From positions 3,907-67,906 of the forward strand of contig CAYFOF010000001.1 in the NCBI GenBank assembly GCA_964344655.1: a stretch of DNA of 64,000 nucleotides. The letters are read 5' to 3'. How positions within the stretch are numbered: the first letter of the stretch is position 1; each line of letters begins with the position of its first letter. Below the pieces are notes generated by a model. The model was given only the letters and a program-made list of their open reading frames with translations. It was not told the origin of the DNA and made no database searches. Source of the stretch: Candidatus Woesearchaeota archaeon. GTDB taxonomy: Archaea; Nanobdellota; Nanobdellia; SCGC-AAA011-G17; PNOQ01. The position numbers were made by a program, and so were the translations under genes. Below, piece after piece: positions 1-64,000 of the stretch.

Positions 1-1
1 T

Positions 2-298
2 CTTCGAGTAGCAATTGAATCTGGAACATTATTGAAAAGAATTGAGAGTTATAAACTTCTAAAAGAGTTAAAGATGAAGGAAATAAAAAATCTTCATGCA
101 ATTATGGGAGAAATTGAAAAAGAATTTAAGAGATTCCAATCAGATTTGCCAAAGATAAAAGAATATGCTCCAGTTGAAGAAAAATCTGAACCTGCTGTTG
201 TTGAGGAAAAAGTTGAAGAGAAGAAAACAATTGAGTTGAGTGGTTTGGATGCTGAGTTGGAAGATATAAAACAGAAATTGGCAAACCTAGATATTTAG
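2..298 (+). CDS. partial CDS, C-terminal fragment of a charged coiled-coil-like protein; frame is open to the window edge
   Basis: Reading frame of ORF 32..298 has no stop back to position 2; K/E-rich. Confidence 0.35.
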   Translation, partial: LRVAIESGTLLKRIESYKLLKELKMKEIKNLHAIMGEIEKEFKRFQSDLPKIKEYAPVEEKSEPAVVEEKVEEKKTIELSGLDAELEDIKQKLANLDI

Positions 299-332
299 AT
301 AATTTTTTAAATAATCCCTCTTTTTTATTCTT

Positions 333-2144
333 ATGGAAGCAAAAGATTTGAGGAAGAAATTTATTGAATTCTTTGTTAGTAAAGGTCATAAAAAAATTGG
401 GAATGCACCTTTGATTCCTGAGAATGATCCTACTGTTTTATTTACAACTGCAGGAATGCATCCGTTAGTTCCTTATTTATTGGGGCAAAAACATCCTTCT
501 GGAAAGAAATTAGTTAATGTTCAGAAATGTTTGAGGACTGGAGATATTGAAGAGGTTGGAGATGATGTTCATTTAACTTATTTTGATATGTTGGGGAATT
601 GGTCATTAGGAGATTATTGGAAAAAAGAAGCTATTGAGATGAGTTTTGAGTTTTTGACCTCAAAAAAATATTTGAATTTACCTGTAGATAAACTAGCTGT
701 TACTATATTTGCTGGAGATGAAGATGCTCCACAAGATTCCGATAGTGCAAAAGTTTGGAAAGATCTTGGAATAAAAAAAATTATTCCTTTAGGAAAAGAA
801 GATAATTGGTGGGGTCCCGCGGGGGAAACTGGGCCTTGTGGTCCCGATACGGAAATATTTTATTGGGATTCTGATGATCCTGTTCCAGAAGAATTTGACC
901 CTAATAATTCTACTTTGGCAACTGGTGGAAATGGGTGGGTCGAAATTTGGAACAATGTATTTATGGAATATAAAAAAGTTTTAGCAGTAAAAGATCTTAG
1001 TAAAGTACCTAAAAAAGAGAGATTTGAAAAGAAAAATATCTTCTATAATTACGAAAAATTAGAGCAAAAAAATGTTGATACTGGAATGGGATATGAAAGG
1101 GTTTATTCTATTTTAGAAGGAGTAAAAAATATTTATGAGAGTTCATTGTTTACTCCAATTATTGAAAAGATTTTAGAATTATCAACTTCTGAAGATGAAA
1201 AATCCTTGAGAATTGTAGCAGATCATTTAAGGTCAGCAGTATTTGTTTTGGCTGAGAAAGTTGTTCCTTCGAATTTAGAGCAAGGTTATGTTTTACGTAG
1301 ATTAATTAGATTGGCAATAAGAAGAGGAAAATTATTGGGGATTAAAAATAATTTTACTTCAAAAATTGCAAGAGTTGTTATTGATACTTATAAAAAAGAA
1401 TATCCCCATTTAGATAGGAATAGTTCTTTTATTATTTCTGAAATTGATAAAGAGGAAAAGAAATTTGAGAAAACTTTAGAAAAAGGAATGAGAGTTTTTG
1501 AAAAAATGGATAAGAAAGGGAAAGTTACTGGAAAAGATGCTTTCTTGTTATTCCAATCTTATGGTTTTCCGATTGAAATGACTCAAGAATTGGCCTCAGA
1601 ACATGGAATTGATGTTGATGAAAAAGGATATTATAAGGAATTGGAAAAACATCAAGAATTATCTAGGACTGCAACCAAAGGGAAGTTTGCTTCAGGGTTA
1701 GCAGATAAATCTGAAGAGACTATCAAATTACATACTGCTGCACATTTGTTGCATGCTGCTTTGATTAAGGTTTTAGGATCTTCGTGTGTTCAGAAAGGAT
1801 CTAATATTAATCCAGAAAGGTTGAGATTTGATTTTAGTTTTGATAGAAAATTAGAAGAAAAAGAAGTAAGAGAAGTTGAGGATTTAGTTAACGAACAAAT
1901 TAAGAAAGGTGTAAAAGTTGCTAAGAAAGAGATGAGTGTTGAAGAGGCTAAAAAATCTGGTGCCATGGGAGAATTTGAACATAAGTATGGAGATAAAGTA
2001 TTTGTTTATACTATGGGAAGATTTTCTAAAGAAATTTGTTCTGGCCCTCATGTGGAAAATACTTCTAAATTAGGTACGTTTAAGATTGTAAAACAAAAAT
2101 CTGTGGGTGCTGGCGTTAGAAGGATTAAAGCAGTATTGGAATAA
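333..2144 (+). CDS. alaS: alanyl-tRNA synthetase, compact 603-aa form (catalytic plus editing domains, no C-Ala domain)
   Basis: N-terminal FFxSKGH...DPTVLFTTAGM class II AlaRS signature; editing-domain HTAAHLLH and C-terminal CSGPHV motifs. Confidence 0.8.
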   Translation: MEAKDLRKKFIEFFVSKGHKKIGNAPLIPENDPTVLFTTAGMHPLVPYLLGQKHPSGKKLVNVQKCLRTGDIEEVGDDVHLTYFDMLGNWSLGDYWKKEAIEMSFEFLTSKKYLNLPVDKLAVTIFAGDEDAPQDSDSAKVWKDLGIKKIIPLGKEDNWWGPAGETGPCGPDTEIFYWDSDDPVPEEFDPNNSTLATGGNGWVEIWNNVFMEYKKVLAVKDLSKVPKKERFEKKNIFYNYEKLEQKNVDTGMGYERVYSILEGVKNIYESSLFTPIIEKILELSTSEDEKSLRIVADHLRSAVFVLAEKVVPSNLEQGYVLRRLIRLAIRRGKLLGIKNNFTSKIARVVIDTYKKEYPHLDRNSSFIISEIDKEEKKFEKTLEKGMRVFEKMDKKGKVTGKDAFLLFQSYGFPIEMTQELASEHGIDVDEKGYYKELEKHQELSRTATKGKFASGLADKSEETIKLHTAAHLLHAALIKVLGSSCVQKGSNINPERLRFDFSFDRKLEEKEVREVEDLVNEQIKKGVKVAKKEMSVEEAKKSGAMGEFEHKYGDKVFVYTMGRFSKEICSGPHVENTSKLGTFKIVKQKSVGAGVRRIKAVLE

Positions 2145-2179
2145 TAAACTATTTAAAGCTCAAATTTAAAATTTAGATT

Positions 2180-3562
2180 ATGAAAGTTAAATTTTGTGGT
2201 GCTGCTCAAATTGTAACTGGTTCTTGTTTTCATTTAGAAGTAAAAGGAAAACAATATTTAGTTGATTGTGGAATGTTTCAGGGTAAAAAAGAAGTAACAA
2301 AGCTTAACTATGAGAAATTTGCTTTTGATCCAAGAAAAATAGATTTTGTATTTTTAACTCATGCGCATATTGATCATTCTGGTTTAATCCCCAAATTAGT
2401 TTCTCAGGGATTTAAAGGGAAAATATTAGCTACCTCTGCAACTACAGATTTATGTAAAATTATGTTGGTAGATAGTGCGGGCATTCAAGAGTCTGATATT
2501 AGGAGAGAAAATAATCGTAGAGCGAGAGAGGGATTACCTGCGAGAGAACCATTGTATACTATTGATGATGCGACAAAATCAATAAAACATTTTAGAAATA
2601 TAAAATATGAAAAAAAATATACTGTTGATGATAATGTAAAAGTTCGTTATAGAGATGCAGGGCATATTGTGGGTGCGGCAATTATTGAAGTTTTTGTTAC
2701 AGAAAAAGGGAAAGAGAAAAAATTAGTATTTTCTGGAGATTTGGGACAATGGGATATTCCAATTGTAAAAGATCCTACTTTTATTTCTGAAGCAGATTAT
2801 GTATTTATTGAATCTACTTATGGAGATAGACTTCATACTGATAAAGGAAAGAGTGAAGAATTACTTTTGAAACACATTCATGATACATATAAGCGTGGAG
2901 GAAAATTGATGATTCCTTCTTTTGCTATTGAAAGAACTCAAGAATTATTATTTGCTATGCATAAGTTTGCTAAGCGCAAAAAAATGCCAAAAGAGAAAGT
3001 GTTTTTGGATAGTCCTTTAGCAATTAAGGCTACAAAAATATTTGAGAAACATACAGAAGTGCATGATGAAGAGATAAAGAGAGAAATGCCTAAACCATTT
3101 AGCTTTGAAGGTTTAGAATTTACACAACAAGCAAGAGATTCTATGAAAATAAATCATTATGATTTGCCCGCCATAATTATTGCTGGAAGCGGTATGTGTA
3201 CTGGTGGGAGAATAAGGCATCATTTTAAACATGGATTGTGGGATCCAAAGAATACTGTTTTGTTCGTGGGTTATCAAGCTGAAGGCACTTTAGGAAGACA
3301 TATTTTAGAAGGAGCAAAAAAAGTTAGAATGCTTGGAACTGAAGTTGTTGTTAAAGCTAAAATTGCAGAGATAGATAGTTTTTCTGCTCATGCAGATTAT
3401 CGTGAATTGATTAAATGGTTGTCTGGGTTTAAGAAAAAACCAATAGAAGTGTTTATTGTTCATGGTGAGGAAGATTCTACTTTGGCGTTTAAATCAAAAT
3501 TAGAAAAGAAAGGATATAAATGTTATATTCCTAAATTGAATCAAGTTGTTAAGTTGAATTAG
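2180..3562 (+). CDS. beta-CASP metallo-beta-lactamase fold ribonuclease (archaeal RNase J-like)
   Basis: HAHIDH MBL motif and beta-CASP-like C-terminal half; about 460 aa without KH domains. Confidence 0.6.
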   Translation: MKVKFCGAAQIVTGSCFHLEVKGKQYLVDCGMFQGKKEVTKLNYEKFAFDPRKIDFVFLTHAHIDHSGLIPKLVSQGFKGKILATSATTDLCKIMLVDSAGIQESDIRRENNRRAREGLPAREPLYTIDDATKSIKHFRNIKYEKKYTVDDNVKVRYRDAGHIVGAAIIEVFVTEKGKEKKLVFSGDLGQWDIPIVKDPTFISEADYVFIESTYGDRLHTDKGKSEELLLKHIHDTYKRGGKLMIPSFAIERTQELLFAMHKFAKRKKMPKEKVFLDSPLAIKATKIFEKHTEVHDEEIKREMPKPFSFEGLEFTQQARDSMKINHYDLPAIIIAGSGMCTGGRIRHHFKHGLWDPKNTVLFVGYQAEGTLGRHILEGAKKVRMLGTEVVVKAKIAEIDSFSAHADYRELIKWLSGFKKKPIEVFIVHGEEDSTLAFKSKLEKKGYKCYIPKLNQVVKLN

Positions 3563-6141
3563 TCAAATAAAATAGAAGGTTTTCCCGGCATTGCTTTTTG
3601 ATCGTCTTTCTTTATTTCTATTTTCAAATTAAACTCTTTTTTTAATTTTTCAGTGTTTGTTTTAAGCTCATTTAATTCTTTTTCTTGAGTTAAGACTATT
3701 TCAGGAAGTTTTTTTGGATTTTTTATAAAAGAAGGCACTAATTTAGAAATTTCTTTTGCGTGTTGTTTTATCATTACTTTCTTTATTATTCTTGAAATGT
3801 CGAAATCTTTTTCCATTTCTTTTTTAATTTTTTTAATTAATTCATATTTCCAAGATTCTGAAACCGAAATTGTAACCTTAGTTGGTTTTTTCTTTACGAA
3901 TTTAGAAATATTATGAATATCTTTTATTGTATTTGAAATAAATTCATCTAGAGCATCCAATTCTGGGTTAATTTTCTTTTCATCGTGCTTTGGCCATTTA
4001 GAAAGTGAAATTAAATCTTTATTTATTTTAGACCAAAGCTCTTCTGCTAAATGTGGACAGAATGGAGAAATTAATTTTAATGCGGATTCAAAATCTTTTT
4101 TTGAGATTTCTTCTTCTAGAGAATCAAATAATTTTTTAATTTCTATTATTGCTAAATTATATTTTATTTCTTCTAGGTATTGTGTTACTTTTTTTATTGC
4201 GTTATTTATTTTATGTTGTGTTTTTTTAGAAGATTTTCCAATTTTGAATTTTTTATCATATACTCTTGAAACAAATTTATGATTGCTTTCTAGTCCCCGT
4301 GTGTCCCAGTTGAAATCTTTATCAGGGTTTGCAACAGAAACTAAAAACATTCTTAGAGCATCTGTGCTGTAGTTTTTTATCATATCTAATGGATCTATTA
4401 CGTTTCCATAAGATTTTGACATTTTTCTTCCATCTTCAGCGTGAACCATTCCTTGATTGAATTGTTTTATTGCGGGTTCATTGAAGCTTAATAGTTTTAA
4501 ATCTCTCAAGAACTTAGTATAGAATCTTATGTAGATTAAATGCATACATGCGTGTTCTCTTCCCCCAATGTAGAAATCTACAGGACACCAATATTTTGCT
4601 TTAGTTTTGTCAAATATTGCTTTTGAATTTTTTGGATCTGTGTATCTTAGGAAATACCAAGAAGAATTTACGAAAGTATCCATTGTATCTGTTTCTCGTT
4701 TTGCTTGACCTTTACATTTTGGACATTTTACATTTACAAAGTCTTTATGTTTTTCTAGTGGATTTTCTCCTTCTTTTAATTTTACATCTTCTGGAAGTTT
4801 AACTGGAAGATTTTTTTCAGGAATCTCTCCGCATTTTTCACAGTGTATTATTGGAATTGGGGTTCCCCAGAATCTTTGTCTGGAAATTAACCAGTCTTTT
4901 AATCTGTAATTTATAGTTTTTTTACCTAGTTTTAATTTTGTTAGATGTTTTGTTATTTCTTCTTTTGCTTTTTCTGAATCTAATTTATTGAATTTATCAG
5001 AATTAACTAGAATTCCTTTTTCTATGTAAGCGTGTTTCATATCTTTTTCATTTAGTGTTTTATTTTCTGGGGATATTACAACTTTTATTGGGATTTTGTA
5101 TTTTCTAGCAAATTCAAAATCTCTTTGATCGTGAGCAGGAACTGCCATTACCATTCCAGAGCCGTATGAAGCAAGAACGAAATTTCCAGCATAAATCGGA
5201 AGTTTTTCTTTTGTTAACGGATGAGTTGCATAAGATCCTGTGAAAACTCCTTCTTTTTCTAGTTTATCTATGTCTTCTTCTGAGACTGAAGTTAATTTTT
5301 CTGTGAATTTTTCTATTTCTTCTTCTTGTTTTTCAGTAACTAGGTTCATTAAGTCTGGATGTTGAGCTGAAACCACTAAGAATGTTACTCCATATAATGT
5401 ATCTGGGCGTGTTGTGAAAACTTTCCATTTCTTTTTATTTATTTCAAAATTAATTTCTGTTCCATAAGATTTTCCAATCCAATTTTTTTGAAGTTTTTTA
5501 ATTTCTTCCGGCCAATCTTTTAATTTTTTTATTCCTTCATATAACTCGTCTGCGTATTCTGTTGTTTTAAGGAACCATTGGTTAAGGTTTTTTACTTGTA
5601 CGGTTGTATCTTCATGCCTCCAACATTTTCCATCATGAACTTGTTCATTTGCCAATACAGTATTACATTTTGGGCACCAATTAACTGGAGCTTCTTTTTT
5701 GTAAGCTAAACCTTTTTTGTACATTTGTAAGAAAATCCATTGATCCCATTTGTAATAGTCTGGGTTTGATGTTGAGATTAATCTAGACCAATCATAAGAG
5801 AAACCTAATTTTTTTTGTTGCTTTATGAAATTTTTAATTGCTTCTTCTGTGAATTTTTTTGGGTGTTCTTTTGCTTTTATTGCAGCGTTTTCTGCTGGAA
5901 GCCCAAAAGAATCGTATCCAACTGGATAAAGAACGTTAAAATTATTCATTCTCTTAAATCTTGCAATGATATCTGTTATTGTGAAATTAAATGCGTGTCC
6001 TATGTGTAATCCTGAACCTGAAGGATATGGAAACATCTCTAATGCGTAGAATTTCTTTTTTGTTGATTTTTTTACTTCAAAGGCTTTGGTTTTTTCCCAC
6101 TTATCCTGCCATTTTTGTTCTATTGCTTTGAAGTCTGTCAT
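3559..6141 (-). CDS. leuS: leucyl-tRNA synthetase, bacterial type
   Basis: MFPYPSGSGLHIGH, GYDWSR, VNWCP...TVLANEQV, NWIG and KMSKS motifs, colinear with bacterial LeuRS. Confidence 0.85.
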   Translation of the reverse strand: MTDFKAIEQKWQDKWEKTKAFEVKKSTKKKFYALEMFPYPSGSGLHIGHAFNFTITDIIARFKRMNNFNVLYPVGYDSFGLPAENAAIKAKEHPKKFTEEAIKNFIKQQKKLGFSYDWSRLISTSNPDYYKWDQWIFLQMYKKGLAYKKEAPVNWCPKCNTVLANEQVHDGKCWRHEDTTVQVKNLNQWFLKTTEYADELYEGIKKLKDWPEEIKKLQKNWIGKSYGTEINFEINKKKWKVFTTRPDTLYGVTFLVVSAQHPDLMNLVTEKQEEEIEKFTEKLTSVSEEDIDKLEKEGVFTGSYATHPLTKEKLPIYAGNFVLASYGSGMVMAVPAHDQRDFEFARKYKIPIKVVISPENKTLNEKDMKHAYIEKGILVNSDKFNKLDSEKAKEEITKHLTKLKLGKKTINYRLKDWLISRQRFWGTPIPIIHCEKCGEIPEKNLPVKLPEDVKLKEGENPLEKHKDFVNVKCPKCKGQAKRETDTMDTFVNSSWYFLRYTDPKNSKAIFDKTKAKYWCPVDFYIGGREHACMHLIYIRFYTKFLRDLKLLSFNEPAIKQFNQGMVHAEDGRKMSKSYGNVIDPLDMIKNYSTDALRMFLVSVANPDKDFNWDTRGLESNHKFVSRVYDKKFKIGKSSKKTQHKINNAIKKVTQYLEEIKYNLAIIEIKKLFDSLEEEISKKDFESALKLISPFCPHLAEELWSKINKDLISLSKWPKHDEKKINPELDALDEFISNTIKDIHNISKFVKKKPTKVTISVSESWKYELIKKIKKEMEKDFDISRIIKKVMIKQHAKEISKLVPSFIKNPKKLPEIVLTQEKELNELKTNTEKLKKEFNLKIEIKKDDQKAMPGKPSILFD

Positions 6142-6190
6142 GATCTTATATTTTATAGTATATTTATATAATTTTGCTTTGAGGGGAATA

Positions 6191-6198
6191 TTTATAAA
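6191..6198 (+). promoter_or_regulatory. TATA box (TTTATAAA) about 27 nt upstream of tRNA-Arg
   Basis: Archaeal TATA consensus at the expected distance from the tRNA 5' end. Confidence 0.3.
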
Positions 6199-6225
6199 TG
6201 AAATTAGTGCTCTTAAATTAATTAC

Positions 6226-6300
6226 GGGTGCGTAGCTCAGCTTGGATAGAGCACTAGCCTTCTAAGCTAGGGGTCGAGGGTTCAAATCCCTTCGCGCCCG
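6226..6300 (+). tRNA. tRNA-Arg (anticodon TCT)
   Basis: Manual cloverleaf: acceptor GGGTGCG/CGCGCCC, anticodon stem CTAGC/GCTAG, loop CTTCTAA, T-loop TTCAAAT, discriminator G; CCA not encoded. Confidence 0.8.
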
Positions 6301-6308
6301 CTCATTTT

Positions 6309-6380
6309 GCGTGCGTAGCCAAGCGGCTAAGGCAAGAGGCTGCAACCCTCTGATCCCCGGTTCGAGTCCGGGCGTGCGCT
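6309..6380 (+). tRNA. tRNA-Cys (anticodon GCA)
   Basis: Acceptor GCGTGCG/CGTGCGC, anticodon stem AGAGG/CCTCT, loop CTGCAAC, T-arm CCCGG-TTCGAGT-CCGGG, discriminator U as expected for Cys. Confidence 0.75.
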
Positions 6381-6407
6381 TATTTTATTTTTAGAAAAAT
6401 TAATAAA

Positions 6408-6704
6408 TTGTTTAAAATTCTGATTTTTATGGGAGAAAATAATCAAGAAAGTTTTTTAGAAAATCATAGAAGAATTGAAAATCTTATCGGAAAGGATAAA
6501 AAGGATTTTATTCCAATTTGGGGCATTTGGAATTATCATAGAAGAGCTTGGCCAATTATAAAGAATGAGCCCATTGTAGAGAATGAAAATGATGATCTTT
6601 ATTTTGGATATGATGGTTTGTTTTTTCTAACACATATTGCATATTGCATACCCGCTATTGCCTCATCAGCATATATAATCCTAAAGCATTATGTAAATAA
6701 TTAA
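6408..6704 (+). CDS. hypothetical protein
   Basis: ORF only; no recognisable motif. Confidence 0.3.
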   Translation: MFKILIFMGENNQESFLENHRRIENLIGKDKKDFIPIWGIWNYHRRAWPIIKNEPIVENENDDLYFGYDGLFFLTHIAYCIPAIASSAYIILKHYVNN

Positions 6705-7594
6705 ACTCTAAAGGTTCCACGTTTTTTTAATTTTTTATTATTTTTATTTTTTCTTCTGTAGATAAAAAATCCTACTGCAGCAATTATTACTGCAAATATT
6801 AAATAAGTCCCAGTTCTATCTGGAGCTGTGTTTCCTAAAGAATCTATGAAATACGTTGGATCGTAATAAACTAATTTTTCTATAGTTCTTCTTTCATTTG
6901 TAGAATCAGTATAGTGTAAGATTACTTTTATGTTCCCTTCTGAAGGTGTTGCTTCAAAATCTGCAGTTGTATATTCGTTTGAATCTAAATCACCAACAAT
7001 ATTTCTATTTGCTCCTTTAACAACTATATTTTCTTGTTTTGGGATTTCTACTGTTAATGCTTCAATATCTTGATTTCCAGTATTTAGAATTTCAAAAACT
7101 AAACTCCTATCTTTTATTATGTGGTTATCTACGTAAACTTCAAAGTCGGTTCTTCCGTCTTCTAGTTCGATATCAAATTTTTTGGAAATGTAGCTTCCGA
7201 GTCCAAGATTATCTCTTTCTCTGTATCTTAGTTCTACTTCATATGTTCCTTCTAAAGCATCAGGGTCTATTCTTACTTTGTAAGGAATATTCCAGTTTGA
7301 ATTAAACCCATGTCCAGCGTATGTATTTGCTTCCATTACTTTAATTGAACTTCCACTATCTAAGAAAAATGGATATTCTAAAACTAATTCAACAATAGCA
7401 CCACTATCACAACTTCCTAGCCCTCTAAGTTGGAATAACATTTCTACATACTCTCCTGCTATCGCTGGGTGAGGATCTTGATTTACCAAATCTGCAGCCA
7501 ATTCACAATTATAAAAGTCATTTGCAGAAGTATTGTTTATTAGAAATATAAATAAAACAAATACAAAAATTAATTTTATAAATCGCCCCTCCAT
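6701..7594 (-). CDS. secreted CARDB-like surface protein with C-terminal TM helix and basic tail
   Basis: N-terminal signal peptide; beta-rich repeats with GEYVE...GTYEVEL pattern; C-terminus LIFAVIIAAVGFFIYRRKNK. Confidence 0.5.
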   Translation of the reverse strand: MEGRFIKLIFVFVLFIFLINNTSANDFYNCELAADLVNQDPHPAIAGEYVEMLFQLRGLGSCDSGAIVELVLEYPFFLDSGSSIKVMEANTYAGHGFNSNWNIPYKVRIDPDALEGTYEVELRYRERDNLGLGSYISKKFDIELEDGRTDFEVYVDNHIIKDRSLVFEILNTGNQDIEALTVEIPKQENIVVKGANRNIVGDLDSNEYTTADFEATPSEGNIKVILHYTDSTNERRTIEKLVYYDPTYFIDSLGNTAPDRTGTYLIFAVIIAAVGFFIYRRKNKNNKKLKKRGTFRV

Positions 7595-7632
7595 GAATTA
7601 AATTTTATTTTCTCCATATATAAATGTTTTTA

Positions 7633-8841
7633 CTATTCACTTCTTAACGCATCTACGGGGTTTGTTTTTGCGGCCCTTCTTGCAGGTAATGCTCCAGATA
7701 TTGCGCCAGTAATTCCTGCGAATGCAATTAATCCTACAAATAAATATATTGAAAAGTGAGGTTGTAAGAAACTCCATCCAAGATCTTTTAGTATTAAACC
7801 ACCAATACTAGAAATCCCCCAACCCAGTGCACAACCCAATACTCCAGCAACAACACCTAAAAATGAACTTTCAAATAAGAATATATCAAATATTTCTATG
7901 TTTTTTGCTCCTACGGCTTTTAATATTCCAATCTCTTTATATCTTTCTAGAACTGAAGTTATCATTGTATTTGCTGTGTTTATTGTTGAAACTAAAACAG
8001 AAATTAATGCTATTAGTACTATAAATCCCACAATAACATTTAGAGCACCTGAAAATTGTTCTATTAATTCATCAAATGATTGTACTGTGAAATCTTCTTT
8101 TCCCTCTTCTACATCTCTTGATTTTCTTAGGCTTTTTTCTATGTCATCTACAACTCTTTGTATGTTATCTAGGTCTACTCTTGCAAAAATTTGTATGTAA
8201 GAATTTTCTTCTGGGAATAGTTCTTCGTAGTAATCATTTGTAACATAAATTTGAGAGTCATCTTGAGGGTTTCCAATTTCTTCTAAAAATCCGATTATTC
8301 TTAGATCTTGACCGTTTACTTCTATTTTATCATTTACTTTGAAGGGTTTTGGGAAAATTTTGTTTGGGATTAAATAATTGTATCCAAGAAGTATTTTTCC
8401 ATCATCTCCTGGGCTTAAGATTCTTCCTTCTTTAGCACCAACATTAAATGAATCTAAAACCATATCTTTTTTTGGATCGTAGGAAATTAAGAAAACAAAT
8501 TTTATATCGCTATTTTGTTTTATTTGTACTGCGTTAAAATATAATCCTGTTGCATCATAAACTCCGGGTGTTTTTGATACGGAATCTATGTCTGATTGGT
8601 TTAATACTACACTTGTTGAAAGGTCTGCCACTCCTCCTGCGGTTTTTGCCATGATTAAAACTTTGTCTGCAGATGACGAAGTTGAGAGTTCATCTATGTA
8701 ATCATATAATCCTAAACCAAAACTTATGAAGATAAATATTGTTGCAATTCCAACTAAAATAGAGAAAATTGTTAAAAAACTTCTACCTTTGTTTTTCTTT
8801 AGATTTTTTAGTGAGTATTTCACTCCTTCTCTACTTATCAT
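7633..8841 (-). CDS. ABC transporter permease, FtsX/MacB family
   Basis: N-terminal TM, large extracytoplasmic domain, three C-terminal TM helices typical of the FtsX fold. Confidence 0.7.
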   Translation of the reverse strand: MISREGVKYSLKNLKKNKGRSFLTIFSILVGIATIFIFISFGLGLYDYIDELSTSSSADKVLIMAKTAGGVADLSTSVVLNQSDIDSVSKTPGVYDATGLYFNAVQIKQNSDIKFVFLISYDPKKDMVLDSFNVGAKEGRILSPGDDGKILLGYNYLIPNKIFPKPFKVNDKIEVNGQDLRIIGFLEEIGNPQDDSQIYVTNDYYEELFPEENSYIQIFARVDLDNIQRVVDDIEKSLRKSRDVEEGKEDFTVQSFDELIEQFSGALNVIVGFIVLIALISVLVSTINTANTMITSVLERYKEIGILKAVGAKNIEIFDIFLFESSFLGVVAGVLGCALGWGISSIGGLILKDLGWSFLQPHFSIYLFVGLIAFAGITGAISGALPARRAAKTNPVDALRSE

Positions 8842-10061
8842 CCTCTTAGGGCCTCCACAGGATTTTGACTTGCCGCCTTCATTGCAGGAATTATTCCAGC
8901 TATTCCTCCAATTAAGAAGCTTCCAAATAAAGCTAGGAATATTAATCCGAAGTCTATGCTAAATCCTAAATCTGTTCCTATGAAATTATTAATTCCTTGT
9001 ATTCCAATTAAACCAATTATTATCCCCAGGAATGCTCCGGCTGCTCCTCCAATTAATCCTAGTAAGCTTGATTCTACAAAAAATTGTGCAAATATGTGTT
9101 CGTTTCTTGCACCGACAGATTTTGTTACTCCGATTTCTTTTCTTCTCTCCATTACAGATGTTGTCATTGTATTTATTATTCCGATTAAACCAATGAAAAT
9201 AGAAATTGAGGCAACTATAACTATGAATATTTGAACTCCACTTAGAACGCTATTTACAGTAGCTAGAGAGGATTCAGGTGTACTTACTTCGAAATTTTCT
9301 TCTCCTAATTTTACATCTCTTCTTTGTCTTAAAAGTTTTTCAATGTCTGTTTTTGTTTTGTTTATTTCTTTTTTATTATTTGGTTCTACTATGATTAAAT
9401 CTGCAACTTCTCCAAAATTAAATATATCATCCATGTCATCTTCTAGCATTAGTATAACATTATCCATAATTAAACTGCCTTGTTTTTCCATTATACCAAT
9501 TACTTCGAATTTTTCTCCGCTAACTAAAATAGATTTCCCTACGGTTATTGGTTTTCCTCCCCAATCTTCTTCTTTATCGTAATAATTAAATCCTAGAACT
9601 ACTTTTCCAGTGTCGGATTCTTTTAGCATTCTTCCAAATAAAGGTCCTTGATCAAGTTGAGTGTATATTAGATCAAGATCTTCCTTATTTTGAGCCATAC
9701 TTCCGAGATACCTAAATTGAATATTATCATTAAATTCTATTTGTCCGGACCTTATGTTTCTGACTACTGTATTTTCTACGCTGCTTAATCTTTCAATTGC
9801 TCTTGCATCATCTCTTGTTATTGGATCTACAACACTGCTTCCAGGAGGGCCAAATCCAGAGATTCCTCCAGCTTGGACAGTTATTAATTCGTTAGCATTT
9901 ATTCCAAATTGACTTGCTACTGCGAGTTGTAAACCATTTCCTAAGGATATTAAAGAAACTACGGCAGTTACACCAATTACGATTCCTAACAAAGTTAACC
10001 AAGATCTAATTCCTCTACTTTTTAGATTCTTTAAAGCTAAAACAAAGAAGTCTTTAATCAT
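8838..10061 (-). CDS. ABC transporter permease, FtsX/MacB family (second copy)
   Basis: Same architecture as the neighbouring permease; 4-bp overlaps imply an operon. Confidence 0.7.
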   Translation of the reverse strand: MIKDFFVLALKNLKSRGIRSWLTLLGIVIGVTAVVSLISLGNGLQLAVASQFGINANELITVQAGGISGFGPPGSSVVDPITRDDARAIERLSSVENTVVRNIRSGQIEFNDNIQFRYLGSMAQNKEDLDLIYTQLDQGPLFGRMLKESDTGKVVLGFNYYDKEEDWGGKPITVGKSILVSGEKFEVIGIMEKQGSLIMDNVILMLEDDMDDIFNFGEVADLIIVEPNNKKEINKTKTDIEKLLRQRRDVKLGEENFEVSTPESSLATVNSVLSGVQIFIVIVASISIFIGLIGIINTMTTSVMERRKEIGVTKSVGARNEHIFAQFFVESSLLGLIGGAAGAFLGIIIGLIGIQGINNFIGTDLGFSIDFGLIFLALFGSFLIGGIAGIIPAMKAASQNPVEALRG

Positions 10062-10782
10062 TCTTTTTCTTACCTCTGCCGTTTGGTTTTTTGGTTATTT
10101 TTTCTATTTTCCCGTCTCTTAACCAATAAACAATATCAGGGTAATTTTTTATTAAATCAGTATCATGAGTTACCATAACAATGGTTTTGCCTTTTTTGTG
10201 TAAATCTTCTAGGAAATCCATTACGTTTTCTCCAGTTTTTGTATCTAGATTTCCTGTTGGTTCATCTGCAAGAATAACTTCTGGAGAATTTGATAATGCT
10301 CTTGCAATTGCTACTCTTTGTTGTTGGCCACCAGAAAGTTCGTTTGGGGCATGATGTTTTCTTTCTTTTAAATCTACTAATTGCATTAATTTGTCTGCTC
10401 TAAAATTTCTCTCTCCGGTGTCGTACCCTTGGAATATCATAGGAATCATTACATTTTCCTTTGCAGTTAAATTATTTATTAGATTAAATGATTGGAAGAT
10501 AAATCCTATTTTTTGTCCACGTATTTGAGCTAGATCAGATTCGCTTAAAGTTGAAATATCTTGATTGTCTAAGAGAATTTTCCCTCTTGTTGGTACGTCT
10601 AAGGATCCAATTAAATTCATCATTGTTGATTTTCCGGAGCCAGAAGGTCCGAGAATTGCAACGAAATCTCCCTCTCTTATTTGTAATGAAACTCCATCTA
10701 CTGCCCTAACAATGTTGTGGCCCATGTGATAGTGTTTGTAGACGTTTTTTAATTCAATAATCACTCTTCTTTCTTCTTTCAT
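10054..10782 (-). CDS. ABC transporter ATP-binding protein (MacB/LolD-like)
   Basis: Walker [10 protein letters not shown], signature [15 protein letters not shown], Walker [12 protein letters not shown]. Confidence 0.85.
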
Positions 10783-11843
10783 TGTTTTATGTTTCCTTTT
10801 GTACTAAATTGTATTCCTTTATCTTTCTTTTTTTGAGAAATATAATCGTAAAATTCTTTGTAAGTCATTACTTTTGCTCCATCATTCTTTACATGTTGTA
10901 AAAATAAATCTAAGTCATCTAATTTTGCTTGTGTGTCGAATGTATTTGGGTGCAGTTGTAGGATGAAAAGATTATCTTCTTCATATTCATCTATCCATTC
11001 TTCATAAGGAGTGTGTAAAAAATTAATAGAGTGCCAGCCATAAACGTAAATTGGATCATAACCTCTTGGAGTAATTATTACATCTGAATCGAAATAGGGT
11101 TTTGAAACATGAGTGTTTCCGATTAATTTGAATCCTGCCTTTCTAACATTTTCATATTGTTCCGTGGTCCAATGATTTCCTGGAGGAAAGTAAGATGTAA
11201 ATTGCATATTGAAAATTGTTTCAAGCTCTCTTTTTCCATTGTAAACATTAAACCAGACTTCTTCATATTTGGGGCAATGATATTCATTTCTGCAATGATT
11301 GTATCCGTGCATACCAAGTTCATAACCTTCTTCTAACAGAGATTTTAAATAATCAATCATTTCTTGATCTCCACTTATATGCATATTCTCTTTTGTTGAT
11401 TCATCAAAAATATAAGGAGTTACACCGAGAGTTGCTTTGAATCCGTATTTGCTTATAATATCTGTTACAGGAATGAACTTATCTAAGGTATATCCATACT
11501 TTTCATAGTATTCTACGTCTTCCATGTTCCAATAATCATCTAATTCAATTATCATTATTTTTTCATCTATCTCTATTGAGGTTGATTTGTCTAGGGCATA
11601 TATTGCATATCTTGTTCCAGAATAGATTACAACTAAAATTAATAAAATAATTAATAATGTTTTGAATATTTGTTTATTTTTATTTTTTGTAAATTTGGCC
11701 ACTTTTCTCCAAAACTCTACATCTGCTTTTTTTCTTACTATAAATAACAGAATTACTAATATTATTATTAATGCAAAAATATAACCTAGAACATCATAAT
11801 ACAATTCACTTAATGTTAAATTTCCTGGAAGTAATCCTACCAT
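10779..11843 (-). CDS. membrane-anchored polysaccharide deacetylase-like (CE4/NodB-like) protein
   Basis: N-terminal TM; ELDDYW and LGMHGYNH resemble NodB motifs 1 and 2; first gene of the ABC operon. Confidence 0.35.
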   Translation of the reverse strand: MVGLLPGNLTLSELYYDVLGYIFALIIILVILLFIVRKKADVEFWRKVAKFTKNKNKQIFKTLLIILLILVVIYSGTRYAIYALDKSTSIEIDEKIMIIELDDYWNMEDVEYYEKYGYTLDKFIPVTDIISKYGFKATLGVTPYIFDESTKENMHISGDQEMIDYLKSLLEEGYELGMHGYNHCRNEYHCPKYEEVWFNVYNGKRELETIFNMQFTSYFPPGNHWTTEQYENVRKAGFKLIGNTHVSKPYFDSDVIITPRGYDPIYVYGWHSINFLHTPYEEWIDEYEEDNLFILQLHPNTFDTQAKLDDLDLFLQHVKNDGAKVMTYKEFYDYISQKKKDKGIQFSTKGNIKQ

Positions 11844-11946
11844 AATTTAATTTGAAAATCTTAATTTAAAAAATTAACTAAAAATAATATTCTTTTTTGA
11901 TGAATTGTGTGATTTTAGAAACCTTTTTTAATGATATTCAGTTATT

Positions 11947-12575
11947 TTGTGTATGATTTTTAATGTTATATCCAGAAAAGAAAATCTTCTTGAAAAATTT
12001 TATGAAAAATCTATGCAAGAATTAAAAGAATTTTTTGGGATAAATTGGATATATAACAAGCCCAAGGTTTTTTTGGTTCCTAACAGGAAAACTATCAATA
12101 TGTTAAAAGATGGCGATTCTCCGGCGTGGAGTGTTGGTTGGGTTAATGGAAAGGACGTTTACTTATTGGATAAAAATAGTTTTGAAAAAGAAAGTTCTCA
12201 TGCCTATTCTGATGAAAAATATTTTTTTCTTATGAAACATGAATTAGCTCACGCATATACATGATATTGACTAAAAATGTTAGGCCTCCTGTTTGGTTAT
12301 GGGAGGGACTAGCCGTTTATATTTCTGGCCAAATAAAAAATAAAAAAATTCCCGATAAATTTGGAAAATTTTTAGATTATTATGATAAACATGATGCCAT
12401 CGTTTATAGTGAAGCTTGTTTTGCTGTAAAAAATTTGGTGGAAAAATATGGAAAAGAAAAACTTCTTAATTTAGTTAAGGCAACAAAAGAATATAATTCG
12501 AATTCTGGATTTAAAAAGAAATTCAAAGAAATATATGGTTTTAACTTAAATTATAAAAATATATTAAAAAAATAA
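11947..12575 (+). pseudogene. gluzincin-type zinc metallopeptidase split into two ORFs (11947..12264 and 12261..12575) sharing an ATGA junction
   Basis: HELAH ends ORF1; the conserved Glu ligand (WEGLAVY) lies about 18 residues later in ORF2 in a different frame. Confidence 0.35.
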
Positions 12576-12583
12576 GAAAAAAG

Positions 12584-14272
12584 TTATTTCCTTTTCTTAA
12601 AGAAAAGAGAAAGGAAATAGATTATTATAACGATTAAAGCTATATCGCCAACGATCCAGAATACTGTTTTTGCTGTTTCACTTTCGAAAACATTTCCAAC
12701 AGTCCATCCCGTAGGCAGGAATACTGTTCCGCTAGTTTCTTCGTTAGATTCACCAGCTAAACTATCTGTTGATTCTGTTTCTTCAGTTTCTTCAGATTCT
12801 GAAACTAAACATCCATTAACAGTTATTTTTTCTACGTAATTTTTTTGTTCACCCAAATCATCGTAGTAAAGAGTGAATGTTAATGCATATTCTTTGTTTT
12901 TCATTCCTTCTGGAATAGTAGCTTCTAGATATACAGTGTTATCATCATCTCGATCATCGTATCTTTCTAAATCGAATGTGTCAGAGAATACATCAATTCC
13001 AAGTTCTGAATTGTACATTCTTACTTTTACTGCATCGTCATCTTTATCTCCAACGTTTTGTACATCAACTTCTGCGTTGAAAAGATATCCACATGAAACT
13101 ACAGATGGATTAACCAAAATACTTTCAATTATTACTTTGTGATCTGGTCTTTCAACATCTATTTCTTCTATATCTTCTATACATTGGTGATCATCGTTTC
13201 TGTATTCGTAAGCTTTAACGTGAACTTCGTATGTTCCGTCATCCCAATCATCTTCAACTTCTATTTCAAATGAAAAGGTTTCCACTTCATCTTCATCTAT
13301 ATCAGTTTTTGAGCTTTTTTCACTCTCTAACTTTCTATCATCTCCACGTTCTGTTACCCAAACTTCTACGATTACATCATCGATATCTTCGTTATCAGTA
13401 TTTTCAATTTCAACATCTATTTGGATTATATCTCCTTGAGCAAATTCATCGTCATTTATATCGAATTCTTCAATTCTTAATTGACCTACATCGCAAAGAT
13501 CGGATTCATCCAAAATATCGAAATCTTTTACTTTAACATCACGTTGATTTAATTCATCATCAGTTTTGTAAGCTTTTGTGTATAGATTGTAATTGTGATC
13601 TGGATCTAAATTATCATCTACATCTAATGAAACTGAAAATGTTTCTTCTATTCCATCATCAATTGTTTGATCGTAGGAATCTGCAAAAGCAACAATTTGT
13701 TTTAAGTTTTCATCGTATAACCAAACTTCTACTCTTACATCAGTTAGATCTGCGGATCCATCATTTTCAACATCTAGATCAATTTCTAGGATATTTCCTG
13801 CTCTCATTTGATCTGGAATATCGTCATATGAATCTGTATCAATGATATTTAAGTCACCAACACTTCCCACATATTGATCTACGAATACTGTAGCAAGAAT
13901 TGTTGTTTGTGTTGTGTTTTCAGTTATAGTAATTGTTGATTCATATTCTCCCATTCTTGTAGAAAGAGGAACATTTACTGTTGCAGTTGTATCTGCTGAA
14001 TCATTTGCAGGCACATCTACAGTACTTGGATCAAACGTTACTGTTCCATCAAACAAATATGTGCTTATGAATGCATTAGTGTATGTAAAATCACTTGCAG
14101 AAAGCACGGTACCAGTTACAGCTGTTGCATCTGGATTTGTTAATGTTATTGTGGCATTTCCTGATTCGCCTTGACTTACAGTTCCAAAATCAACTGGATT
14201 TGCACTCAAGTCAGCGTTTGCTAGCGTAGCTGATAGAATCAAAAACATTGCCATAAATATTAATTTTTTCAT
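12584..14272 (-). CDS. acidic secreted surface protein with three CARDB-like repeats and a C-terminal TM plus KKRK tail
   Basis: Signal peptide MKKLIFMAMFLILSATLANA; repeated V-EVW/V-V-Y modules; very D/E-rich; C-terminus IALIVIIIYFLSLFFKKRK. Confidence 0.6.
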   Translation of the reverse strand: MKKLIFMAMFLILSATLANADLSANPVDFGTVSQGESGNATITLTNPDATAVTGTVLSASDFTYTNAFISTYLFDGTVTFDPSTVDVPANDSADTTATVNVPLSTRMGEYESTITITENTTQTTILATVFVDQYVGSVGDLNIIDTDSYDDIPDQMRAGNILEIDLDVENDGSADLTDVRVEVWLYDENLKQIVAFADSYDQTIDDGIEETFSVSLDVDDNLDPDHNYNLYTKAYKTDDELNQRDVKVKDFDILDESDLCDVGQLRIEEFDINDDEFAQGDIIQIDVEIENTDNEDIDDVIVEVWVTERGDDRKLESEKSSKTDIDEDEVETFSFEIEVEDDWDDGTYEVHVKAYEYRNDDHQCIEDIEEIDVERPDHKVIIESILVNPSVVSCGYLFNAEVDVQNVGDKDDDAVKVRMYNSELGIDVFSDTFDLERYDDRDDDNTVYLEATIPEGMKNKEYALTFTLYYDDLGEQKNYVEKITVNGCLVSESEETEETESTDSLAGESNEETSGTVFLPTGWTVGNVFESETAKTVFWIVGDIALIVIIIYFLSLFFKKRK

Positions 14273-14355
14273 CTTTTATCCTCCAAAATTATAATTTTGT
14301 TACACTTCTAGAGTTGTAAATTGATTTATAAATCTTACTAAAGCTTATAAATTAG

Positions 14356-14886
14356 TTGAAATTTAGTGGAATTATGAAATATTACTGGAGTTTAAGTTTT
14401 CGTTTGTTTATTGCAGTTATTTTTACTGTTTTTTATGATGTTTTTTACTCAATTATTTATCCCTTGACAGTTTATCCAGCTTATTTTTTTACTAATTTGT
14501 TTTATGGTGCTTATTTAGTTGGAAATTCTATTTTTGTTTCTGGGAATGTTGTGAATATTATCCCTGCTTGTGTTGCGGGAATTGCTTATTCATTATTATT
14601 GTTTTTAATATTATTTACTAAAGGGATTAGTTTTGGAAAAGGTTTGAAAATGTTTGTTGTTGGAAGTTTGTTAATTTTAGTTATGAATGTTTTACGTATT
14701 GATTTATTGATTTATGTTTTAGTTGAGTTTGGATCTGATTTATTTGATAAAGTGCATTTAGTATTTTGGAATTTTATTTCTGGGTTGTATGTTGCTTTTG
14801 TTTGGATATTTTTAGTTAAGAAGTTTAGAGTTTCTTCTATTCCTATTGTTTCAGATGTTAAGTATTTATATACTTCTATAAAGTAG
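14356..14886 (+). CDS. minimal exosortase/archaeosortase-family membrane protein (candidate transpeptidase)
   Basis: Polytopic membrane protein; PACVAGIAY resembles the catalytic ACSG(I/L)R Cys motif and NVLRI the conserved NxxR motif of EpsH/ArtA enzymes. Confidence 0.4.
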   Translation: MKFSGIMKYYWSLSFRLFIAVIFTVFYDVFYSIIYPLTVYPAYFFTNLFYGAYLVGNSIFVSGNVVNIIPACVAGIAYSLLLFLILFTKGISFGKGLKMFVVGSLLILVMNVLRIDLLIYVLVEFGSDLFDKVHLVFWNFISGLYVAFVWIFLVKKFRVSSIPIVSDVKYLYTSIK

Positions 14887-14932
14887 TTACTTATGGAAAG
14901 CTTTTTAAATAAATTATTTTTCTTTTTGTAAA

Positions 14933-15874
14933 ATGTATAATTCATTATATGATGCTTTGGAAAGGATTTATCCTGAATGGAATGGAAAAAACATTCCAGA
15001 AGATTTCAGGAAAGGAATGTCCAATCTAGAGAATTTACTAAAAAATTTAGAAGAATTACATGAAATGCCCTTGATTATTGAAGAGGGATTAACTCCCTTT
15101 GAAATTTCTAATATTTTAGGATTTGGAAGAAAAGATGCAAAAGAAAAGGGGAATTTAAGATCATATGATACAGTCCATAGGGAAGTGAAAAATGGTATAA
15201 ATTGGATTTTAACTCCTGCCAGAATTATTACATTAGCATTAGAATATAAACAACAAGTAGCAGATCCTGTAGTGGCGCAAGATTTATTATTAGATTCTAT
15301 TGATTTTGCTTTGGGAGTTTATCAAAATCCTGATTTAGTTTTAGAAAGTACTGGGCAATTTAGAGAAAGAATATTAGAGAAAAATTCAATGATGTTGTTT
15401 CACCATCATTCATTTAATACAGATGGTGTTTCTATGCATGCTTATCAACCTAGAAATTCACGTTCAACAGTAGAAACATTATTATCTTTAACTGATGGGA
15501 ATCCAGTCACTTTTATTGCAATAGCAAATGGGGGTGTTCCGGCAGGGATGGACGTTTTTTTAAGGTATAGGGATGAAATTTTATCTCCTGATGGCCTTAC
15601 TTTTTACTCAACAAAACTATCTTGCTATAAAGACGGGAGAGTAGGGAAAAAAAGACCAAAAATAAAACCTTGGGAAATCAGAAATTTACATGAAATCACT
15701 GGTGCGAAACCAATTGTTCTTTTTGATGAAGATGTTAATTCTGGTGAAACATTGGCTAGGGCTAGAGATTTTTTTAGGAAATACTTTCCAGAGAATAAAA
15801 TAATTGTTGAGACAAATATGGGTAGTCCGGACGAGGTAGATTATTTTTCTAAATCTAAAAGATTGTCTATGTAA
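14933..15874 (+). CDS. protein with C-terminal type I phosphoribosyltransferase domain and uncharacterised N-terminal domain
   Basis: PRPP-binding motif IVLFDEDVNSGETL; N-terminal ~150 aa without recognisable motif. Confidence 0.5.
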   Translation: MYNSLYDALERIYPEWNGKNIPEDFRKGMSNLENLLKNLEELHEMPLIIEEGLTPFEISNILGFGRKDAKEKGNLRSYDTVHREVKNGINWILTPARIITLALEYKQQVADPVVAQDLLLDSIDFALGVYQNPDLVLESTGQFRERILEKNSMMLFHHHSFNTDGVSMHAYQPRNSRSTVETLLSLTDGNPVTFIAIANGGVPAGMDVFLRYRDEILSPDGLTFYSTKLSCYKDGRVGKKRPKIKPWEIRNLHEITGAKPIVLFDEDVNSGETLARARDFFRKYFPENKIIVETNMGSPDEVDYFSKSKRLSM

Positions 15875-16322
15875 GGGAATAAATTCCTAAAGAAGCTAGT
15901 GTTACTAATATTCCTGCGATCACTACTCCTAAAGCAATTGTTATGTAAGACTTTTTTCTATTTAATTTGAATAACCAGGCTGCTAAAGATCCAGTGTATG
16001 CTCCAGTTCCGGGAAGAGGAATAGCTACTAGTAAAAGCAAGGCAGGATATTCCCATTTTGTTCCAATTCTGTGTTCGATTTTTCTTCTTGTCCTGTTAAT
16101 TATTTTTGAGAATAAAATTCTGTAAAACTTTTTTGTCATAAATTTTTCATGTAAAAAATCTAGGAATAAAAATATAATTGGAATTATTAAGATATTTGCT
16201 AAAACACATAACATGAATATTACTCCAATTGGTGCTCCAGAAGACATTGCTAATGGAATTCCACCACGTAGTTCAGAAATTGGTAGAGCACTTAGTATTA
16301 TTCCGTAAATTAAATTGTTCAT
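15867..16322 (-). CDS. small multidrug export-like membrane protein (COG2426 family)
   Basis: ISELRGGIPLA motif and 4-TM topology typical of the family. Confidence 0.45.
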   Translation of the reverse strand: MNNLIYGIILSALPISELRGGIPLAMSSGAPIGVIFMLCVLANILIIPIIFLFLDFLHEKFMTKKFYRILFSKIINRTRRKIEHRIGTKWEYPALLLLVAIPLPGTGAYTGSLAAWLFKLNRKKSYITIALGVVIAGILVTLASLGIYSLT

Positions 16323-16361
16323 AAAATTAAATTAAATAATTCATTTAATTAGTTTGTGGTA

Positions 16362-17201
16362 TTATTTATCAGAACCTTGGAAAACTAAAAGATCTTCTGT
16401 TGTTAGTTTTTTCTTTTTCTTTAATTTTTCTTCAACTTCTTTTGTTTTTTCTTCAAGTATTTTTGTGTTTTCTTTTTTAACTTTGAAATCCTGTTCTATT
16501 TTCATGCCTTTAGCGTCTTTTAATTTTTCTTTTAGTTCAGAATTTATTTTTGAGAATTTATTTTTTGAATCTATGAAATTTTCAAATGCTTTTTCTTGTT
16601 TTTTCTTTAAATCATTAATTTGTTTTGTTAGTTTTCTAAATTCTTCATAGTTTGGTTTGTTATCTTTTATTTCTTTTTGTAATTTTTTATGACATTCTTC
16701 TGCTTTATCTTTTGCTTCTTTGATTTTGTCTGAAACTTCTTTTAATTCTTTGAATAATCCTTGGACGTCTCCAGCTTCAGCCATTTGTTTTTTAAGATGT
16801 CTTATTTGAGTCATAATTTTCTTTTCTTTTTCAAAAGATAATGCTTCAGTTTGAATAGAATAATCTAGAGCTTCAATTTGTTTTGAAATTTCTCCAGGAT
16901 TGAATGTGATTTTTTTATCTTTCAATATTTTTTGTTTTTCAGAATTTAATTTTTTGAATTTGGATATTAACTCTTTTACTTTTTTATTGTATTTATCTCT
17001 TTCAGCTTTTAATTTTTGAACTTCTTTATTGTCAGTGTCTTTAGAAAACTTAATTTTTTTAATTTGAGAAATTAATTTAGAAACTTCTTTTTTTAGACTT
17101 TCTTTTTCTGTAAACCACTCCTCTTTTTCTGCATTTAATTTGTTGAGTGTGTTTTTCAGTTCAGTAATTCCCTTTTTCAGTTCTTTTTCCGATGTCATCA
17201 T
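16362..17201 (-). CDS. K/E-rich coiled-coil protein
   Basis: Long heptad-like charged sequence. Confidence 0.4.
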   Translation of the reverse strand: MMTSEKELKKGITELKNTLNKLNAEKEEWFTEKESLKKEVSKLISQIKKIKFSKDTDNKEVQKLKAERDKYNKKVKELISKFKKLNSEKQKILKDKKITFNPGEISKQIEALDYSIQTEALSFEKEKKIMTQIRHLKKQMAEAGDVQGLFKELKEVSDKIKEAKDKAEECHKKLQKEIKDNKPNYEEFRKLTKQINDLKKKQEKAFENFIDSKNKFSKINSELKEKLKDAKGMKIEQDFKVKKENTKILEEKTKEVEEKLKKKKKLTTEDLLVFQGSDK

Positions 17202-17245
17202 TTATTGCGTCTGTTTTAAAAATAAAAAAATAAAGAAAGAAAAGT

Positions 17246-17545
17246 TTATCCGAAAAGAGCTCCTAGTCCTGCTGCCGCTTGACCATCGTCTTCTTTCTTT
17301 TCTTCTTTCTTTTCTTCAGCTTCTGGAGCTGCTTCTTCAGTTGCTGCTGCGGCTGGCGCTGCACTAACTGTAGCTGCTTCTTTAATTGCTTGCTCGATAT
17401 CTACTCCATCAAGTGCCGCAACTAATGCTTTGATTTTTGAATCGTCTGCTGTTGCTCCTGCAGCTGTTAAAACTTTTTTCAAGCTTTCTTCATTGATTTC
17501 ATTACCAGATTTGTGAATGAGTAATGCTGCATATATTAATTCCAT
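17246..17545 (-). CDS. rpl12: ribosomal stalk protein P1 (aL12)
   Basis: Ala-rich hinge, acidic tail ending GLGALFG. Confidence 0.85.
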
Positions 17546-17546
17546 T

Positions 17547-18617
17547 TTATCCTCCTATACTATCCTGTTTCAATTGATCTAAAAGTTGCTCGGCTTGTTT
17601 TACTGATTCTTCTGAGTAACCGCTTTGATCTGTCGTTTCTTTTGATTTTTGATCTTCCTTCGGAGCCTCTTCTGTTTTTGGCTCTTCAGTTTTTTCTTCG
17701 GCTTTAGGTTCTTCTTTTGGAACTTCTTCTTGTTTCGGTTCTTCTGATTTCTCTTCAGCCTTTGGTTCTTCCTTTGGAGTTTCTTCTGCTTTAGGTTCTT
17801 CTTCGGTTTTTTCTTCAGATTTCTCTTCAGCAGGAGTTTCATCTTCTGGAAGTTTTGATTCTATTGAAAGTTTTTCTCTTTCAGCTTTTTGTAACAAGAT
17901 TTCAACAGTTTCTTTTGTTGGATATGCTACGAAAACTGCAAGATTGAGTGCTTCAGAAGCTGCTACTTTGATTCTATCTAGGTATTCAGCTTCGTCAATA
18001 GATAATATTTCGCTATCAAATACGTCTCCGTTTTGATAAATTGCTTTTATGTTTAATCCGATTTCCATCGGTTCGATTCCGAATTTAGCAAGCATATCGG
18101 ATTGTGCTTGAGAAATTTCTTCATCTTTTTTCACAATTGTTGCTTCTTCTTTTATTACAACTTTTCCATCTTCAATTGCGGCCTTAATTCCCGCAGCACC
18201 TAGTTCTCCAATAATTGGACCCGGTGCAAATGGAGTTGGACCCTCAGGTACTTTCAAATCTTTTGGAGCTATTTGTCCAGGTTTAGCTGCAGTAGAGGAT
18301 TTATTTTTATCCAATGTTTTTGCTATTTTGAAAGCATCTTGAGTTGTGAATATTAATGCTGGCATTGAGTTTTCTAGATATTTTTCTAGTTTTTCTATGC
18401 CTTTCTTTTTTTCTTTTACTTTTTCCAAAGCTAATTTTATTAATGATTTCTTAGCTACAATTACATTAAGATTATCTCTTAACTTGTGTTTTATTTTTTG
18501 GAATTGAGCAGAAGGTAAATTTGTTAGGTCTATAATTCCAATTATGTTTTCTGATTCAAGTTTTTTAATTAACTCTGCAACTACTTGCTTTTTCTTGTCA
18601 GAAACGTGGGCTTTCAT
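17547..18617 (-). CDS. rpl10: ribosomal protein uL10 (P0) with long EEPKAEE-repeat C-terminal extension
   Basis: N-terminal uL10 domain, stalk operon context. Confidence 0.85.
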
Positions 18618-19306
18618 TCTTTCTTAGCCTCCTCTTTGGTTTTTGGACCTTTTTCTGTGATTTCTACACTTTTACTCATTGTAAATTTAATTAATAATGA
18701 TTTTATGTTTGCTTTTTCTTGTGGCAATTCATGTGTTACTGTGTTAAAAATTGAATTAATATTATCTGTAAGATCTTCATCAGACATTGATTCATTTCCT
18801 GCTACTGTCTTTATGCTGGGTTGATCTTTTGTTTGTAATCTTGCCGTGCTTTGTAATCTAGCTAGTAATGGCTCTAAATCTGCAGTAGGAGGCACAATAC
18901 ATCCTGCTTTTGGATTTGGCATTTTTCCTATTGGGGCTAGAACTCTACCAAATTTTGCACCGATATCTGCCATTAGGTTTGCTTGTGCAACAAAATAATC
19001 GTATTCTCTAGCTAATTTTTTTAGAGCTTTTTTGTCTTTTACTATTACGTCAAATTCTTCGCTTAGAATTACTTTATCGAAAATTTTTGCTTTTGTTGCT
19101 AATTCTTTTCCAACTAGGGCACAAATTTTTGGTTTTTTTCCAGTTTCTTTAGGAAGTTGTAAATATAAATCTATTTTTTGATCTGGATTTTTCTTTAAAT
19201 CTATTTTTGATAAATTAATAGAAACATCTAATGTTTGTGGGAATTTTCTTTGTTTTGAGATTTCCCTTAATTTTTTTACTGAATCTAATATAGCTTTTTT
19301 GTTCAT
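18614..19306 (-). CDS. rpl1: ribosomal protein uL1
   Basis: uL1 fold signature and L1-L10-L12 gene order. Confidence 0.85.
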   Translation of the reverse strand: MNKKAILDSVKKLREISKQRKFPQTLDVSINLSKIDLKKNPDQKIDLYLQLPKETGKKPKICALVGKELATKAKIFDKVILSEEFDVIVKDKKALKKLAREYDYFVAQANLMADIGAKFGRVLAPIGKMPNPKAGCIVPPTADLEPLLARLQSTARLQTKDQPSIKTVAGNESMSDEDLTDNINSIFNTVTHELPQEKANIKSLLIKFTMSKSVEITEKGPKTKEEAKKE

Positions 19307-19372
19307 TTATTTCCCTCCTACATTACGTAGTCATAATGGGTATTTTGTTTGGTTTTGGTTTGTTTATAAAGC

Positions 19373-19882
19373 TTACTGTTTAGAAAGTTCGTATACATAC
19401 AATGTTTCATAAGGTATTTTTTCTTCTGAAAGTTTTTTAGTTTTAAAGCCTTTTAGTATGATTTTCATGTTTGGGGTTAGAGAAGAGAATAAAAGTAATA
19501 TTTTTCCGTTTTCTTCTAGGTGATTTTTGGCTTGTTTTAGAAATTTTATTATTATTTCATTGCCTTTTTTTCCGCCAGTTGTAGCTAGTTTGGAATCTTC
19601 GGGTTCTCTTTTATCTTCTGGGAGATAAGGAGGATTGAATATTATTAAATCAAATTTTCCTTTTACTTTTTCAAATAAATTAGACCGGAGTGTTTTTATA
19701 TTTTTTAGGTTTAAACATTCTTTATTAATATCTACTGCTAAAACGTCTGCACCTTGTTCTTTTGCAGTTATTGCTTGGATCCCAGATCCTGTTCCCATGT
19801 CTAGAACTTTCATACCTTTTTTTGCATAAATCTTTACTTGTTTTTGGAGTAAGTAAGAATCTTCAGCTGGTTGGTAAATCAT
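19373..19882 (-). CDS. HemK/Mtq2-like N5-glutamine methyltransferase
   Basis: SAM motif LDMGTGSG and catalytic NPPY. Confidence 0.6.
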   Translation of the reverse strand: MIYQPAEDSYLLQKQVKIYAKKGMKVLDMGTGSGIQAITAKEQGADVLAVDINKECLNLKNIKTLRSNLFEKVKGKFDLIIFNPPYLPEDKREPEDSKLATTGGKKGNEIIIKFLKQAKNHLEENGKILLLFSSLTPNMKIILKGFKTKKLSEEKIPYETLYVYELSKQ

Positions 19883-20139
19883 TTTTTCCTAGGTACGTAT
19901 CCCTCTCCGATTGAATTTAGAACAACTTCTCCATTATGTATTTGCTCACTTCTTCTTTTCATTGCATCACGTAAAAAATTATGATCTATAATTTTTAGTT
20001 TTTTTCTAACTTCTTCATCATCCATTTCTAATAAACTTCTTGGTGTATTTTCTCTAATTTCTCGAGATTCTTGCATTGTGTAAAATCTTTTTCCCCTGTA
20101 TCCGTAGTGTTGTTCATATCCTTTCATTTTACCTCCCAT
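19879..20139 (-). CDS. hypothetical protein
   Basis: ORF in an operon with overlaps. Confidence 0.3.
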   Translation of the reverse strand: MGGKMKGYEQHYGYRGKRFYTMQESREIRENTPRSLLEMDDEEVRKKLKIIDHNFLRDAMKRRSEQIHNGEVVLNSIGEGYVPRKK

Positions 20140-20503
20140 CTAAAGAGGGATTAGATTGTATTTCAGAACTTCTTCTCTTTAGAGTTTCCCAAAGGGTATC
20201 AATATCATCTTCTGGTAGAACTAATTTTTCTAATTCCCTTATTTCAATATCTGTTTTTTTTACAATTGTTTCTACGATATGGTATTGCGCCTCAGGTAAA
20301 AGTTCTTTTAAGGGAGAAAGTATTTGTTCTTTTAATTCCCTTATCCTTATTTGTTGAGCATAATATTGTTCAAACCCCCGCTCTATCTCTGTTCTATTTT
20401 TAGGATCATCCATATAGTCTGATCCTTTTGTTTGTCTTATTTCAGAAATATACATCGCACGATGATAGATTCTATCTCCTTCTACTATTTTTAATTTTGT
20501 CAT
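20129..20503 (-). CDS. hypothetical protein
   Basis: ORF in an operon. Confidence 0.3.
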   Translation of the reverse strand: MTKLKIVEGDRIYHRAMYISEIRQTKGSDYMDDPKNRTEIERGFEQYYAQQIRIRELKEQILSPLKELLPEAQYHIVETIVKKTDIEIRELEKLVLPEDDIDTLWETLKRRSSEIQSNPSLDGR

Positions 20504-20535
20504 TTTATCATAGATCCATTCAAATTTATAAAGAT

Positions 20536-21003
20536 TTATTTAATTTCCTTGAAGTAATCTTCTACTCTTTCTAAAATATTTTTGAGATAGAATTCCTTTA
20601 TTTGTTTTTTGAATATTGTGTGAAGTTCTTCGAACTCTGCAATTCTGTATTGGTTTCTAATATTTTCTACTAAATAAATATCTCTTAGCCTTTTTAGTTG
20701 TCTTCTAACATTTGAAGATGCAATTCCTTTTAGTGGAAGTTTTTGTTTTTTTCTTGAAGCAATTACTTTTTCTTTTATTTCTTCAGAATTCATTAAAAGT
20801 TGTTCATTTTTGTTGTCCATTAATACTTGTAAAATATCTACTATTATATCTCTAGAATCTCCGGGTTGTAATAATCCAATTGATAAACAAATTTTTCTTG
20901 TTAAATCTCTTTGAGAATTTGTTGAAGGTTTTTCATACCTTCTTAATGTTATTTCTGATAGTGGTGTATCTTTTGAAATAGTTTTAGCCATGCCAATAAT
21001 CAT
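20536..21003 (-). CDS. hypothetical protein, possible winged-helix regulator; true start probably Met5 (MAKTISK)
   Basis: TATA box is 9 nt upstream of the annotated ATG, so a leaderless start at the second ATG is likely; helix-rich basic protein. Confidence 0.35.
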   Translation of the reverse strand: MIIGMAKTISKDTPLSEITLRRYEKPSTNSQRDLTRKICLSIGLLQPGDSRDIIVDILQVLMDNKNEQLLMNSEEIKEKVIASRKKQKLPLKGIASSNVRRQLKRLRDIYLVENIRNQYRIAEFEELHTIFKKQIKEFYLKNILERVEDYFKEIK

Positions 21004-21012
21004 TAATCAATG

Positions 21013-21052
21013 TTTATAAATTGTCTCTCGGTCTTTGGCAAGCTGGCAAGCT
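21013..21052 (-). promoter_or_regulatory. promoter (TATA TTTATAAA) with upstream 19-bp GC-rich tandem-octamer element AGCTTGCCAGCTTGCCAAA (minus-strand sense)
   Basis: Element lies exactly 13 bp upstream of the TATA; an identical element with identical spacing occurs at 23574..23613 on the opposite strand. Confidence 0.4.
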
Positions 21053-21299
21053 ATCTTTTTCTTTTTAGTATATTTCTTAAGATATTTAAAGAGGCACCAT
21101 CTAATATTTCTTCCAAACCTGTTCCTTCAAAATTTCCTTGTTTTAGAAATGTTCTATCTAAATTTGTTGGATATTTAGAAATAACATCATAATTTCTTGA
21201 AAGTACGCCTTCCTCTACAATTCCTTTTTGTGAAAGAATTTCATGGTATTCCGTTGCTAATCTTTTGTTTGACATCATTTTATAATCTACTCCTATCAC
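21051..21299 (-). CDS. hypothetical protein
   Basis: ORF. Confidence 0.3.
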   Translation of the reverse strand: MIGVDYKMMSNKRLATEYHEILSQKGIVEEGVLSRNYDVISKYPTNLDRTFLKQGNFEGTGLEEILDGASLNILRNILKRKR

Positions 21300-22062
21300 C
21301 TTCTGAATATCTTTCTACTAATCCCCAAAAATCAAATGGATTTTCTTTTATTACTTTTAATGATCCATATGGGCAAAGTAAGTATCCTTCTTTTGGAGGA
21401 ATGTATCCTTCTGTGTTTCCAAACACCACACGTACTGGACGATTTCCAGAGCTTCCTATTTCAGTCACTATTCCTTTAATTCCTGGAGGAGCATAGAAAG
21501 AATACTCATAGCTTTCTTTTGTTTGTTCTACTAACCTTCCAGGACTTGCATTAGATAATATCTCTACTTGATTCGTTACCTTTTTTCTTCCAAATCTTCC
21601 ACTAGGTAAAAGAACAAGATTATTTCCATTATGATTTAGTTCTTTTTCTGTTGGATATTCATCGCATGCTTCCCATCTTACACGAAGAGGAAAATCCAAA
21701 TCTAAATTTACCCTTATAATAACTCCCTTCATTCCTGGTTTTAAAAAATAATCATAACCAGATGAAGGTTCAGAATTTATGAATTCTACAAAATCATATT
21801 GTTTGATATGTCTAGCAACATGCTCTGCTCCAACAATCTCAAAATTACCTTGCACATATACTCTACTTATAAAATCTTGTACTCCTTCTCTAGAAAAATC
21901 TCTCATTTCTTGAGGAACATTGTAATCAAAAAGTTCATCATTTTCTTGCAAATGGCTTAAAACTTTCTCTAATGTTTTCCCCGGAATTCTTTTTGTGGTT
22001 ACTGGGACTATTCTATCTCCCTGTACTATTCCTAATTCTGGTGTTTTCCTCTGATCTTCCAT
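21280..22062 (-). CDS. hypothetical protein with an internal duplicated PGxKG(I/V) module
   Basis: ORF; repeated KPGMKGVIIRV / PPGIKGIVTEI segments. Confidence 0.35.
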   Translation of the reverse strand: MEDQRKTPELGIVQGDRIVPVTTKRIPGKTLEKVLSHLQENDELFDYNVPQEMRDFSREGVQDFISRVYVQGNFEIVGAEHVARHIKQYDFVEFINSEPSSGYDYFLKPGMKGVIIRVNLDLDFPLRVRWEACDEYPTEKELNHNGNNLVLLPSGRFGRKKVTNQVEILSNASPGRLVEQTKESYEYSFYAPPGIKGIVTEIGSSGNRPVRVVFGNTEGYIPPKEGYLLCPYGSLKVIKENPFDFWGLVERYSEGDRSRL

Positions 22063-22094
22063 ATTTTTGTAAAAAATATTCCTTTTATAAAGCT

Positions 22095-23138
22095 TTAGAA
22101 TTCGGTTAATTTCTTAGAATAATTTACAATTGAGGATTTTCCAGGAACTTCAAGAACATCTAACATGTGATTTTTCTTTAATTCATCTATTTTTCTGTGG
22201 AATGTTCTATAAGAAAACTTATCTTCAACCATTGAATGTAATTCTTTTACGGTTTTTCCGGAATTTTGTTTTACTAAATCTAGGATTGTTTGTTCATCAT
22301 CTCCAAATTCTTGGGAGTTTTTTATTTTGAAACCTTCTAATTTAGATAATGCTTTGTTTGCGTGTTCTAGATTTATCTTTCTGGAAGCTTTCATTTCTGC
22401 TGAATTTCCAGCTTCACGAAGTAAGAATAATCCTGAACGGATATCTCCAATTTGTATTGTTTTGCTTATTATTGCTTTTAATGCATCGTGATCCCAAACG
22501 TCTGGAACGAAAGCGTATTTTATTCTTTCTTTCATAATTCCTGTAGTTTCTTCTGCGTTGTATTCGTTAAATTCTAGAAGTTCTGGCATTAATCTTGATT
22601 TTACCCTATCATCTAATTGAGTTAGCCATTCTTTGTTGTTGGCAATTAAGATTAATGATTTTTTTAGTAAATCTTCGCAGAATGAGTATAAAATATCTAC
22701 TTCTCTAACTTTATCTACTTCGTCTAAAAATAAAACTACACTTCTTTTGTTTAGTTCTTTTGCAACTATATCCATTAATTCATCTGTTCTTTTGTTTTGT
22801 GTCCATTTGTATCCAACTTGATTGCAGATTTCTAAAAGTATTTTGTAGCTAGAGTCTTTTTTCCAACAATTTATGTAAATTGCTTTGACATCTCCTGTTT
22901 TTTCTTCTAATTCTCTTTTTACATATAGTGCAGCTAGTGTTTTTCCAATTCCTGGAGCACCTTGAATGAATAGATTTCTTCCAGTTTTGTTATTTAGTAA
23001 GGGTGCAATGCATTCTGCAATGAATTGTTGTTGATTTTCTCGGTATGGAATTTGTTTTGGGACGTAATCATAATCTAATGCAATTTCATCTAAAAATAAA
23101 GATTCGTTTTCGTGAAGAATGTTATCAAATAATCCCAT
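22095..23138 (-). CDS. cdc6: Orc1/Cdc6 replication initiator (AAA+ ATPase plus winged helix)
   Basis: Walker A GAPGIGKT, Walker B LFLDEVD, C-terminal winged-helix region. Confidence 0.85.
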   Translation of the reverse strand: MGLFDNILHENESLFLDEIALDYDYVPKQIPYRENQQQFIAECIAPLLNNKTGRNLFIQGAPGIGKTLAALYVKRELEEKTGDVKAIYINCWKKDSSYKILLEICNQVGYKWTQNKRTDELMDIVAKELNKRSVVLFLDEVDKVREVDILYSFCEDLLKKSLILIANNKEWLTQLDDRVKSRLMPELLEFNEYNAEETTGIMKERIKYAFVPDVWDHDALKAIISKTIQIGDIRSGLFLLREAGNSAEMKASRKINLEHANKALSKLEGFKIKNSQEFGDDEQTILDLVKQNSGKTVKELHSMVEDKFSYRTFHRKIDELKKNHMLDVLEVPGKSSIVNYSKKLTEF

Positions 23139-23173
23139 AAAAATGATAAAAAGAAAGAAAGATATAAAACTTT

Positions 23174-23527
23174 CTAAAGTTCTTTAAGTCCTTCATCTGT
23201 GTTGGTTACAAACCTAAAACCTACTCCGGACTTCATAAGAGCAGCAATTAAAGCCATATGTTCTTTTCCAGTTCCAGAAACAAAGTTAACTGCAACTTCA
23301 TCTTTTACTTTTTCTTTTAGAATTTTAGCTATTTCATCTCTTAGTTCTTCTTCTGAAGCTGAAGAGTTTACAACTATTAATTCTGTGTTTTCTGCTGCTG
23401 TAAATTTTTCTTTTCCGAAATCGTTAGTTAGTAAATAGACTTTATCCCAGCTTTCTGCGTTAATTAGTCCAGTTACTTGTCCCCAAGTTCCTTTTCCTGT
23501 TGATAGGAATGCTATTAAATCTGTCAT
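23174..23527 (-). CDS. hypothetical protein
   Basis: ORF. Confidence 0.35.
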   Translation of the reverse strand: MTDLIAFLSTGKGTWGQVTGLINAESWDKVYLLTNDFGKEKFTAAENTELIVVNSSASEEELRDEIAKILKEKVKDEVAVNFVSGTGKEHMALIAALMKSGVGFRFVTNTDEGLKEL

Positions 23528-23573
23528 TTTATGTTTGCTTTTTATTTGGTGTATTTAAGTTTTGTTGTTTTGA

Positions 23574-23613
23574 AGCTTGCCAGCTTGCCAAACGTGCGGG
23601 TGAGATATATAAA
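23574..23613 (+). promoter_or_regulatory. promoter (TATA TATATAAA) with upstream 19-bp element AGCTTGCCAGCTTGCCAAA, second copy on the plus strand
   Basis: Same 19-mer and same 13-bp spacing to TATA as the site at 21013..21052. Confidence 0.4.
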
Positions 23614-23656
23614 CAATTTTTCTCATAATTAGTATACATCATGGAGGTGATGCTTA

Positions 23657-23758
23657 ATGGTTAAATACTTACATTGGGAAGATTTTGTTGAAGAAGAGTT
23701 GGAGATCAAGTTTTGGAAGTTAATCCATAATAGTGCAGTGTGTCATTTGAAAATCTAA
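23657..23758 (+). CDS. small ORF (33 aa) preceded by a GGAGGTGA Shine-Dalgarno-like sequence
   Basis: SD 6 nt upstream of ATG; about 44 nt downstream of the operator-bearing promoter. Confidence 0.25.
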   Translation: MVKYLHWEDFVEEELEIKFWKLIHNSAVCHLKI

Positions 23759-23759
23759 A

Positions 23760-23867
23760 ATGGAAGAATACAACTATTATGAGAAAGAATGTATAATTCA
23801 GTTGGAAGAGGATGGAGATATAGATCCTTATGATGCTGGGTTTATGCATGGGTTTTTGGAAGCATAA
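23760..23867 (+). CDS. small ORF (35 aa) starting one nt after the preceding small ORF stop
   Basis: TAAAATG junction suggests translational coupling; acidic peptide. Confidence 0.2.
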   Translation: MEEYNYYEKECIIQLEEDGDIDPYDAGFMHGFLEA

Positions 23868-23901
23868 TAAGTTTTAAAAAACCTAAAAATTAACTTTTTT
23901 T

Positions 23902-24486
23902 ATGAATATATTAGCATTTACGGATCCGCACTTTGATGAGAAGATTAGTTCTAAATTGATTTCTAGAGCAAAGAAGGCAGATGTTGTGGTTTGTGCAGGA
24001 GATTTTACTAATTTTGGAAGGAATTTTGATAAGATAATAAAAGATTTTGATAAGTTTGAAAAGCCAACAATAATTGTTCCTGGGAATCATGAAGAAGGAG
24101 AGGATTTTAAGTTAATAACAAATAAGCAAGTTAAGTTTTTACATAAGAAAAGTATTGTTATTGGAGATTATTTATTTTTTGGATATGGATATGGGGGTTT
24201 TTCTGAAAAGTATAAAGACTTAGAGAAGTTAATTCCTAAGTTAAAAGAAAAAGCTAAAGGAAAGAAAGTTATTTTTGTTACACATCCACCAATTTATGGA
24301 ACATCTACAGATTTCGTTGATTGGGCAGGACATGTTGGAAATAAATCTGCTTTGAAATTAATAAAAGAAATAAAACCAATGTTAGTTATTTGTGGACATA
24401 TTGAAGAAAATTTTGGACAAATTGATAATGTTGGTAAAACTATAATAATTAATCCAGGAGATAAAGGAAAAATTCTGGAAGTTTAA
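23902..24486 (+). CDS. calcineurin-like metallophosphoesterase
   Basis: DPHFD, GDFTNFG and GNHE metallophosphatase motifs. Confidence 0.7.
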   Translation: MNILAFTDPHFDEKISSKLISRAKKADVVVCAGDFTNFGRNFDKIIKDFDKFEKPTIIVPGNHEEGEDFKLITNKQVKFLHKKSIVIGDYLFFGYGYGGFSEKYKDLEKLIPKLKEKAKGKKVIFVTHPPIYGTSTDFVDWAGHVGNKSALKLIKEIKPMLVICGHIEENFGQIDNVGKTIIINPGDKGKILEV

Positions 24487-24638
24487 TTTTTATGTCTAGA
24501 AATTGCCATTCCGGTAAATCCAAGGCCCATTCCAATAAATAATCCTGCTGGAACATTTCCGAAAAGCATTCCGAATCCTAAACCAAGGAAAATTCCAGCT
24601 GGAATAAATATTCCTGATCTATCTTCTTTTTTTGCCAT
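24483..24638 (-). CDS. small membrane protein (51 aa) with glycine-zipper TM segments
   Basis: Manual translation MAKKEDRSGIFIPAGIFLGLGFGMLFGNVPAGLFIGMGLGFTGMAISRHKN; shorter than the ORF-track cutoff. Confidence 0.3.
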   Translation of the reverse strand: MAKKEDRSGIFIPAGIFLGLGFGMLFGNVPAGLFIGMGLGFTGMAISRHKN

Positions 24639-24669
24639 AATTAATTTTTATTTTTTTGATATATAAATA

Positions 24670-25401
24670 TTACTGTAGAAATAAACTTTGATAATTCATG
24701 AAAATCATTTTTTCTAATTCTTCTGGCGTTATTTGTTTTAGTTCTGCAATTTTTTTAATTGAATCTTGAATGAATGCAGGTTCATTCGGTTCTTCTCTTG
24801 GTGAAAGATAAGGAGCATCGGTTTCTGTTAATAATTTTTTTAGTGGAATTCTTTTTGCTAGCTTTCTAAATGTTTTATTTTTTGTTACTGAGGTTGGGAT
24901 TGTGAAATAATAATTTAGTTCAATTGCTTTTTCTGTTAATTCTTTGTTTCCAGAAAAACAATGCATTATAACTTTTTTTGGATTGTGAGCTTCTAAAAGT
25001 TTTAATGTTTCTTCTTCTGCTTTTCTTGAATGAACTATTATTGGAATGTCTAATTCTTTTGCTAAATTTATGAATTTTATTAAGACTAATTTTTGTCTTT
25101 CAATGTTTTCTACTCTAAAATTATCTAAACCGACTTCTCCGATTGCGAAAGGTTTGTTTTTTCTTATGAAATCTATTTCTTTATCTATTTCTTTATCAGT
25201 TAAAGAAACTGCTTTATCTGGATACATTCCTAAAGCAGGTTTTACTTTATCATATTTATTTGCTATTTCTAGAACTCTTCTATTGCTTTCAGGTCCTGTT
25301 CCATTTGAAATTATTACTTTTACTTCTTCTTTGTTTATTGCTTTATCTAGATCTTTTTCTTTTTCTAATAAATCTAGATGTGCGTGTACGTCAATTAACA
25401 T
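24670..25401 (-). CDS. tatD: TatD-family metal-dependent hydrolase/DNase
   Basis: N-terminal IDVHAHLD and TIM-barrel amidohydrolase pattern. Confidence 0.8.
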   Translation of the reverse strand: MLIDVHAHLDLLEKEKDLDKAINKEEVKVIISNGTGPESNRRVLEIANKYDKVKPALGMYPDKAVSLTDKEIDKEIDFIRKNKPFAIGEVGLDNFRVENIERQKLVLIKFINLAKELDIPIIVHSRKAEEETLKLLEAHNPKKVIMHCFSGNKELTEKAIELNYYFTIPTSVTKNKTFRKLAKRIPLKKLLTETDAPYLSPREEPNEPAFIQDSIKKIAELKQITPEELEKMIFMNYQSLFLQ

Positions 25402-25440
25402 AGAATTTAGAAGAAAGGTTTGTTTTTAAGATTATTGGAA

Positions 25441-25749
25441 TCACCAGCTTTTTCCGGGTTGGTTTTTGTAATGTTCCAGTCTCTTTTTGTAATGGCGACT
25501 CTCAGGATCAACTTCTATTCCGTATTGTATGCATTCTGCTATTACGTCTAGTTCTGCACGAGTTGGTCTGGGTAATTTTTCATTTCCCTTGATTTGTTTT
25601 ATTTTTTGTATTAGGTTTTGTCTAGAATTTTTGGGAGTTGATCTTGAGGCTAAGGCATGTCTACTTCTTTCTTCTTCTGTAAGGCGAGCAGGACGAATAT
25701 AACTTGCAATAATTGCTATTAGCTCTTTTTTAGAAGAATTTTCTTGCAT
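25441..25749 (-). CDS. hypothetical basic protein
   Basis: ORF; locally higher GC. Confidence 0.3.
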   Translation of the reverse strand: MQENSSKKELIAIIASYIRPARLTEEERSRHALASRSTPKNSRQNLIQKIKQIKGNEKLPRPTRAELDVIAECIQYGIEVDPESRHYKKRLEHYKNQPGKSW

Positions 25750-25780
25750 AGTGTAGTTTTATCTATTAACTATTTAAAGA

Positions 25781-27004
25781 TTATTGGAATGGAGAAATAA
25801 AGTATCCCCACATTGCAGGTATTAAGAAGAATAAAAATAATATTAATAGTATTATACTTACTGCTGCAAATATTGTTTTTGCTACTTTTTCATTTTTTAT
25901 TACTGAACTTAATGCAATGAAGAACATTTGTCCTCCATCTACAATTCCAAGAGGAAGTAAATTAACTAATCCTACCATGAAATTTGTTAAGAACAACCAG
26001 TAAATTAATATTGATAACCAAGCAAATACTTGAACAGGAACTTTCCCAACACTATCTAGTATTGATTGTTTTATCCCAGATTTATTTGCTAGGTTTATCC
26101 CCATGTATCCATAATCTTGTTCACCAGGATGTTCAGTTAGAACTAAATTATAAGTATTATTTTCAGTTTGTAACGTAACTTTTTCAAATGGTTCAGTTTT
26201 ATTGAGTTCGGCAAATAATTCTTCTACTGTAGATATTTGCACACCATTAAAAGAAGTTATAATTTCATTTATTCCAACTCCTGCTTCGAATGCGGGAGAA
26301 TCTTCTGAAACTCCAGCAATCATAATTCCTTGATGTTCCATCATTGCTCCAGAAATCGGGGCAAAAATTAAAGATAAAATTAAGAAAAATATTCCTGCGA
26401 AAATAAAGTTTGAAAATGTTCCGGCAGATAATACAGCTAGCTGAGCTTTTTTTGATTTTTTACTCATTTGTTTTTCATCGGGTTCTACGAAAGCTGCAGG
26501 AATTATTGGAAGTAAAATCCCAAAGAAAGCAAATCCAGAAGATTTAACTTTTATTTTATACATCCTTGCAAAAATTCCGTGTGCAAATTCGTGAACTGTT
26601 GCTAAAACAAAAATTGCAACAATCCAATGAACAAAAGAAAGTTGGGGCATTCCAGGGATTGAAGCTCCGGGTAATAACGGTGCAACTACTGCTTCTTGCT
26701 CTACAAAGAAATATTTGTAAACAGAAAATAAGAACAAACCAGTCATTGCAATCATTCCAGTAAATCCAAGAATTATAGAAGTATAACTTAATCCGTTTCT
26801 CCATTTCTTAAGACGTTCTGCAATAGAGTCCATTTTTTTGAGACCCCATTTAGTTTTGTACATAATTAAGTATAGGAATGGGAATAGTATTTTTTGTAAT
26901 TCTAAATTTTTTCTTTTGAAATATAATAAGAAAGTCATAACTAAAGCAAATAATATTAACATTACGTAATCTGTATTAGCGGCTATAAAAGCAGATATCA
27001 CCAT
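25781..27004 (-). CDS. site-2 protease (M50 family) with PDZ domain
   Basis: HEFAHGIFAR HExxH motif in a TM helix, NLLPLGIVDGG LDG motif. Confidence 0.75.
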   Translation of the reverse strand: MVISAFIAANTDYVMLILFALVMTFLLYFKRKNLELQKILFPFLYLIMYKTKWGLKKMDSIAERLKKWRNGLSYTSIILGFTGMIAMTGLFLFSVYKYFFVEQEAVVAPLLPGASIPGMPQLSFVHWIVAIFVLATVHEFAHGIFARMYKIKVKSSGFAFFGILLPIIPAAFVEPDEKQMSKKSKKAQLAVLSAGTFSNFIFAGIFFLILSLIFAPISGAMMEHQGIMIAGVSEDSPAFEAGVGINEIITSFNGVQISTVEELFAELNKTEPFEKVTLQTENNTYNLVLTEHPGEQDYGYMGINLANKSGIKQSILDSVGKVPVQVFAWLSILIYWLFLTNFMVGLVNLLPLGIVDGGQMFFIALSSVIKNEKVAKTIFAAVSIILLILFLFFLIPAMWGYFISPFQ

Positions 27005-27013
27005 TTTAAATCA

Positions 27014-27181
27014 TTATTTAGCTTTTCTTGGAACTCTGAAAGCCTTTCCACCACATTTTCTACAAAGAATTTTTCCTTGTAAAACTTTTTGAGTTGTGGA
27101 TCTTTGTTTAGACTTGCATTTCTTGCATACGAAGACATTATTGAATAGTCTTGCTTGAGTTTCTTCAAATTTAGATGCCAT
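27014..27181 (-). CDS. rpl40e: ribosomal protein eL40 (55 aa, C4 zinc ribbon)
   Basis: Manual translation MASKFEETQARLFNNVFVCKKCKSKQRSTTQKVLQGKILCRKCGGKAFRVPRKAK matches the archaeal L40e pattern. Confidence 0.6.
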   Translation of the reverse strand: MASKFEETQARLFNNVFVCKKCKSKQRSTTQKVLQGKILCRKCGGKAFRVPRKAK

Positions 27182-27183
27182 TT

Positions 27184-27570
27184 TTATTTAGATCTCATGA
27201 CCTTTTGGCCTAAGATAATCCAATAGTTTACTTGGTCACCTTCTTTTACTTGGTCTTTTAAGTCTTCCGGTATGTCCAAATCAAATGTTTCATAGGATTT
27301 CATATCCATTACATTTGCTTTATTTCCAGCAATAGACAATACTTGAGCAGTTTCCTTTTCAATTATTGGAACTTCTACTTTGTCGTGTCCTGGGAAAACT
27401 TTTATTATTTTGGAACCATCTGTTATTGAAACAGCAGCTATTCTAGCTTTTGGGTGTCCGTGTTTTCCTGTCTTGGAAATTTCTATGGATGTAACCTTGC
27501 AAGCTTTATCATCGAAAATAACAAAGCCACCGACTTTTAAACCACTTGCGTGAACTAATTTTTTATCCAT
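27184..27570 (-). CDS. eif5a: translation initiation factor 5A (aIF-5A)
   Basis: Hypusination loop SKTGKHGHPK. Confidence 0.85.
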   Translation of the reverse strand: MDKKLVHASGLKVGGFVIFDDKACKVTSIEISKTGKHGHPKARIAAVSITDGSKIIKVFPGHDKVEVPIIEKETAQVLSIAGNKANVMDMKSYETFDLDIPEDLKDQVKEGDQVNYWIILGQKVMRSK

Positions 27571-27612
27571 TATAAAAAAAGAAAGAAAGCCAGGTCTTTA
27601 TAAAATTTGTGT

Positions 27613-27987
27613 TTATAATCTGGCCAGCGTTTTCATTACATCATCAATTTCCTTTTGTTGTTTTTTGGATCTTGACTTTTTTTTCTTTTCCATTAAAGTA
27701 TCCGCCAATATTTTTTCCATGTATTTTAGTTTAATATTTGTTTCAGATAATTCTTTAGAAACATTTCCTAGTGCACACCAAAGTTGTGCTTCTCTTGGAT
27801 TCTTTGAAAGAAGTAAAGCTTCTCGGTTTGCTGATGCTTGAGAAATTCTTCCTTCTACATGGTCTTTTATTACCGGATCTATTTCATTTCGCCAGTTCAT
27901 CTTACTATGGGGGAGTGGGAATAAACTTAAAAGGTTTTTTATTGTACAGTTAAATTTAAATATAGAGTCTAAACTCAAGTTAAACAT
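27613..27987 (-). CDS. hypothetical protein (start possibly at internal Met)
   Basis: ORF. Confidence 0.3.
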   Translation of the reverse strand: MFNLSLDSIFKFNCTIKNLLSLFPLPHSKMNWRNEIDPVIKDHVEGRISQASANREALLLSKNPREAQLWCALGNVSKELSETNIKLKYMEKILADTLMEKKKKSRSKKQQKEIDDVMKTLARL

Positions 27988-28657
27988 GGAAAAATTAAAG
28001 AAAGGCGATTTTGTAGAACTAGAATATACTGGTAGAATTAAATTGATGGATAAAGTTTTTGATACTTCTGATGAAGAAGTTGCTAAATCTAATAATATTT
28101 ATAATGAAAAAATGAAATATGGACCAATCACTATTTGTATTGGTGAAAAAAATGTTCTTCAAGGATTAGATGATGAATTAGCTGGGAAAGAAATTGGTAA
28201 AGATTATGAAATTGATGTTTCTCCAGAAAAAGGATTTGGTAAAAAAGATCCAAAAAGAATGAAAATAGTTTCTATGTCTTTATTTAGAAAACAAAAAATG
28301 AATCCTTACCCGGGATTGCAAATTAATGCTGATGGAATGATTGGAACTGTAAGAAGTGTTAATGGAGGAAGAGTAAATTTAGACTTTAATCATCCTTTGG
28401 CAGGCAGAGATTTGGTTTATACTTTTAAAATCATAAAAAAAGTTGAAGATTTGAAAGAAAAAGTTGATAGCGTTATGAAATTTGGGTTAGAGATGTTTGG
28501 CCCAGACATGTTTAAGAAAGAATTGACTGGAAATAATTTAAAAATTAGTTCTAAAATGAAGCTTCCAGAACAAATTCAAAAAACATTTGAAGAGAAATTT
28601 AAGAAATTAGTTCCTGAGCTTGAAAAAGTTGAATTTATAGAGGAAAAACCCAAATAA
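27986..28657 (+). CDS. FKBP-type peptidyl-prolyl cis-trans isomerase (long archaeal type with IF domain)
   Basis: FKBP domain pattern GDFVELEYTGR...; length and insert typical of SlyD/FKBP. Confidence 0.7.
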   Translation: MEKLKKGDFVELEYTGRIKLMDKVFDTSDEEVAKSNNIYNEKMKYGPITICIGEKNVLQGLDDELAGKEIGKDYEIDVSPEKGFGKKDPKRMKIVSMSLFRKQKMNPYPGLQINADGMIGTVRSVNGGRVNLDFNHPLAGRDLVYTFKIIKKVEDLKEKVDSVMKFGLEMFGPDMFKKELTGNNLKISSKMKLPEQIQKTFEEKFKKLVPELEKVEFIEEKPK

Positions 28658-28739
28658 CCACTTTAGGATAATTAACTTTATAAATTAAATTGGATTCCCC
28701 CTTTTTATGCTAAGTTATACAAATAGAGGGGGATTTTAA

Positions 28740-29867
28740 ATGGATAGTATAATTCAAAATGTTCAAGAAAGGAACCCGGTTGTTTCTGATAGATTAGAGA
28801 GAAGAGCTCCGGAAAGATTAAGTTCTGTCGACGAAGAATTGGAAGCAATTTTATCCAAACAGAAAGCAAAGATAAAAGTTATTGGTGCTGGCGGTGGAGG
28901 AAATAATACAATAAATAGAATTTCTGAAGTTGGTATTAGTGGTGCTGAAACTGTTGCTATAAATACAGACGCTCAAGATTTATTATATACAAATGCAACT
29001 CACAAGGTTTTGATTGGGAAAGAATTAACTCAAGGACTTGGTGCAGGAAGCATTCCTCAAGTGGGTGAAGAATCTGCTAGAGAGAGTGAGCATGATATTA
29101 GAGAAATTTTAAAGGGTGCTGATATGGCATTCATAACATGTGGTATGGGGGGAGGAACTGGTACTGGTGCTGCTCCTGTTATTGCAGATATTGCTAAGAA
29201 ATTAGGAATATTAACTGTAGGTATTATTACTTTACCATTTGAGATGGAAGGACATAGAAGATATGAGAATGCTGTTCTTGGTCTTGAAAAGATGGAAAGT
29301 ATTGTTGATACTTTAATTGTTATACCAAACGATAAATTATTGGAATTAGCTCCTGATTTGCCACTTCACACTGCATTTAAAGTTGCTGATGAAATTTTGA
29401 CAAATGCTGTAAAAGGTATTGCAGAATTAGTAACTAAAGCAGGATTGGTAAACTTGGATTTTGCTGATATAAAAACAGTCATGGGGAAAGGAGGAGTAGC
29501 TATGATTGGTGTTGGTGAATCTGATAGTGAAAATAGGGCTGGAGAAGCTGTAGAAAAAGCTATCCATAATCCATTATTAGATGTAGATATTACTGGTGCT
29601 AATGGTGCATTGATCAATGTTTGTGGTGGAGCAGATATGACACTAGAAGAAGCAAAGAAAGTTGTTGAATCTGTATCTGAAAAGCTTGATGAAGATGCAA
29701 GAATTATTTGGGGAGCCCAAATAATGGAAGATTTGGAAAAAACTCTTAGAGTAATGTTAATTGTTACAGGAGTTAATAGTCCACAAATCTTCGGACCAAG
29801 AAAAGTTAATAGAGAAGTTGAGAAGAAAGAAATTGAATCTGAACTTGGAATTGACTTTGTAGATTAA
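28740..29867 (+). CDS. ftsZ: cell division GTPase FtsZ
   Basis: GAGGGGNN and tubulin signature GGGTGTG. Confidence 0.9.
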   Translation: MDSIIQNVQERNPVVSDRLERRAPERLSSVDEELEAILSKQKAKIKVIGAGGGGNNTINRISEVGISGAETVAINTDAQDLLYTNATHKVLIGKELTQGLGAGSIPQVGEESARESEHDIREILKGADMAFITCGMGGGTGTGAAPVIADIAKKLGILTVGIITLPFEMEGHRRYENAVLGLEKMESIVDTLIVIPNDKLLELAPDLPLHTAFKVADEILTNAVKGIAELVTKAGLVNLDFADIKTVMGKGGVAMIGVGESDSENRAGEAVEKAIHNPLLDVDITGANGALINVCGGADMTLEEAKKVVESVSEKLDEDARIIWGAQIMEDLEKTLRVMLIVTGVNSPQIFGPRKVNREVEKKEIESELGIDFVD

Positions 29868-29895
29868 TAATCTACTTTTTCTTTTTATTTTAGAA

Positions 29896-30168
29896 TTATG
29901 GATCAAATCTGATTAAGTATTTTCTATCTTCCAAGTTTATAATTGTATATTCTTTAGTGATACGGAATAGCTTCCCCTTTGGTTCTTCGCCCCTCTTGCA
30001 AATATCTTCAATAGTCCCGTTAGATGGTTTAAGATCAATCCCACCTAGGCCCAGACTAACAACTATTGATCCAGTACACTTAAAAGAATAAGATTCTGAA
30101 AGGCCTTTCATGGCTCCCTCTAATTCATTAAGCTCTTCACTGCTTCTTGCATGATAAATTATATCCAT
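29896..30168 (-). CDS. hypothetical protein
   Basis: ORF. Confidence 0.3.
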   Translation of the reverse strand: MDIIYHARSSEELNELEGAMKGLSESYSFKCTGSIVVSLGLGGIDLKPSNGTIEDICKRGEEPKGKLFRITKEYTIINLEDRKYLIRFDP

Positions 30169-30255
30169 GTTGTAAATTTGGAATAAAAAAATACTTATAA
30201 AACTTTCTGTGTGAGACTGCCCCGGAGTTTAAGACTAGAACTAATTTTTTATTTT

Positions 30256-30270
30256 AGAAAGGTTTATAAA
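30256..30270 (+). promoter_or_regulatory. BRE/TATA-like AGAAAGGTTTATAAA upstream of secE
   Basis: Matches the recurrent GAAAGG-TTTTTAAAA consensus seen in this window. Confidence 0.3.
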
Positions 30271-30319
30271 TTAAATATTTTCCTCAACATATGTTATTCT
30301 AAGGAATTAAGGACCTAAG

Positions 30320-30517
30320 ATGGAACAAGAAAATCAAAAAAGAAGCGTATTTTCAAAGTTGAAGAGCTTTGCTACTCAGAGTAAGAGAGTTTTCAAAGTT
30401 ACTAAGAAACCTACGAAAGAAGAATTGAAAGTAACAGTGAAAGTTACTGGGATTGGTATCCTTTTGATAGGAGCAATTGGGTTCCTTATACATATTGGAT
30501 GGCAATTATTAGGTTAA
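30320..30517 (+). CDS. secE: protein translocase subunit SecE/Sec61-gamma
   Basis: 65 aa, basic N-terminus plus a single TM helix; precedes spt5-L11. Confidence 0.7.
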   Translation: MEQENQKRSVFSKLKSFATQSKRVFKVTKKPTKEELKVTVKVTGIGILLIGAIGFLIHIGWQLLG

Positions 30518-30518
30518 A

Positions 30519-31001
30519 ATGGAAACGGAAGTAAAAAACGAAACAGAAATATTGACGTTAAGAACGACTGCAAATAGAGAAGATCAAGTATTGGATTTTA
30601 TTTCTGCAAATGTTGAAAAGAAAGGATTACATGTTTATAGCATATTTAGGCCTCACGGATTAAGAGGGTATGTGTTTATTGAAGCCAGAACTAGAGCAGA
30701 TGCTGAAGAAGCTTGTTCTGGTGTTCCTTATGCAAGAGGAATTTTACCTGGAAAATTAGATTATACTGAAATTGAACATATGATAGAGCAAGCAAAAGCA
30801 ACAGTAGATATTAGAAAGAATGATATTGTTGAAGTTATTGCTGGACCATTCAAGAGAGAAAAGGCTAAAGTGGTTAGAATTGATGAAGCAAAAGGAGAAG
30901 TTGTAGTTGAACTTCTTGAAGCTGCAGTTCCAATTCCAATTACGGTAAGTTTAGACTCTGTTAAAGTGATAAGAAGAGAAGGAGACGAAGAAGATGAGTA
31001 A
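30519..31001 (+). CDS. spt5: transcription elongation factor Spt5/NusG
   Basis: NGN domain and KOW motif; conserved secE-nusG-L11 order. Confidence 0.8.
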   Translation: METEVKNETEILTLRTTANREDQVLDFISANVEKKGLHVYSIFRPHGLRGYVFIEARTRADAEEACSGVPYARGILPGKLDYTEIEHMIEQAKATVDIRKNDIVEVIAGPFKREKAKVVRIDEAKGEVVVELLEAAVPIPITVSLDSVKVIRREGDEEDE

Positions 31002-31653
31002 AGAAAAAGTAGATGTAATGGTTGAGGGTGGAAAAGCTTCAGCTGGTCCTGCAATGGGACAAGCATTTGGCCCACTAGGCGTAAATATTCAAGAAATTTT
31101 AGAAAAAATCAATGAAAAGACTGCAGACTTTAAGGGAATGAAAGTTCCTGTTACTGTTATTGTAGATACCGAAGATAAGTCTTTTGATTTAGAAATTGGA
31201 ACTCCTCCTGTTTCTGAATTGATAAAGAAAGAAATTAATCTTCAAAAAGGATCTGGATTACAAAAGATTAAGAAATCTGCAAATATGGCAATGGAACAAA
31301 TTGTAAAGATTGCTAGAATGAAGACAGATTCAATGTTATCTAAGGATTTGAAAGCTTCTGTAAAGACAGTTATTGGCAGTTGTGGTCCAATGGGAATTAT
31401 AATCGAAAGTAAACCTTTAGATGAAATTACTAAAGAAGTAGATGAAGGAAAATATGATGAATTAATTAGTTCTGGAAATACTGAAGTTAGTGATGAAAAA
31501 CTCAAACAACTAAATGCTGATTTGAAAGAAATAAATGCTTCATTAGAGAAGAAGTATAGTAAAGAATTAGCTAAGATTGAGGAAGATAAGGAAGCTGCGG
31601 TTGCACCTGCTGAAGGTGAAGAAGCTCCTAAAGAAGAAGAGAAGAAAGAATAA
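30994..31653 (+). CDS. rpl11: ribosomal protein uL11 with K/E-rich C-terminal extension
   Basis: GGKASAGPAMGQAFGPLG motif. Confidence 0.85.
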   Translation: MSKEKVDVMVEGGKASAGPAMGQAFGPLGVNIQEILEKINEKTADFKGMKVPVTVIVDTEDKSFDLEIGTPPVSELIKKEINLQKGSGLQKIKKSANMAMEQIVKIARMKTDSMLSKDLKASVKTVIGSCGPMGIIIESKPLDEITKEVDEGKYDELISSGNTEVSDEKLKQLNADLKEINASLEKKYSKELAKIEEDKEAAVAPAEGEEAPKEEEKKE

Positions 31654-31716
31654 TCTTCTTAATTTTTTTATTTTTAGTAACATTTATTAATGTATTAAAA
31701 CCGATGAATCTATTCA

Positions 31717-31789
31717 GGGGTAATGGTGTAACTTGGTAGCACTCGACGTTTGGGGCGTCGGAATCGGGGTTCAAATCCTCGTTACCCCA
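31717..31789 (+). tRNA. tRNA-Pro (anticodon TGG)
   Basis: Acceptor GGGGTAA/TTACCCC, anticodon stem CGACG/CGTCG, loop TTTGGGG, T-loop TTCAAAT, discriminator A. Confidence 0.8.
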
Positions 31790-31801
31790 TATTTCAAATT
31801 A

Positions 31802-31819
31802 GAAAGGTTTTTAAAAGGA
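31802..31819 (+). promoter_or_regulatory. BRE/TATA GAAAGGTTTTTAAAAGGA upstream of rpl37ae
   Basis: Consensus promoter about 32 nt upstream of the ATG. Confidence 0.3.
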
Positions 31820-31850
31820 AATTTAACTCAAAAAATAGAGTTTTAGAAAG

Positions 31851-32063
31851 ATGGTAAAGAAAACTAAGGGAAGCGGAAGATTTGGAGCGAGATACGGTGC
31901 CCCGTTGAAGCAAAAAAGACTTATGATCGAAGAGAAGCAGAAGAAGCTATACAAATGCCCACTATGCCTAAAAGATAAAGTAAAAAGAGTTAGTTCTGGA
32001 ATATGGTATTGTAGCAAATGTGATGTAAAGTTCGCTGGAAAAGCATATTCATTAGGAGAATAA
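31851..32063 (+). CDS. rpl37ae: ribosomal protein eL43 (L37ae)
   Basis: GRFGARYGA and C4 zinc ribbon CPLC...CSKC. Confidence 0.85.
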   Translation: MVKKTKGSGRFGARYGAPLKQKRLMIEEKQKKLYKCPLCLKDKVKRVSSGIWYCSKCDVKFAGKAYSLGE

Positions 32064-32064
32064 A

Positions 32065-32202
32065 ATGGTTGAATACAAATGTTTTAATTGTGGAAAGAAA
32101 ATAGATAGTACAACCTTAAGAAAAAGAGTTAGATGCATTTATTGTGGATCTAAGATATTATTTAAACCAAGATCTGTTGGTACTAAAGTAAAGGCAGTAT
32201 AA
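32065..32202 (+). CDS. rpoP: DNA-directed RNA polymerase subunit P (Rpo12/RpoP), 45 aa
   Basis: Manual translation MVEYKCFNCGKKIDSTTLRKRVRCIYCGSKILFKPRSVGTKVKAV with CxxC...CxxC zinc ribbon; conserved L37ae-rpoP-pfdB context. Confidence 0.6.
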   Translation: MVEYKCFNCGKKIDSTTLRKRVRCIYCGSKILFKPRSVGTKVKAV

Positions 32203-32203
32203 A

Positions 32204-32539
32204 ATGGAAAATATCGATAAAGAGACAAAGAAAAAGATCTCTAAACTACAAATGCTTGAGCAAAGATTGCAAGGTCTTGCTATGCAAAAACAAACATTCC
32301 AAACACAAAGCATGGAATCTGATAATGCTTTAAGAGAAATTGATAATTCTGAAGATACTTACAAAGTTGTAGGTAATGTTATGATCTCAGTAGAAAAATC
32401 TGAATTAAAGAAAGAATTGACGTCTAAAAAAGAAATGGCAGATATGAAAGTAACTAATTTAGAAAAAGAAGAAAAGAAATTGAGAGAAGAAGCTACAGAA
32501 TTACAAAAAGAAGTTATGGGTTCCATGAAAAATGAGTGA
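32204..32539 (+). CDS. pfdB: prefoldin beta subunit
   Basis: Coiled coil-hairpin-coiled coil of about 110 aa; conserved position after rpoP. Confidence 0.55.
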   Translation: MENIDKETKKKISKLQMLEQRLQGLAMQKQTFQTQSMESDNALREIDNSEDTYKVVGNVMISVEKSELKKELTSKKEMADMKVTNLEKEEKKLREEATELQKEVMGSMKNE

Positions 32540-32786
32540 AGACATGGTTTTAGAAGTGTTGGATATGCTTGCAGATTTGCAAGAAGATGATTGCATTCCT
32601 CGAAATGTTAAGAATAGAATAGAGAGTGCGATGGCTGCTCTTCAATGCGAGGAAAGGCCGGTTTCTATGAAAGTTGATGCTTCTTTACAAGAATTAGAAG
32701 AAGTTTCTGAGGACTCAAATGTGCCTGCATTTACTAAGACTCAAATTTATTCTATAGTGTCAAAATTAGAGTGTATTAAACAATAG
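32532..32786 (+). CDS. small conserved archaeal protein (UPF0147-like)
   Basis: Size and context after prefoldin beta. Confidence 0.3.
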   Translation: MSEDMVLEVLDMLADLQEDDCIPRNVKNRIESAMAALQCEERPVSMKVDASLQELEEVSEDSNVPAFTKTQIYSIVSKLECIKQ

Positions 32787-32788
32787 AA

Positions 32789-33229
32789 ATGTTTATAAAT
32801 TTGTTAATATTTCCCTTCTTTAAGATGAAAAGATTCCTTTCAAAGATAAAAGATAGTGTGGGACAAAAAGAGTTTTCTTATGATGAAGATATGCCTGAAG
32901 AGTTTCAAGAAGACTATGTTGAACTAACTACAGACAAGGACATGCCTAAGGCAAGAATTGTTGTTAGACCGTTTATTATTCAAGATTTTTCAGATATAAA
33001 GCCTGCTCTTGACGCTTTAAGAGAAGGATATACTATTGCTTTGGTTAATATTGGACCATTAAAAGATAGAGATATGGTTGAATTAAAGAGAGCTGTGAAC
33101 AAGTTAAAGAAAACATGTGATGCTATCGATGGTGACATTGCTGGTTTCGGCGGAGATTGGGTTGTTGTAACTCCAAGTTTTGCTAGTGTTCATAGAACTA
33201 ATGCAATGGAATCTTTTGGAGACGAATAA
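32789..33229 (+). CDS. sepF: SepF-like FtsZ-binding cell division protein (likely start at Met13, 32825)
   Basis: ARIVVRPF...IALVNIGPL...GDWVVVTP matches the SepF/DUF552 core. Confidence 0.55.
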   Translation: MFINLLIFPFFKMKRFLSKIKDSVGQKEFSYDEDMPEEFQEDYVELTTDKDMPKARIVVRPFIIQDFSDIKPALDALREGYTIALVNIGPLKDRDMVELKRAVNKLKKTCDAIDGDIAGFGGDWVVVTPSFASVHRTNAMESFGDE

Positions 33230-33261
33230 TTTTATAAATAACTTATTCTTTTTTTATTACA

Positions 33262-33780
33262 ATGGATGAATTAACAAAACAACCATGTCCTGTATGTGGA
33301 AAAAAAGGATTAACATTAAGAGATAGAGAGATAGATATTCCTTATTTTGGTAAAACTTTTGTTTTTGCTATGCAATGTTCTGAATGTGGTTTTTCTAAAT
33401 CAGATGTAGAGTTTGAAGAGAAGAAAGATCCTGTAAAAATAACGTTTGAAGTTAGTTCTGAAGATGATTTATTTGTTAGAGTTATAAAATCTGGTTCTGC
33501 CAGTGTAAAAATTCCTGGATTGAGAATGAGTATGGATCCTGGAGAGAATTCAGAAGGTTTTGTTACGAATGTTGAAGGTTTAATTGGGAAATTTGAGAAA
33601 ATATTAGAAGCTCAAAGAGATGAAGCGGATGATAAAACTGTTCGTAAGAAAGCAAAAAATTTATTGAAGAAGATTTGGAAAGTAAAATTGGGGGAAGTTC
33701 CTTTGAAAATTGTGATTGAAGATAAAACAGGGAATTCTGCTATTGTTTCTGAGAAAGCTGAAGTTAAAAAATTGAAATAG
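33262..33780 (+). CDS. ZPR1-type zinc finger protein
   Basis: CPVCG...CSECGF zinc finger followed by the ZPR1 beta-domain. Confidence 0.55.
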   Translation: MDELTKQPCPVCGKKGLTLRDREIDIPYFGKTFVFAMQCSECGFSKSDVEFEEKKDPVKITFEVSSEDDLFVRVIKSGSASVKIPGLRMSMDPGENSEGFVTNVEGLIGKFEKILEAQRDEADDKTVRKKAKNLLKKIWKVKLGEVPLKIVIEDKTGNSAIVSEKAEVKKLK

Positions 33781-33793
33781 AAAGGTTTTTTAA
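33780..33793 (+). promoter_or_regulatory. BRE/TATA GAAAGGTTTTTTAA upstream of the dph2-like gene
   Basis: Consensus promoter about 22 nt upstream of the ATG (leaderless). Confidence 0.3.
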
Positions 33794-33814
33794 CAGTGTT
33801 TTTGTTGTAGTTTT

Positions 33815-34495
33815 ATGGAAAACAAGAAAATTAATGGATTGAAAACAATATTTATTCCTGCGAAAGCGAAAAATATTGATGTAATCCCGGTTTTGAAGAA
33901 ATTAAAACTAGATGTAAAAAGAATTGGATTAATTTCTGCTATACAATATGTTGATTATTTAGAAGATGCAAAGAAGTTTCTTGAAGAGGAAGGATTTGAA
34001 GTTATTGTTGCTGGCCAAATGGTTGGTTGTAACTCTTCTAACGCTATAAAAATTAAGGAAAAGGTTGATGCTTATGTTTTTATTGGGAGTGGAGAATTTC
34101 ATCCATTAGAATTAGTTAACTATTCTGGAATTGATGATATATATTTAGCTAATCCTGTTTCTAATAATGTAACTAAATTTGATAAAAAAGAATTAGAAAA
34201 ATTAGAGAAGAAAAAAGAAGGAAAAATAAAGAAATATTTAATGGCTGATAAGATTGGAATTTTGGTTTCTGTAAAACCAGGTCAAAATGCATTGAAAGCG
34301 GCTTTAAAATTTGCTGAAAATTGTGGAAAAGAGGCTTATGTTTTTATGGCAGATGAGATTGATATTAATAGATTAGAAGATTTTAATGATATTAAATTGT
34401 GGGTAAATACTTCTTGCCCTAGATTAGAAGGAAATAATATTGTTTCATTGAAAGATATAATTGGGAGTAAATTAGTAGATTATCATACTTATTGA
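33815..34495 (+). CDS. dph2: Dph2-like diphthamide synthesis radical-SAM enzyme lacking domain 1
   Basis: GQMVGCN, FIGSGEFHPL, GILVSVKPGQ and TSCPRL align with domains 2 and 3 of archaeal Dph2; nothing equivalent to the N-terminal domain. Confidence 0.55.
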   Translation: MENKKINGLKTIFIPAKAKNIDVIPVLKKLKLDVKRIGLISAIQYVDYLEDAKKFLEEEGFEVIVAGQMVGCNSSNAIKIKEKVDAYVFIGSGEFHPLELVNYSGIDDIYLANPVSNNVTKFDKKELEKLEKKKEGKIKKYLMADKIGILVSVKPGQNALKAALKFAENCGKEAYVFMADEIDINRLEDFNDIKLWVNTSCPRLEGNNIVSLKDIIGSKLVDYHTY

Positions 34496-34869
34496 AAATG
34501 ACTTATGAACCTGAATATAAGGAAGGAGAAATTTTAGTTGGATACAGAGATATGGTTGAACCTAGAGAAAATTTCCCAGAACATTTTGTTCCAATATTTT
34601 TTAGGGGAGTAGAATATGTTGGACCTTGGAAATATGGAGAAGATGTTCACATCTATAGAGTTCCTGAAGGCCAAGAAGATTATGCTTGTTCTGAGTTGGA
34701 AAAACAAGACGAGTTTGTTGATTGGACAGGGAAAAGAGATTTAAAACAAGAAAAATTTTGGGATTTAGCTAAGGAAATGGGAGATGTTTTAGAGGATTTA
34801 GATCCAAGAGATCCTGATGTAAACGAAAAACTTGAATCTTTAATAAAAGATGCAGAAAATCTTATTTAA
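34492..34869 (+). CDS. hypothetical protein
   Basis: ORF overlapping dph2 by 4 nt. Confidence 0.35.
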   Translation: MKMTYEPEYKEGEILVGYRDMVEPRENFPEHFVPIFFRGVEYVGPWKYGEDVHIYRVPEGQEDYACSELEKQDEFVDWTGKRDLKQEKFWDLAKEMGDVLEDLDPRDPDVNEKLESLIKDAENLI

Positions 34870-34907
34870 TCAAAAATTATAAAAAGTGGAGCAGTTCCTA
34901 ATTAATT

Positions 34908-36359
34908 ATGAAAGTAGAAGATAAAGTTTTAGATTTAGCAAAACGTAGAGGATTTGTGTGGGGGCCTAGTCCTAGTATCTATGAAGGTGGATTAAAGGGA
35001 TTTTATGATTGGGGCCCCTTAGGAAAACTGCTAAAAAATAAAGTTGAAAGTATTCTAAGAAAGGGTTTTTCGGGATTTAGCTTTTGGGAAGTTGAATGTC
35101 CTACTGTAATGCCTAAAAAAGTTTGGGAAGCTTCTGGCCATTTGGAAGGTTTTGTTGATTATGTTACTAAATGTTTAAAATGTGGGTCTGCACATAGAGT
35201 AGATCATTTAATGGAAGATATTGAAGATTTTAATCAAGAAAAACTTGGAGAATTATTAAGAGAGAGAAAAATTAAATGCCCTTCTTGTAATAAAGGAGGA
35301 TTTGGATCTGTGGAGCCAGTTAATTTAATGATGAAGACAATTGTTGGTTTAGATCAAGAAGTCTTTTTAAGACCTGAAACTGCAACAACTACTTATTTAT
35401 TGTTCCCAGAATTATATAGATTTTTTAGAACAAAAATGCCTTTTGGGGTTTTTCAAACGGGAAAAGCATATAGAAATGAGATTTCTCCAAGACAAGGAGT
35501 TTTTAGGACAAGAGAGTTTACACAAATAGAAGCTCAATTATTTTTGTTGAAAGAACAATTTAATAATTATGAAAAATTTGATGATTATGCAGATGAAGAA
35601 ATGCCTTTGATGAAATATGGTTCTAAAAAAGTTGAACATATTAGATTGGGAGATAGTGTTAAGAAAAAATTCATGAAAAAAGAAGCTTATGCGTTTATGA
35701 ACTATGTTGCATATAAATTGATTAAAGATATGGGATTTGATTCAAATAAAATAAGAATTAGACAACATAATCCTGCAGAGTTGGCTTTTTATGCAGATGA
35801 TGCTTGGGATATTGAGATAAATACCGAGAGGCATGGATGGATGGAATTATGTGGAATCCACGATAGACAAGATTATGATTTGAAGAGACATTCTGAGTTT
35901 TCTAAAACTAAAATGGAAGTTCAAGGTGAAACTCCAACCATTTTAGAAATTGCTTTTGGTTTGGAAAGAACTGCTTATGCTTTATTGGAAAATTCTTTGG
36001 TTGATGATAAAAATAGAGATTGGTTAAATTTTAAACAAGGTATTGCACCAATTGATATTGCTGTATTTCCATTGATGAAGAAAGAAGGAATGGATGATTT
36101 AGCAAAAGAATTGTTTGCAGATTTAGATAAAGAATTTGTTTGTGTTTATGATGATTCAGGATCTATTGGTAGAAGATATAGAAGGATGGATGAAGTTGGA
36201 ACTTCTTTTTGTATTACTGTTGATCATGATTCTTTGAAGGAAGATGATGTTACAATCAGAGAAATTTCTTCAATGAAACAAACAAGAATAAAAATTTCAG
36301 AAGTTACGAAAATTGTTAAAGATTTAATTTCTGGAAGAATATCTTTTGAAGATCTATAA
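34908..36359 (+). CDS. glyS: glycyl-tRNA synthetase (archaeal/eukaryal alpha2 type)
   Basis: Class II motifs and the N-terminal GFVWGPSPSIYEGGLKGFYDWGPLG signature. Confidence 0.85.
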   Translation: MKVEDKVLDLAKRRGFVWGPSPSIYEGGLKGFYDWGPLGKLLKNKVESILRKGFSGFSFWEVECPTVMPKKVWEASGHLEGFVDYVTKCLKCGSAHRVDHLMEDIEDFNQEKLGELLRERKIKCPSCNKGGFGSVEPVNLMMKTIVGLDQEVFLRPETATTTYLLFPELYRFFRTKMPFGVFQTGKAYRNEISPRQGVFRTREFTQIEAQLFLLKEQFNNYEKFDDYADEEMPLMKYGSKKVEHIRLGDSVKKKFMKKEAYAFMNYVAYKLIKDMGFDSNKIRIRQHNPAELAFYADDAWDIEINTERHGWMELCGIHDRQDYDLKRHSEFSKTKMEVQGETPTILEIAFGLERTAYALLENSLVDDKNRDWLNFKQGIAPIDIAVFPLMKKEGMDDLAKELFADLDKEFVCVYDDSGSIGRRYRRMDEVGTSFCITVDHDSLKEDDVTIREISSMKQTRIKISEVTKIVKDLISGRISFEDL

Positions 36360-36397
36360 CCAAAACATTTATATATTACATATGATATACATATCAT

Positions 36398-36688
36398 ATG
36401 ATAGATTTAACATATGTAAATTTTTTTAGGACATTAGACAATGATACTAGATTGGGAATTGTTTTGTGTCTGAAAAATGGATCTAAAAATGTTAGTCAAT
36501 TATCTAAAGAATTAAAGATGGAACAGAGCAGGATAAGTCATAATTTGCAATGTTTAGAAAAAAATGGTTTTGTTACGGTAAAACAAGATGGAAAACAAAG
36601 GATATATTCTTTGAATAGAGATACTATTGAGCCAATTCTTGTTGCTGTAAAAAAACATATGTCAAAATATAAAATAAATTCATGCTAA
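36398..36688 (+). CDS. ArsR/SmtB-family HTH transcriptional regulator
   Basis: Winged HTH with the typical FRTLDNDTRLGIVLCL...SQLSKEL pattern. Confidence 0.6.
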   Translation: MIDLTYVNFFRTLDNDTRLGIVLCLKNGSKNVSQLSKELKMEQSRISHNLQCLEKNGFVTVKQDGKQRIYSLNRDTIEPILVAVKKHMSKYKINSC

Positions 36689-36697
36689 GGAGGAAAA

Positions 36698-37633
36698 ATG
36701 AAAGAATATGATACAATAATTATTGGTGGAGGAGCTGCTGGATTAACTGCTGCTCTATATACTGGAAGAAAAAAATTGAAAACTTTGATTGTTTCAATAG
36801 ATTTGGGAGGGCAAACACTATTAACAGATAATATCGAAAATTACCCTGGAGTGGATAGTTCTCCTGGTCCAGATCTAATGGCAAAATTTCAATCTCAAGC
36901 AACAAAATTTGGTGCAGAAGTTATTATGGGGGAAGCCAATGAGATAAAAAAATCTGGAAAGAATTTTGAAGTTTCTTTGTCTAATGGAGAAAAATATTCT
37001 AGTAAAACAGTTATTGTGTCTTCTGGAAAAACCGCTAGAAAAATTGGAGTTCCTGGAGAAGATAAATTTATGGGAAGGGGAGTTTCTACTTGTGCAACAT
37101 GTGATGCTGCTTTTTTCAAAGATAAAGAAGTAGTCGTGGTAGGAGGAGGAAATTCTGCTTTTGAAGCTGCTGAATTGTTGACTAAGTTTGCAAAAAAAAT
37201 TACTTTAGTACATAGAACAGATAAATTTAGGGCTGATGAAATTACTATAGATAAAGTAAAAAAACTAAAACAAGTTGAAATAATTCCATTTTCTCAATTA
37301 ACAGAAATAAAGGGAGATAAGATTGTTGAGGGAGTTACTATAGAAAATTCAGAATCAAAAGAAACAAGAGAGATAAAAGCAGATGGAGTTTTTATAGAAA
37401 TTGGATATGAATTAAAAACAGATTGGTTAAAAGATTTGGTAAAAAGAAATGATAAAAATGAAATTGTTATAGACGACAGATGTAACACTTCTCAAAAAGG
37501 AATTTTTGCTGCCGGAGATGTTTCTACAGTTCCATATAAGCAAACGGTAATTTCTGCAGGAGAAGGAGCAAAGGCAGGCTTAGAGGCCTATAAATACATA
37601 AATGGGGCTGAGGCTGTCATTGATTGGAAATAA
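36698..37633 (+). CDS. trxB: thioredoxin reductase
   Basis: FAD motif [10 protein letters not shown], redox CATCD, NAD(P) motif GGGNSA. Confidence 0.85.
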
Positions 37634-37999
37634 TTGGAGGAAAATAAAATGGTTGAAAATTTAACTGCAGAAACTTTTAAGGAAAAAGTTTTTGATTATG
37701 AAAAGGAAAAAGAATGGAAGTATAAGGGAGATATGCCTTGTATAATAGATTTTTATGCTGATTGGTGTGGGCCGTGTAAAATGGTTGCTCCGATTTTAGA
37801 TGAGTTATCTGAAGAGTATAAAGATAAAATAAAGATCTATAAAATTAATACAGAGACTGAAAAAGAATTAGCGGCTGTATTCCAAATAATGAGTATTCCT
37901 ACTATATTATTTGTTAAGCCAGGAAAAGAACCCCAAGGTGTTCGAGGAGCTTTACCAAAAGCACAATTTGAAGAAAAAATTAAGGAATGGTTATTATAA
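37634..37999 (+). CDS. trxA: thioredoxin
   Basis: WCGPC active site. Confidence 0.8.
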   Translation: MEENKMVENLTAETFKEKVFDYEKEKEWKYKGDMPCIIDFYADWCGPCKMVAPILDELSEEYKDKIKIYKINTETEKELAAVFQIMSIPTILFVKPGKEPQGVRGALPKAQFEEKIKEWLL

Positions 38000-38182
38000 C
38001 CTTCTTTTTTTATTTGGAAAAACTTAAAAGATATGGAGATTAATTAGAAATATGGCGAATGTGGATTCAGGAAGGAAATCGAAACGTGATAAAAAAGCCA
38101 AATCTAGATATAATATTTATAAAAAAGGTGGCGGCAAACGAACATTAAAATTAAAAAATAAAAAATAAAAACTTAGAAATAT

Positions 38183-38539
38183 TTATCTTCTTTTCTTTTT
38201 AGTTGCTTTTTTCTTAATTGCTTTCTTTTTTACAGGTTTTTTCTTTACAGCCTTTTTCTTAACTACTTTTTTCTTAGCAGGTTTTTTCTTAACAGCTTTT
38301 CTTGCTTTAGCTAAACTTCTTTTTGCTTTAGTAACTTTCTTTTTATCAGCAACTACTTTCTTTTTAGCCTTAGAAACCTTCTTTTTATCAGTAGCCATTT
38401 TTTTCTTAGCCATCTTTAATTTTGTTTTGGCCTTGTTTACTCTTTTTTTAGCAACTGTAACTTTTTTCTTTACTGCTTTTTTCTTAACAACTTTCTTCTT
38501 TGCTGTTTTTTTCTTAGCAGGTTTTTTTCTTGCGACCAT
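38183..38539 (-). CDS. lysine/alanine-rich histone H1-like basic protein with internal KKK(A/V)VKKK repeats
   Basis: 118 aa with more than 50 percent K/R/A; periodic repeats visible in the DNA. Confidence 0.45.
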   Translation of the reverse strand: MVARKKPAKKKTAKKKVVKKKAVKKKVTVAKKRVNKAKTKLKMAKKKMATDKKKVSKAKKKVVADKKKVTKAKRSLAKARKAVKKKPAKKKVVKKKAVKKKPVKKKAIKKKATKKKRR

Positions 38540-38654
38540 TAATGGACACCTCCTTTTTTGAAATTAAATCAAAACTTAATTAATTTTTATTTAAAAGATT
38601 TATAAACCTTTTCTTTTTGAAAAAACTTTTAAACTCTCGACGAAGATTATAATT

Positions 38655-39065
38655 ATGAAGTTCAAATATTTACCGCACACAGCAGATGCAAAATTTGTTG
38701 CTTATGGGAAGGATATCGACGAGGTTTTTGCAAATTCAGCGTTAGCTATGTTCAATATTTTGGGGGATACTAGTAAAGTAAAAGTTACAAAAAAAATTGA
38801 AATTAAATTAAAAGGTAAAAGTTTTGAAAATTTGTTGTATGATTTTCTAGAAGAGTTATTATTCTTATTGGAAACAGAAAATTTATTTTTATCTTCGGTA
38901 AAAAATCTAAAAATTGATAAAGAATTTAATCTAAGTTGTGTTGCCGAGGGAGATGAGATTAGTAATTATGAATTAAAGAGCGATATAAAAGCTGTAACTT
39001 ACAGCGATATGAAAATTAGTAAGACTAATAAAGGGCATGAAGCGACTGTTGTTGTGGATATTTAG
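38655..39065 (+). CDS. archease (RtcB activator)
   Basis: N-terminal FKYLPHTADAKF archease signature. Confidence 0.75.
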   Translation: MKFKYLPHTADAKFVAYGKDIDEVFANSALAMFNILGDTSKVKVTKKIEIKLKGKSFENLLYDFLEELLFLLETENLFLSSVKNLKIDKEFNLSCVAEGDEISNYELKSDIKAVTYSDMKISKTNKGHEATVVVDI

Positions 39066-39068
39066 AAA

Positions 39069-40484
39069 ATGAAAAAGATTTCGAAAGATGTTTATGAAGT
39101 TGAAAAAGAAGATTGTATGAATGTTCCAGTTAGAATCTTTGCTTCTGAAAAAATTTTGGAAAAGATAAAGAAAGATGATTCTATAAAACAAGCAAAGAAT
39201 GTAGCATGTATGCCTGGCATTCAAAAAAGAAGTATTATGCTTTCAGATTCACACCAAGGATATGGTTTTCCAGTAGGAGGGGTTGCTGCGTTTGATACTG
39301 AACATGGATGTATTTCTCCCGGAGGGGTTGGATTTGATATCAATTGTGGAGTTAGATTATTAACTTCTAGTTTAAGTAAAAAAGAAGTTGAACCAAAGAT
39401 AAAAGAATTAATTAACGAATTATTTGATAATATTCCTTGTGGAGTTGGTAAGGAATCAAGAATAAGATTGGATGATAAAGAATTTGATGAAGTTTTAAAT
39501 ACTGGTTTGAAATGGGCTTTAGATAAAAAATATGCAGATAAAAAAGATTTGGATAAGTGTGAAGAAAATGGACACATGAAAACTGCAGACGCTTCTAAAG
39601 TTAGTCCTCGTGCTCGGAAAAGAGGAAGAAGACAATTGGGAACTTTAGGAGCGGGAAATCATTTTTTAGAAGTTCAGTATGTTGATGAAATTTATGATGA
39701 AGAGGTTGCAAAGAAATTTGGAATTACTTCAAAAGATCAAATTGTTGTTATGGTTCACTCTGGTTCAAGAGGATTGGGGCATCAAGTTTGTAGTGATTAT
39801 TTGAGAAAGATTGAAGATAAATTTCCAGATATTTTTAGTAAATTACCAGACAAAGATTTAGCATACGCTCCAACAGATTCTCATTTAGCAAAAGATTATT
39901 TGGGGGCTATGAGTGCTGCTGCAAATTATGGGTGGTGTAATAGACAAATAATTTCTTATGAAACTAGAAAGGCATTTAAGAAAATCTTTGGAGAAAATTT
40001 AGATTTAGTTTATGATGTAGCACATAACATTGCGAAAGTTGAGAAATATGAAATTGATGGAAAAATGAAAGATGTTTATGTTCATAGAAAGGGCGCTACT
40101 CGTGCATTTGGTCCTGGGCATAAAGAAGTTCCTAAAATTTACAGAGATGTCGGACAACCAATTTTGCTTCCTGGTTCAATGGGAACTGCATCTTATGTTT
40201 TAATTGGAACTAATAAAGCAATGAATGAAACTTTTTCTTCTACTCCTCATGGTGCTGGTCGTTTGATGTCTAGGCATGAAGCTATGAAAAAGTTTGAAGG
40301 GGAAAGTGTTAGAAAGAGTTTAGAAAGGCAGAAAATCTATATCAAAGCTGCTTCTGTTAGAGGTATTAGTGAAGAAGCTCCAGATGTTTACAAAGATGTT
40401 GATGAGGTTGTGAAGGTTTCTGATGAAGTTGGGATTGGTAAGAAGGTAGCTAGATTGCGTCCTCTTGGTGTTATCAAAGGTTGA
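39069..40484 (+). CDS. rtcB: RNA-splicing ligase RtcB
   Basis: Metal-binding His/Cys motifs (GFDINCG, NHF, SGSRGLGHQ) and full length. Confidence 0.9.
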   Translation: MKKISKDVYEVEKEDCMNVPVRIFASEKILEKIKKDDSIKQAKNVACMPGIQKRSIMLSDSHQGYGFPVGGVAAFDTEHGCISPGGVGFDINCGVRLLTSSLSKKEVEPKIKELINELFDNIPCGVGKESRIRLDDKEFDEVLNTGLKWALDKKYADKKDLDKCEENGHMKTADASKVSPRARKRGRRQLGTLGAGNHFLEVQYVDEIYDEEVAKKFGITSKDQIVVMVHSGSRGLGHQVCSDYLRKIEDKFPDIFSKLPDKDLAYAPTDSHLAKDYLGAMSAAANYGWCNRQIISYETRKAFKKIFGENLDLVYDVAHNIAKVEKYEIDGKMKDVYVHRKGATRAFGPGHKEVPKIYRDVGQPILLPGSMGTASYVLIGTNKAMNETFSSTPHGAGRLMSRHEAMKKFEGESVRKSLERQKIYIKAASVRGISEEAPDVYKDVDEVVKVSDEVGIGKKVARLRPLGVIKG

Positions 40485-40555
40485 GGGCCTGTAGTGTAAT
40501 GGTATCACGGGGGGCTGGCAGTCCCTAGACCCGAGTTCGATTCTCGGCAGGTCCA
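40485..40555 (+). tRNA. tRNA-Ala (anticodon GGC)
   Basis: Acceptor GGGCCTG/CAGGTCC with the G3-U70 Ala identity pair, anticodon loop CTGGCAG, T-arm CCGAG-TTCGATT-CTCGG, discriminator A. Confidence 0.8.
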
Positions 40556-40557
40556 TA

Positions 40558-40567
40558 ATTTTTATAT
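40558..40567 (+). promoter_or_regulatory. TATA box TTTTTATATA 23 nt upstream of ORF 40590
   Basis: Spacing fits a leaderless archaeal promoter. Confidence 0.3.
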
Positions 40568-40589
40568 ATTTGGATTAACTACTTTTATT

Positions 40590-40997
40590 ATGGTTGTTAA
40601 TTTTTTATCTAGAGAGTTGGCTTTTGATGCTTTAGATACTATGATGTATTTGAAAGGAGTTGGAGGATCTGAAGAAGTGTATTATAGGTTTGTTTCTGCT
40701 TTAGAAGAAGGATTGGGAAGAATAGAAAAAGAGGATATGCCTCCAATTTCTGAAAAAGTTATTTATGATGCAATGGATATTGCTTATCCTTTTATCGCCG
40801 GATATAGTGATTTTATGAGATTTGCAATGGCGAAGGATATTCCCAATAGGTTGAGAGATCATTTAAAGTATAATGAATTTGAAGATGAAGAAATAAATAA
40901 CCTGGCTAGTTTTTGTAAGGCTTTTCACGATATTGCTCTAAATAGAAGGTCTGAGAATATTCCAAGAGTTGAAGAGATGTTGGGGAAATTAGAATAA
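40590..40997 (+). CDS. hypothetical protein
   Basis: ORF. Confidence 0.4.
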   Translation: MVVNFLSRELAFDALDTMMYLKGVGGSEEVYYRFVSALEEGLGRIEKEDMPPISEKVIYDAMDIAYPFIAGYSDFMRFAMAKDIPNRLRDHLKYNEFEDEEINNLASFCKAFHDIALNRRSENIPRVEEMLGKLE

Positions 40998-41000
40998 AGG

Positions 41001-41014
41001 AAAGCTTTTTAAAA
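41001..41014 (+). promoter_or_regulatory. BRE/TATA AAAGCTTTTTAAAA 24 nt upstream of the tRNA-Met (CAT) gene
   Basis: Consensus promoter at canonical distance from the tRNA 5' end. Confidence 0.35.
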
Positions 41015-41037
41015 TAAAATTTGATTCTTTTTGTTAT

Positions 41038-41111
41038 GGCGCTATAGCATAGTTGGTTAATGCGTCCGTTTCATGTGCGGAAGATCCCCGGTTCAAATCC
41101 GGGTAGCGCCA
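41038..41111 (+). tRNA. tRNA-Met (anticodon CAT); elongator Met or Ile2 type (G1-C72)
   Basis: Acceptor GGCGCTA/TAGCGCC, D-stem GCAT/ATGC, anticodon stem TCCGT/GCGGA, loop TTCATGT, T-arm CCCGG-TTCAAAT-CCGGG. Confidence 0.8.
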
Positions 41112-42821
41112 TTAATTATCTTCTAAATGTTTTATATTTCTTTTTTTAGATTCTATGAAATATTTTCTATTTTTAGTTGATTTTTTCAACATAGAAGCAA
41201 CTTTCTCTCCACTAATGATATGTGGAAGAATTACATAATCTGCTCCTGCGCCATATAACATTTCTGCTTGATGGACATGGTTTGCAGTTACGATTACATT
41301 TACTTTTTCATTCTTACTTTTTATGTATTTGATTAAGAATAGATTATCTCTTGTATTTGGAACTGTAGCAATTACTGTTTTTAGGGACTTTACCTTTATT
41401 TTTTCTAGAACTTCTTTGTTAGACATATTTCCATATACGCAAGGAACTTTATTCTTTAGCAATTTCTTTATTACATCTGGATTATTATCTAAGACTAGAA
41501 CTTTTTTTCTTAGCCCTTTTAGAGTATTGTAAAAGATTGAACCCATTCTGTGTTTTCCGATTAATAATACATCTATTTTCTTTCCCCTTGGAGTGTATTC
41601 TAGAACTTTCTTTTTCTTTACTGGAAGAAGATTTTCTATGAACTTTAGTGCGGGTGAAAAGAATACATAAATTGGATACTGGAATTCTAATAAATAAGAA
41701 GTTAAAATCATAGTTATTATTGTTAATAATATTATTGTTGAGAATACTTCTTGAGATATTGCTCCGACAACAAAGGGCATTACAATTAGTATTAATGAGA
41801 ATTCACTTGTTTGTCCTAGGCTTAATCCAGAAAAGAATGATGTTCTTCTTTCATATCCAAATAATGAAACTAGTAAATAAATTATAATTGGTTTTACTAT
41901 AACTATTGCTAAAACTAACCACAGTATTCTTGACATAAATTCTGAACTTATTGAAGTTAATTGCATTCCTAGAGATACAAAGAATAGTGTTGCAAAGAAA
42001 CTCTTCAATGGATTAACTTTTCCAACAATATCAAAGTGATATGGTAAACTGGCTAATGCAACTCCTGCTACAAATGCTCCAATGGCCACTGAAAAGGATA
42101 AATAATGAGCTAAAATCGAAAATACAAACAATACTGTTAATGATGTTAAAAATAATAATTCTTTTGATCTTGCGGCAAAAGTGAATAATTTAGAGAAAAC
42201 AAATTTACTCATTAAATACGCTACTACAAATAATACTGCTCCCCTAAACAATGCTAGAAGTATTAAAGAAGGTGAGAAGTTTTCTGCAGTTGTTAAAAGG
42301 GATAGAACAATTATAATTAATAGATCTTGAACTAATAATATTCCTAGAACAATTCTTCCATGTAATGTATCTAGTTGTTCTGAATCTGAAAGTAATTTAA
42401 TTACAATCATAGTACTGCTGAATGCTAAAACAATACCAAGAATAATTGCTTCAAAGTTTGAAAATCCTAATTTTAAACTTAAGAAGAATCCAATGAAATA
42501 CATTGAAACTATTTGTACTAGTCCTCCAAGAGAGGCAGCCAAACCAATGTCTTTTAATTTTTTAATATTTATTTCTAAACCTACTGCGAATAATAAAAAT
42601 GCTATTCCGAATTCAGATAGAGCTTTTATGGCTTCTGGATCTTTTATTAGTCCTAAACCTAACGGACCAAGAATTAAACCAGCTAAAATATATGCGGGAG
42701 TAAGAGGTTGTTTGAAAAATCTTACAATGAATGCAAGTATTGTTGCAAATATTAGAATTAATCCAATTTCTAAAACTACATTACCATGTGCTAAATTAGT
42801 TAATGTTTCTATTAAACCCAT
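41112..42821 (-). CDS. Kef-type monovalent cation:proton antiporter (CPA2) with C-terminal RCK/TrkA-N domain
   Basis: About 12 TM helices followed by a Rossmann-like GxGxxG region; stop codon abuts the tRNA 3' end. Confidence 0.7.
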   Translation of the reverse strand: MGLIETLTNLAHGNVVLEIGLILIFATILAFIVRFFKQPLTPAYILAGLILGPLGLGLIKDPEAIKALSEFGIAFLLFAVGLEINIKKLKDIGLAASLGGLVQIVSMYFIGFFLSLKLGFSNFEAIILGIVLAFSSTMIVIKLLSDSEQLDTLHGRIVLGILLVQDLLIIIVLSLLTTAENFSPSLILLALFRGAVLFVVAYLMSKFVFSKLFTFAARSKELLFLTSLTVLFVFSILAHYLSFSVAIGAFVAGVALASLPYHFDIVGKVNPLKSFFATLFFVSLGMQLTSISSEFMSRILWLVLAIVIVKPIIIYLLVSLFGYERRTSFFSGLSLGQTSEFSLILIVMPFVVGAISQEVFSTIILLTIITMILTSYLLEFQYPIYVFFSPALKFIENLLPVKKKKVLEYTPRGKKIDVLLIGKHRMGSIFYNTLKGLRKKVLVLDNNPDVIKKLLKNKVPCVYGNMSNKEVLEKIKVKSLKTVIATVPNTRDNLFLIKYIKSKNEKVNVIVTANHVHQAEMLYGAGADYVILPHIISGEKVASMLKKSTKNRKYFIESKKRNIKHLEDN

Positions 42822-42876
42822 TATATCCCTCTTTACTAAAAATTAGGATTATCCTTTTTTAAAGGTTTTTATAGAA

Positions 42877-43194
42877 TTATTTCTTTTTGATTGTTATTTC
42901 CATAGTTGAAACTCGAACTTGTTTTCCTTCTTTGTTTTCGAATTCTTCACTGTCTATCTTTATGTCAGAAATTTCAACAGTATCTTCTAAAAATCTTTTA
43001 GTAGCTACTTCAGCAATATCTACTCCTCTAGAAATAAATTTTCCTCTTGATTTTATAACAACTTCTTTTGCATTTTGAGTTGTGAACTGCATTACGACTC
43101 CCGTAACATAGTTCATGAATGGCTTTCCGCCAACAAACACTACACTGTCGTCACTTTTCTTCACTTTTTTATCATTTGAGTTGTCTTCAGTCAT
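42877..43194 (-). CDS. albA: Alba DNA/RNA-binding chromatin protein
   Basis: VVFVGGKPFMNYVTGVV...VIKSRGKFISRGVDIAE...RVSTMEITIKKK matches Alba. Confidence 0.8.
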   Translation of the reverse strand: MTEDNSNDKKVKKSDDSVVFVGGKPFMNYVTGVVMQFTTQNAKEVVIKSRGKFISRGVDIAEVATKRFLEDTVEISDIKIDSEEFENKEGKQVRVSTMEITIKKK

Positions 43195-43229
43195 TTTAAG
43201 ATCCTAATTATCCATATTATTACTAATAT

Positions 43230-43421
43230 TTATAATTGTTGTTTTTTTGCTAATCTAGTTAGATATCCAGCTATGATGTTTCTGAATTTTTTGGATTCTG
43301 TTTCAACGTTTTCATCAACGATTACTTTATTTTCTTCAAAATTCTTCTTGAATTTAGTAGGATCTTCCTTAAACAACTTATGAGCTGTTCTCTTGATTAA
43401 TTGTGTTTTTATTCTTCCCAT
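43230..43421 (-). CDS. rps17e: ribosomal protein eS17
   Basis: MGRIKTQLIKRTA...KKFRNIIAGYLTRL pattern. Confidence 0.8.
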   Translation of the reverse strand: MGRIKTQLIKRTAHKLFKEDPTKFKKNFEENKVIVDENVETESKKFRNIIAGYLTRLAKKQQL

Positions 43422-43450
43422 TTTACTTCATGATGAGGAATTTATTTGGT

Positions 43451-44695
43451 TTATAAAGGTTTTGAATCTGATTTTTTCTTTTTTGGTTTTTTGAATTTAA
43501 ACATTGAAATTGTGTAATTCAGGGGATTTTTGAACTTTCTTGTTATGTTTTCTTCTGGTAGTATTCCAATGTCTGCGTAGTATGCCTTATTGCTGTAATT
43601 TGGAGGAGGAACTTTCTTTGAATTTATTTTGTGCCAATTTAATTGAGAAATGATGTATCCTTCTTTTAATGGTTCTTCTAAATTATCATTCCAATCTTTT
43701 ACTCTCTTTTCTATTTCATCTGGATTCCATCCTATGCATTTTAAGAAATTTATTAAAATAAATAAAAATCTCTTTTTTCCATCTTGAAGACCCTGTAATC
43801 CTTTCTTTATACATGGTGAAAAATATTCTTCAGGAATTGCCTCTGTTATTTCTTCATAGTCTGTTTTTCTTTTTTCAGTTAATTCTTCGGTGGATTCTTT
43901 TTTTATTGATTTTTTTGAATACCAATCAAGAGCTTGTGTTATTAAAGAAGTTGCTTCGCCTTCTATGAAATTAGAATTATCCAAGAATCTTATATTTGTT
44001 TTAACATTTTCTGGTTTTGCTCTTTCTTTATCAAATGTTAAGACTTCTTCTTGATTTATTGGTAGGCTTGCTAGTCCTGATTTTTCATGTAAAGAATATG
44101 GTGCACGGAACATGTGTCTGTTAGAGATTAAAACAGTATCAATTTCTATTTTATCTTTTATTTGTTCCCCGTATTTTTCTATTAATGCAGGAGTTATCAT
44201 TTCTGTTAGATATTCTGCTATAATTTTTGGGCCTTCTGGGAATAGATTGATTATTTCTATTTCGTTAACTTTCGAAGGAAATGTTTTGAAGGGAATTGCT
44301 ATGTGGAATCCTTTATTCCCAGAAAATTTAACTGACATATTTTTTATGTCATGAAATTTCATGGCTTCAATTAAATAATAAGTTATTTTCTTTGAATCTT
44401 CTAGATCTGGAGAATCTATGTCCAAAATAAAATCCCATCCTTTTCTTAAATTATCTAGATCTCTCTTTTTCATTCCGGGTTTTAGTTCTAAAGGATTAGA
44501 CCAATGTTCTTCAGAAATATGGAAAGAGGTAGCTCCACGTTTTACTAGCTCTATTATGTCGTTTTCGAATTGTATTATATCTGGACGTTTTCCGAATTTT
44601 CCTAGTCCATGCATTACAGAAACCTCTCTTTTTTGAGAATTAAATGCTATTTCTCTCTTTATTTCATTCTTTGAATAGTAAGAAATTGGATCCAT
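43451..44695 (-). CDS. priS: DNA primase small (catalytic) subunit PriS
   Basis: Motif I FILDIDSPD, motif II FSGNKGFHI, motif III FRAPYSLHEKSG. Confidence 0.65.
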   Translation of the reverse strand: MDPISYYSKNEIKREIAFNSQKREVSVMHGLGKFGKRPDIIQFENDIIELVKRGATSFHISEEHWSNPLELKPGMKKRDLDNLRKGWDFILDIDSPDLEDSKKITYYLIEAMKFHDIKNMSVKFSGNKGFHIAIPFKTFPSKVNEIEIINLFPEGPKIIAEYLTEMITPALIEKYGEQIKDKIEIDTVLISNRHMFRAPYSLHEKSGLASLPINQEEVLTFDKERAKPENVKTNIRFLDNSNFIEGEATSLITQALDWYSKKSIKKESTEELTEKRKTDYEEITEAIPEEYFSPCIKKGLQGLQDGKKRFLFILINFLKCIGWNPDEIEKRVKDWNDNLEEPLKEGYIISQLNWHKINSKKVPPPNYSNKAYYADIGILPEENITRKFKNPLNYTISMFKFKKPKKKKSDSKPL

Positions 44696-44729
44696 AAAAA
44701 TAAGGTAGTTTACTTGTATTTAAAAAAGA

Positions 44730-45107
44730 TTATATTTCATCAAAATGTTTAGAGAAATCATCTAACTCTTTTTGCATTTGTTTGCTTAGTTTTTCTAGTT
44801 CTTTTGTTTGGTTTTCTATAACTTCCATAGCAGAATTAGTGTCTTTTCTGACTATTACACCAGAACCTACGCCCATTAAAACTTTTGAAGCATCTTTTAA
44901 TTCAGATTCAATAAATATTCCAGAACCTAGCGGGGTTTGAATTTTTTTGTTTTTTACTTCTTTTAGTTCTTTTAAGTTATCTTTTAATGTGTGTAAATCA
45001 GAAATTTGTTGGCCTACTGCAGCTATTTGTTGTTCCATTTGTTGAACTTGTTGTAGCATTAGTTGTTGTGCCATCAATTTTTGTTGATCTTGTTGATTAT
45101 TGGTCAT
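44730..45107 (-). CDS. pfdA: prefoldin alpha-like subunit
   Basis: Q-rich coiled coil flanking a central beta-hairpin region; about 125 aa. Confidence 0.45.
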   Translation of the reverse strand: MTNNQQDQQKLMAQQLMLQQVQQMEQQIAAVGQQISDLHTLKDNLKELKEVKNKKIQTPLGSGIFIESELKDASKVLMGVGSGVIVRKDTNSAMEVIENQTKELEKLSKQMQKELDDFSKHFDEI

Positions 45108-45412
45108 TTTTTAGAAACAGTTTTTTTCTTTGTTTTCTTTGGAGCTTCTTTTTTTGCAGATCTTTTTACTTTTTTCTTTTCTACAACTTTTATTCCAGCA
45201 GCAGACATTATTTTGTGTACTTCTGAAGTTGATGCTCCTTTTTTGATTTTAAGAACTTCGTTTTTGGGTTCTAAGTGGGAAATATTACATTTTCTTCTTC
45301 TAACATTTCCATCGATTAAAACAGTATTATTATCTACTTTATCAACTACTATTGCAGTATTTCCGGCATCTCTGCCTGCAATTTTTATAACAATTCTTCC
45401 TACTTCAAACAT
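45104..45412 (-). CDS. rpl14e: ribosomal protein eL14
   Basis: KOW-like GRIVIKIAGRDAGN..VIVD pattern. Confidence 0.75.
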   Translation of the reverse strand: MFEVGRIVIKIAGRDAGNTAIVVDKVDNNTVLIDGNVRRRKCNISHLEPKNEVLKIKKGASTSEVHKIMSAAGIKVVEKKKVKRSAKKEAPKKTKKKTVSKK

Positions 45413-45413
45413 T

Positions 45414-45677
45414 TTACATTACCTGTGATTTTATTTTCTTTCTCATACAAGAAGAACATAAGTTTCCGCCATATGGTCTTTGTGGTCTTTTTTTAGTTAA
45501 AGGCAAATTCTTGAATTTTGATTGTATCAAATTAGGAATTCCTTGTAAAGCTTTACCACAGTCTTGACAAACCTTTTTTGATGGTTTTCTTTTCCTGTAT
45601 TGTACTTTTGTTCCGCTTCCAGGTGTTTTTACAAACACTCTTCTTAGACTTCTTGATTTATGTTTTCCTGCTGGCAT
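45414..45677 (-). CDS. rpl34e: ribosomal protein eL34
   Basis: RVFVKTPGSG...C4 zinc motif CQDCG...CSSC. Confidence 0.8.
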   Translation of the reverse strand: MPAGKHKSRSLRRVFVKTPGSGTKVQYRKRKPSKKVCQDCGKALQGIPNLIQSKFKNLPLTKKRPQRPYGGNLCSSCMRKKIKSQVM

Positions 45678-45678
45678 T

Positions 45679-46122
45679 TTAATGTACCTTCAATATTTTT
45701 CTTAATATTATACTCATCACCATAGAGAGTATAATGTATACCCACAACCATCCATCTATAAACCCTAAGAAATTAAGGTCTCCGATGTCTGCGTATGCTG
45801 ATCTTAACCATCCGAAGACGATTATTAGTGGTAAAAAGGTAATAAGCATGGGTTTAAAAGAGTTTTTCATTTGAATCATAGACTTTTCTATTGATTTTTT
45901 GTTTAACTCCATCATCTTTTCGGGATCGTCTTTGAATTGCTTCATTTCTTCCCGAATGTCTTTCATCTCTTGCTTGATTTCCTTCATTAATTTTTGATCG
46001 GTAACTAACATGTAAATTATAGTCACAAACAATGTTAGAACGAAAGCCACCACTGTTAATCCAAACAAGGGGGAAATATCTATTGCCCATCCAAATATTG
46101 CATTAAATAGTGAGTCTAACAT
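45679..46122 (-). CDS. DUF106-family membrane protein (archaeal YidC/Oxa1-like insertase)
   Basis: TM1, a charged coiled coil, then TM2-TM3 topology; position next to secY. Confidence 0.5.
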   Translation of the reverse strand: MLDSLFNAIFGWAIDISPLFGLTVVAFVLTLFVTIIYMLVTDQKLMKEIKQEMKDIREEMKQFKDDPEKMMELNKKSIEKSMIQMKNSFKPMLITFLPLIIVFGWLRSAYADIGDLNFLGFIDGWLWVYIILSMVMSIILRKILKVH

Positions 46123-46159
46123 TTTAGTTTTAAAGATTTGCAGCCCTTTTTAAAGGTTA

Positions 46160-47584
46160 TCATTGCATCATTTTTCTTAATGCTGGATTCATGTCCATCA
46201 TGTGTTGCTGCGCTACTTCCTCATATAATTTGTATATAATCATAACTGTAAGTAATATTCCAGTTCCTCTAGATAATGCTCCAGATAGGTCTGCAATTGC
46301 TGCTAGGATACCCACTGTAGCTCCACCCATTATTGTTAATGGTGTTATGTATCTTTTTAGTACTCTTTCAAGTACTCTTGGATCTCTTCTGAAACCAGGC
46401 ATTTGTAATCCTGAATTTAATATTTGTTTAGCTTGTGATTTTGCGTCCATTCCTGCAGTTTGTACCCAGAAGATAGAGAATATAACTGCTCCACCAATCA
46501 TGAATAGCATGTAAACTAAACTTTGTAGTAAAACATCAACTGTGAAGTATTTATTTATTACAGCATCTACTAAATTTGGTGCGTGAGTCCAATAAACCAA
46601 TCCTGAAATGGGAGTTTGACCTGAAAATTGTCCTAATAGATTATAAGATATCCAATGTCCAAAGCCAGATTCTCCTACTTTGTTTTGTAAAAGTCTAGCC
46701 CATAATTGGAAGTTTGCTAATAAAGCTGCTACCAAAATAACTGGGATGTTAGATGTGTAAATGAATTTTAATGGCCATCTTATTCCGTGACCTCTTATTC
46801 TTCCAAATGAAAGAGGAATATCAACTTTCATTGCTTGAGCGTAAACCGCCATTATGAATACTAAAATCGTGAATAGTATTGCAAAGAAAGGTAGTGCTGC
46901 CCCGGAAATATCGGCATTAATTAAGGATTTAAAGAATACCCAAATTTGTCCAACTGGAGCTAAACCGGATCCAAATGCAAATTGCCCTGTCGTTGTTAAA
47001 GGAGATAAAGCCCTAATGAATATCTGCTGCGAAACTCCCGCCGCAATAAATATTGAGATACCTGAACCGAATCCCCACTTATCTACAACTTCGGCCATGA
47101 ACATAATTAGCATTCCACCAAAGAATAACTGTAAGATAAGTAAAAATTGCATTAGTGAATATGTTGCTGGAACTAAATTAGCTGCCGGAGCTAAACCCCC
47201 CATTAATACATAAATTATTGCTTCAAATACTATGAAGAATATTCCTAAAATCTTTTGTAACCCTTGGAAAAATTGTTTTCCTTCTGGAGTTGATTGATCT
47301 ATTTGTAATATTCCAGAACCGGATAATAACTGTAATACAATAGATGCTGTTACGATCGGTCCGATACCTAAAGACATTATTGAACCAAAACTTGCACCCA
47401 ATATAATAGATAATTGTTCAAATTGAGATAACGCATTTTGGCCAAGACCAAATAAAGGTATCATAGAAAGTATGAAAAATGAAATTAAAATTATTCCTGT
47501 CCACTTAAGTTTTTCTTTGAAAGATAGTTTTTGTTTTGTTGGCCCTGCAACTTCTGGCAGCATTGCCATAATTTTTCTCAACAT
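46160..47584 (-). CDS. secY: preprotein translocase subunit SecY
   Basis: 10-TM SecY pattern and conserved position after uL15. Confidence 0.9.
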   Translation of the reverse strand: MLRKIMAMLPEVAGPTKQKLSFKEKLKWTGIILISFFILSMIPLFGLGQNALSQFEQLSIILGASFGSIMSLGIGPIVTASIVLQLLSGSGILQIDQSTPEGKQFFQGLQKILGIFFIVFEAIIYVLMGGLAPAANLVPATYSLMQFLLILQLFFGGMLIMFMAEVVDKWGFGSGISIFIAAGVSQQIFIRALSPLTTTGQFAFGSGLAPVGQIWVFFKSLINADISGAALPFFAILFTILVFIMAVYAQAMKVDIPLSFGRIRGHGIRWPLKFIYTSNIPVILVAALLANFQLWARLLQNKVGESGFGHWISYNLLGQFSGQTPISGLVYWTHAPNLVDAVINKYFTVDVLLQSLVYMLFMIGGAVIFSIFWVQTAGMDAKSQAKQILNSGLQMPGFRRDPRVLERVLKRYITPLTIMGGATVGILAAIADLSGALSRGTGILLTVMIIYKLYEEVAQQHMMDMNPALRKMMQ

Positions 47585-47994
47585 GTTGCTGCTTCTCCAC
47601 CAACTTTTTCAATCTTTTCTTTAGCTAAATTTGAGTAAGATTTTGCAATTATTTTAATTTTTTGGGTTAGGTTTCCTTTTCCTAAAACTTTATCATATTT
47701 GCATGCATCAAATTCTTTAGCGTTTGTTTTTAGAACTATATCATTTATTTGAGAAAGATTGATTATTTTTGGTGTTTTTGTTTTTGATTGAGGTCTTGAG
47801 AATCCAAAACTCCCATAATATCTTTTATCTCCAGATTTAATTATAGTGGGTTTTTTTTGATCTGCTCTTTTTCCAGTTCCTGCCATTCCTCTTCCACCAC
47901 GATTACCCGCACCACGGTTCTTTTTCATAGAACCATATCCATGTGTGGTCTTTGCCTTCATTCGTGTGTTCTTTTTTCTTTTATTTACTGGCAT
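47578..47994 (-). CDS. rpl15: ribosomal protein uL15
   Basis: Gly/Arg-rich N-terminus GAGNRGGRGMAGTGKR. Confidence 0.8.
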   Translation of the reverse strand: MPVNKRKKNTRMKAKTTHGYGSMKKNRGAGNRGGRGMAGTGKRADQKKPTIIKSGDKRYYGSFGFSRPQSKTKTPKIINLSQINDIVLKTNAKEFDACKYDKVLGKGNLTQKIKIIAKSYSNLAKEKIEKVGGEAATC

Positions 47995-47995
47995 T

Positions 47996-48466
47996 TTAGA
48001 TCATCCTTTGTATTAATTCGTTTATTTTGTCCTTTCTGTAACCTAGTGCACCACCAACTGAAAAGTGTTTCTTTGTTCCTTTTCTTTCGAACCCTTTTCT
48101 TGGAGGCATTAATTTGAAGAAAGGTTTTAGACCTTCTACTTCTCTTATTTGTTTAGTATCTGCAAACAATTCATCTGCAAATTTGTTTAAATCTAATTTT
48201 ATTTTTTCTTGTAAATATTCTGTAGTTACAGGTTTATTTCCTGCAATTCTTCCTCTATTTTCTAGAAGTTTTAATGTTGTTTCTTTATCAATTTCTCCCC
48301 AAGTAACATTATCTTTTATTACTTTTAACATTCCTTCAATTTGGGGAGTGTTTGAAACTAATACACAATTGTATTTTTTATGAAGATTTAATAGCTTGAA
48401 AGTTGTTTTTACCTTTCTACTTAATCCTTGTTCTCCAGCAATCCTGATTATAGCTATTTTAGTCAT
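47996..48466 (-). CDS. rpl30: ribosomal protein uL30
   Basis: IAIIRIAGEQGLSRKVKTTFKLLNLHKKYNCVLV. Confidence 0.8.
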   Translation of the reverse strand: MTKIAIIRIAGEQGLSRKVKTTFKLLNLHKKYNCVLVSNTPQIEGMLKVIKDNVTWGEIDKETTLKLLENRGRIAGNKPVTTEYLQEKIKLDLNKFADELFADTKQIREVEGLKPFFKLMPPRKGFERKGTKKHFSVGGALGYRKDKINELIQRMI

Positions 48467-49179
48467 TTTGTTTTAACCTTTGAAAGTTGTTTTAGTGCAG
48501 CCATACATGCTTTTACTAAATTTAATTGTGTGTTTGTCTTTCCGTAAGTTTTTGAATATACATCTTTTATTCCAGCTAGGGATAATATCTTTCTTAATTC
48601 TTTGTGGATACAAAGATTTGTTCCTTTTGGAGCAGGAAGTAATTCTACAATTACACTACTGCATTTTCCTGAAACTTTGAATGGAATAGAGTGAATTTCA
48701 CCACAAGCACAGTCCCAAGAACCGCAACCATACTTAACTTTTATCAAGTTTAGTTTAGCTTGTCTTATTGCTTTTTCTCTTGCAGGCACAGTTTCTTTTG
48801 CTTTTCCATAACCAATTCCAACATATCCTTTTCTGTTTCCTACAACAGCAACTGTTGCGAATTTTGGTTTATTTCCTTCTTTTGTTTTCTTTTGAGTTTG
48901 TTTCCAGATGCTTCTTTTTCCACCACCAAATTTACCTTTGGATTGACCAATTGTGATTAACTCATATTCTAGATCTGGGATTAAAGCATCTACAATTTCT
49001 GATTCTAATATTTTTCCACCTTTTTCTAAAATAACATCTATATCTTTTATTTCTCCGGATTTTACTTGTTTTCCAAATTCGGTTTTTGGAATCCAATTTG
49101 ATAAAGCTGCTTCAGTTTTTGTCTTTTGAATTTCAGCTTTCTTCTCTTCCGACATTCCTGTGTTTTTTGTTGGTGCCAT
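48463..49179 (-). CDS. rps5: ribosomal protein uS5
   Basis: dsRBD-like plus S5 C-terminal domain, FATVAVVGNRKGYVGIGYGKA. Confidence 0.85.
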   Translation of the reverse strand: MAPTKNTGMSEEKKAEIQKTKTEAALSNWIPKTEFGKQVKSGEIKDIDVILEKGGKILESEIVDALIPDLEYELITIGQSKGKFGGGKRSIWKQTQKKTKEGNKPKFATVAVVGNRKGYVGIGYGKAKETVPAREKAIRQAKLNLIKVKYGCGSWDCACGEIHSIPFKVSGKCSSVIVELLPAPKGTNLCIHKELRKILSLAGIKDVYSKTYGKTNTQLNLVKACMAALKQLSKVKTK

Positions 49180-49758
49180 TTATTCTCCGTTTATTTTTGC
49201 TTTTACTTTTGCAAATTGTTCAGCCATTAATTCAGGCTTTTGATTGTTTTTTAAATATTTTGAAAATTGTTTTTTATATTTTTCTTCATCTGCTGCTAAT
49301 GTTTTTGCAAATTCTGCGATTTTTTGTCCGGAAAGCGTTTCTTCTGAAGGGAATATTGCTTCATCGTGTTTAACTTCTATTCCTGAATCAACTATTCCTT
49401 TTATTGCTGCAGGAAGTCTTGTTCCTTTTGTTATTGAGTTTAATCCTAGATCAATTATTCCTTCTTTTATTTTGTCTTTTATTTTATTTCCAAATAAAAG
49501 TCCAGTTAAGTATGAAGCAGGGATGTTTCCTGTTGAGTAAGACCAACCATATTTTTTCAAATCTGTTGATTTAACAGTTGTGATTATTTTATCTCCATCT
49601 GCATGATATTCTACAGCTTGAATTGTTAGATTATTTGTTGAAGATCTAATTACAAATCTTGTTTTTTCAGATTTAAGATGGCTTAATCTTTTACTATAAT
49701 CTGTTTTACCTTCTCTCTTCCTTCTGAAACTTACTGTATATGTTTTACTTTTTGACAT
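49180..49758 (-). CDS. rpl18: ribosomal protein uL18
   Basis: RRKREGKTDYSKRL N-terminal signature. Confidence 0.85.
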   Translation of the reverse strand: MSKSKTYTVSFRRKREGKTDYSKRLSHLKSEKTRFVIRSSTNNLTIQAVEYHADGDKIITTVKSTDLKKYGWSYSTGNIPASYLTGLLFGNKIKDKIKEGIIDLGLNSITKGTRLPAAIKGIVDSGIEVKHDEAIFPSEETLSGQKIAEFAKTLAADEEKYKKQFSKYLKNNQKPELMAEQFAKVKAKINGE

Positions 49759-50203
49759 CTTCGAATAACCTGTTTTCTGTTAAGTATATTTTTATGTGGT
49801 TTTTACTTCTGAAAAATCCGCCTTTTACTTTACTATAAATTGTTCTATAAACTTTTGTAGAGATTAGTTTTTTATCTCTTAGCTCTTTTATGAAATCTCT
49901 TTGTTTTCTTACGTGATTCATCCAGTTTTCTTTTTTAGAAAGTCTGGCAGTTTTTACTCCTTTTCTTGAACCAGAACCAGTTCTTCTTCCTTTTCTTTTT
50001 TGAACTAATGTTTTTCTAGCTCTTGATCGTGATACTCCCCTCTTTGGGTCTGCAGATATCGCATTATCGATTATTAATGCCTTTATATCTGTCCTAGTGA
50101 TTGCTTCTTTTATATCAGATAATCTGTCTGTGCTGAATTTGATTTTCTTTGAGCCTTTCTTAAGCACATCTGCTGCAATCCTTTTTTGATTTTTTAGTTT
50201 CAT
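49745..50203 (-). CDS. rpl19e: ribosomal protein eL19
   Basis: MKLKNQKRIAADVLKKGSKKIKF. Confidence 0.85.
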   Translation of the reverse strand: MKLKNQKRIAADVLKKGSKKIKFSTDRLSDIKEAITRTDIKALIIDNAISADPKRGVSRSRARKTLVQKRKGRRTGSGSRKGVKTARLSKKENWMNHVRKQRDFIKELRDKKLISTKVYRTIYSKVKGGFFRSKNHIKIYLTENRLFEDVKK

Positions 50204-50844
50204 TGTTTACTTCCAGGAACACTGCTATGTTGGTGTCCTTCTTTTTGAGAGGTTGTGTTTTTTTGTTTTGTTTCTTTTACTGGTTTTTCCTCTTTAGGTT
50301 TTGATTTTAATACATCTTCTTTTACTTCATCTTGTTTTTCTTTGCTTTCTTCTTCTTTCTTTTTCTCTTCTGCTTTTTTCAAAGATGAAGCTTTAGATTT
50401 CTTTTTATCTTCTAATTTCTTTGTTTTTTGTTTTTTGTTTAATTCTAATTTTGACTTAACGTCAGCTATAAATTTATCAATATCTTTAACATTAACAACT
50501 TGTAATTTTTTTGCTTTACATTCTTCTAATATTTTTACTTTGTTTTTTGTACCAACAGTAGATGAAATTTCTACAATTTGGTTTTCTTTTACATTATTTA
50601 GATCATTTAAGTTTGAAACATTTACTAATTCTAGTCCTGAAGTATGAAGACCTCTAACTTCAACAGGAGATCTGAAACCTTGTGATGGATTTTTTTGATG
50701 TCCAGCAAATTTTAATCTTCTTTTATTATGAAGACCTCTTGGTTTTCTCCAATTGTTTTTGTATTTCTTTCTATTAGAATCTGTTCTAAGGAAAGTTGGC
50801 TTTTTAGCCTTCAATTTTTTTCTAATTTCTAGTAAAGCTTTCAT
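50200..50844 (-). CDS. rpl32e: ribosomal protein eL32 with long K/E-rich C-terminal extension
   Basis: FLRTDSNRKKYKNNWRKPRGLHNKRR core. Confidence 0.8.
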   Translation of the reverse strand: MKALLEIRKKLKAKKPTFLRTDSNRKKYKNNWRKPRGLHNKRRLKFAGHQKNPSQGFRSPVEVRGLHTSGLELVNVSNLNDLNNVKENQIVEISSTVGTKNKVKILEECKAKKLQVVNVKDIDKFIADVKSKLELNKKQKTKKLEDKKKSKASSLKKAEEKKKEEESKEKQDEVKEDVLKSKPKEEKPVKETKQKNTTSQKEGHQHSSVPGSKQ

Positions 50845-51386
50845 ATTTTTTTACCTGCTTTTGATGTTATGAATATTCCATCTTGAAATCTTCTTCTATC
50901 TCTGTTTGTTATTCTTGTTAATGCTTCTATAGATGCTGCAACTTGTCCTGCTTTTTCTTTATCTACGGATTTAACTTTGATATCATTTCCTTTGATTTCA
51001 ATATCTACGCCTTCTGGCATTTTTCTTTTTCTAGGAACTGATTCTCCTAGGAAATTTTTTACAACAACTTCGCCATTATCTAATGAAACTGTCATAGGGA
51101 AGTGACCTGAACATATTTTTAATTCATATTCATATTCCTCTGTAACTCCTTTCATCATGTTTACTAAATGCGCTTCAGTTGTTTTCATGATCATTTTTTC
51201 TTTTTTTGCTGCGTTTTTTACGGAGAATGTAACTCCATCTTCTTTTATTTCAACTTTTATTCCTGGTGTAAATATCTTTCTAGACAATTCTCCTTTAGGG
51301 CCTTTTACTTTGATTGTATTTTTATCTAAAGTAACTTCCACTCCTTCGGGAATACTAATTTTATCTGTGATATCTACTTTTGCCAT
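50841..51386 (-). CDS. rpl6: ribosomal protein uL6
   Basis: Two-repeat uL6 pattern; operon order. Confidence 0.85.
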   Translation of the reverse strand: MAKVDITDKISIPEGVEVTLDKNTIKVKGPKGELSRKIFTPGIKVEIKEDGVTFSVKNAAKKEKMIMKTTEAHLVNMMKGVTEEYEYELKICSGHFPMTVSLDNGEVVVKNFLGESVPRKRKMPEGVDIEIKGNDIKVKSVDKEKAGQVAASIEALTRITNRDRRRFQDGIFITSKAGKKI

Positions 51387-51387
51387 T

Positions 51388-51780
51388 TTAATAACAGTAA
51401 GCGATTAATTTTCCTCCAAGTTTTTGTTCTATTGCTTTGTCTTGTGTCATTAATCCTTTTGTTGTTGAAACAATCATTATTCCGAAATCTTTAGCAGGAA
51501 GATATCTTCTTTCATATTTTTCATATCCTTCCATATTTACTGGGAATCTTGGTTTTATTGCTCCGCAATTATTTATTGCTCCTTTTAGTTCGACAATAAT
51601 TGTGTTGCCTTTTGGACTTTCTTTGAATTCAATTTTACTAACATAGCCATGAGATTTCATAATTTCTAAAACTTCTTTTATCATTTTAGACGCATCTCTA
51701 ACTATGCATGTGCTTTTTCCTACCTTTTCACAATTTAACATGTGAGATAAGGCATTTGCTAGTGTATCGTTCATTGACAT
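51388..51780 (-). CDS. rps8: ribosomal protein uS8
   Basis: MNDTLANALSHMLNCEKVGK. Confidence 0.85.
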   Translation of the reverse strand: MSMNDTLANALSHMLNCEKVGKSTCIVRDASKMIKEVLEIMKSHGYVSKIEFKESPKGNTIIVELKGAINNCGAIKPRFPVNMEGYEKYERRYLPAKDFGIMIVSTTKGLMTQDKAIEQKLGGKLIAYCY

Positions 51781-51789
51781 TTTTTATCC

Positions 51790-52032
51790 TCAACTGTATT
51801 TTTGAAAGCCTAGTTTCTTTGCTGTTTCTCTGAAACATTGTCTGCATAATCCTAGACCGTATTTTTGAATATGAGCTCCATTTCTTCCGCATCTTTTACA
51901 TTTTTTTAAAGCAATTCCACATGATCTTTCTTTAGGCTTGTTGTGTTTTATGTATTTCTTCAACTTTACAGGTTTAGCCTTAAGTTGTGTATATGCTTTT
52001 TTATGATCAGATGTTGTCATTTTATTCTTCAT
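51790..52032 (-). CDS. rps14: ribosomal protein uS14 (zinc-binding type)
   Basis: CxxC...CRQC and C-terminal signature. Confidence 0.75.
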
Positions 52033-52537
52033 CTCCTATTTTAACATTAAATTTTGTTTTCATGAATTCTTGTGCTTCTTCTGTTGTAATTCTGTGTTTT
52101 GTTGGTATTTTTTTAGTGTTAAATTTTCTTTTTTTGATTCTGAAACCTGCTCTTTCTAATGTAACAGCAACTTCTAATCCAACAATTCCAATTTCTACTA
52201 TATATTCCATTCCTGGAATGTCAATATATTCTGGAATTCCGAATGCAAAGTTTCCTTCTTTATCGAATGATTTTGGTTTTAGAGTATTATCAACAGCAGT
52301 AAGTAATTTTTTTAGTAATTCTTCTGCTTCTTTTCCTCTTATTGTAACTTTAGTTCCAATTGCTAGGCCAGGTCTTACTTGCCAAGTTGGAATTCTTTTA
52401 TTTGAAACTCTTTGAACAGGTTTTTTTCCAGTTATTTTATTTAGAAGCATTGTATATTTCTCTAATTTATCTCCTGCTTCTCCTGCTCCCATGTTAAGGG
52501 TAAGCTTCTCTATCTTAATTTCTCTCATCTTATTCAT
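52022..52537 (-). CDS. rpl5: ribosomal protein uL5
   Basis: uL5 core pattern; operon order. Confidence 0.85.
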
Positions 52538-53228
52538 TTTGTAAAGTTACCAAAGGTTTAGTTTTACCGACTACAAAAACATAATTTCTTAATGTTTCGA
52601 AGTCTTCTTTTCCTTGAGTGAATATGATTTTTGCTGGTTGTAATCCTTTCTTTTGGATTATTTCTTTTACAAGTCCAGTTTTTCCAACTTGTTTTCCTGC
52701 TAAAATGTAACACATAACGCCTTTCTCTAATTTTATGTGGTCTTTTACTTTATTATCTGAGAAAATAACTGTGTCTCCAGTGCTGTATTTTTCTTCTGAA
52801 AGTAAGTTTGAACCTTCTGAGAAATTTATTTGTGTTTTTTTACCTTTTAATGAAGTTTTATTTTCAACTCTTTTTAGTAATAATTTTGCTTCATCGTTTT
52901 TTATTTTGATAGGAATTAATTTTCCTTTAGTATTGATTATTATTCTGTAATTGTCTTTACCTATTGTGATTACATCTAGTATTCCAACAGGGAATTTTTG
53001 TTTTTTGATAACTTTTCCATTAACGGAAACTTTTCCTTCATTAATTACGTATTTAGTTTCTTTTGTTGTTTTTACGTAGTTTAATATTTCTTTCAAGATT
53101 AAGCCAGCTGGCATAGATGTTTCAAATGAATGTGAACCAGGGTTAGATCTAAGTACCCATACGTTGGTTTTTCTATTAATTGGCCATGATTTTGGCGCTG
53201 CTAGTCTTTTTATGTGTGCTTTTGCCAT
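52530..53228 (-). CDS. rps4e: ribosomal protein eS4
   Basis: MAKAHIKRLAAPKSWPI N-terminus, KOW region. Confidence 0.85.
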   Translation of the reverse strand: MAKAHIKRLAAPKSWPINRKTNVWVLRSNPGSHSFETSMPAGLILKEILNYVKTTKETKYVINEGKVSVNGKVIKKQKFPVGILDVITIGKDNYRIIINTKGKLIPIKIKNDEAKLLLKRVENKTSLKGKKTQINFSEGSNLLSEEKYSTGDTVIFSDNKVKDHIKLEKGVMCYILAGKQVGKTGLVKEIIQKKGLQPAKIIFTQGKEDFETLRNYVFVVGKTKPLVTLQNE

Positions 53229-53229
53229 T

Positions 53230-53610
53230 TTATTTTCTCTCTAAACTCGCTTTTCTTTTTTTATCTTCTAATTTTAATTCTGTGATCATTAAATTTGACG
53301 GAGATATTGGATAACCAACTTTTGATCCATCTTTCTTTATGTTTTCTGCACCTTGAACAAGGATTTTTATATTTCTCATGTCAACTTTTTCAATTAATCC
53401 AGTTTTACCTTTGAATTGTCCTCTCATGATCTTTACTTTGTCTCCTTTTATCACAGGGAAGTTTCTTTTTCCGTGTTTTTCTCTAAGTTCTTTAGAGAAG
53501 TTTACTGAAATGAACTTCTTTTTTATGTGAAGAGGAGCGTTGTGCCTATACTTTCTTTGCTTTCTAGGTTGTTTGCTCCTTATCCATGATATTGAAAATA
53601 TTGATTTCAT
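53230..53610 (-). CDS. rpl24: ribosomal protein uL24
   Basis: KOW motif VIKGDKVKIMRGQFKGKTG. Confidence 0.8.
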   Translation of the reverse strand: MKSIFSISWIRSKQPRKQRKYRHNAPLHIKKKFISVNFSKELREKHGKRNFPVIKGDKVKIMRGQFKGKTGLIEKVDMRNIKILVQGAENIKKDGSKVGYPISPSNLMITELKLEDKKRKASLERK

Positions 53611-53612
53611 TT

Positions 53613-54014
53613 TTATACTATAATTTTAGCCACTTTTCCTACGGCTGTCCATCTTTCTGCGGCTTCTTTTGCAATTGGTCCTTTGAAGATTGTTCCTTTT
53701 GGATTTCCTTTTTCATCTTTACAAATAACAACTGCATTATCTTCGAATTTTATTCTTGTGCCGTCTGGTCTTTTGTATTCTTTTCTTTGTCTTACTAAAA
53801 TAGCAGGAACTAATTGTTTTCTCATCTCTTGATTACCTTGAACAATAGATACTTTAAGCAAATCACCAACTCCAGCAGTAGGGAATCTTCCTTTTCTTGT
53901 TTTAGATCCTTTTACAGAAACTAAGAATGCTTTTTTAGCTCCCGAATTATCACAAACATCTATTCTAGATCCTCTTACAAGAGTTTTTGTAACATTTGCA
54001 CTTATTGCTTTCAT
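53613..54014 (-). CDS. rpl14: ribosomal protein uL14
   Basis: Highly conserved uL14 sequence (DNSGAK, AGVGD). Confidence 0.9.
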   Translation of the reverse strand: MKAISANVTKTLVRGSRIDVCDNSGAKKAFLVSVKGSKTRKGRFPTAGVGDLLKVSIVQGNQEMRKQLVPAILVRQRKEYKRPDGTRIKFEDNAVVICKDEKGNPKGTIFKGPIAKEAAERWTAVGKVAKIIV

Positions 54015-54016
54015 TT

Positions 54017-54346
54017 TTATTCCTGTTTTTCAATTATTACGAATTTTTTTGTTTTACTTATTGGTTTAGTTTCAACAATCTTTACCATGTCTCCTTTTTG
54101 TGCATCTATGCAAGGAGGATTGTGAACACTTACTTTTGATTTCTTTTTCTCTGTTCTTTCATATTTTGGAATTTTTATTATTCTATCCCATTCTACAACT
54201 GCAGAATTGTGAGTATCTTTAGAAATAAGAGTTCCGGAGAAAGTTCTGCCTCTAAGTTTAATTGATCCATGGTATGGACAATTCTTATCAGTGCACTTTT
54301 CTTTTGGTGCTTTTACTTCAATTCCAATGTTTTTTTGTTTTTTCAT
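54017..54346 (-). CDS. rps17: ribosomal protein uS17
   Basis: OB-fold uS17 pattern GTLISKDTHNSAVVEWD...KVHNPP. Confidence 0.85.
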   Translation of the reverse strand: MKKQKNIGIEVKAPKEKCTDKNCPYHGSIKLRGRTFSGTLISKDTHNSAVVEWDRIIKIPKYERTEKKKSKVSVHNPPCIDAQKGDMVKIVETKPISKTKKFVIIEKQE

Positions 54347-54603
54347 TTTTTTATTCTGTCTTCTGGTCTTTTTTGTAACGTTTTTCCGTCGATGATTTCG
54401 CCATCGATCTCTAACGTTACATGCGATTTAAGCAACTTTTTTTTGTTGCTTAGCGTGATCGTGTTTTTCGTTTCTTCAACAACATCTCCGGTCACTCCGA
54501 CAAGGGTTTTGTTTTGCGATTCGACAACTTTTATTTTTTTTCCAATGATTTCTTTTTTCCAAGTTTTTACCATTTTATTCAATGGTGTCTCGGTTGAAAC
54601 CAA
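54343..54603 (-). CDS. rnp1: RNase P protein component Rpp29 (Rnp1)
   Basis: KIKVVESQNKTLVGVTGDVVEETKNT...RPEDRIKK; position between S17 and SUI1/L29. Confidence 0.6.
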   Translation of the reverse strand: MVSTETPLNKMVKTWKKEIIGKKIKVVESQNKTLVGVTGDVVEETKNTITLSNKKKLLKSHVTLEIDGEIIDGKTLQKRPEDRIKK

Positions 54604-54880
54604 GCTTCACAAGTTCTTCTTTTACTTTCGCAACGTTGTGGTCGCCTTGAAGTTCAATGTTTGAACCTTTAACCGTTCCACCGCAAGCGAACTTGCTTTT
54701 AAGCTTTTTGGACACGTCTTTGATGTCGATTTTTGCCTTGTCTATACCTTCGATGACTGTTATTATTTTTCCGTATCTTTTCTTTTCTTTTTTAACACGG
54801 ATTGCCTGATCTTCTTTTGCTATTGTTTCGCAAACGCAAAGGTCCTCTGGAAGCCCACATGTGGAGCATATTTCAGTCAT
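54575..54880 (-). CDS. sui1: translation initiation factor SUI1 (aIF1)
   Basis: N-terminal CxxC...CxC plus SUI1 fold pattern. Confidence 0.8.
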   Translation of the reverse strand: MTEICSTCGLPEDLCVCETIAKEDQAIRVKKEKKRYGKIITVIEGIDKAKIDIKDVSKKLKSKFACGGTVKGSNIELQGDHNVAKVKEELVKLGFNRDTIE

Positions 54881-55089
54881 ACTTTATTCTCACCCTCCTT
54901 CTGTTTTTGAACTGTTAATATTCTTGCTATGGTTCTTTTGATTTCTTTTATTTTTCCAGGATTTTCTGGAGCAGTACCCATAGCAACTTGAGCATTAAGT
55001 GAAATTAATTCATTTCTTAATTCAGTTAATCGAGTTGCAATTGTTTTATCGTCCATGCTTCTCAATTCCTTTATTTTTATTATTGCCAT
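54877..55089 (-). CDS. rpl29: ribosomal protein uL29
   Basis: 70-aa helical protein ELRSMDDKTIATRLTELRNEL. Confidence 0.75.
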   Translation of the reverse strand: MAIIKIKELRSMDDKTIATRLTELRNELISLNAQVAMGTAPENPGKIKEIKRTIARILTVQKQKEGENKV

Positions 55090-55090
55090 T

Positions 55091-55996
55091 TTATTCTTTC
55101 TTTGCAGCTTTCTTCTTTGCTAATTCAGCTGCAGTTGGAACTTTCTCTTCTTTTTTTTGTGCTTGTTTAGCTAGTTCTTCGCCAGATTCTTCTTTTACTT
55201 CTTCAGCCACTTTTTCTGCAACTTCTTCTTTCATACCTTCTTCTTGAAGTTCTTCTTTTACTTCCTCTTTAATTTCTTCTTTGATCTCTTCTTTTGTTGC
55301 TTTTTTCTTTTTTGCAGGCGCTTTTTCTTTGATTTCTTTCTTTACTTTTTCTTCTTTTTCGCCTTCAAGAACTTCTTCTTTTTTTGTAGAAGGTGTTTCA
55401 TTTTTGATTTTGATTGTATCTGGAAGTGGCACGTCTGGTGTTAAGATACTTACTTTAACTCCGATTGAACCAGATTTAAGATGTGCAACTGCAAATCCTT
55501 TACTGATTAAGTTTTCTGCAACATCTCCAGATTTTTTTAAGTGTCCAGCAGAGAATCTCCATGTTTTAGATCTTTGACTTGGAACTCCTCTTCCTGAAAT
55601 AACAATTTCTCCACCGATTGCTCCAGCTTCAATAATTGTATCTAACATTTTATATCCTAAAAATTTGAATCTTTGCGGACCAAATCTTTCAAAAGTATGA
55701 ACTATGTGTTTTGCCACAGAGTGTGGGTTTAAGTTTGGATTATCTATTTCGCTTACTTCTACTTGCGGATTTTCAAATCCGAATTTTATTTTTAATACAT
55801 CAGTAAGTTCTTTTATGTTTGCACCCTTTCTTCCGACGATAAATCCTGGTTTTGATGTAAAGATTGTAACTTTTTCACCTAATGGAGTTTTTTGAATTGT
55901 TGTGTGACTATATCCTGGTCTATCCAAAACTTCTGCTATGTACTCAAGAATTTCAAATTCTTTAAGTTTCTTTTTTATAATCTCTCTTTCAATCAT
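55091..55996 (-). CDS. rps3: ribosomal protein uS3 with K/E-rich C-terminal extension
   Basis: KH domain plus uS3 C-terminal domain. Confidence 0.85.
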   Translation of the reverse strand: MIEREIIKKKLKEFEILEYIAEVLDRPGYSHTTIQKTPLGEKVTIFTSKPGFIVGRKGANIKELTDVLKIKFGFENPQVEVSEIDNPNLNPHSVAKHIVHTFERFGPQRFKFLGYKMLDTIIEAGAIGGEIVISGRGVPSQRSKTWRFSAGHLKKSGDVAENLISKGFAVAHLKSGSIGVKVSILTPDVPLPDTIKIKNETPSTKKEEVLEGEKEEKVKKEIKEKAPAKKKKATKEEIKEEIKEEVKEELQEEGMKEEVAEKVAEEVKEESGEELAKQAQKKEEKVPTAAELAKKKAAKKE

Positions 55997-56493
55997 TCTT
56001 CTTTCTCCATTACCTTAATTGACAAATGAGTGTTTTTCATTTTTCTTCTTCTCATTCTACCTTGGTGCCATTGTTGAGGACCTATGTCTGCTTTTATTTC
56101 TGTTATGATTAAATTTTTTGAATCTAAACCTTTATCTTCTGCATTTGCTTCTACAGTATTTATTAGAGAAAGGAAATTTTGTATTGCTTTTTCTGGGTAC
56201 CTTCCAGATGCAATATTTCCAGATTTGTGTCCAGTGTCTCTATTGTATCTTTTGAAAGGAACTGCTTTTTTATGTTCTAAAACTTCATTCAACAACATTT
56301 TTGCTTTTGTTGTTTCTTTGTTTCTTATGAAATTACAAACTTCGACTGATTGTTTTGTTGAAATTGGAAGATTAAGAGACTTTGCAGTAGCAAAATGTTC
56401 TTTTTTATCTACTGGTTTAGCTTCAACTTTTTTAGTTTCTACTTTTTCAGCAGGTTTCTTTTCTTCCGTTGTTGTTTTTTTAGTTTCAGTCAT
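55993..56493 (-). CDS. rpl22: ribosomal protein uL22 with K/E-rich N-terminal extension
   Basis: uL22 core following the extension. Confidence 0.8.
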   Translation of the reverse strand: MTETKKTTTEEKKPAEKVETKKVEAKPVDKKEHFATAKSLNLPISTKQSVEVCNFIRNKETTKAKMLLNEVLEHKKAVPFKRYNRDTGHKSGNIASGRYPEKAIQNFLSLINTVEANAEDKGLDSKNLIITEIKADIGPQQWHQGRMRRRKMKNTHLSIKVMEKEE

Positions 56494-56495
56494 TT

Positions 56496-56894
56496 TTATT
56501 TCACAGATGCGTATGCACTAGATCTTGTAGCTCCGATACCAGGTGCACTGTGTTTCAATCTTACTCTTGTTTCAGCAAATTCACCAAGTCTGTGTCCAAT
56601 CATTTCAGGCATAACTTCTATTTGGTCAAATTTGTTTCCTCTATGGATTTGGATTTTTAATCCTACCATGGTTGGAAGTATGATCATGTTTCTGCAATGT
56701 GTTTTTATTGCTTTTTTGTAAGTTCCATTATTTGCTGCTTCTACTTTTTTCATTAATGTTTTTTGAGCATCAGTGAATCCTCTAGTTATTGTTCTTCTTT
56801 CTCTTGTAGGAAGTAATTTTGCTACTTCTTGAATAGGCATTGCCTTAAGTTCTTCTAGTGTTTTTCCCCGATATGTGAATTCTTTCTTAGCCAT
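56496..56894 (-). CDS. rps19: ribosomal protein uS19
   Basis: uS19 pattern GKTLEEL...HCRNMIILPTMVGLKIQIHRG. Confidence 0.85.
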   Translation of the reverse strand: MAKKEFTYRGKTLEELKAMPIQEVAKLLPTRERRTITRGFTDAQKTLMKKVEAANNGTYKKAIKTHCRNMIILPTMVGLKIQIHRGNKFDQIEVMPEMIGHRLGEFAETRVRLKHSAPGIGATRSSAYASVK

Positions 56895-56896
56895 TT

Positions 56897-57619
56897 TTAT
56901 TTCTTACCTGTTTTTTTAGATGCAATGGAACCAACTTTTCTTCCAGGTGGTGCATTTCTTGATACAGTTCTTGGTTTACCGATGTGTCTTCCTCTACCAG
57001 ATCCGAATGGGTGGTCTACTGCGTTCATCGCTACACCAGATGTCTTTGGGAATAATTTGTTCTTTCCCTTCATAATCTTTACTTTTTTACCTGCTTTTAA
57101 GATTGGTTTATCTTTTCTTCCGCCGCCAGCAACTATACCAATTGTTGCACGGCAATTTGAATCTATTATTTTTGTTTTTTTAGTTTTAAATTGAATAGTA
57201 ACTTTTTTGTCTGATTTTGCAATAACTCTTGCGAAGCTTCCTGCAGTTTTAACGAATTTTCCACCATCACCAACTTGATTTTCTACGTTGTGTATTTGTG
57301 TTCCAATTGGAATTGCACTTAAAGGTACTGTGTTTCCTAGATCTACTCCTGCTTTTTTTCCGGAATAAACTATTTTATTTGTGTTTAATCCTAAAGGAGC
57401 AAGAGCTAAAATTCTTTCTCCGCCTTCGAATTCTACTTCGATTAAAGGAGCTGAATGTCCTGGGCAATTAATTATATCTAATACTCTGCCTGCAATAACT
57501 CCTTCTTTTTCGAAATTATCGTAAGCTCTGTTTGAAACTGCACCAACGAATTTATGACTAGGAGACCTATATGTTTGTGTTCCTCTTCCCCGTCTTTGTG
57601 CAATAATTCTCTTACCCAT
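56897..57619 (-). CDS. rpl2: ribosomal protein uL2
   Basis: Conserved uL2 C-terminal GGGRKDKP...HPFGSGRG. Confidence 0.9.
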   Translation of the reverse strand: MGKRIIAQRRGRGTQTYRSPSHKFVGAVSNRAYDNFEKEGVIAGRVLDIINCPGHSAPLIEVEFEGGERILALAPLGLNTNKIVYSGKKAGVDLGNTVPLSAIPIGTQIHNVENQVGDGGKFVKTAGSFARVIAKSDKKVTIQFKTKKTKIIDSNCRATIGIVAGGGRKDKPILKAGKKVKIMKGKNKLFPKTSGVAMNAVDHPFGSGRGRHIGKPRTVSRNAPPGRKVGSIASKKTGKK

Positions 57620-57620
57620 T

Positions 57621-57881
57621 TTACATTAATCCTAATTTTGTAGCAACATCGATTGCTGGTGTTTCTGGAGATAATAAGATGTAAGCTTTTTTCCTATTAT
57701 CTGGTGTGTTTAATGTGGAAACTTTCAAAACTTTAACAGAGAATAATTCTTCTACTGCTTTTTTTATGTCATTTTTTGTAGCTTTTCTATCTACAATAAG
57801 CACTAGCTTATTCTCTACTTCCATCATTCTAACAGCTTTTTCAGTTGCTAGCGGATGTTTTATTGTTTTGTACGCTTCCAT
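57621..57881 (-). CDS. rpl23: ribosomal protein uL23
   Basis: [23 protein letters not shown]. Confidence 0.8.
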
Positions 57882-58692
57882 TTTTTGAATAAAATAAATT
57901 TTCTTTTTCTAATCTTTGTATTGAATTTAAAGACCAGATAACTAATCTTCCAGGTACTGCTCCCGGTGCTAGAACTTCTGCATTTAATGAAGAAACTTCT
58001 GCTACTTCAAATCCTGGCATATTTCTTCCGGCTTTGTATGCTTTGGAGTTATTATTAGCAACAACAACTAAAGGTCCTTTTACTTTTCTGTATTTTCTTC
58101 CTCTCATTGTACCTTTTCCAGCTCTGATTTTTTTATTATCTGCTCTTTCTAATTCGGATGTTAAATTTAATTTTTCTAATAATGCTTTGATTTCTTTTGT
58201 TTTATTTATATCTTCTAATTTCTCGACGATTAAAGGTAAATTTTCAGTTGATTTTATTCCTTTATTTTCTAAATATTCTTTTTCAATTGTTGCTGCAATT
58301 GCAGAACGAATTGCTTTTTGTCTTTCTTTTTTGTTTAATGATTTTGCGAATATTTTTTCTCCCTTTGGAGGATGAGCTCTTCTTCCACCCATCGTACCAG
58401 AAACGATTGCTCCAGTGTAAATGAATTGTGTTCCTCTTCTTAACATAACTTTTCTAGGAATTCTAGACATACTTCTACCGTAACCACCACGGTATGCTTT
58501 TCTTCTTCTTGAAAGTTTTGCAGAATATTCTAAGCCTGCTCGGGGATCTGTTCCGTATTGTTGTCTTTTTCTTGATTGAATAACTAATACAGCCTGTTTT
58601 ATCAAATCAGGTCTTACTTCTTCAGAGAACTGTTTAGGTAATTCTACTTCTTTTCCTTTTGTTCCTGTTATTGTGTATGTAGTAGCTTTCAT
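57841..58692 (-). CDS. rpl4: ribosomal protein uL4 (annotated start may be too far upstream; overlaps uL23 by 41 nt)
   Basis: uL4 pattern; operon order L3-L4-L23-L2. Confidence 0.8.
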
Positions 58693-59633
58693 TGTTTAGA
58701 CTCTGTACTTATTGTTTTTATGTCGAGAGGTTTTTCTGATTTTTTATCTCGAATTGTGTTTGAAAATATTATTAATCTTTTTGCAGGTCCAGCAACTGAG
58801 CCTTTTATTAGAATGTATTTGTTTTTTACAAGGCCGTATTGTTTGATTCCGCCTTTTTGGTTTACTTCTTCTGGGTTTTCTCCAACTTTTAATATTAATT
58901 TATTATATTCTGTTCTTTTATGGAATCCATGTTGACCGTGTTGAGGCACTTTCCAAGAAACTTTTCTAGGAGTGAATGCTCCCAAGTTACCAGCAGATCT
59001 TCTTTTCTTCTCAGATTTATGAGATTTTAATGAAATTCCGAATCTTTTTACTGGACCAGTAAATCCATGGCCTTTTGTTACAGCGTGAATGTCTGTGTAT
59101 TCTCCTGCTGTAAATGTATCTTCTATGTTAATTTCTTTTTCTAATAATGATTTTGCGTATTCTAGATCTCCACCAATTGGTATTTCAAATATTTCTGGTT
59201 TTTTCTTTCCAATACCAGTTAAATTTGGTTGAGTGTAAACAACTAATTTTAAGAAGTCATATTCTTTTGGAATTTCTTCTTTTGTTTTTTTAGGAATAGA
59301 TATTTTTTTTGATAATTCTTTGTTAAGGTTTTTTGAGAAAATTTGTGTGATTGCTTTTGAACCATAAGCTGTGTTTTTATAGAATCGTAAAGAAAGAGGT
59401 TTTAGTGGTGGGCACTCGATAATCGTCACGGGAGTTGTTGTGATAATCTCAGTGCCTTTCTTCCCTGGTTTAGAATCTTGAATGTGAGTCATTCCAACTT
59501 TATAACCAGCGAAAGCTAATGGTTTATTATTAGTATTATTTATCCAGGATTTAATATTGGCATAAATTCTTTGAGCCCTCACTCTAGGCCAAAACTGCAA
59601 ACTTCCTGATCGTGGTTGGTGTCTCTTCGCCAT
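58689..59633 (-). CDS. rpl3: ribosomal protein uL3
   Basis: uL3 pattern, first gene of the large ribosomal operon. Confidence 0.85.
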   Translation of the reverse strand: MAKRHQPRSGSLQFWPRVRAQRIYANIKSWINNTNNKPLAFAGYKVGMTHIQDSKPGKKGTEIITTTPVTIIECPPLKPLSLRFYKNTAYGSKAITQIFSKNLNKELSKKISIPKKTKEEIPKEYDFLKLVVYTQPNLTGIGKKKPEIFEIPIGGDLEYAKSLLEKEINIEDTFTAGEYTDIHAVTKGHGFTGPVKRFGISLKSHKSEKKRRSAGNLGAFTPRKVSWKVPQHGQHGFHKRTEYNKLILKVGENPEEVNQKGGIKQYGLVKNKYILIKGSVAGPAKRLIIFSNTIRDKKSEKPLDIKTISTESKQ

Positions 59634-59660
59634 GTTTCTTTTTGGGAACTTGTCGTGTTT

Positions 59661-59668
59661 ATAAATCT
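59661..59668 (-). promoter_or_regulatory. TATA box (TTTATAAA) 27 nt upstream of the uL3 start; likely promoter of the large ribosomal operon (leaderless)
   Basis: Archaeal TATA at canonical distance. Confidence 0.35.
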
Positions 59669-59729
59669 TTCTAGAATCAGCGGTCTGATAATCGCGTACA
59701 GTAGGGGATTATAACGGGAGAATTGTTAG

Positions 59730-59737
59730 TTTATAAA
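59730..59737 (+). promoter_or_regulatory. TATA box (TTTATAAA) 23 nt upstream of the GC-rich structured segment starting at 59761
   Basis: Canonical spacing to the putative 5' end GGAAGACC. Confidence 0.3.
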
Positions 59738-59760
59738 TGTTTTTGTTAAGGAAAAATGTA

Positions 59761-59834
59761 GGAAGACCTAGTGTCCTTTCATCATTCAATAGGTGAAACC
59801 ACACCAAAAGTAGAAAGGTTTCCGCGGGCCTTCC
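59761..59834 (+). ncRNA. candidate small structured RNA (~74 nt, GC-rich island with nested stems)
   Basis: Terminal stem GGAAGACC/GGCCTTCC, internal stem CCTTTC/GAAAGG, hairpin GGTG-AAACCA-CACC; no ORF; TATA box upstream. Confidence 0.3.
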
Positions 59835-59865
59835 AGTAAAATCATAAAAACTTAGACTTTAAAAA

Positions 59866-60090
59866 TTATTCGTGTTTTCCAGCTAGCCAGTTAAAGAATT
59901 CTATTCCTACTAAAATTAAGACTAACCAAATAAATGAATTAAGTAATAATCTTAGAAATAATAATGCACTTAATAATAAGAGTAAGAATATCCAGCTTTT
60001 TTTGAAGATATTTGGCCAAGTAAACTTGTTTTTCTTAGATATTTCAGATAACATCCAATCTAAGTAGTTTTTTATTGCAAATTTAGACAT
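59866..60090 (-). CDS. small membrane protein
   Basis: 74-aa ORF with two hydrophobic helices. Confidence 0.35.
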   Translation of the reverse strand: MSKFAIKNYLDWMLSEISKKNKFTWPNIFKKSWIFLLLLLSALLFLRLLLNSFIWLVLILVGIEFFNWLAGKHE

Positions 60091-60206
60091 ATTATTACTT
60101 TAGAAAGTGAAGAATATAAGTTTTACTGTGAAAAATTGCCATAAATATATACTGAATTGTATATATCGAAAGCTTTATATACTCTATACTACTGTTAGGT
60201 AGTACA

Positions 60207-61646
60207 ATGAAACAAACAAAATTCACTAAAATTATAGCATTATTTGCAATTTTCTTAATCTTATTAAATTCAGTTTCTGCGTTAAAGATAGAAACAAGTC
60301 AACCAAATGACGCAAAACAAGGAAATAATGTTTATTTTGACGTAGGAATTGCATTATCAAGAGAAGAGATGATACAATTGACAAATGAAGATATTTTTAT
60401 TAGACATACTAAATTAACTATTACAGGTCCAAATGGATTTGATAAAACATGTTTAATAAAAGAAGGACACTTAATAGATTGTGATTTAGATCTTGAAGTA
60501 AAAGAAATTAGATCACCAACTACTGGTTCTCAAGAGAGTAATGATATTATTTATCAATTTTCTTGGAATACTCCAAATGGCATTGCAACAGGAACATATA
60601 ATGTAAACTTAGAATTATATTTAGCAGAAGCAATTGATGCTCAATATTCTTACTGTGATATGTTAGTTGGAAGATACCAAGCATTAGTAAATTTCGATTC
60701 TACTACACTATTTGATTCAGATTTAGATTTGAATGAAGATGGTTTAATTAATTTAGAAGATTTAGTTGTTTTCCAAGACAATCCATTGTATAGACAAGAT
60801 GGAGAATTATTTGGAAGATTTGAAGGATATTTTATGTTGATTAAAGAATACAATTCATATAATCCATTATTGGATTTAAATGGTGATGGAATAATTAACT
60901 TATCTGACATAGTATTGCTAGCTCAAGAATTAGAAAATAAGAAACTAGATTTGAATGGCGATGGTGTTGAAGATCTTTCAGATATTATATTACTTTCACA
61001 ACATTTCAAAGAAGGTAACTTAGAGTTAGATTGGAATGAGGATGGTATTGTAGACCTTAGTGATGTTGTATTGGTTGTTCAGTACGTTGAAAGTGGAAAT
61101 TTAGAATTTGATTTGAATCAAGATGGAGTTTTTGATTTAAGTGATGTTATAATTATTTCACAAAGTTTGAATCCTAATTTTACAACTGAATATGAAAAGT
61201 CATTAGATTTAACTGGAGATGAGATTTTAAATCTTTCAGATCTTGCTGTATTGGCTCAAAATATTCAAGGTTCATTTGAACCAGAAGATTTGAATGGTGA
61301 TGGCGTAATTGATTTAACAGAAACTATCATTGCTGCAGGAAATGCTAAGAATGAAGAATGGTGTGCAATGCAGTTAGAAAAGATAGATGGTCGTGTTGAA
61401 TTATTTAACGCAGATGAAAAATCTTTTGAAATAACTAAAAGATCTACAGGCGGAAATTCTGGTGGAAACAGCAGAAATTATGAAGATGAATTTGTAGATT
61501 ATGATTCAGGTGAAGAGTATGAAGGAACTTATACCCCAGAAAATGAATCAGGTTATAAAATGAATAGCATATGGATGTTAATCTTCTATGTACTTGCAAT
61601 AATTGTTGCAATATTCATTATAGTTAAAGTTGTAAAAAAACTTTAA
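60207..61646 (+). CDS. secreted protein with seven tandem dockerin-like (EF-hand Ca-binding) repeats and a C-terminal TM plus basic tail
   Basis: Signal peptide; repeats DLNEDGLINLEDL, DLNGDGIINLSDIVLLAQ, DLNGDGVEDLSDIILLSQ, DWNEDGIVDLSDVVLVVQ, DLNQDGVFDLSDVIIISQ, DLTGDEILNLSDLAVLAQ, DLNGDGVIDLTETIIAA; C-terminus MLIFYVLAIIVAIFIIVKVVKKL. Confidence 0.6.
   Translation: MKQTKFTKIIALFAIFLILLNSVSALKIETSQPNDAKQGNNVYFDVGIALSREEMIQLTNEDIFIRHTKLTITGPNGFDKTCLIKEGHLIDCDLDLEVKEIRSPTTGSQESNDIIYQFSWNTPNGIATGTYNVNLELYLAEAIDAQYSYCDMLVGRYQALVNFDSTTLFDSDLDLNEDGLINLEDLVVFQDNPLYRQDGELFGRFEGYFMLIKEYNSYNPLLDLNGDGIINLSDIVLLAQELENKKLDLNGDGVEDLSDIILLSQHFKEGNLELDWNEDGIVDLSDVVLVVQYVESGNLEFDLNQDGVFDLSDVIIISQSLNPNFTTEYEKSLDLTGDEILNLSDLAVLAQNIQGSFEPEDLNGDGVIDLTETIIAAGNAKNEEWCAMQLEKIDGRVELFNADEKSFEITKRSTGGNSGGNSRNYEDEFVDYDSGEEYEGTYTPENESGYKMNSIWMLIFYVLAIIVAIFIIVKVVKKL
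60717..61337 (+). repeat. coding tandem repeat array of about 81 nt units (seven dockerin-like modules)
   Basis: Repeated gat-ttr-aat-gRn-gat-ggn DNA units visible from about 60720 to 61330. Confidence 0.5.
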
Positions 61647-61657
61647 TTTTTTTCTTT

Positions 61658-61966
61658 TTAACATATTACTTGCATAGGGAAGGATTCTGTAAAGTCACAA
61701 TCGAATGAGCTACATCTTTGACAAGGATCTCCGTAAAAACATATTGGTTCTGATTCATCTTCAAATTTGTAACAATTAGATTCTTCAGGACAATTATTTG
61801 TATAATCGCAAGTTAATATTTCTGGACATTGTTTAAACTCACAATTATTGTTGTGGTCTCTTGCAACGTAACTTCCATCGGGACACATTTTAGCGTCTTC
61901 AGTGCAAGCAATTGGGACAGTACAAGAAGAAATTAAAATTGTTAATAGAATTAGTAATAATTTCAT
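61658..61966 (-). CDS. small secreted Cys-rich protein (16 Cys in 102 aa), possible lipoprotein
   Basis: Signal peptide ending LISSC; dense CxxC/CP spacing. Confidence 0.45.
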   Translation of the reverse strand: MKLLLILLTILISSCTVPIACTEDAKMCPDGSYVARDHNNNCEFKQCPEILTCDYTNNCPEESNCYKFEDESEPICFYGDPCQRCSSFDCDFTESFPMQVIC

Positions 61967-62487
61967 TTTTCTATTTTTTTATAACCAATCCACATTATTA
62001 TGATTAACTCTATTAATATTACCAAAGCTCTCCATAATTTACTTAGATCTGGAAATGCACGTATTGTTGCATAGAATAAAACAATTAATCCTGCAAACAT
62101 TAATCCGGCACCCATATAATCAGTTTTGAAATATAATCCTAAAATAACTAACAGTAATCCAATTGGAGCTAAAATGAAAAATAAGTTTCTATTGTATTTT
62201 TCTTCTGCCTCATTATGCTCTTTACTACAATAATCACATTCTTTAAATTCTGCACAGCCTTCGTTATCTAATCCTAATTTTGGATTTCCTCCATCTTCTA
62301 GACAAGCTTCATATCCTGGACCGTAATTAAAATCACATCCTTCTGCAGACTTTGGAGGGAAAGAAATTTCTCTTCCACAGTAATCTTCGTAGTTTGGGGA
62401 AGAATAAAGTGCGTCAACAAATAGACCTACAAATAAAGGAAGTAGTATTGTTATCCCTAAAATCATTGCTAATTTCTTTGGATCCAT
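61963..62487 (-). CDS. membrane protein with Cys-rich extracytoplasmic loop
   Basis: N-terminal TM, 7-Cys ectodomain, three C-terminal TM helices; 4-nt overlap with the downstream Cys-rich gene. Confidence 0.45.
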   Translation of the reverse strand: MDPKKLAMILGITILLPLFVGLFVDALYSSPNYEDYCGREISFPPKSAEGCDFNYGPGYEACLEDGGNPKLGLDNEGCAEFKECDYCSKEHNEAEEKYNRNLFFILAPIGLLLVILGLYFKTDYMGAGLMFAGLIVLFYATIRAFPDLSKLWRALVILIELIIIMWIGYKKIEK

Positions 62488-62527
62488 AATTGAATATTAT
62501 TCTGTTTATTTATAAAATTTGGGGTGT

Positions 62528-62542
62528 GGCCCCAAAGGGGCC
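62528..62542. terminator. perfect GC palindrome GGCCCCAAAGGGGCC (6-bp stem hairpin) between two minus-strand genes
   Basis: Inverted repeat seen directly; lies 3' of gene 62623..62922. Confidence 0.25.
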
Positions 62543-62622
62543 TAAAAATATTATACAGAGGTATTAATTTATTGCATATATTTGTTTATAAATAAAGTGA
62601 AAAAAAGATATAGAAGTTAGTT

Positions 62623-62922
62623 CTATAAATTTAATTGTATTGTGTAGCTTTCTGGTAAGAACTTTGCTACAAATTCCTCTGCGTTTGCTTTTGCTTGTTC
62701 TAATAATTCAGAGGTAATATCTGTTATTGTTTCTGTAACCAAGTAAGTGATATCTCCCACTGGTCTAGTCTCTTCTCTAACCTTTTCCCTTTCTATTGGG
62801 TGAATTCCTACGTATGCTTTTTTAAATTTTAATGTGTATTCTAATGTCATAAATTTAGGAATAGATATTTGATTTATAATTCTTATGTTATTTCTTTCTA
62901 AATGATTTTGAAATGGATTCAT
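62623..62922 (-). CDS. hypothetical protein
   Basis: ORF overlapping the upstream ATPase gene by 35 nt. Confidence 0.3.
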   Translation of the reverse strand: MNPFQNHLERNNIRIINQISIPKFMTLEYTLKFKKAYVGIHPIEREKVREETRPVGDITYLVTETITDITSELLEQAKANAEEFVAKFLPESYTIQLNL

Positions 62923-63601
62923 TCCAGAATTCTGGCAGTCCAGATTTTATTAGTCCTTCAAATTCATCAGAAATTACGTAGAAATGCTCTTTTTTGTTTT
63001 CAATTGTAGAAAAAGAATCTCCAACTTTGTTAAACATATCCTGTAGTGCTTTTCTTTCGAATCTTGTTTGTAATAAAGAAGGTTCTTTGAATAGTAAAAT
63101 ATCACAAAGTCTTAGTACATTTAAATCTAGCATTGCAGAGTTTTGAGTTATGAATATTAATGAAAGGTTTTTGTGTCGGGCTATTGCTAATAATTCAGCT
63201 AAATCTTTGTTTGATTGTTTCATAGAAGATCTTGAAGAGAATGAAATTCCGGCTTCATCTATTAAGACTAAAGAATTGTTTGGGATTTCAGAAATATCAT
63301 CTACGTTTTGTACCCAGTAAGGTATTTTTGAATTATTAAATCCTATGACAAAAATATTTTTATTTAGTATTGCAGCAGTTTCAACTAGTTTCATTCCTAG
63401 TGCGGTTTTTCCTGCACCTCTTCTTCCGATTATTAGCATTATTAGAGAATGATTTTTGAATTGTGTAATGAAATCTTCAAAATTTCCATTTTTTATTTGA
63501 CTTACTTCAAAATTAGATAAGGCAGAATTAAATCTATCTTTTTCGGTTATTCTTTGTTTTTCCTCTTTTTGTTTTTTATATTTTTTAAATATATTCAACA
63601 T
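62888..63601 (-). CDS. P-loop NTPase (RecA/KaiC-like or Zot-like single-domain ATPase)
   Basis: Walker A IIGRRGAGKT, Walker B LVLIDEAG. Confidence 0.5.
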   Translation of the reverse strand: MLNIFKKYKKQKEEKQRITEKDRFNSALSNFEVSQIKNGNFEDFITQFKNHSLIMLIIGRRGAGKTALGMKLVETAAILNKNIFVIGFNNSKIPYWVQNVDDISEIPNNSLVLIDEAGISFSSRSSMKQSNKDLAELLAIARHKNLSLIFITQNSAMLDLNVLRLCDILLFKEPSLLQTRFERKALQDMFNKVGDSFSTIENKKEHFYVISDEFEGLIKSGLPEFWNESISKSFRKK

Positions 63602-63643
63602 TAGAGTAATTATAAAAAAGAAATATAAAAGTATTTTGTAGTT

Positions 63644-63967
63644 CTATAACTCTATTTTCTTCGCATAGTCTCCAAGTACTGGTATGAATTTCTTTTCACC
63701 AGATAGAGCGTATGTCCAGTTGTATATCCAGGCAACAAATACTAATACTCTCAGACCTAAAGCAATTATCCATCCAAGTACTGGAATCCATCCAACAATT
63801 GCTAGTACTGCTGAAACAATAACTGCGAATATGAATACAACTAAAGTTTGTTTTGCATAGTGCATTACATATTTATCTTTCTTCCACGCTAAAAGTGCAA
63901 TTATAAATCCAATTATACTGAAGAAAGCAGTTATGAAAGCATTTGTTTTTGATTGTTTCTTAACCAT
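63644..63967 (-). CDS. small membrane protein (DUF4870-like, 2-3 TM)
   Basis: Hydrophobic helices, W-rich pattern. Confidence 0.4.
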   Translation of the reverse strand: MVKKQSKTNAFITAFFSIIGFIIALLAWKKDKYVMHYAKQTLVVFIFAVIVSAVLAIVGWIPVLGWIIALGLRVLVFVAWIYNWTYALSGEKKFIPVLGDYAKKIEL

Positions 63968-64000
63968 GATTAGAATTTATTTTGTTTTTATTTAAATCTT

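Follow-up and report, generated by a model that had tools for sequence, protein, structure and literature searches.

What does a reading frame built almost wholly of lysine, alanine and valine do in an archaeal genome, and does it encode a protein at all? The question is raised by an ORF of 118 codons in a stretch of DNA of 64 kb, referred to here as the window. The window is archaeal and AT-rich (31% GC), and a comparison through archease places it closest to MAGs that carry the label Candidatus Woesearchaeota or Nanoarchaeum (DPANN). A preliminary description had singled out the ORF for its composition and for a likeness to Hc1, AlgP and histone H1, and had reported a basic micro-ORF of 38 codons beside it. 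The composition of the former is confirmed, and orthologues as well as expression signals support that it is a genuine gene. The latter is present with the sequence then given and belongs to a conserved family. The features of both are listed in Table 1.

Genomic setting and coding evidence

The lysine-rich gene is surrounded by genes for an ArsR-type regulator, thioredoxin reductase, thioredoxin, archease, RtcB, tRNA-Ala, a Na+/H+ exchanger and Alba. The Alba gene, correctly placed by the preliminary description at 42877..43194 (PF01918, E = 6e-16), is separate from the lysine-rich ORF. The latter forms a divergent pair with archease (38655..39065, +). Its arrangement with the micro-ORF, described earlier as divergent, is in fact convergent, tail to tail, with the stop codons 14 nt apart. 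As both genes end in lysine codons, each transcript runs past its stop codon into T-rich sequence. This sequence (38140..38240), antisense to the 3′ end of the partner gene, may be an archaeal oligo-T terminator, through which termination of the two genes may be mutual. Farther along the window lies a block of ribosomal-protein-like genes. Elsewhere in the window, at 17547..18617 (-), the gene for a ribosomal P0/uL10-like protein encodes a long acidic tail of EEPKAEE-type repeats ahead of the stalk C-terminus; a false lysine-rich ORF of 80 aa at 17600..17842 (-) is an alternate frame of this repeat. The first base of tRNA-Ala(GGC) (40485..40555) directly follows the stop codon of rtcB, the gene for the tRNA ligase (40484/40485), which suggests that it is co-transcribed with the archease-RtcB operon.

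Table 1. Features of the lysine-rich gene and of the convergent micro-ORF, in window coordinates.
Feature	Position	Strand	Basis
Putative BRE/TATA-like element of the micro-ORF, GGAAAAA-CTTAAAAG, ~26 nt 5′ of its ATG	38016..38030	+	sequence
Basic micro-protein CDS, 38 aa, MANVDSGRKSKRDKKAKSRYNIYKKGGGKRTLKLKNKK	38052..38168	+	family of clusters, invariant residues, dN/dS
Spacer between the two convergent stop codons	38169..38182	.	14 nt, sequence
Polylysine repeat protein CDS, 118 aa	38183..38539 (stop included)	-	ORF list, translation, positional orthologues
C-terminal basic arm, residues 84-118, seven xxKKK pentamers ending KKKRR	38186..38290	-	TRF period 15, 6.4 copies
Central heptad region, residues 27-83 (57 residues)	38291..38461	-	periodicity power, AF2
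N-terminal basic arm, residues 1-26, M-VARKK-PAKKK-TAKKK-VVKKK-AVKKK	38462..38539	-	xxKKK pentamers x5, 15-nt tandem period
Shine-Dalgarno sequence of the lysine-rich gene, AAGGAGGTG, 9 nt, 7 nt 5′ of ATG	38547..38555	-	sequence
Putative BRE/TATA-like element of the lysine-rich gene, AGAAAAGG-TTTATAAA, ~63 nt 5′ of ATG	38599..38614	-	sequence

Positional orthologues of the lysine-rich gene were found at 11 further distinct loci (L003-L008, L013, L015-L017 and L049; L014 was left out of the count as a duplicate of L003), always between the micro-ORF and archease. Together with these orthologues, the upstream region indicates that the gene carries signals predicted to give strong expression. Its Shine-Dalgarno sequence, AAGGAGGTG, matches the anti-Shine-Dalgarno sequence over a longer stretch than that of any other of the 79 ORFs of the window, the runners-up, ribosomal stalk genes included, reaching 7 nt. 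A GGAGGTG core is kept in most orthologues, with the variants GGAGGAA in L006 and AGAGGTG in L039. Farther upstream, an A-rich stretch followed by TTATAAA keeps a constant distance to the ATG across all orthologues. By the known BRE/TATA consensus, this element (AGAAAAGG-TTTATAAA) would be an archaeal promoter giving a 5′ UTR of about 40 nt. A scan for sigma-70 promoters and intrinsic terminators was set aside, being inapplicable to an archaeon.

The coding sequence itself also agrees with a translated frame. In comparisons with L003 and L007, dN/dS is 0.11-0.15 and indels are in frame; of the 48 nucleotides that differ from L003, 30 are third codon positions. Moreover, AAG makes up 36% of the lysine codons in the ORF vs 13-14% in the rest of the window, and the longest A-run measures 7-8 nt in all eight orthologues analysed vs about 10 nt in shuffled controls (P ≤ 0.001 for seven of them and 0.019 for the eighth). 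On long poly(A) tracts, ribosomes slide and polymerases slip. The placement of AAG codons fits selection against slippery poly(A) in translated lysine runs.

The preliminary description had anticipated that the ORF could be a low-complexity artefact with equally open alternative frames. In its broader form, this reading holds that the locus is an A-rich spacer with a chance ORF, the product of the antisense strand or a non-coding element. It has some points in its favour. By our own estimate, about 0.7 ORFs of 118 codons are expected by chance in 64 kb of random sequence at 31% GC, and none of five tested lysine-rich variants occurs in a collection of 15 billion proteins (exact look-up). One antisense frame is indeed free of stop codons from end to end of the ORF, both in the window and in seven orthologues. 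This openness follows from the purine-rich sense strand, and the frame does not contain a single ATG in the window or in any of the seven orthologues. Its dN/dS is also low (0.20, vs 0.11 for the sense frame), and dN/dS was therefore dropped as a decisive test of the reading frame. What speaks against a spacer is that promoter, Shine-Dalgarno sequence and ATG are conserved in front of the sense frame only, that the termini are kept (MV..KK at the start, KKKRR at the end), that the frame is maintained through many gains and losses of repeats, and that the AAG codons are placed non-randomly. Besides, Rfam has no family matching at the locus, and on two ENA contigs the identical protein is annotated by an independent gene caller. 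We consider it highly improbable that the locus is non-functional in this sense, and are confident that the ORF is a real protein-coding gene. Gene calls for the window protein thus exist on contigs, although the five lysine-rich variants tested are missing from the 15-billion-protein collection.

Repeat architecture and length variation

The protein contains 58 K, 18 A, 16 V, 6 R, 6 T and 3 Pro, with only two acidic residues. Lysine thus accounts for 49% and lysine plus arginine for 54% of the residues, the pI is 12.0 and the net charge about +61. The periodic lysine repeats reported earlier can also be seen in the DNA: TRF detects period-15 arrays at both ends of the gene (38205-38300, 6.4 copies; 38461-38527, 4.5 copies), and units of 42 nt lie in the middle. 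At the protein level, two arms of xxKKK pentamers enclose a central region in which a hydrophobic residue occurs at every seventh position (V27, V34, L41, M48, V55, V62, V69, L76 and V83), with Ala or Asp at +3. The periodicity power of this region peaks at 7 and 3.5 residues. AF2, run on the single sequence, predicts one helix spanning residues 11-84, with pLDDT >90 for about residues 21-80, and a non-helical C-terminal arm; there is no globular domain. Without charge neutralisation, such an all-lysine helix would be unstable in solution. The 118-residue sequence has neither a signal peptide nor a membrane anchor.

The lysine-rich gene occurs only in a single lineage of DPANN archaea of the Woesearchaeota type: among 81 micro-ORF loci, for which about 3 kb on each side was examined, a lysine-rich neighbour is confined to the syntenic group of the window. 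Within this group the length of the protein differs widely. Ten members measure 118, 108, 110, 109, 96, 94, 88, 87, 85 and 78 aa. The orthologue in L004, at 3813..3872 (-), has 19 aa (MAAKKKATKKKATKKKAKR) and retains the promoter box, a Shine-Dalgarno sequence (GAGGAGGTG) and a hairpin terminator. The one in L017, at 920..1024 (-), has 34 aa and is rich in Arg and Thr rather than in Lys; promoter and Shine-Dalgarno sequence are retained here as well. In addition, L039 contains a lysine-rich ORF of 31 aa with a Shine-Dalgarno sequence at 887..982 (+), off the syntenic position and adjoining an Orc1/Cdc6-like gene. All three short relatives have a strong Shine-Dalgarno sequence, and two of the three are followed by a hairpin terminator. 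Cut-offs on ORF length would overlook them.

In the orthologues, the N-terminus MV[AK][RK]KK and a C-terminal K/R cluster are conserved. The central heptad pattern persists, with exchange of V, L and M, in four members (the window, L003, L007 and L049), whereas L005, L006, L008 and L013 have nothing but repeats in its place. All length differences are in frame. The clearest example is given by L015 (556..792), L005 (3618..3881) and L016 (290..580), which over more than 400 nt differ in nothing but the copy number of an exact 27-nt unit (AAGAAAAAAGTTGTAAAAAAAGTAGCT; identity otherwise 100%), yielding proteins of 78, 87 and 96 aa, respectively, in different assemblies. As exact tandem arrays of 100-160 nt are prone to short-read mis-assembly, these differences may be either a real copy-number polymorphism or a collapse of the repeat by short reads. 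The window differs from L003 by 10 aa within imperfect repeats, which makes this difference more trustworthy. The variation in repeat number between relatives that the preliminary description had proposed to look for is thus found, with the assembly caveat attached to the 27-nt units. Since the lengths range from 19 to 118 aa and one member is Arg-rich, it is charge and repeats that are conserved, and not sequence.

Comparison with known lysine-rich proteins and possible function

The 118-residue protein falls into no family of Pfam, NCBIfam or PDB. HC2 (PF07382) is the sole chromatin family that surfaces in the Pfam scans: at E ≤ 10 it gives a signal in four of seven proteins, orthologues only, of 7-14 bits (best E = 0.053; gathering score 40 bits), and the window protein does not match it even at this threshold. 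For Hc1 (PF07432), linker histone (PF00538) and the histone fold there is no Pfam match at E ≤ 10 in the seven proteins, and neither do the archaeal histone fold (PF00808), Alba, MC1, Sul7d, Cren7 or HU match the lysine-rich ORF in Pfam. A tblastn search of the window with approximate reference sequences of chromatin proteins returned noise only (E ≥ 0.4). A scan of viral contigs matched 600 patterns of which none was confirmed. Likewise, a direct homology search with the protein gave zero matches, and a profile of four orthologues run against 5.8 billion proteins yielded compositional matches only at E ≤ 10; these two homology nulls are uninformative, since proteins of this kind are missing from the collection. 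A literature search found no description of such lysine-repeat proteins in DPANN archaea, and a mention of archaeal "Hc1" in one paper turned out to concern a strain named HC1.

From the earlier proposal of a resemblance to Hc1, AlgP and H1, the analogy in lysine repeats stands and the membership does not, given the lack of any Pfam or NCBIfam match, of a globular H1 domain and of KPAA repeats. Judged by its sequence, the protein is an analogue of polycations of the H1-tail and Hc2 type, and not a member of Hc1, Hc2, AlgP or H1. Closest in design is chlamydial Hc2 (HctB), which consists of lysine-rich pentamers with A, V, T and P as the other residues, changes its length as repeat units are duplicated or deleted in frame, and binds DNA as well as RNA, the latter with high affinity (PMC2848022). 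Consecutive lysine-rich pentamers, an evenly spread charge, in-frame length variation and the absence of a globular domain are shared with the protein described here. However, the latter has three basic residues per pentamer instead of two, its family lacks the 36-aa higher-order element of Hc2, some members have a heptad helix, and the host is an archaeon. The shared pentamers and in-frame length variation are no evidence of common descent, and the likeness is very probably convergent.

The C-terminal domain of histone H1 is, like the window protein, K/A-rich, disordered and indel-prone, and it neutralises DNA charge. Unlike H1, the window protein has no winged-helix globular domain and no S/TPKK motifs, and it is Val-rich and Pro-poor. 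Hc1 (HctA) combines a helical self-association module with a lysine-rich DNA-binding region (PMC2848022), an organization that the central helix and arms resemble. Here, however, the helix has a basic arm on either side, is rich in lysine itself and does not occur in half of the orthologues. AlgP, Bordetella BpH1 and BpH2, mycobacterial HupB/Hlp and Ku tails are described as carrying lysine repeats (KPAA, PAKKA) in variable number that bind DNA or, in the case of AlgP, polyphosphate (PMC3553676; PMC9239181). Their repeats are mostly tails on folded domains, whereas the window protein is a repeat throughout, with xxKKK as the unit; it has no KPAA-type tetrapeptide repeats, and NCBIfam gives no relevant match. 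An essentially identical unit, KKKAAKKKVTKKKTTKKKAVKKK, occurs in C-terminal fragments of bacterial topoisomerase I (P0110, P0111; PF13368), where it is an appendage of a DNA enzyme, unlike in the window protein. These matches are compositional (E ≥ 2) and do not provide evidence of homology. The unit also occurs in a few small proteins, among them one of 81 aa (P0109) that has near-identical xxKKK pentamers and ends in KKKRR, as the window protein does. The xxKKK repeat seems to have been recruited recurrently, and probably convergently, as a DNA-binding appendage.

How might such a protein work? We favour, with moderate confidence, a polycation whose charge would hold it to nucleic acid, most likely to chromosomal DNA, by means of flexible arms flanking a helix. 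The two xxKKK arms (residues 1-26 and 84-118), on either side of the amphipathic heptad helix of 57 residues, would bind electrostatically and independently of sequence. One molecule of 118 aa would neutralise about 60 phosphates, or roughly 30 bp, and the DNA would be condensed or bridged in the manner of the histone H1 C-terminal tail, chlamydial Hc2 and protamines. Neutralised molecules could self-associate along the narrow V/L/M-Ala seam of the central helix, thereby bridging duplexes, and the length of the protein could be tuned by in-frame gain or loss of repeat units. Nucleic-acid binding, the DNA target and bridging are features that we infer by analogy with these systems. A coiled-coil homodimer of the central helix is speculation, since all flanking heptad positions are Lys and would be mutually repulsive unless neutralised. 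Furthermore, bridging by the helix cannot be a conserved core function, as the central helix is absent from half of the orthologues and the smallest orthologue has only 19 aa.

As low-complexity polycations bind any polyanion, DNA is not established as the target, and other partners have to be weighed. Moreover, an additional compaction factor is not obviously needed, because histone and Alba genes have been reported for Woesearchaeota (PMC6136690). For the same reason, and because the window is a 64-kb section of a larger genome, no weight attaches to the remark in the preliminary description that no histone fold was seen in it.

One such partner is RNA. The protein could be associated with RNA or the ribosome, neutralising the charge of rRNA or tRNA or serving as a chaperone, for which the basic tails of ribosomal proteins, eL41 or Hc2 in its RNA binding offer a comparison. 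This fits the strength of its Shine-Dalgarno sequence, which resembles those of the ribosomal stalk genes, the other top scorers of the window, and the size of the shortest orthologues (19-34 aa), which is that of very small basic ribosomal peptides. The promoter region shared divergently with archease-RtcB (tRNA ligase), followed by tRNA-Ala, is conserved, and the RNA affinity of Hc2 is a further precedent. We nevertheless regard an RNA or ribosomal role as a serious but rather unlikely alternative. A six-fold range in length and the swapping of helix for repeats among close relatives would be unexpected for a stoichiometric ribosomal component, and the gene was found in one sub-clade only among the 81 DPANN micro-ORF loci, within about 3 kb on each side.

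Polyphosphate or the cell surface would take the protein outside chromatin altogether, either as an AlgP-like organiser of polyphosphate granules or as a polycation of the HBHA/Hlp type by which an episymbiont adheres to its host. AlgP, with its lysine-rich H1-like repeats, is described as localising to polyphosphate granules and spacing them (PMC9239181). Lysine-rich proteins of the HBHA type are described as both adhesin and nucleoid protein (PMC10665949). The conservation of charge instead of sequence in the present family agrees with either role. Still, both are improbable: the sequence has no signal peptide, membrane anchor or KPAA-type repeat, and polyphosphate kinase or a related gene was not identified among the neighbours examined.

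The convergent micro-protein family and significance

Beyond the lysine-rich gene, the locus contains the basic micro-protein, the family of which turns out to be large. A profile built on six syntenic copies retrieved 105 clusters of 32-54 aa, and an exhaustive search of 1.84 billion representatives (50% identity) found 95 at E ≤ 0.001, nearly all of them stand-alone proteins of 32-63 aa. The core of the family is RK[ST]KRDKKAKxRYNxYKKGGxxR, with R8, K17, K25, G26, G27 and R30 being invariant, and pairwise dN/dS is mostly about 0.1-0.3. With the family alignment as input, AF2 predicts with moderate confidence (pLDDT 77) a helix at residues 11-25, a GG and a second helix at 27-35. Many members have A-rich/TTATAAAT boxes 25-33 nt 5′ of the ATG, the copy in the window being weaker; this box appears to be a leaderless-type promoter of its own. 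Database entries of the family are unnamed or called "hypothetical protein".

The micro-protein has no match in Pfam or NCBIfam, where 39 family members give noise only. Its profile finds nothing at E ≤ 10 among all PDB chains, ribosomal proteins included, and Foldseek has no match in PDB. An identity as a ribosomal protein like eS30, eL41 or Thx is accordingly unsupported by Pfam, PDB profile or Foldseek. Outside the syntenic group of the window, the micro-ORF most often (34 of the 81 loci, e.g., L043, 1111..2129) follows pilin-like genes of the class III signal-peptide type and precedes small membrane proteins and a Peptidase_A24-like (prepilin peptidase) gene, as it does in L009 and L010. 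Rare fused forms carry the motif together with an HTH domain or with a membrane or pilin-like segment (proteins in this setting are P0130, P0197 and P0192). The micro-protein is probably a small basic protein that binds nucleic acid or is associated with a cellular machinery.

Could the two genes form a functional pair, the micro-protein being a cofactor or the genes regulating each other through convergent antisense overlap? Their arrangement is suggestive, as they are convergent, with stop codons 5-52 nt apart, at all 12 distinct syntenic loci, the Arg-rich L017 and the 19-aa L004 included. On the other hand, about 68 of the 81 micro-ORF loci have no lysine-rich neighbour, lie mostly in pilin-like/Peptidase_A24 surroundings and often have their own promoter, and direct mutual binding is unlikely since both proteins are strongly basic. 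We give a functional pair little chance. The micro-protein family is more widespread than the lysine-rich gene and is not an obligate partner of its product; this wider distribution rules out an obligate pair.

New here are lysine-repeat polycations in an archaeal lineage from which none had been described earlier, and an undescribed family of micro-proteins. The chromatin of DPANN archaea is known almost solely via homology, i.e., through histones and Alba. The lysine-rich class is invisible to standard homology surveys, because the five variants tested are absent from the protein collection and the composition correction of HMMER suppresses matches. Tentatively, one ultra-small DPANN lineage may possess a dedicated and abundant polycation of plastic length (19-118 aa, Lys- or Arg-based), protamine- or H1-tail-like and evolved independently of Hc2 and H1, next to an undescribed basic family of 35-45 aa that is possibly a new nucleic-acid-binding or ribosome-associated component of Nanoarchaeota-type archaea. 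That micro-protein family is conserved, unannotated and basic, has its own putative promoter and comprises about a hundred sequence clusters of 35-45 residues. If the lysine-rich protein coats DNA, it would be an independently arisen archaeal counterpart of Hc2, H1 tails and protamines, and its change in length by repeat slippage would then be relevant to the packing of AT-rich genomes in very small cells.

What the first reader, a model, noticed from the sequence alone, without database searches (positions are those of the whole stretch)
60207..62487. Surface protein with seven consecutive dockerin-like repeats next to two Cys-rich secreted/membrane proteins
Canonical dockerins carry two Ca-binding repeats. 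This protein carries seven DxNxDGxIDLSDxxxL-type modules in a row (60717..61337) between an N-terminal beta-rich domain and a C-terminal TM anchor. Convergent and immediately adjacent are an operon of a 7-Cys polytopic membrane protein and a 16-Cys 102-aa secreted protein (61658..62487). This is a candidate cell-cell or cell-surface adhesion module, possibly relevant to an episymbiotic lifestyle; the cohesin-like partner is unidentified.
Basis: partly seen in the sequence, partly recalled or inferred. Interest (0 to 1): 0.62.

Follow-up and report, generated by a model that had tools for sequence, protein, structure and literature searches.

The report
Archaeal surface protein with seven dockerin-like repeats
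A small symbiont-type archaeon (Woesearchaeota) encodes a membrane-anchored surface protein whose calcium-binding, dockerin-like segment occurs seven times instead of the usual two; this is a real but fairly ordinary member of a known class, and the two cysteine-rich neighbouring genes do not belong to it.

Summary
Gene 60207..61646(+) encodes a 479-aa protein with a signal peptide, an Ig-like beta-sandwich, seven 22-residue dockerin-type Ca-loop/helix segments, an acidic Gly/Ser/Asn-rich stalk and a C-terminal TM anchor. It passes Pfam Dockerin_1 (54 bits against a cutoff of 22.9). It fails the EF-hand thresholds and gives no thrombospondin hit.

About 15 close homologues exist, and the named ones are Woesearchaeota. 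Repeat number varies across them (2, 3, 5, 6-7). Only the first and last repeats and four cysteines are constant, so the array most simply reads as a lineage-specific expansion inside a two-repeat dockerin-like module.

Long arrays of such repeats are common elsewhere: runs of 8-26 occur among the best 150 database representatives. Dockerin-rich, membrane-anchored proteins are already described in Omnitrophota.

The Cys-rich neighbours are not linked to this gene. The membrane protein belongs to a family of at least 112 clusters that occurs without the dockerin gene. The small lipoprotein drifts away from it in relatives. No cohesin was found in the window or in related loci.

Most likely this is a Ca2+-stabilised surface spacer or adhesin. 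Its binding partner is unknown. I file it as a new member of a known kind, of modest interest.

The parts
60207..61646 (+). Gene A: 479-aa type-I membrane-anchored surface protein (signal peptide, Ig-like head, seven dockerin-like repeats, stalk, TM anchor)
   Evidence: ORF. Pfam Dockerin_1 54.3 bits against gathering score 22.9. 15 homologues, with named ones from Woesearchaeota. AF2 model.
60207..60281 (+). Signal peptide (aa 1-25, ...NSVSA|LK); the cleavage site is inferred
   Evidence: Hydrophobic segment at aa 4-30. A25 is invariant in the 14 family members. The cleavage position is an inference from the sequence.
60282..60641 (+). Ig-like beta-sandwich head (aa ~26-145) with conserved C82 and C92
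60651..60692 (+). Helix aa 149-162 carrying invariant C150, the proposed N-terminal half of a disulfide bracket around the repeat module
   Evidence: AF2 helix 149-162. C150 is invariant. A C150-like and a C386-like motif co-occur with dockerin-like loops, and no loop-free relative has both. The disulfide itself is inferred.
60726..60791 (+). Repeat 1 (aa 174-195, DLNEDGLINLED + helix); present in every family member
   Evidence: D174, L175, D178 and D185 are invariant. pLDDT 75-85.
60801..60857 (+). Conserved linker helix (aa 199-217, GELFGRFEGYF...), the site after which the extra repeats lie
   Evidence: G203, R204 and F205 are invariant. AF2 helix 199-217. In P0139 a roughly 270-aa insert sits just before this helix.
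60873..61271 (+). Repeats 2-6 (aa 223-244, 248-269, 275-296, 302-323, 334-355): the variable, lineage-specific part of the array
   Evidence: Pairs 2+3, 4+5 and 5+6 each span the whole Dockerin_1 profile at 28.5-32.9 bits. These repeats are absent from the 2-repeat relatives and partly present in the 3- and 5-repeat relatives. AF2 confidence is low here, pLDDT about 40-48 over aa 220-320.
61287..61352 (+). Repeat 7 (aa 361-382, DLNGDGVIDLTE + helix); a last repeat is present in nearly all family members
   Evidence: It has Glu at loop position 12.
61353..61436 (+). Conserved C-terminal cap (aa 383-410, EEWCAMQLEKIDG + beta-hairpin) with invariant W385 and C386
   Evidence: AF2 helix 383-393 and strands 397-409, pLDDT about 76.
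61437..61553 (+). Low-complexity Gly/Ser/Asn and acidic/Tyr-rich stalk (aa 411-449), with one N-E-S sequon
   Evidence: pLDDT below 50 at aa 412-454. Sequence printed.
61554..61643 (+). C-terminal TM anchor with basic tail (aa 450-479, ...VKVVKKL)
   Evidence: Hydropathy. AF2 helix 448-478. No PGF-CTERM-type model hit.
59866..60090 (-). 74-aa two-TM protein transcribed divergently from A; apart from the L3 operon, the only neighbour conserved beside A in the 3- to 7-repeat lineages with DNA available
   Evidence: tblastn 42-91% identity next to A homologues in L001, L002, L009, L010 and L011. No family hit.
61658..61966 (-). Gene B: 102-aa predicted lipoprotein (lipobox LISSC at Cys15) with 12 more Cys. 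Adjacent to A, but not shown to belong with it.
   Evidence: Cys count. The lipobox and all Cys are conserved in 5 homologue clusters. In L009 it lies about 2 kb from A behind two other genes. No Pfam, NCBIfam or PDB hit.
61963..62487 (-). Gene C: 174-aa four-TM membrane protein with a 6-Cys loop (including C84-x-x-C87). It is a widespread Woese/Pacearchaeota family and is not tied to A.
   Evidence: At least 112 clusters. The Cys are 98-100% conserved. AF2 pLDDT 88.8. The family occurs without A or B in L006-L008.

Best explanation
Gene A encodes a Sec-exported cell-surface protein of a Woesearchaeota (DPANN) archaeon, anchored in the membrane by its C-terminus.

Architecture, from the membrane outward: a TM anchor, a flexible acidic Gly/Ser/Asn-rich stalk, a dockerin-like Ca2+-binding module, and an Ig-like head.

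The family's basic module is a non-cellulosomal dockerin-like pair of 'F-hands' (a 12-residue Ca loop plus a helix). The pair is bracketed by two invariant cysteines (C150 and C386), probably a disulfide clasp. In this lineage five further F-hands have been added between the first and last one, after the linker helix. This gives seven loops, all with a full or nearly full set of Ca ligands, so about seven Ca2+ ions per molecule are expected.

The most likely role is structural and adhesive. Ca2+ would rigidify the helical array, which sets how far the Ig-like head projects and offers repeated protein-binding faces on the cell surface.

The two Cys-rich neighbours are separate genes that lie next to it only in close relatives.

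Shown: the architecture, the dockerin-type sequence signature, the variation in repeat number among homologues, and the lack of conserved linkage to the neighbours.
Inferred: Ca2+ binding, the disulfide bracket, the direction of change (expansion rather than loss), and the spacer/adhesin function.
For: - Dockerin_1 is above threshold while the EF-hand models are below theirs and TSP_3 gives no hit.
- The best PDB sequence match is a cellulosomal dockerin, 2y3n_B, E=1.5e-6.
- All seven loops carry D/N/T at positions 1, 3, 5 and 9 and D/E at position 12.
- Each loop is followed by a predicted helix.
- A signal peptide and a C-terminal TM segment are present.
- Repeat number is 2, 3, 5, 6 or 7 among homologues, with the first and last repeat, the GRF helix, C150 and W385-C386 constant.
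- The Cys pair co-occurs with the module and is missing from head-only relatives.
- One relative carries a large insert at the same place in the module.
- A is the fastest-evolving gene of its neighbourhood: 65% identity against 69-91% for its neighbours. That is typical of exposed surface proteins.
- Membrane-anchored proteins rich in dockerin repeats have been described in ultra-small bacteria and proposed to be adhesins (PMC10066038; bioRxiv 10.1101/2023.11.21.568195).
Against: - No experiment or structure supports Ca2+ binding or rigidity here.
- AF2 confidence for repeats 2-5 is low, pLDDT 40-48, so the packing of the array is unknown.
- The two-repeat relatives fall below the Pfam dockerin threshold, 18.8 bits at best. 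The ancestral module is therefore only dockerin-like.
- A spacer role does not explain why all ligand positions and the 'DLSD' motif are kept so strictly.
- A specific partner (cohesin or other) has not been excluded, because only 64 kb of the genome could be searched.
Confidence: 0.6

Rival explanations
1. The array is a true polyvalent dockerin, a 'reverse scaffoldin'. Each pair of repeats, or each repeat, binds a cohesin module carried by the archaeon's own secreted proteins or by a host cell. The protein would recruit several partners to the surface or glue the cell to its host.
For: Adjacent pairs 2+3, 4+5 and 5+6 each align end to end with the Dockerin_1 profile above threshold. Archaeal dockerins have been reported to bind cohesins specifically, and dockerin/cohesin pairs are proposed for cell-cell contact in ANME archaea (PMC9012536). 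The surface location fits.
Against: No Cohesin (PF00963) hit was found in any exported protein of the window. None was found in any gene of the related loci annotated with Pfam. The N-terminal domain is Ig-like and not cohesin-like. The repeat number is odd, the register is ambiguous, and pair 6+7 fails the model. Repeat number varies freely among orthologues, which is more usual for spacers than for stoichiometric docking sites. The rest of the genome and the host could not be searched.
Confidence: 0.2
2. The repeats act mainly as extracellular Ca2+ (divalent cation) binding sites, for buffering, sensing or envelope stabilisation, with no protein partner. They would then be EF-hand-like rather than dockerin-like in function.
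For: The loops fit the EF-hand ligand pattern, including Glu at position 12 in repeat 7. EF-hand models give sub-threshold hits. JGI names similar multi-repeat proteins 'Ca2+-binding EF-hand superfamily protein'.
Against: All EF-hand models are below their gathering scores while Dockerin_1 is above its own. The Ig-like head, shared with many repeat-free relatives, points to a displayed binding domain rather than an ion buffer.
Confidence: 0.12
3. Genes A, B and C form one functional adhesion or secretion module. The Cys-rich lipoprotein and membrane protein would be partners or maturation factors of the dockerin protein.
For: The genes are immediately adjacent here and in a relative with 65% identity (L001 and L002). 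B homologues were found only in lineages that also have A.
Against: A is convergent with B and C, not co-transcribed. Distant A homologues lack B and C. The C family has at least 112 clusters, against about 15 for A, and occurs without A or B in L006-L008. In L009, B is separated from A by two genes. In L011, C lies about 4 kb away beside the Zot-like ATPase, and no B is detectable.
Confidence: 0.05

Closest known systems
Non-cellulosomal dockerin-like modules of archaea and bacteria (Peer et al. 2009 survey; Archaeoglobus fulgidus cohesin/dockerin proteins; ANME dockerin proteins, as summarised in PMC9012536)
   Same: A dockerin-type duplicated Ca-loop/helix segment in an organism with no cellulosome. 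An exported protein. Function unknown, with a role in surface assembly or cell-cell contact proposed.
   Different: Here there are seven segments instead of two, tightly spaced at 25-32 aa. They sit in the middle of a C-terminally membrane-anchored protein, between an Ig-like head and a stalk. No cohesin is known for this lineage. The Peer et al. paper could not be read, so this comparison rests on how others cite it.
Dockerin-type giant proteins and multi-dockerin giant ORFs of Omnitrophota (bioRxiv 10.1101/2023.11.21.568195; PMC10066038)
   Same: Many dockerin repeats in one polypeptide, a C-terminal membrane anchor and extracellular display, in an ultra-small organism that probably depends on a host. 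Attachment is the proposed role. Dockerin helices can flank inserted domains, as in relative P0139 of this family.
   Different: Those are bacterial proteins of thousands to more than 30,000 aa, with thrombospondin, discoidin and enzyme domains. This one is a 479-aa archaeal protein with only an Ig-like head. No sequence relationship outside the repeats was shown.
Cellulosomal type I dockerin (e.g. Bacteroides cellulosolvens Cel48 dockerin, PDB 2y3n chain B)
   Same: Best solved-structure sequence match: E=1.5e-6, with repeats 2+3 aligned to both F-hands. The Ca-ligand pattern is the same.
   Different: The linker between the two loops is 8 residues shorter here. No enzyme is attached, no cohesin partner is known, and there are seven segments.
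Metagenomic proteins with long dockerin-like arrays (e.g. P0141 with 26 consecutive loops, P0154 and P0189 with 12)
   Same: The same loop-helix unit at 27-33 aa spacing, recognised by Pfam Dockerin_1 in 5-8 stretches.
   Different: Different flanking domains, and no shared Ig-like head or Cys bracket. They are unannotated or named 'Ca2+-binding EF-hand superfamily protein'.

Membership tests
Dockerin type I domain (Pfam PF00404) | Score above the curated Pfam gathering threshold | tested here: met
   54.3 bits against 22.9, E=1.6e-14, 3 stretches. Isolated pairs 2+3, 4+5 and 5+6 score 28.5-32.9 bits over profile positions 2-57.
Dockerin type I domain (Pfam PF00404) | A segment of about 22 residues: a 12-residue Ca2+ loop with Asp/Asn at positions 1, 3, 5, 9 and 12, followed by an alpha-helix (F-hand) | tested here: met
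   Met in 7 of 7 loops, with one Thr at position 3 (repeat 6) and one Glu at position 12 (repeat 7). A helix is predicted after every loop.
Dockerin type I domain (Pfam PF00404) | A module built of exactly two such segments separated by a linker | tested here: not met
   There are seven segments, with spacings of 49, 25, 27, 27, 32 and 27 aa. The two-segment form exists only in distant family members (P0011-P0014), which score below the Pfam threshold.
Dockerin type I domain (Pfam PF00404) | A cohesin partner encoded by the same organism or community, with Ca2+-dependent binding to it | tested here: inconclusive
   No PF00963 hit in the exported proteins of the 64-kb window or in Pfam-annotated genes of the related loci. 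The rest of the genome and any host are out of reach. Binding cannot be tested with these tools.
Cellulosome component | A dockerin appended to a carbohydrate-active enzyme or scaffoldin | tested here: not met
   The protein has no catalytic, CBM or cohesin domain. The organism is a DPANN archaeon.
EF-hand (PF00036, PF13202, PF13405, PF13499) | Score above the gathering threshold; helix-loop-helix unit | tested here: not met
   The scores are 21.4, 21.6, 14.9 and 17.5 bits, against cutoffs of 25.4, 25.9, 25 and 30.
   No TSP_3 family is listed at E<=1 for the protein or for any repeat pair.
Cohesin (tested for the N-terminal domain, as a possible self-partner) | Cohesin Pfam match or a cohesin-like nine-strand jelly-roll fold | tested here: not met
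Unnamed Woesearchaeota 'Ig-head' anchored surface protein family | Signal peptide, the conserved head (PNDAxQG...TGPNGF...C...C...), a low-complexity stalk and a C-terminal TM segment | tested here: met
   A profile search finds 21 representatives at E<=1e-30. A head-only HMM finds 51 proteins, with or without dockerin-like loops. Sequences inspected. Named members are Candidatus Woesearchaeota.
Archaeosortase substrates (PGF-CTERM and related sorting signals) | A PGF or related tripeptide before the C-terminal TM helix; an NCBIfam sorting-domain hit | tested here: not met
   The only NCBIfam hit is a sub-threshold dockerin_GC. The C-terminus reads ...GYKMNSIWMLIFYVLAIIVAIFIIVKVVKKL, with no such motif.
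DsbB / VKOR-type membrane thiol oxidoreductase (considered for gene C only) | A four-helix membrane bundle with CxxC and a second Cys pair facing outward; structural or sequence similarity to DsbB or VKOR | tested here: inconclusive

The most novel reading that the evidence does not exclude
The seven-fold F-hand array is a polyvalent, Ca2+-dependent docking platform on the surface of a DPANN archaeon. It would bind cohesin-like or other modules on a host cell or on secreted partner proteins. Attachment valency would then be tuned by gain and loss of repeats (2, 3, 5, 7) within a disulfide-clasped dockerin that tolerates insertions.
Probability: 0.12. Interest if true: 0.65.

Novelty: new member of a known kind. 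Interest (0 to 1): 0.27.

Why it matters
How DPANN archaea attach to their hosts is largely unknown, and surface proteins that evolve quickly by repeat gain are plausible candidates. This family offers a small, tractable example of dockerin-like repeat expansion inside one module: 479 aa, against the giant Omnitrophota proteins. It could be used to test whether non-cellulosomal dockerin arrays are Ca2+-stiffened spacers or true docking sites. As it stands it adds one more uncharacterised member to a known class. It does not reveal a new mechanism. The claimed three-gene adhesion module does not hold.

Tried and rejected
- A look-up of the exact protein (P0001) in the assembly index found nothing. 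The look-up via gene C gave only a 2.9-kb contig. The 296-kb source contig could therefore not be walked for cohesins.
- The afdb50 fold library was unavailable.
- Peer et al. 2009 is not held.
- Tandem Repeats Finder found no DNA repeats inside gene A.
- Foldseek against the PDB gave only weak Ig-like hits for A, with nothing at E<=1e-3.
- A repeat HMM built only from this protein's seven repeats undercounted repeats in other proteins. A first regex was off by one position. Both were replaced by the corrected pattern.
- The idea that the 166-aa exported protein just upstream of A in relatives is a partner could not be pursued. It has no family hit and is absent from this window and from L001 and L002.
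- The idea that gene C is a DsbB/VKOR analogue has no structural or sequence support.
- B has no PDB, Pfam or NCBIfam match.
- Rfam and tRNA scans found nothing near the gene.
- The sigma-70 promoter scan is at background level and is not relevant to an archaeon.
Full report
**What is there.** The window comes from a low-GC (about 30%) archaeon. It carries an archaeal-type ribosomal protein operon (L3, L4, L23, L2 and onward) directly upstream of the finding. The closest named homologues of the genes studied are from 'Candidatus Woesearchaeota'. The ORF at 60207..61646(+) encodes 479 aa.

It has an N-terminal hydrophobic signal-like segment and a C-terminal TM segment at about aa 450-479. An AlphaFold2 model built on 15 homologues has mean pLDDT 60, and its confident parts are at 73-85. 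It shows these elements:
- a beta-sandwich at aa 41-141;
- a helix at 149-162;
- a series of short helices, each following one repeat;
- a small helix plus beta-hairpin cap at 383-409;
- a disordered stalk at 412-449;
- a TM helix at 448-478.

**The repeats.** Seven Ca-loop motifs start at aa 174, 223, 248, 275, 302, 334 and 361, which is nt 60726..61352. A strict pattern matches 7 times, against 0 in 5000 shuffles. All seven loops carry the EF/F-hand ligand set at positions 1, 3, 5, 9 and 12. The only deviations are Thr at position 3 and Glu at position 6 in repeat 6, and Glu at position 12 in repeat 7.

Pfam Dockerin_1 scores 54.3 bits against a gathering score of 22.9. Every EF-hand model stays below its threshold, and no thrombospondin type 3 model is listed. 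The best solved-structure match is a cellulosomal dockerin (2y3n_B, E=1.5e-6). The linker between the loops is 8 residues shorter here.

When tested alone, pairs 2+3, 4+5 and 5+6 each cover the whole dockerin profile above threshold. For pairs 3+4 and 1+2 only one repeat matches. Pair 6+7 fails. The register of pairing is therefore ambiguous, and with seven units at least one would be unpaired.

There is no DNA-level tandem repeat. Repeat-to-repeat identity is 25-58%. The array is old, not a recent duplication or an assembly artefact.

**The family.** Only 15 clusters among 5.8 billion proteins match at E<=1e-3. A profile search of 1.84 billion representatives gives 21 hits at E<=1e-30. The alignment shows a constant frame:
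- the signal peptide;
- the Ig-like head with C82 and C92;
- a helix with C150;
- repeat 1;
- a 'GELFGRFQGFF' helix;
- a last repeat;
- an 'EEWCAxQLExIDG' cap with C386;
- a stalk and a TM segment.

Between the GRF helix and the last repeat, the number of extra repeats differs:
- none in P0011-P0014, giving two repeats in all;
- one in P0010;
- three in P0008 and P0009;
- five in P0001-P0003, P0006 and P0007;
- P0004 and P0005 also have five, but their seventh repeat is degenerate.

Orthologous repeats keep their individual signatures, for example 'LDWNxDGIV' for repeat 4, down to 52% overall identity. The seven-repeat form is therefore stable within its clade.

A head-only HMM finds 51 proteins. 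About 22 of them have no dockerin-like loop at all and consist of head plus stalk plus TM. The C150-like and C386-like motifs occur together with the repeat module, and no head-only protein has both. I take this as indirect evidence for a disulfide that clasps the two ends of the module; this is inference. One relative, P0139, has an insert of roughly 270 aa between repeat 1 and the GRF helix. The module therefore tolerates insertions at this place. That fits the reading that repeats 2-6 are an expansion inside a two-repeat dockerin-like module.

**How unusual is it?** Not very. Among the best 150 representatives of the profile search, many unrelated proteins match the repeat region in 5-13 stretches. 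A loop pattern counts runs of 26, 16, 12, 12, 11, 11 and 9 consecutive loops. About 35 proteins outside this family have runs of 6 or more. Spacings are mostly 27-33 aa, overlapping the 25-32 aa seen here. Pfam calls these Dockerin_1 with 5-8 stretches. JGI names some of them 'Ca2+-binding EF-hand superfamily protein'.

The literature already describes a giant Omnitrophota ORF with nine non-cellulosomal dockerin domains, proposed as an adhesin (PMC10066038). It also describes membrane-anchored 'Dockerin-type giant proteins' with many dockerin repeats, including dockerin helices split by an inserted domain (bioRxiv 10.1101/2023.11.21.568195). Dockerin/cohesin proteins are also discussed for ANME archaea (PMC9012536). 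No held paper combines dockerin with Woesearchaeota.

**The neighbours.** B (61658..61966, minus strand, 102 aa) has 13 Cys. Cys15 sits in a lipobox (LISSC) that is conserved in all five homologue clusters. The other 12 Cys are also conserved.

B and C overlap by 4 nt. A terminator-like hairpin at 62536-62518 lies upstream of C. They are therefore probably a two-gene unit, convergent with A.

The linkage to A is not conserved:
- The order A, B, C is kept in a relative with 65% identity.
- In the 3-repeat relative, B is about 2 kb from A, behind a SpoIIE phosphatase gene and a 166-aa gene.
- In the 5-repeat relative, C lies about 4 kb away beside the Zot-like ATPase, and no B is detectable.
- The 2-repeat relatives have neither gene. 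They sit next to glycosyltransferases and a DUF5667 protein.
- In three other Woesearchaeota genomes, C is followed by a PTA_PTB gene, with no A or B nearby.

Apart from the L3 ribosomal operon, the only neighbour kept beside A in those 3- to 7-repeat relatives for which DNA was available is the small two-TM gene at 59866..60090.

**Cohesin.** The exported proteins of the window with a sizeable extracellular part are 6701..7594, 12584..14272, the MacB-type permeases and the deacetylase-like protein. None of them hits Cohesin. No gene annotated in the related loci carries PF00963 either. The remainder of the genome could not be reached, so absence is not shown.

**Mechanism.** The best-supported reading is a type-I anchored surface protein in which a Ca2+-loaded helical array lies between a flexible stalk and an Ig-like head. 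Changes in repeat number would alter the reach of the head or the number of binding faces. Ca2+ binding, the C150-C386 clasp and the adhesive role are inferred, not shown.

There are three rivals:
1. True multivalent cohesin docking (0.2).
2. A pure cation-binding role (0.12).

**Verdict.** The protein is a new, small archaeal member of the known class of non-cellulosomal, multi-repeat dockerin-like surface proteins. Interest is modest (0.27). The most novel reading still open is a tunable polyvalent docking platform for host attachment, at a probability of about 0.12.

Noticed in passing
window 61963..62487 (-): Gene C belongs to a family of at least 112 clusters in Woese/Pacearchaeota with six essentially invariant Cys, including a CxxC just before TM2. 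Its AF2 model is confident (pLDDT 88.8), with four TM helices and a small Cys-rich domain. It has no recognisable relative in the PDB. In three other genomes it is followed by a PTA_PTB gene. It may be a thiol-redox or metal-binding membrane protein; its function is unknown.
   Followed up: partly
window 61658..61966 (-): Gene B is a predicted archaeal lipoprotein (conserved lipobox LISSC/ISAC/VSAC) with 12 conserved Cys in about 87 mature residues. Only five homologue clusters exist, and it has no Pfam, NCBIfam or PDB match.
   Followed up: partly
L001 13814..19349 (the region that would lie just beyond the right end of the window): In the syntenic relative, the genes after the DUF4870 gene encode a DsbA-like thioredoxin, a copper P-type ATPase, an FtrD-like protein, DsbD, an HMA protein and a MarR regulator. 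This disulfide/copper-handling cluster lies close to the Cys-rich genes B and C and may be more relevant to them than the dockerin protein is.
   Followed up: no
window 62888..63601 (-) and 62623..62922 (-): A Zot-like P-loop ATPase is 80-91% identical in relatives where the dockerin protein is only 35-65% identical. The 99-aa ORF next to it is called as 75 aa in other assemblies, so its apparent 35-nt overlap with the ATPase gene is probably a start-codon artefact.
   Followed up: partly
window 6701..7594 (-) and 12584..14272 (-): Two more exported, C-terminally anchored beta-rich proteins. The 562-aa one passes the NPCBM_assoc cutoff, and the other hits (CARDB and similar) are below threshold. 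They flank a MacB-type ABC transporter (7633..10782) and a DUF2334/polysaccharide-deacetylase-like protein (10779..11843). Their topology is the same as that of the dockerin protein, and neither has a cohesin hit.
   Followed up: partly
window 59866..60090 (-): A 74-aa two-TM protein is transcribed divergently from the dockerin gene and stays next to it in every 3- to 7-repeat relative with DNA available (42-91% identity). It has no family match.
   Followed up: partly
L009 2327..2827 and L011 8569..9077: Relatives with 3-5 repeats carry a 166-aa exported protein of unknown family directly upstream of, and co-directional with, the dockerin gene. It is absent from this window and from L001 and L002.
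   Followed up: partly
proteins P0139, P0143, P0146 (relatives, not in the window): Some family members carry large extra domains between the Ig-like head and the dockerin-like module, or inside the module. Distant members have a Gly-Tyr-rich (GYGYGY) insert in the head and an 'ITGAVxG' motif before the C-terminal TM segment, which might be a sorting signal.
   Followed up: no
window 59634..59865: A 232-bp non-coding gap lies between the L3 gene and the 74-aa gene. It has no tRNA or Rfam match. Some assemblies annotate L3 with a longer N-terminus (366 aa against 314 aa) that would reach into the first 156 bp of this gap.
   Followed up: partly
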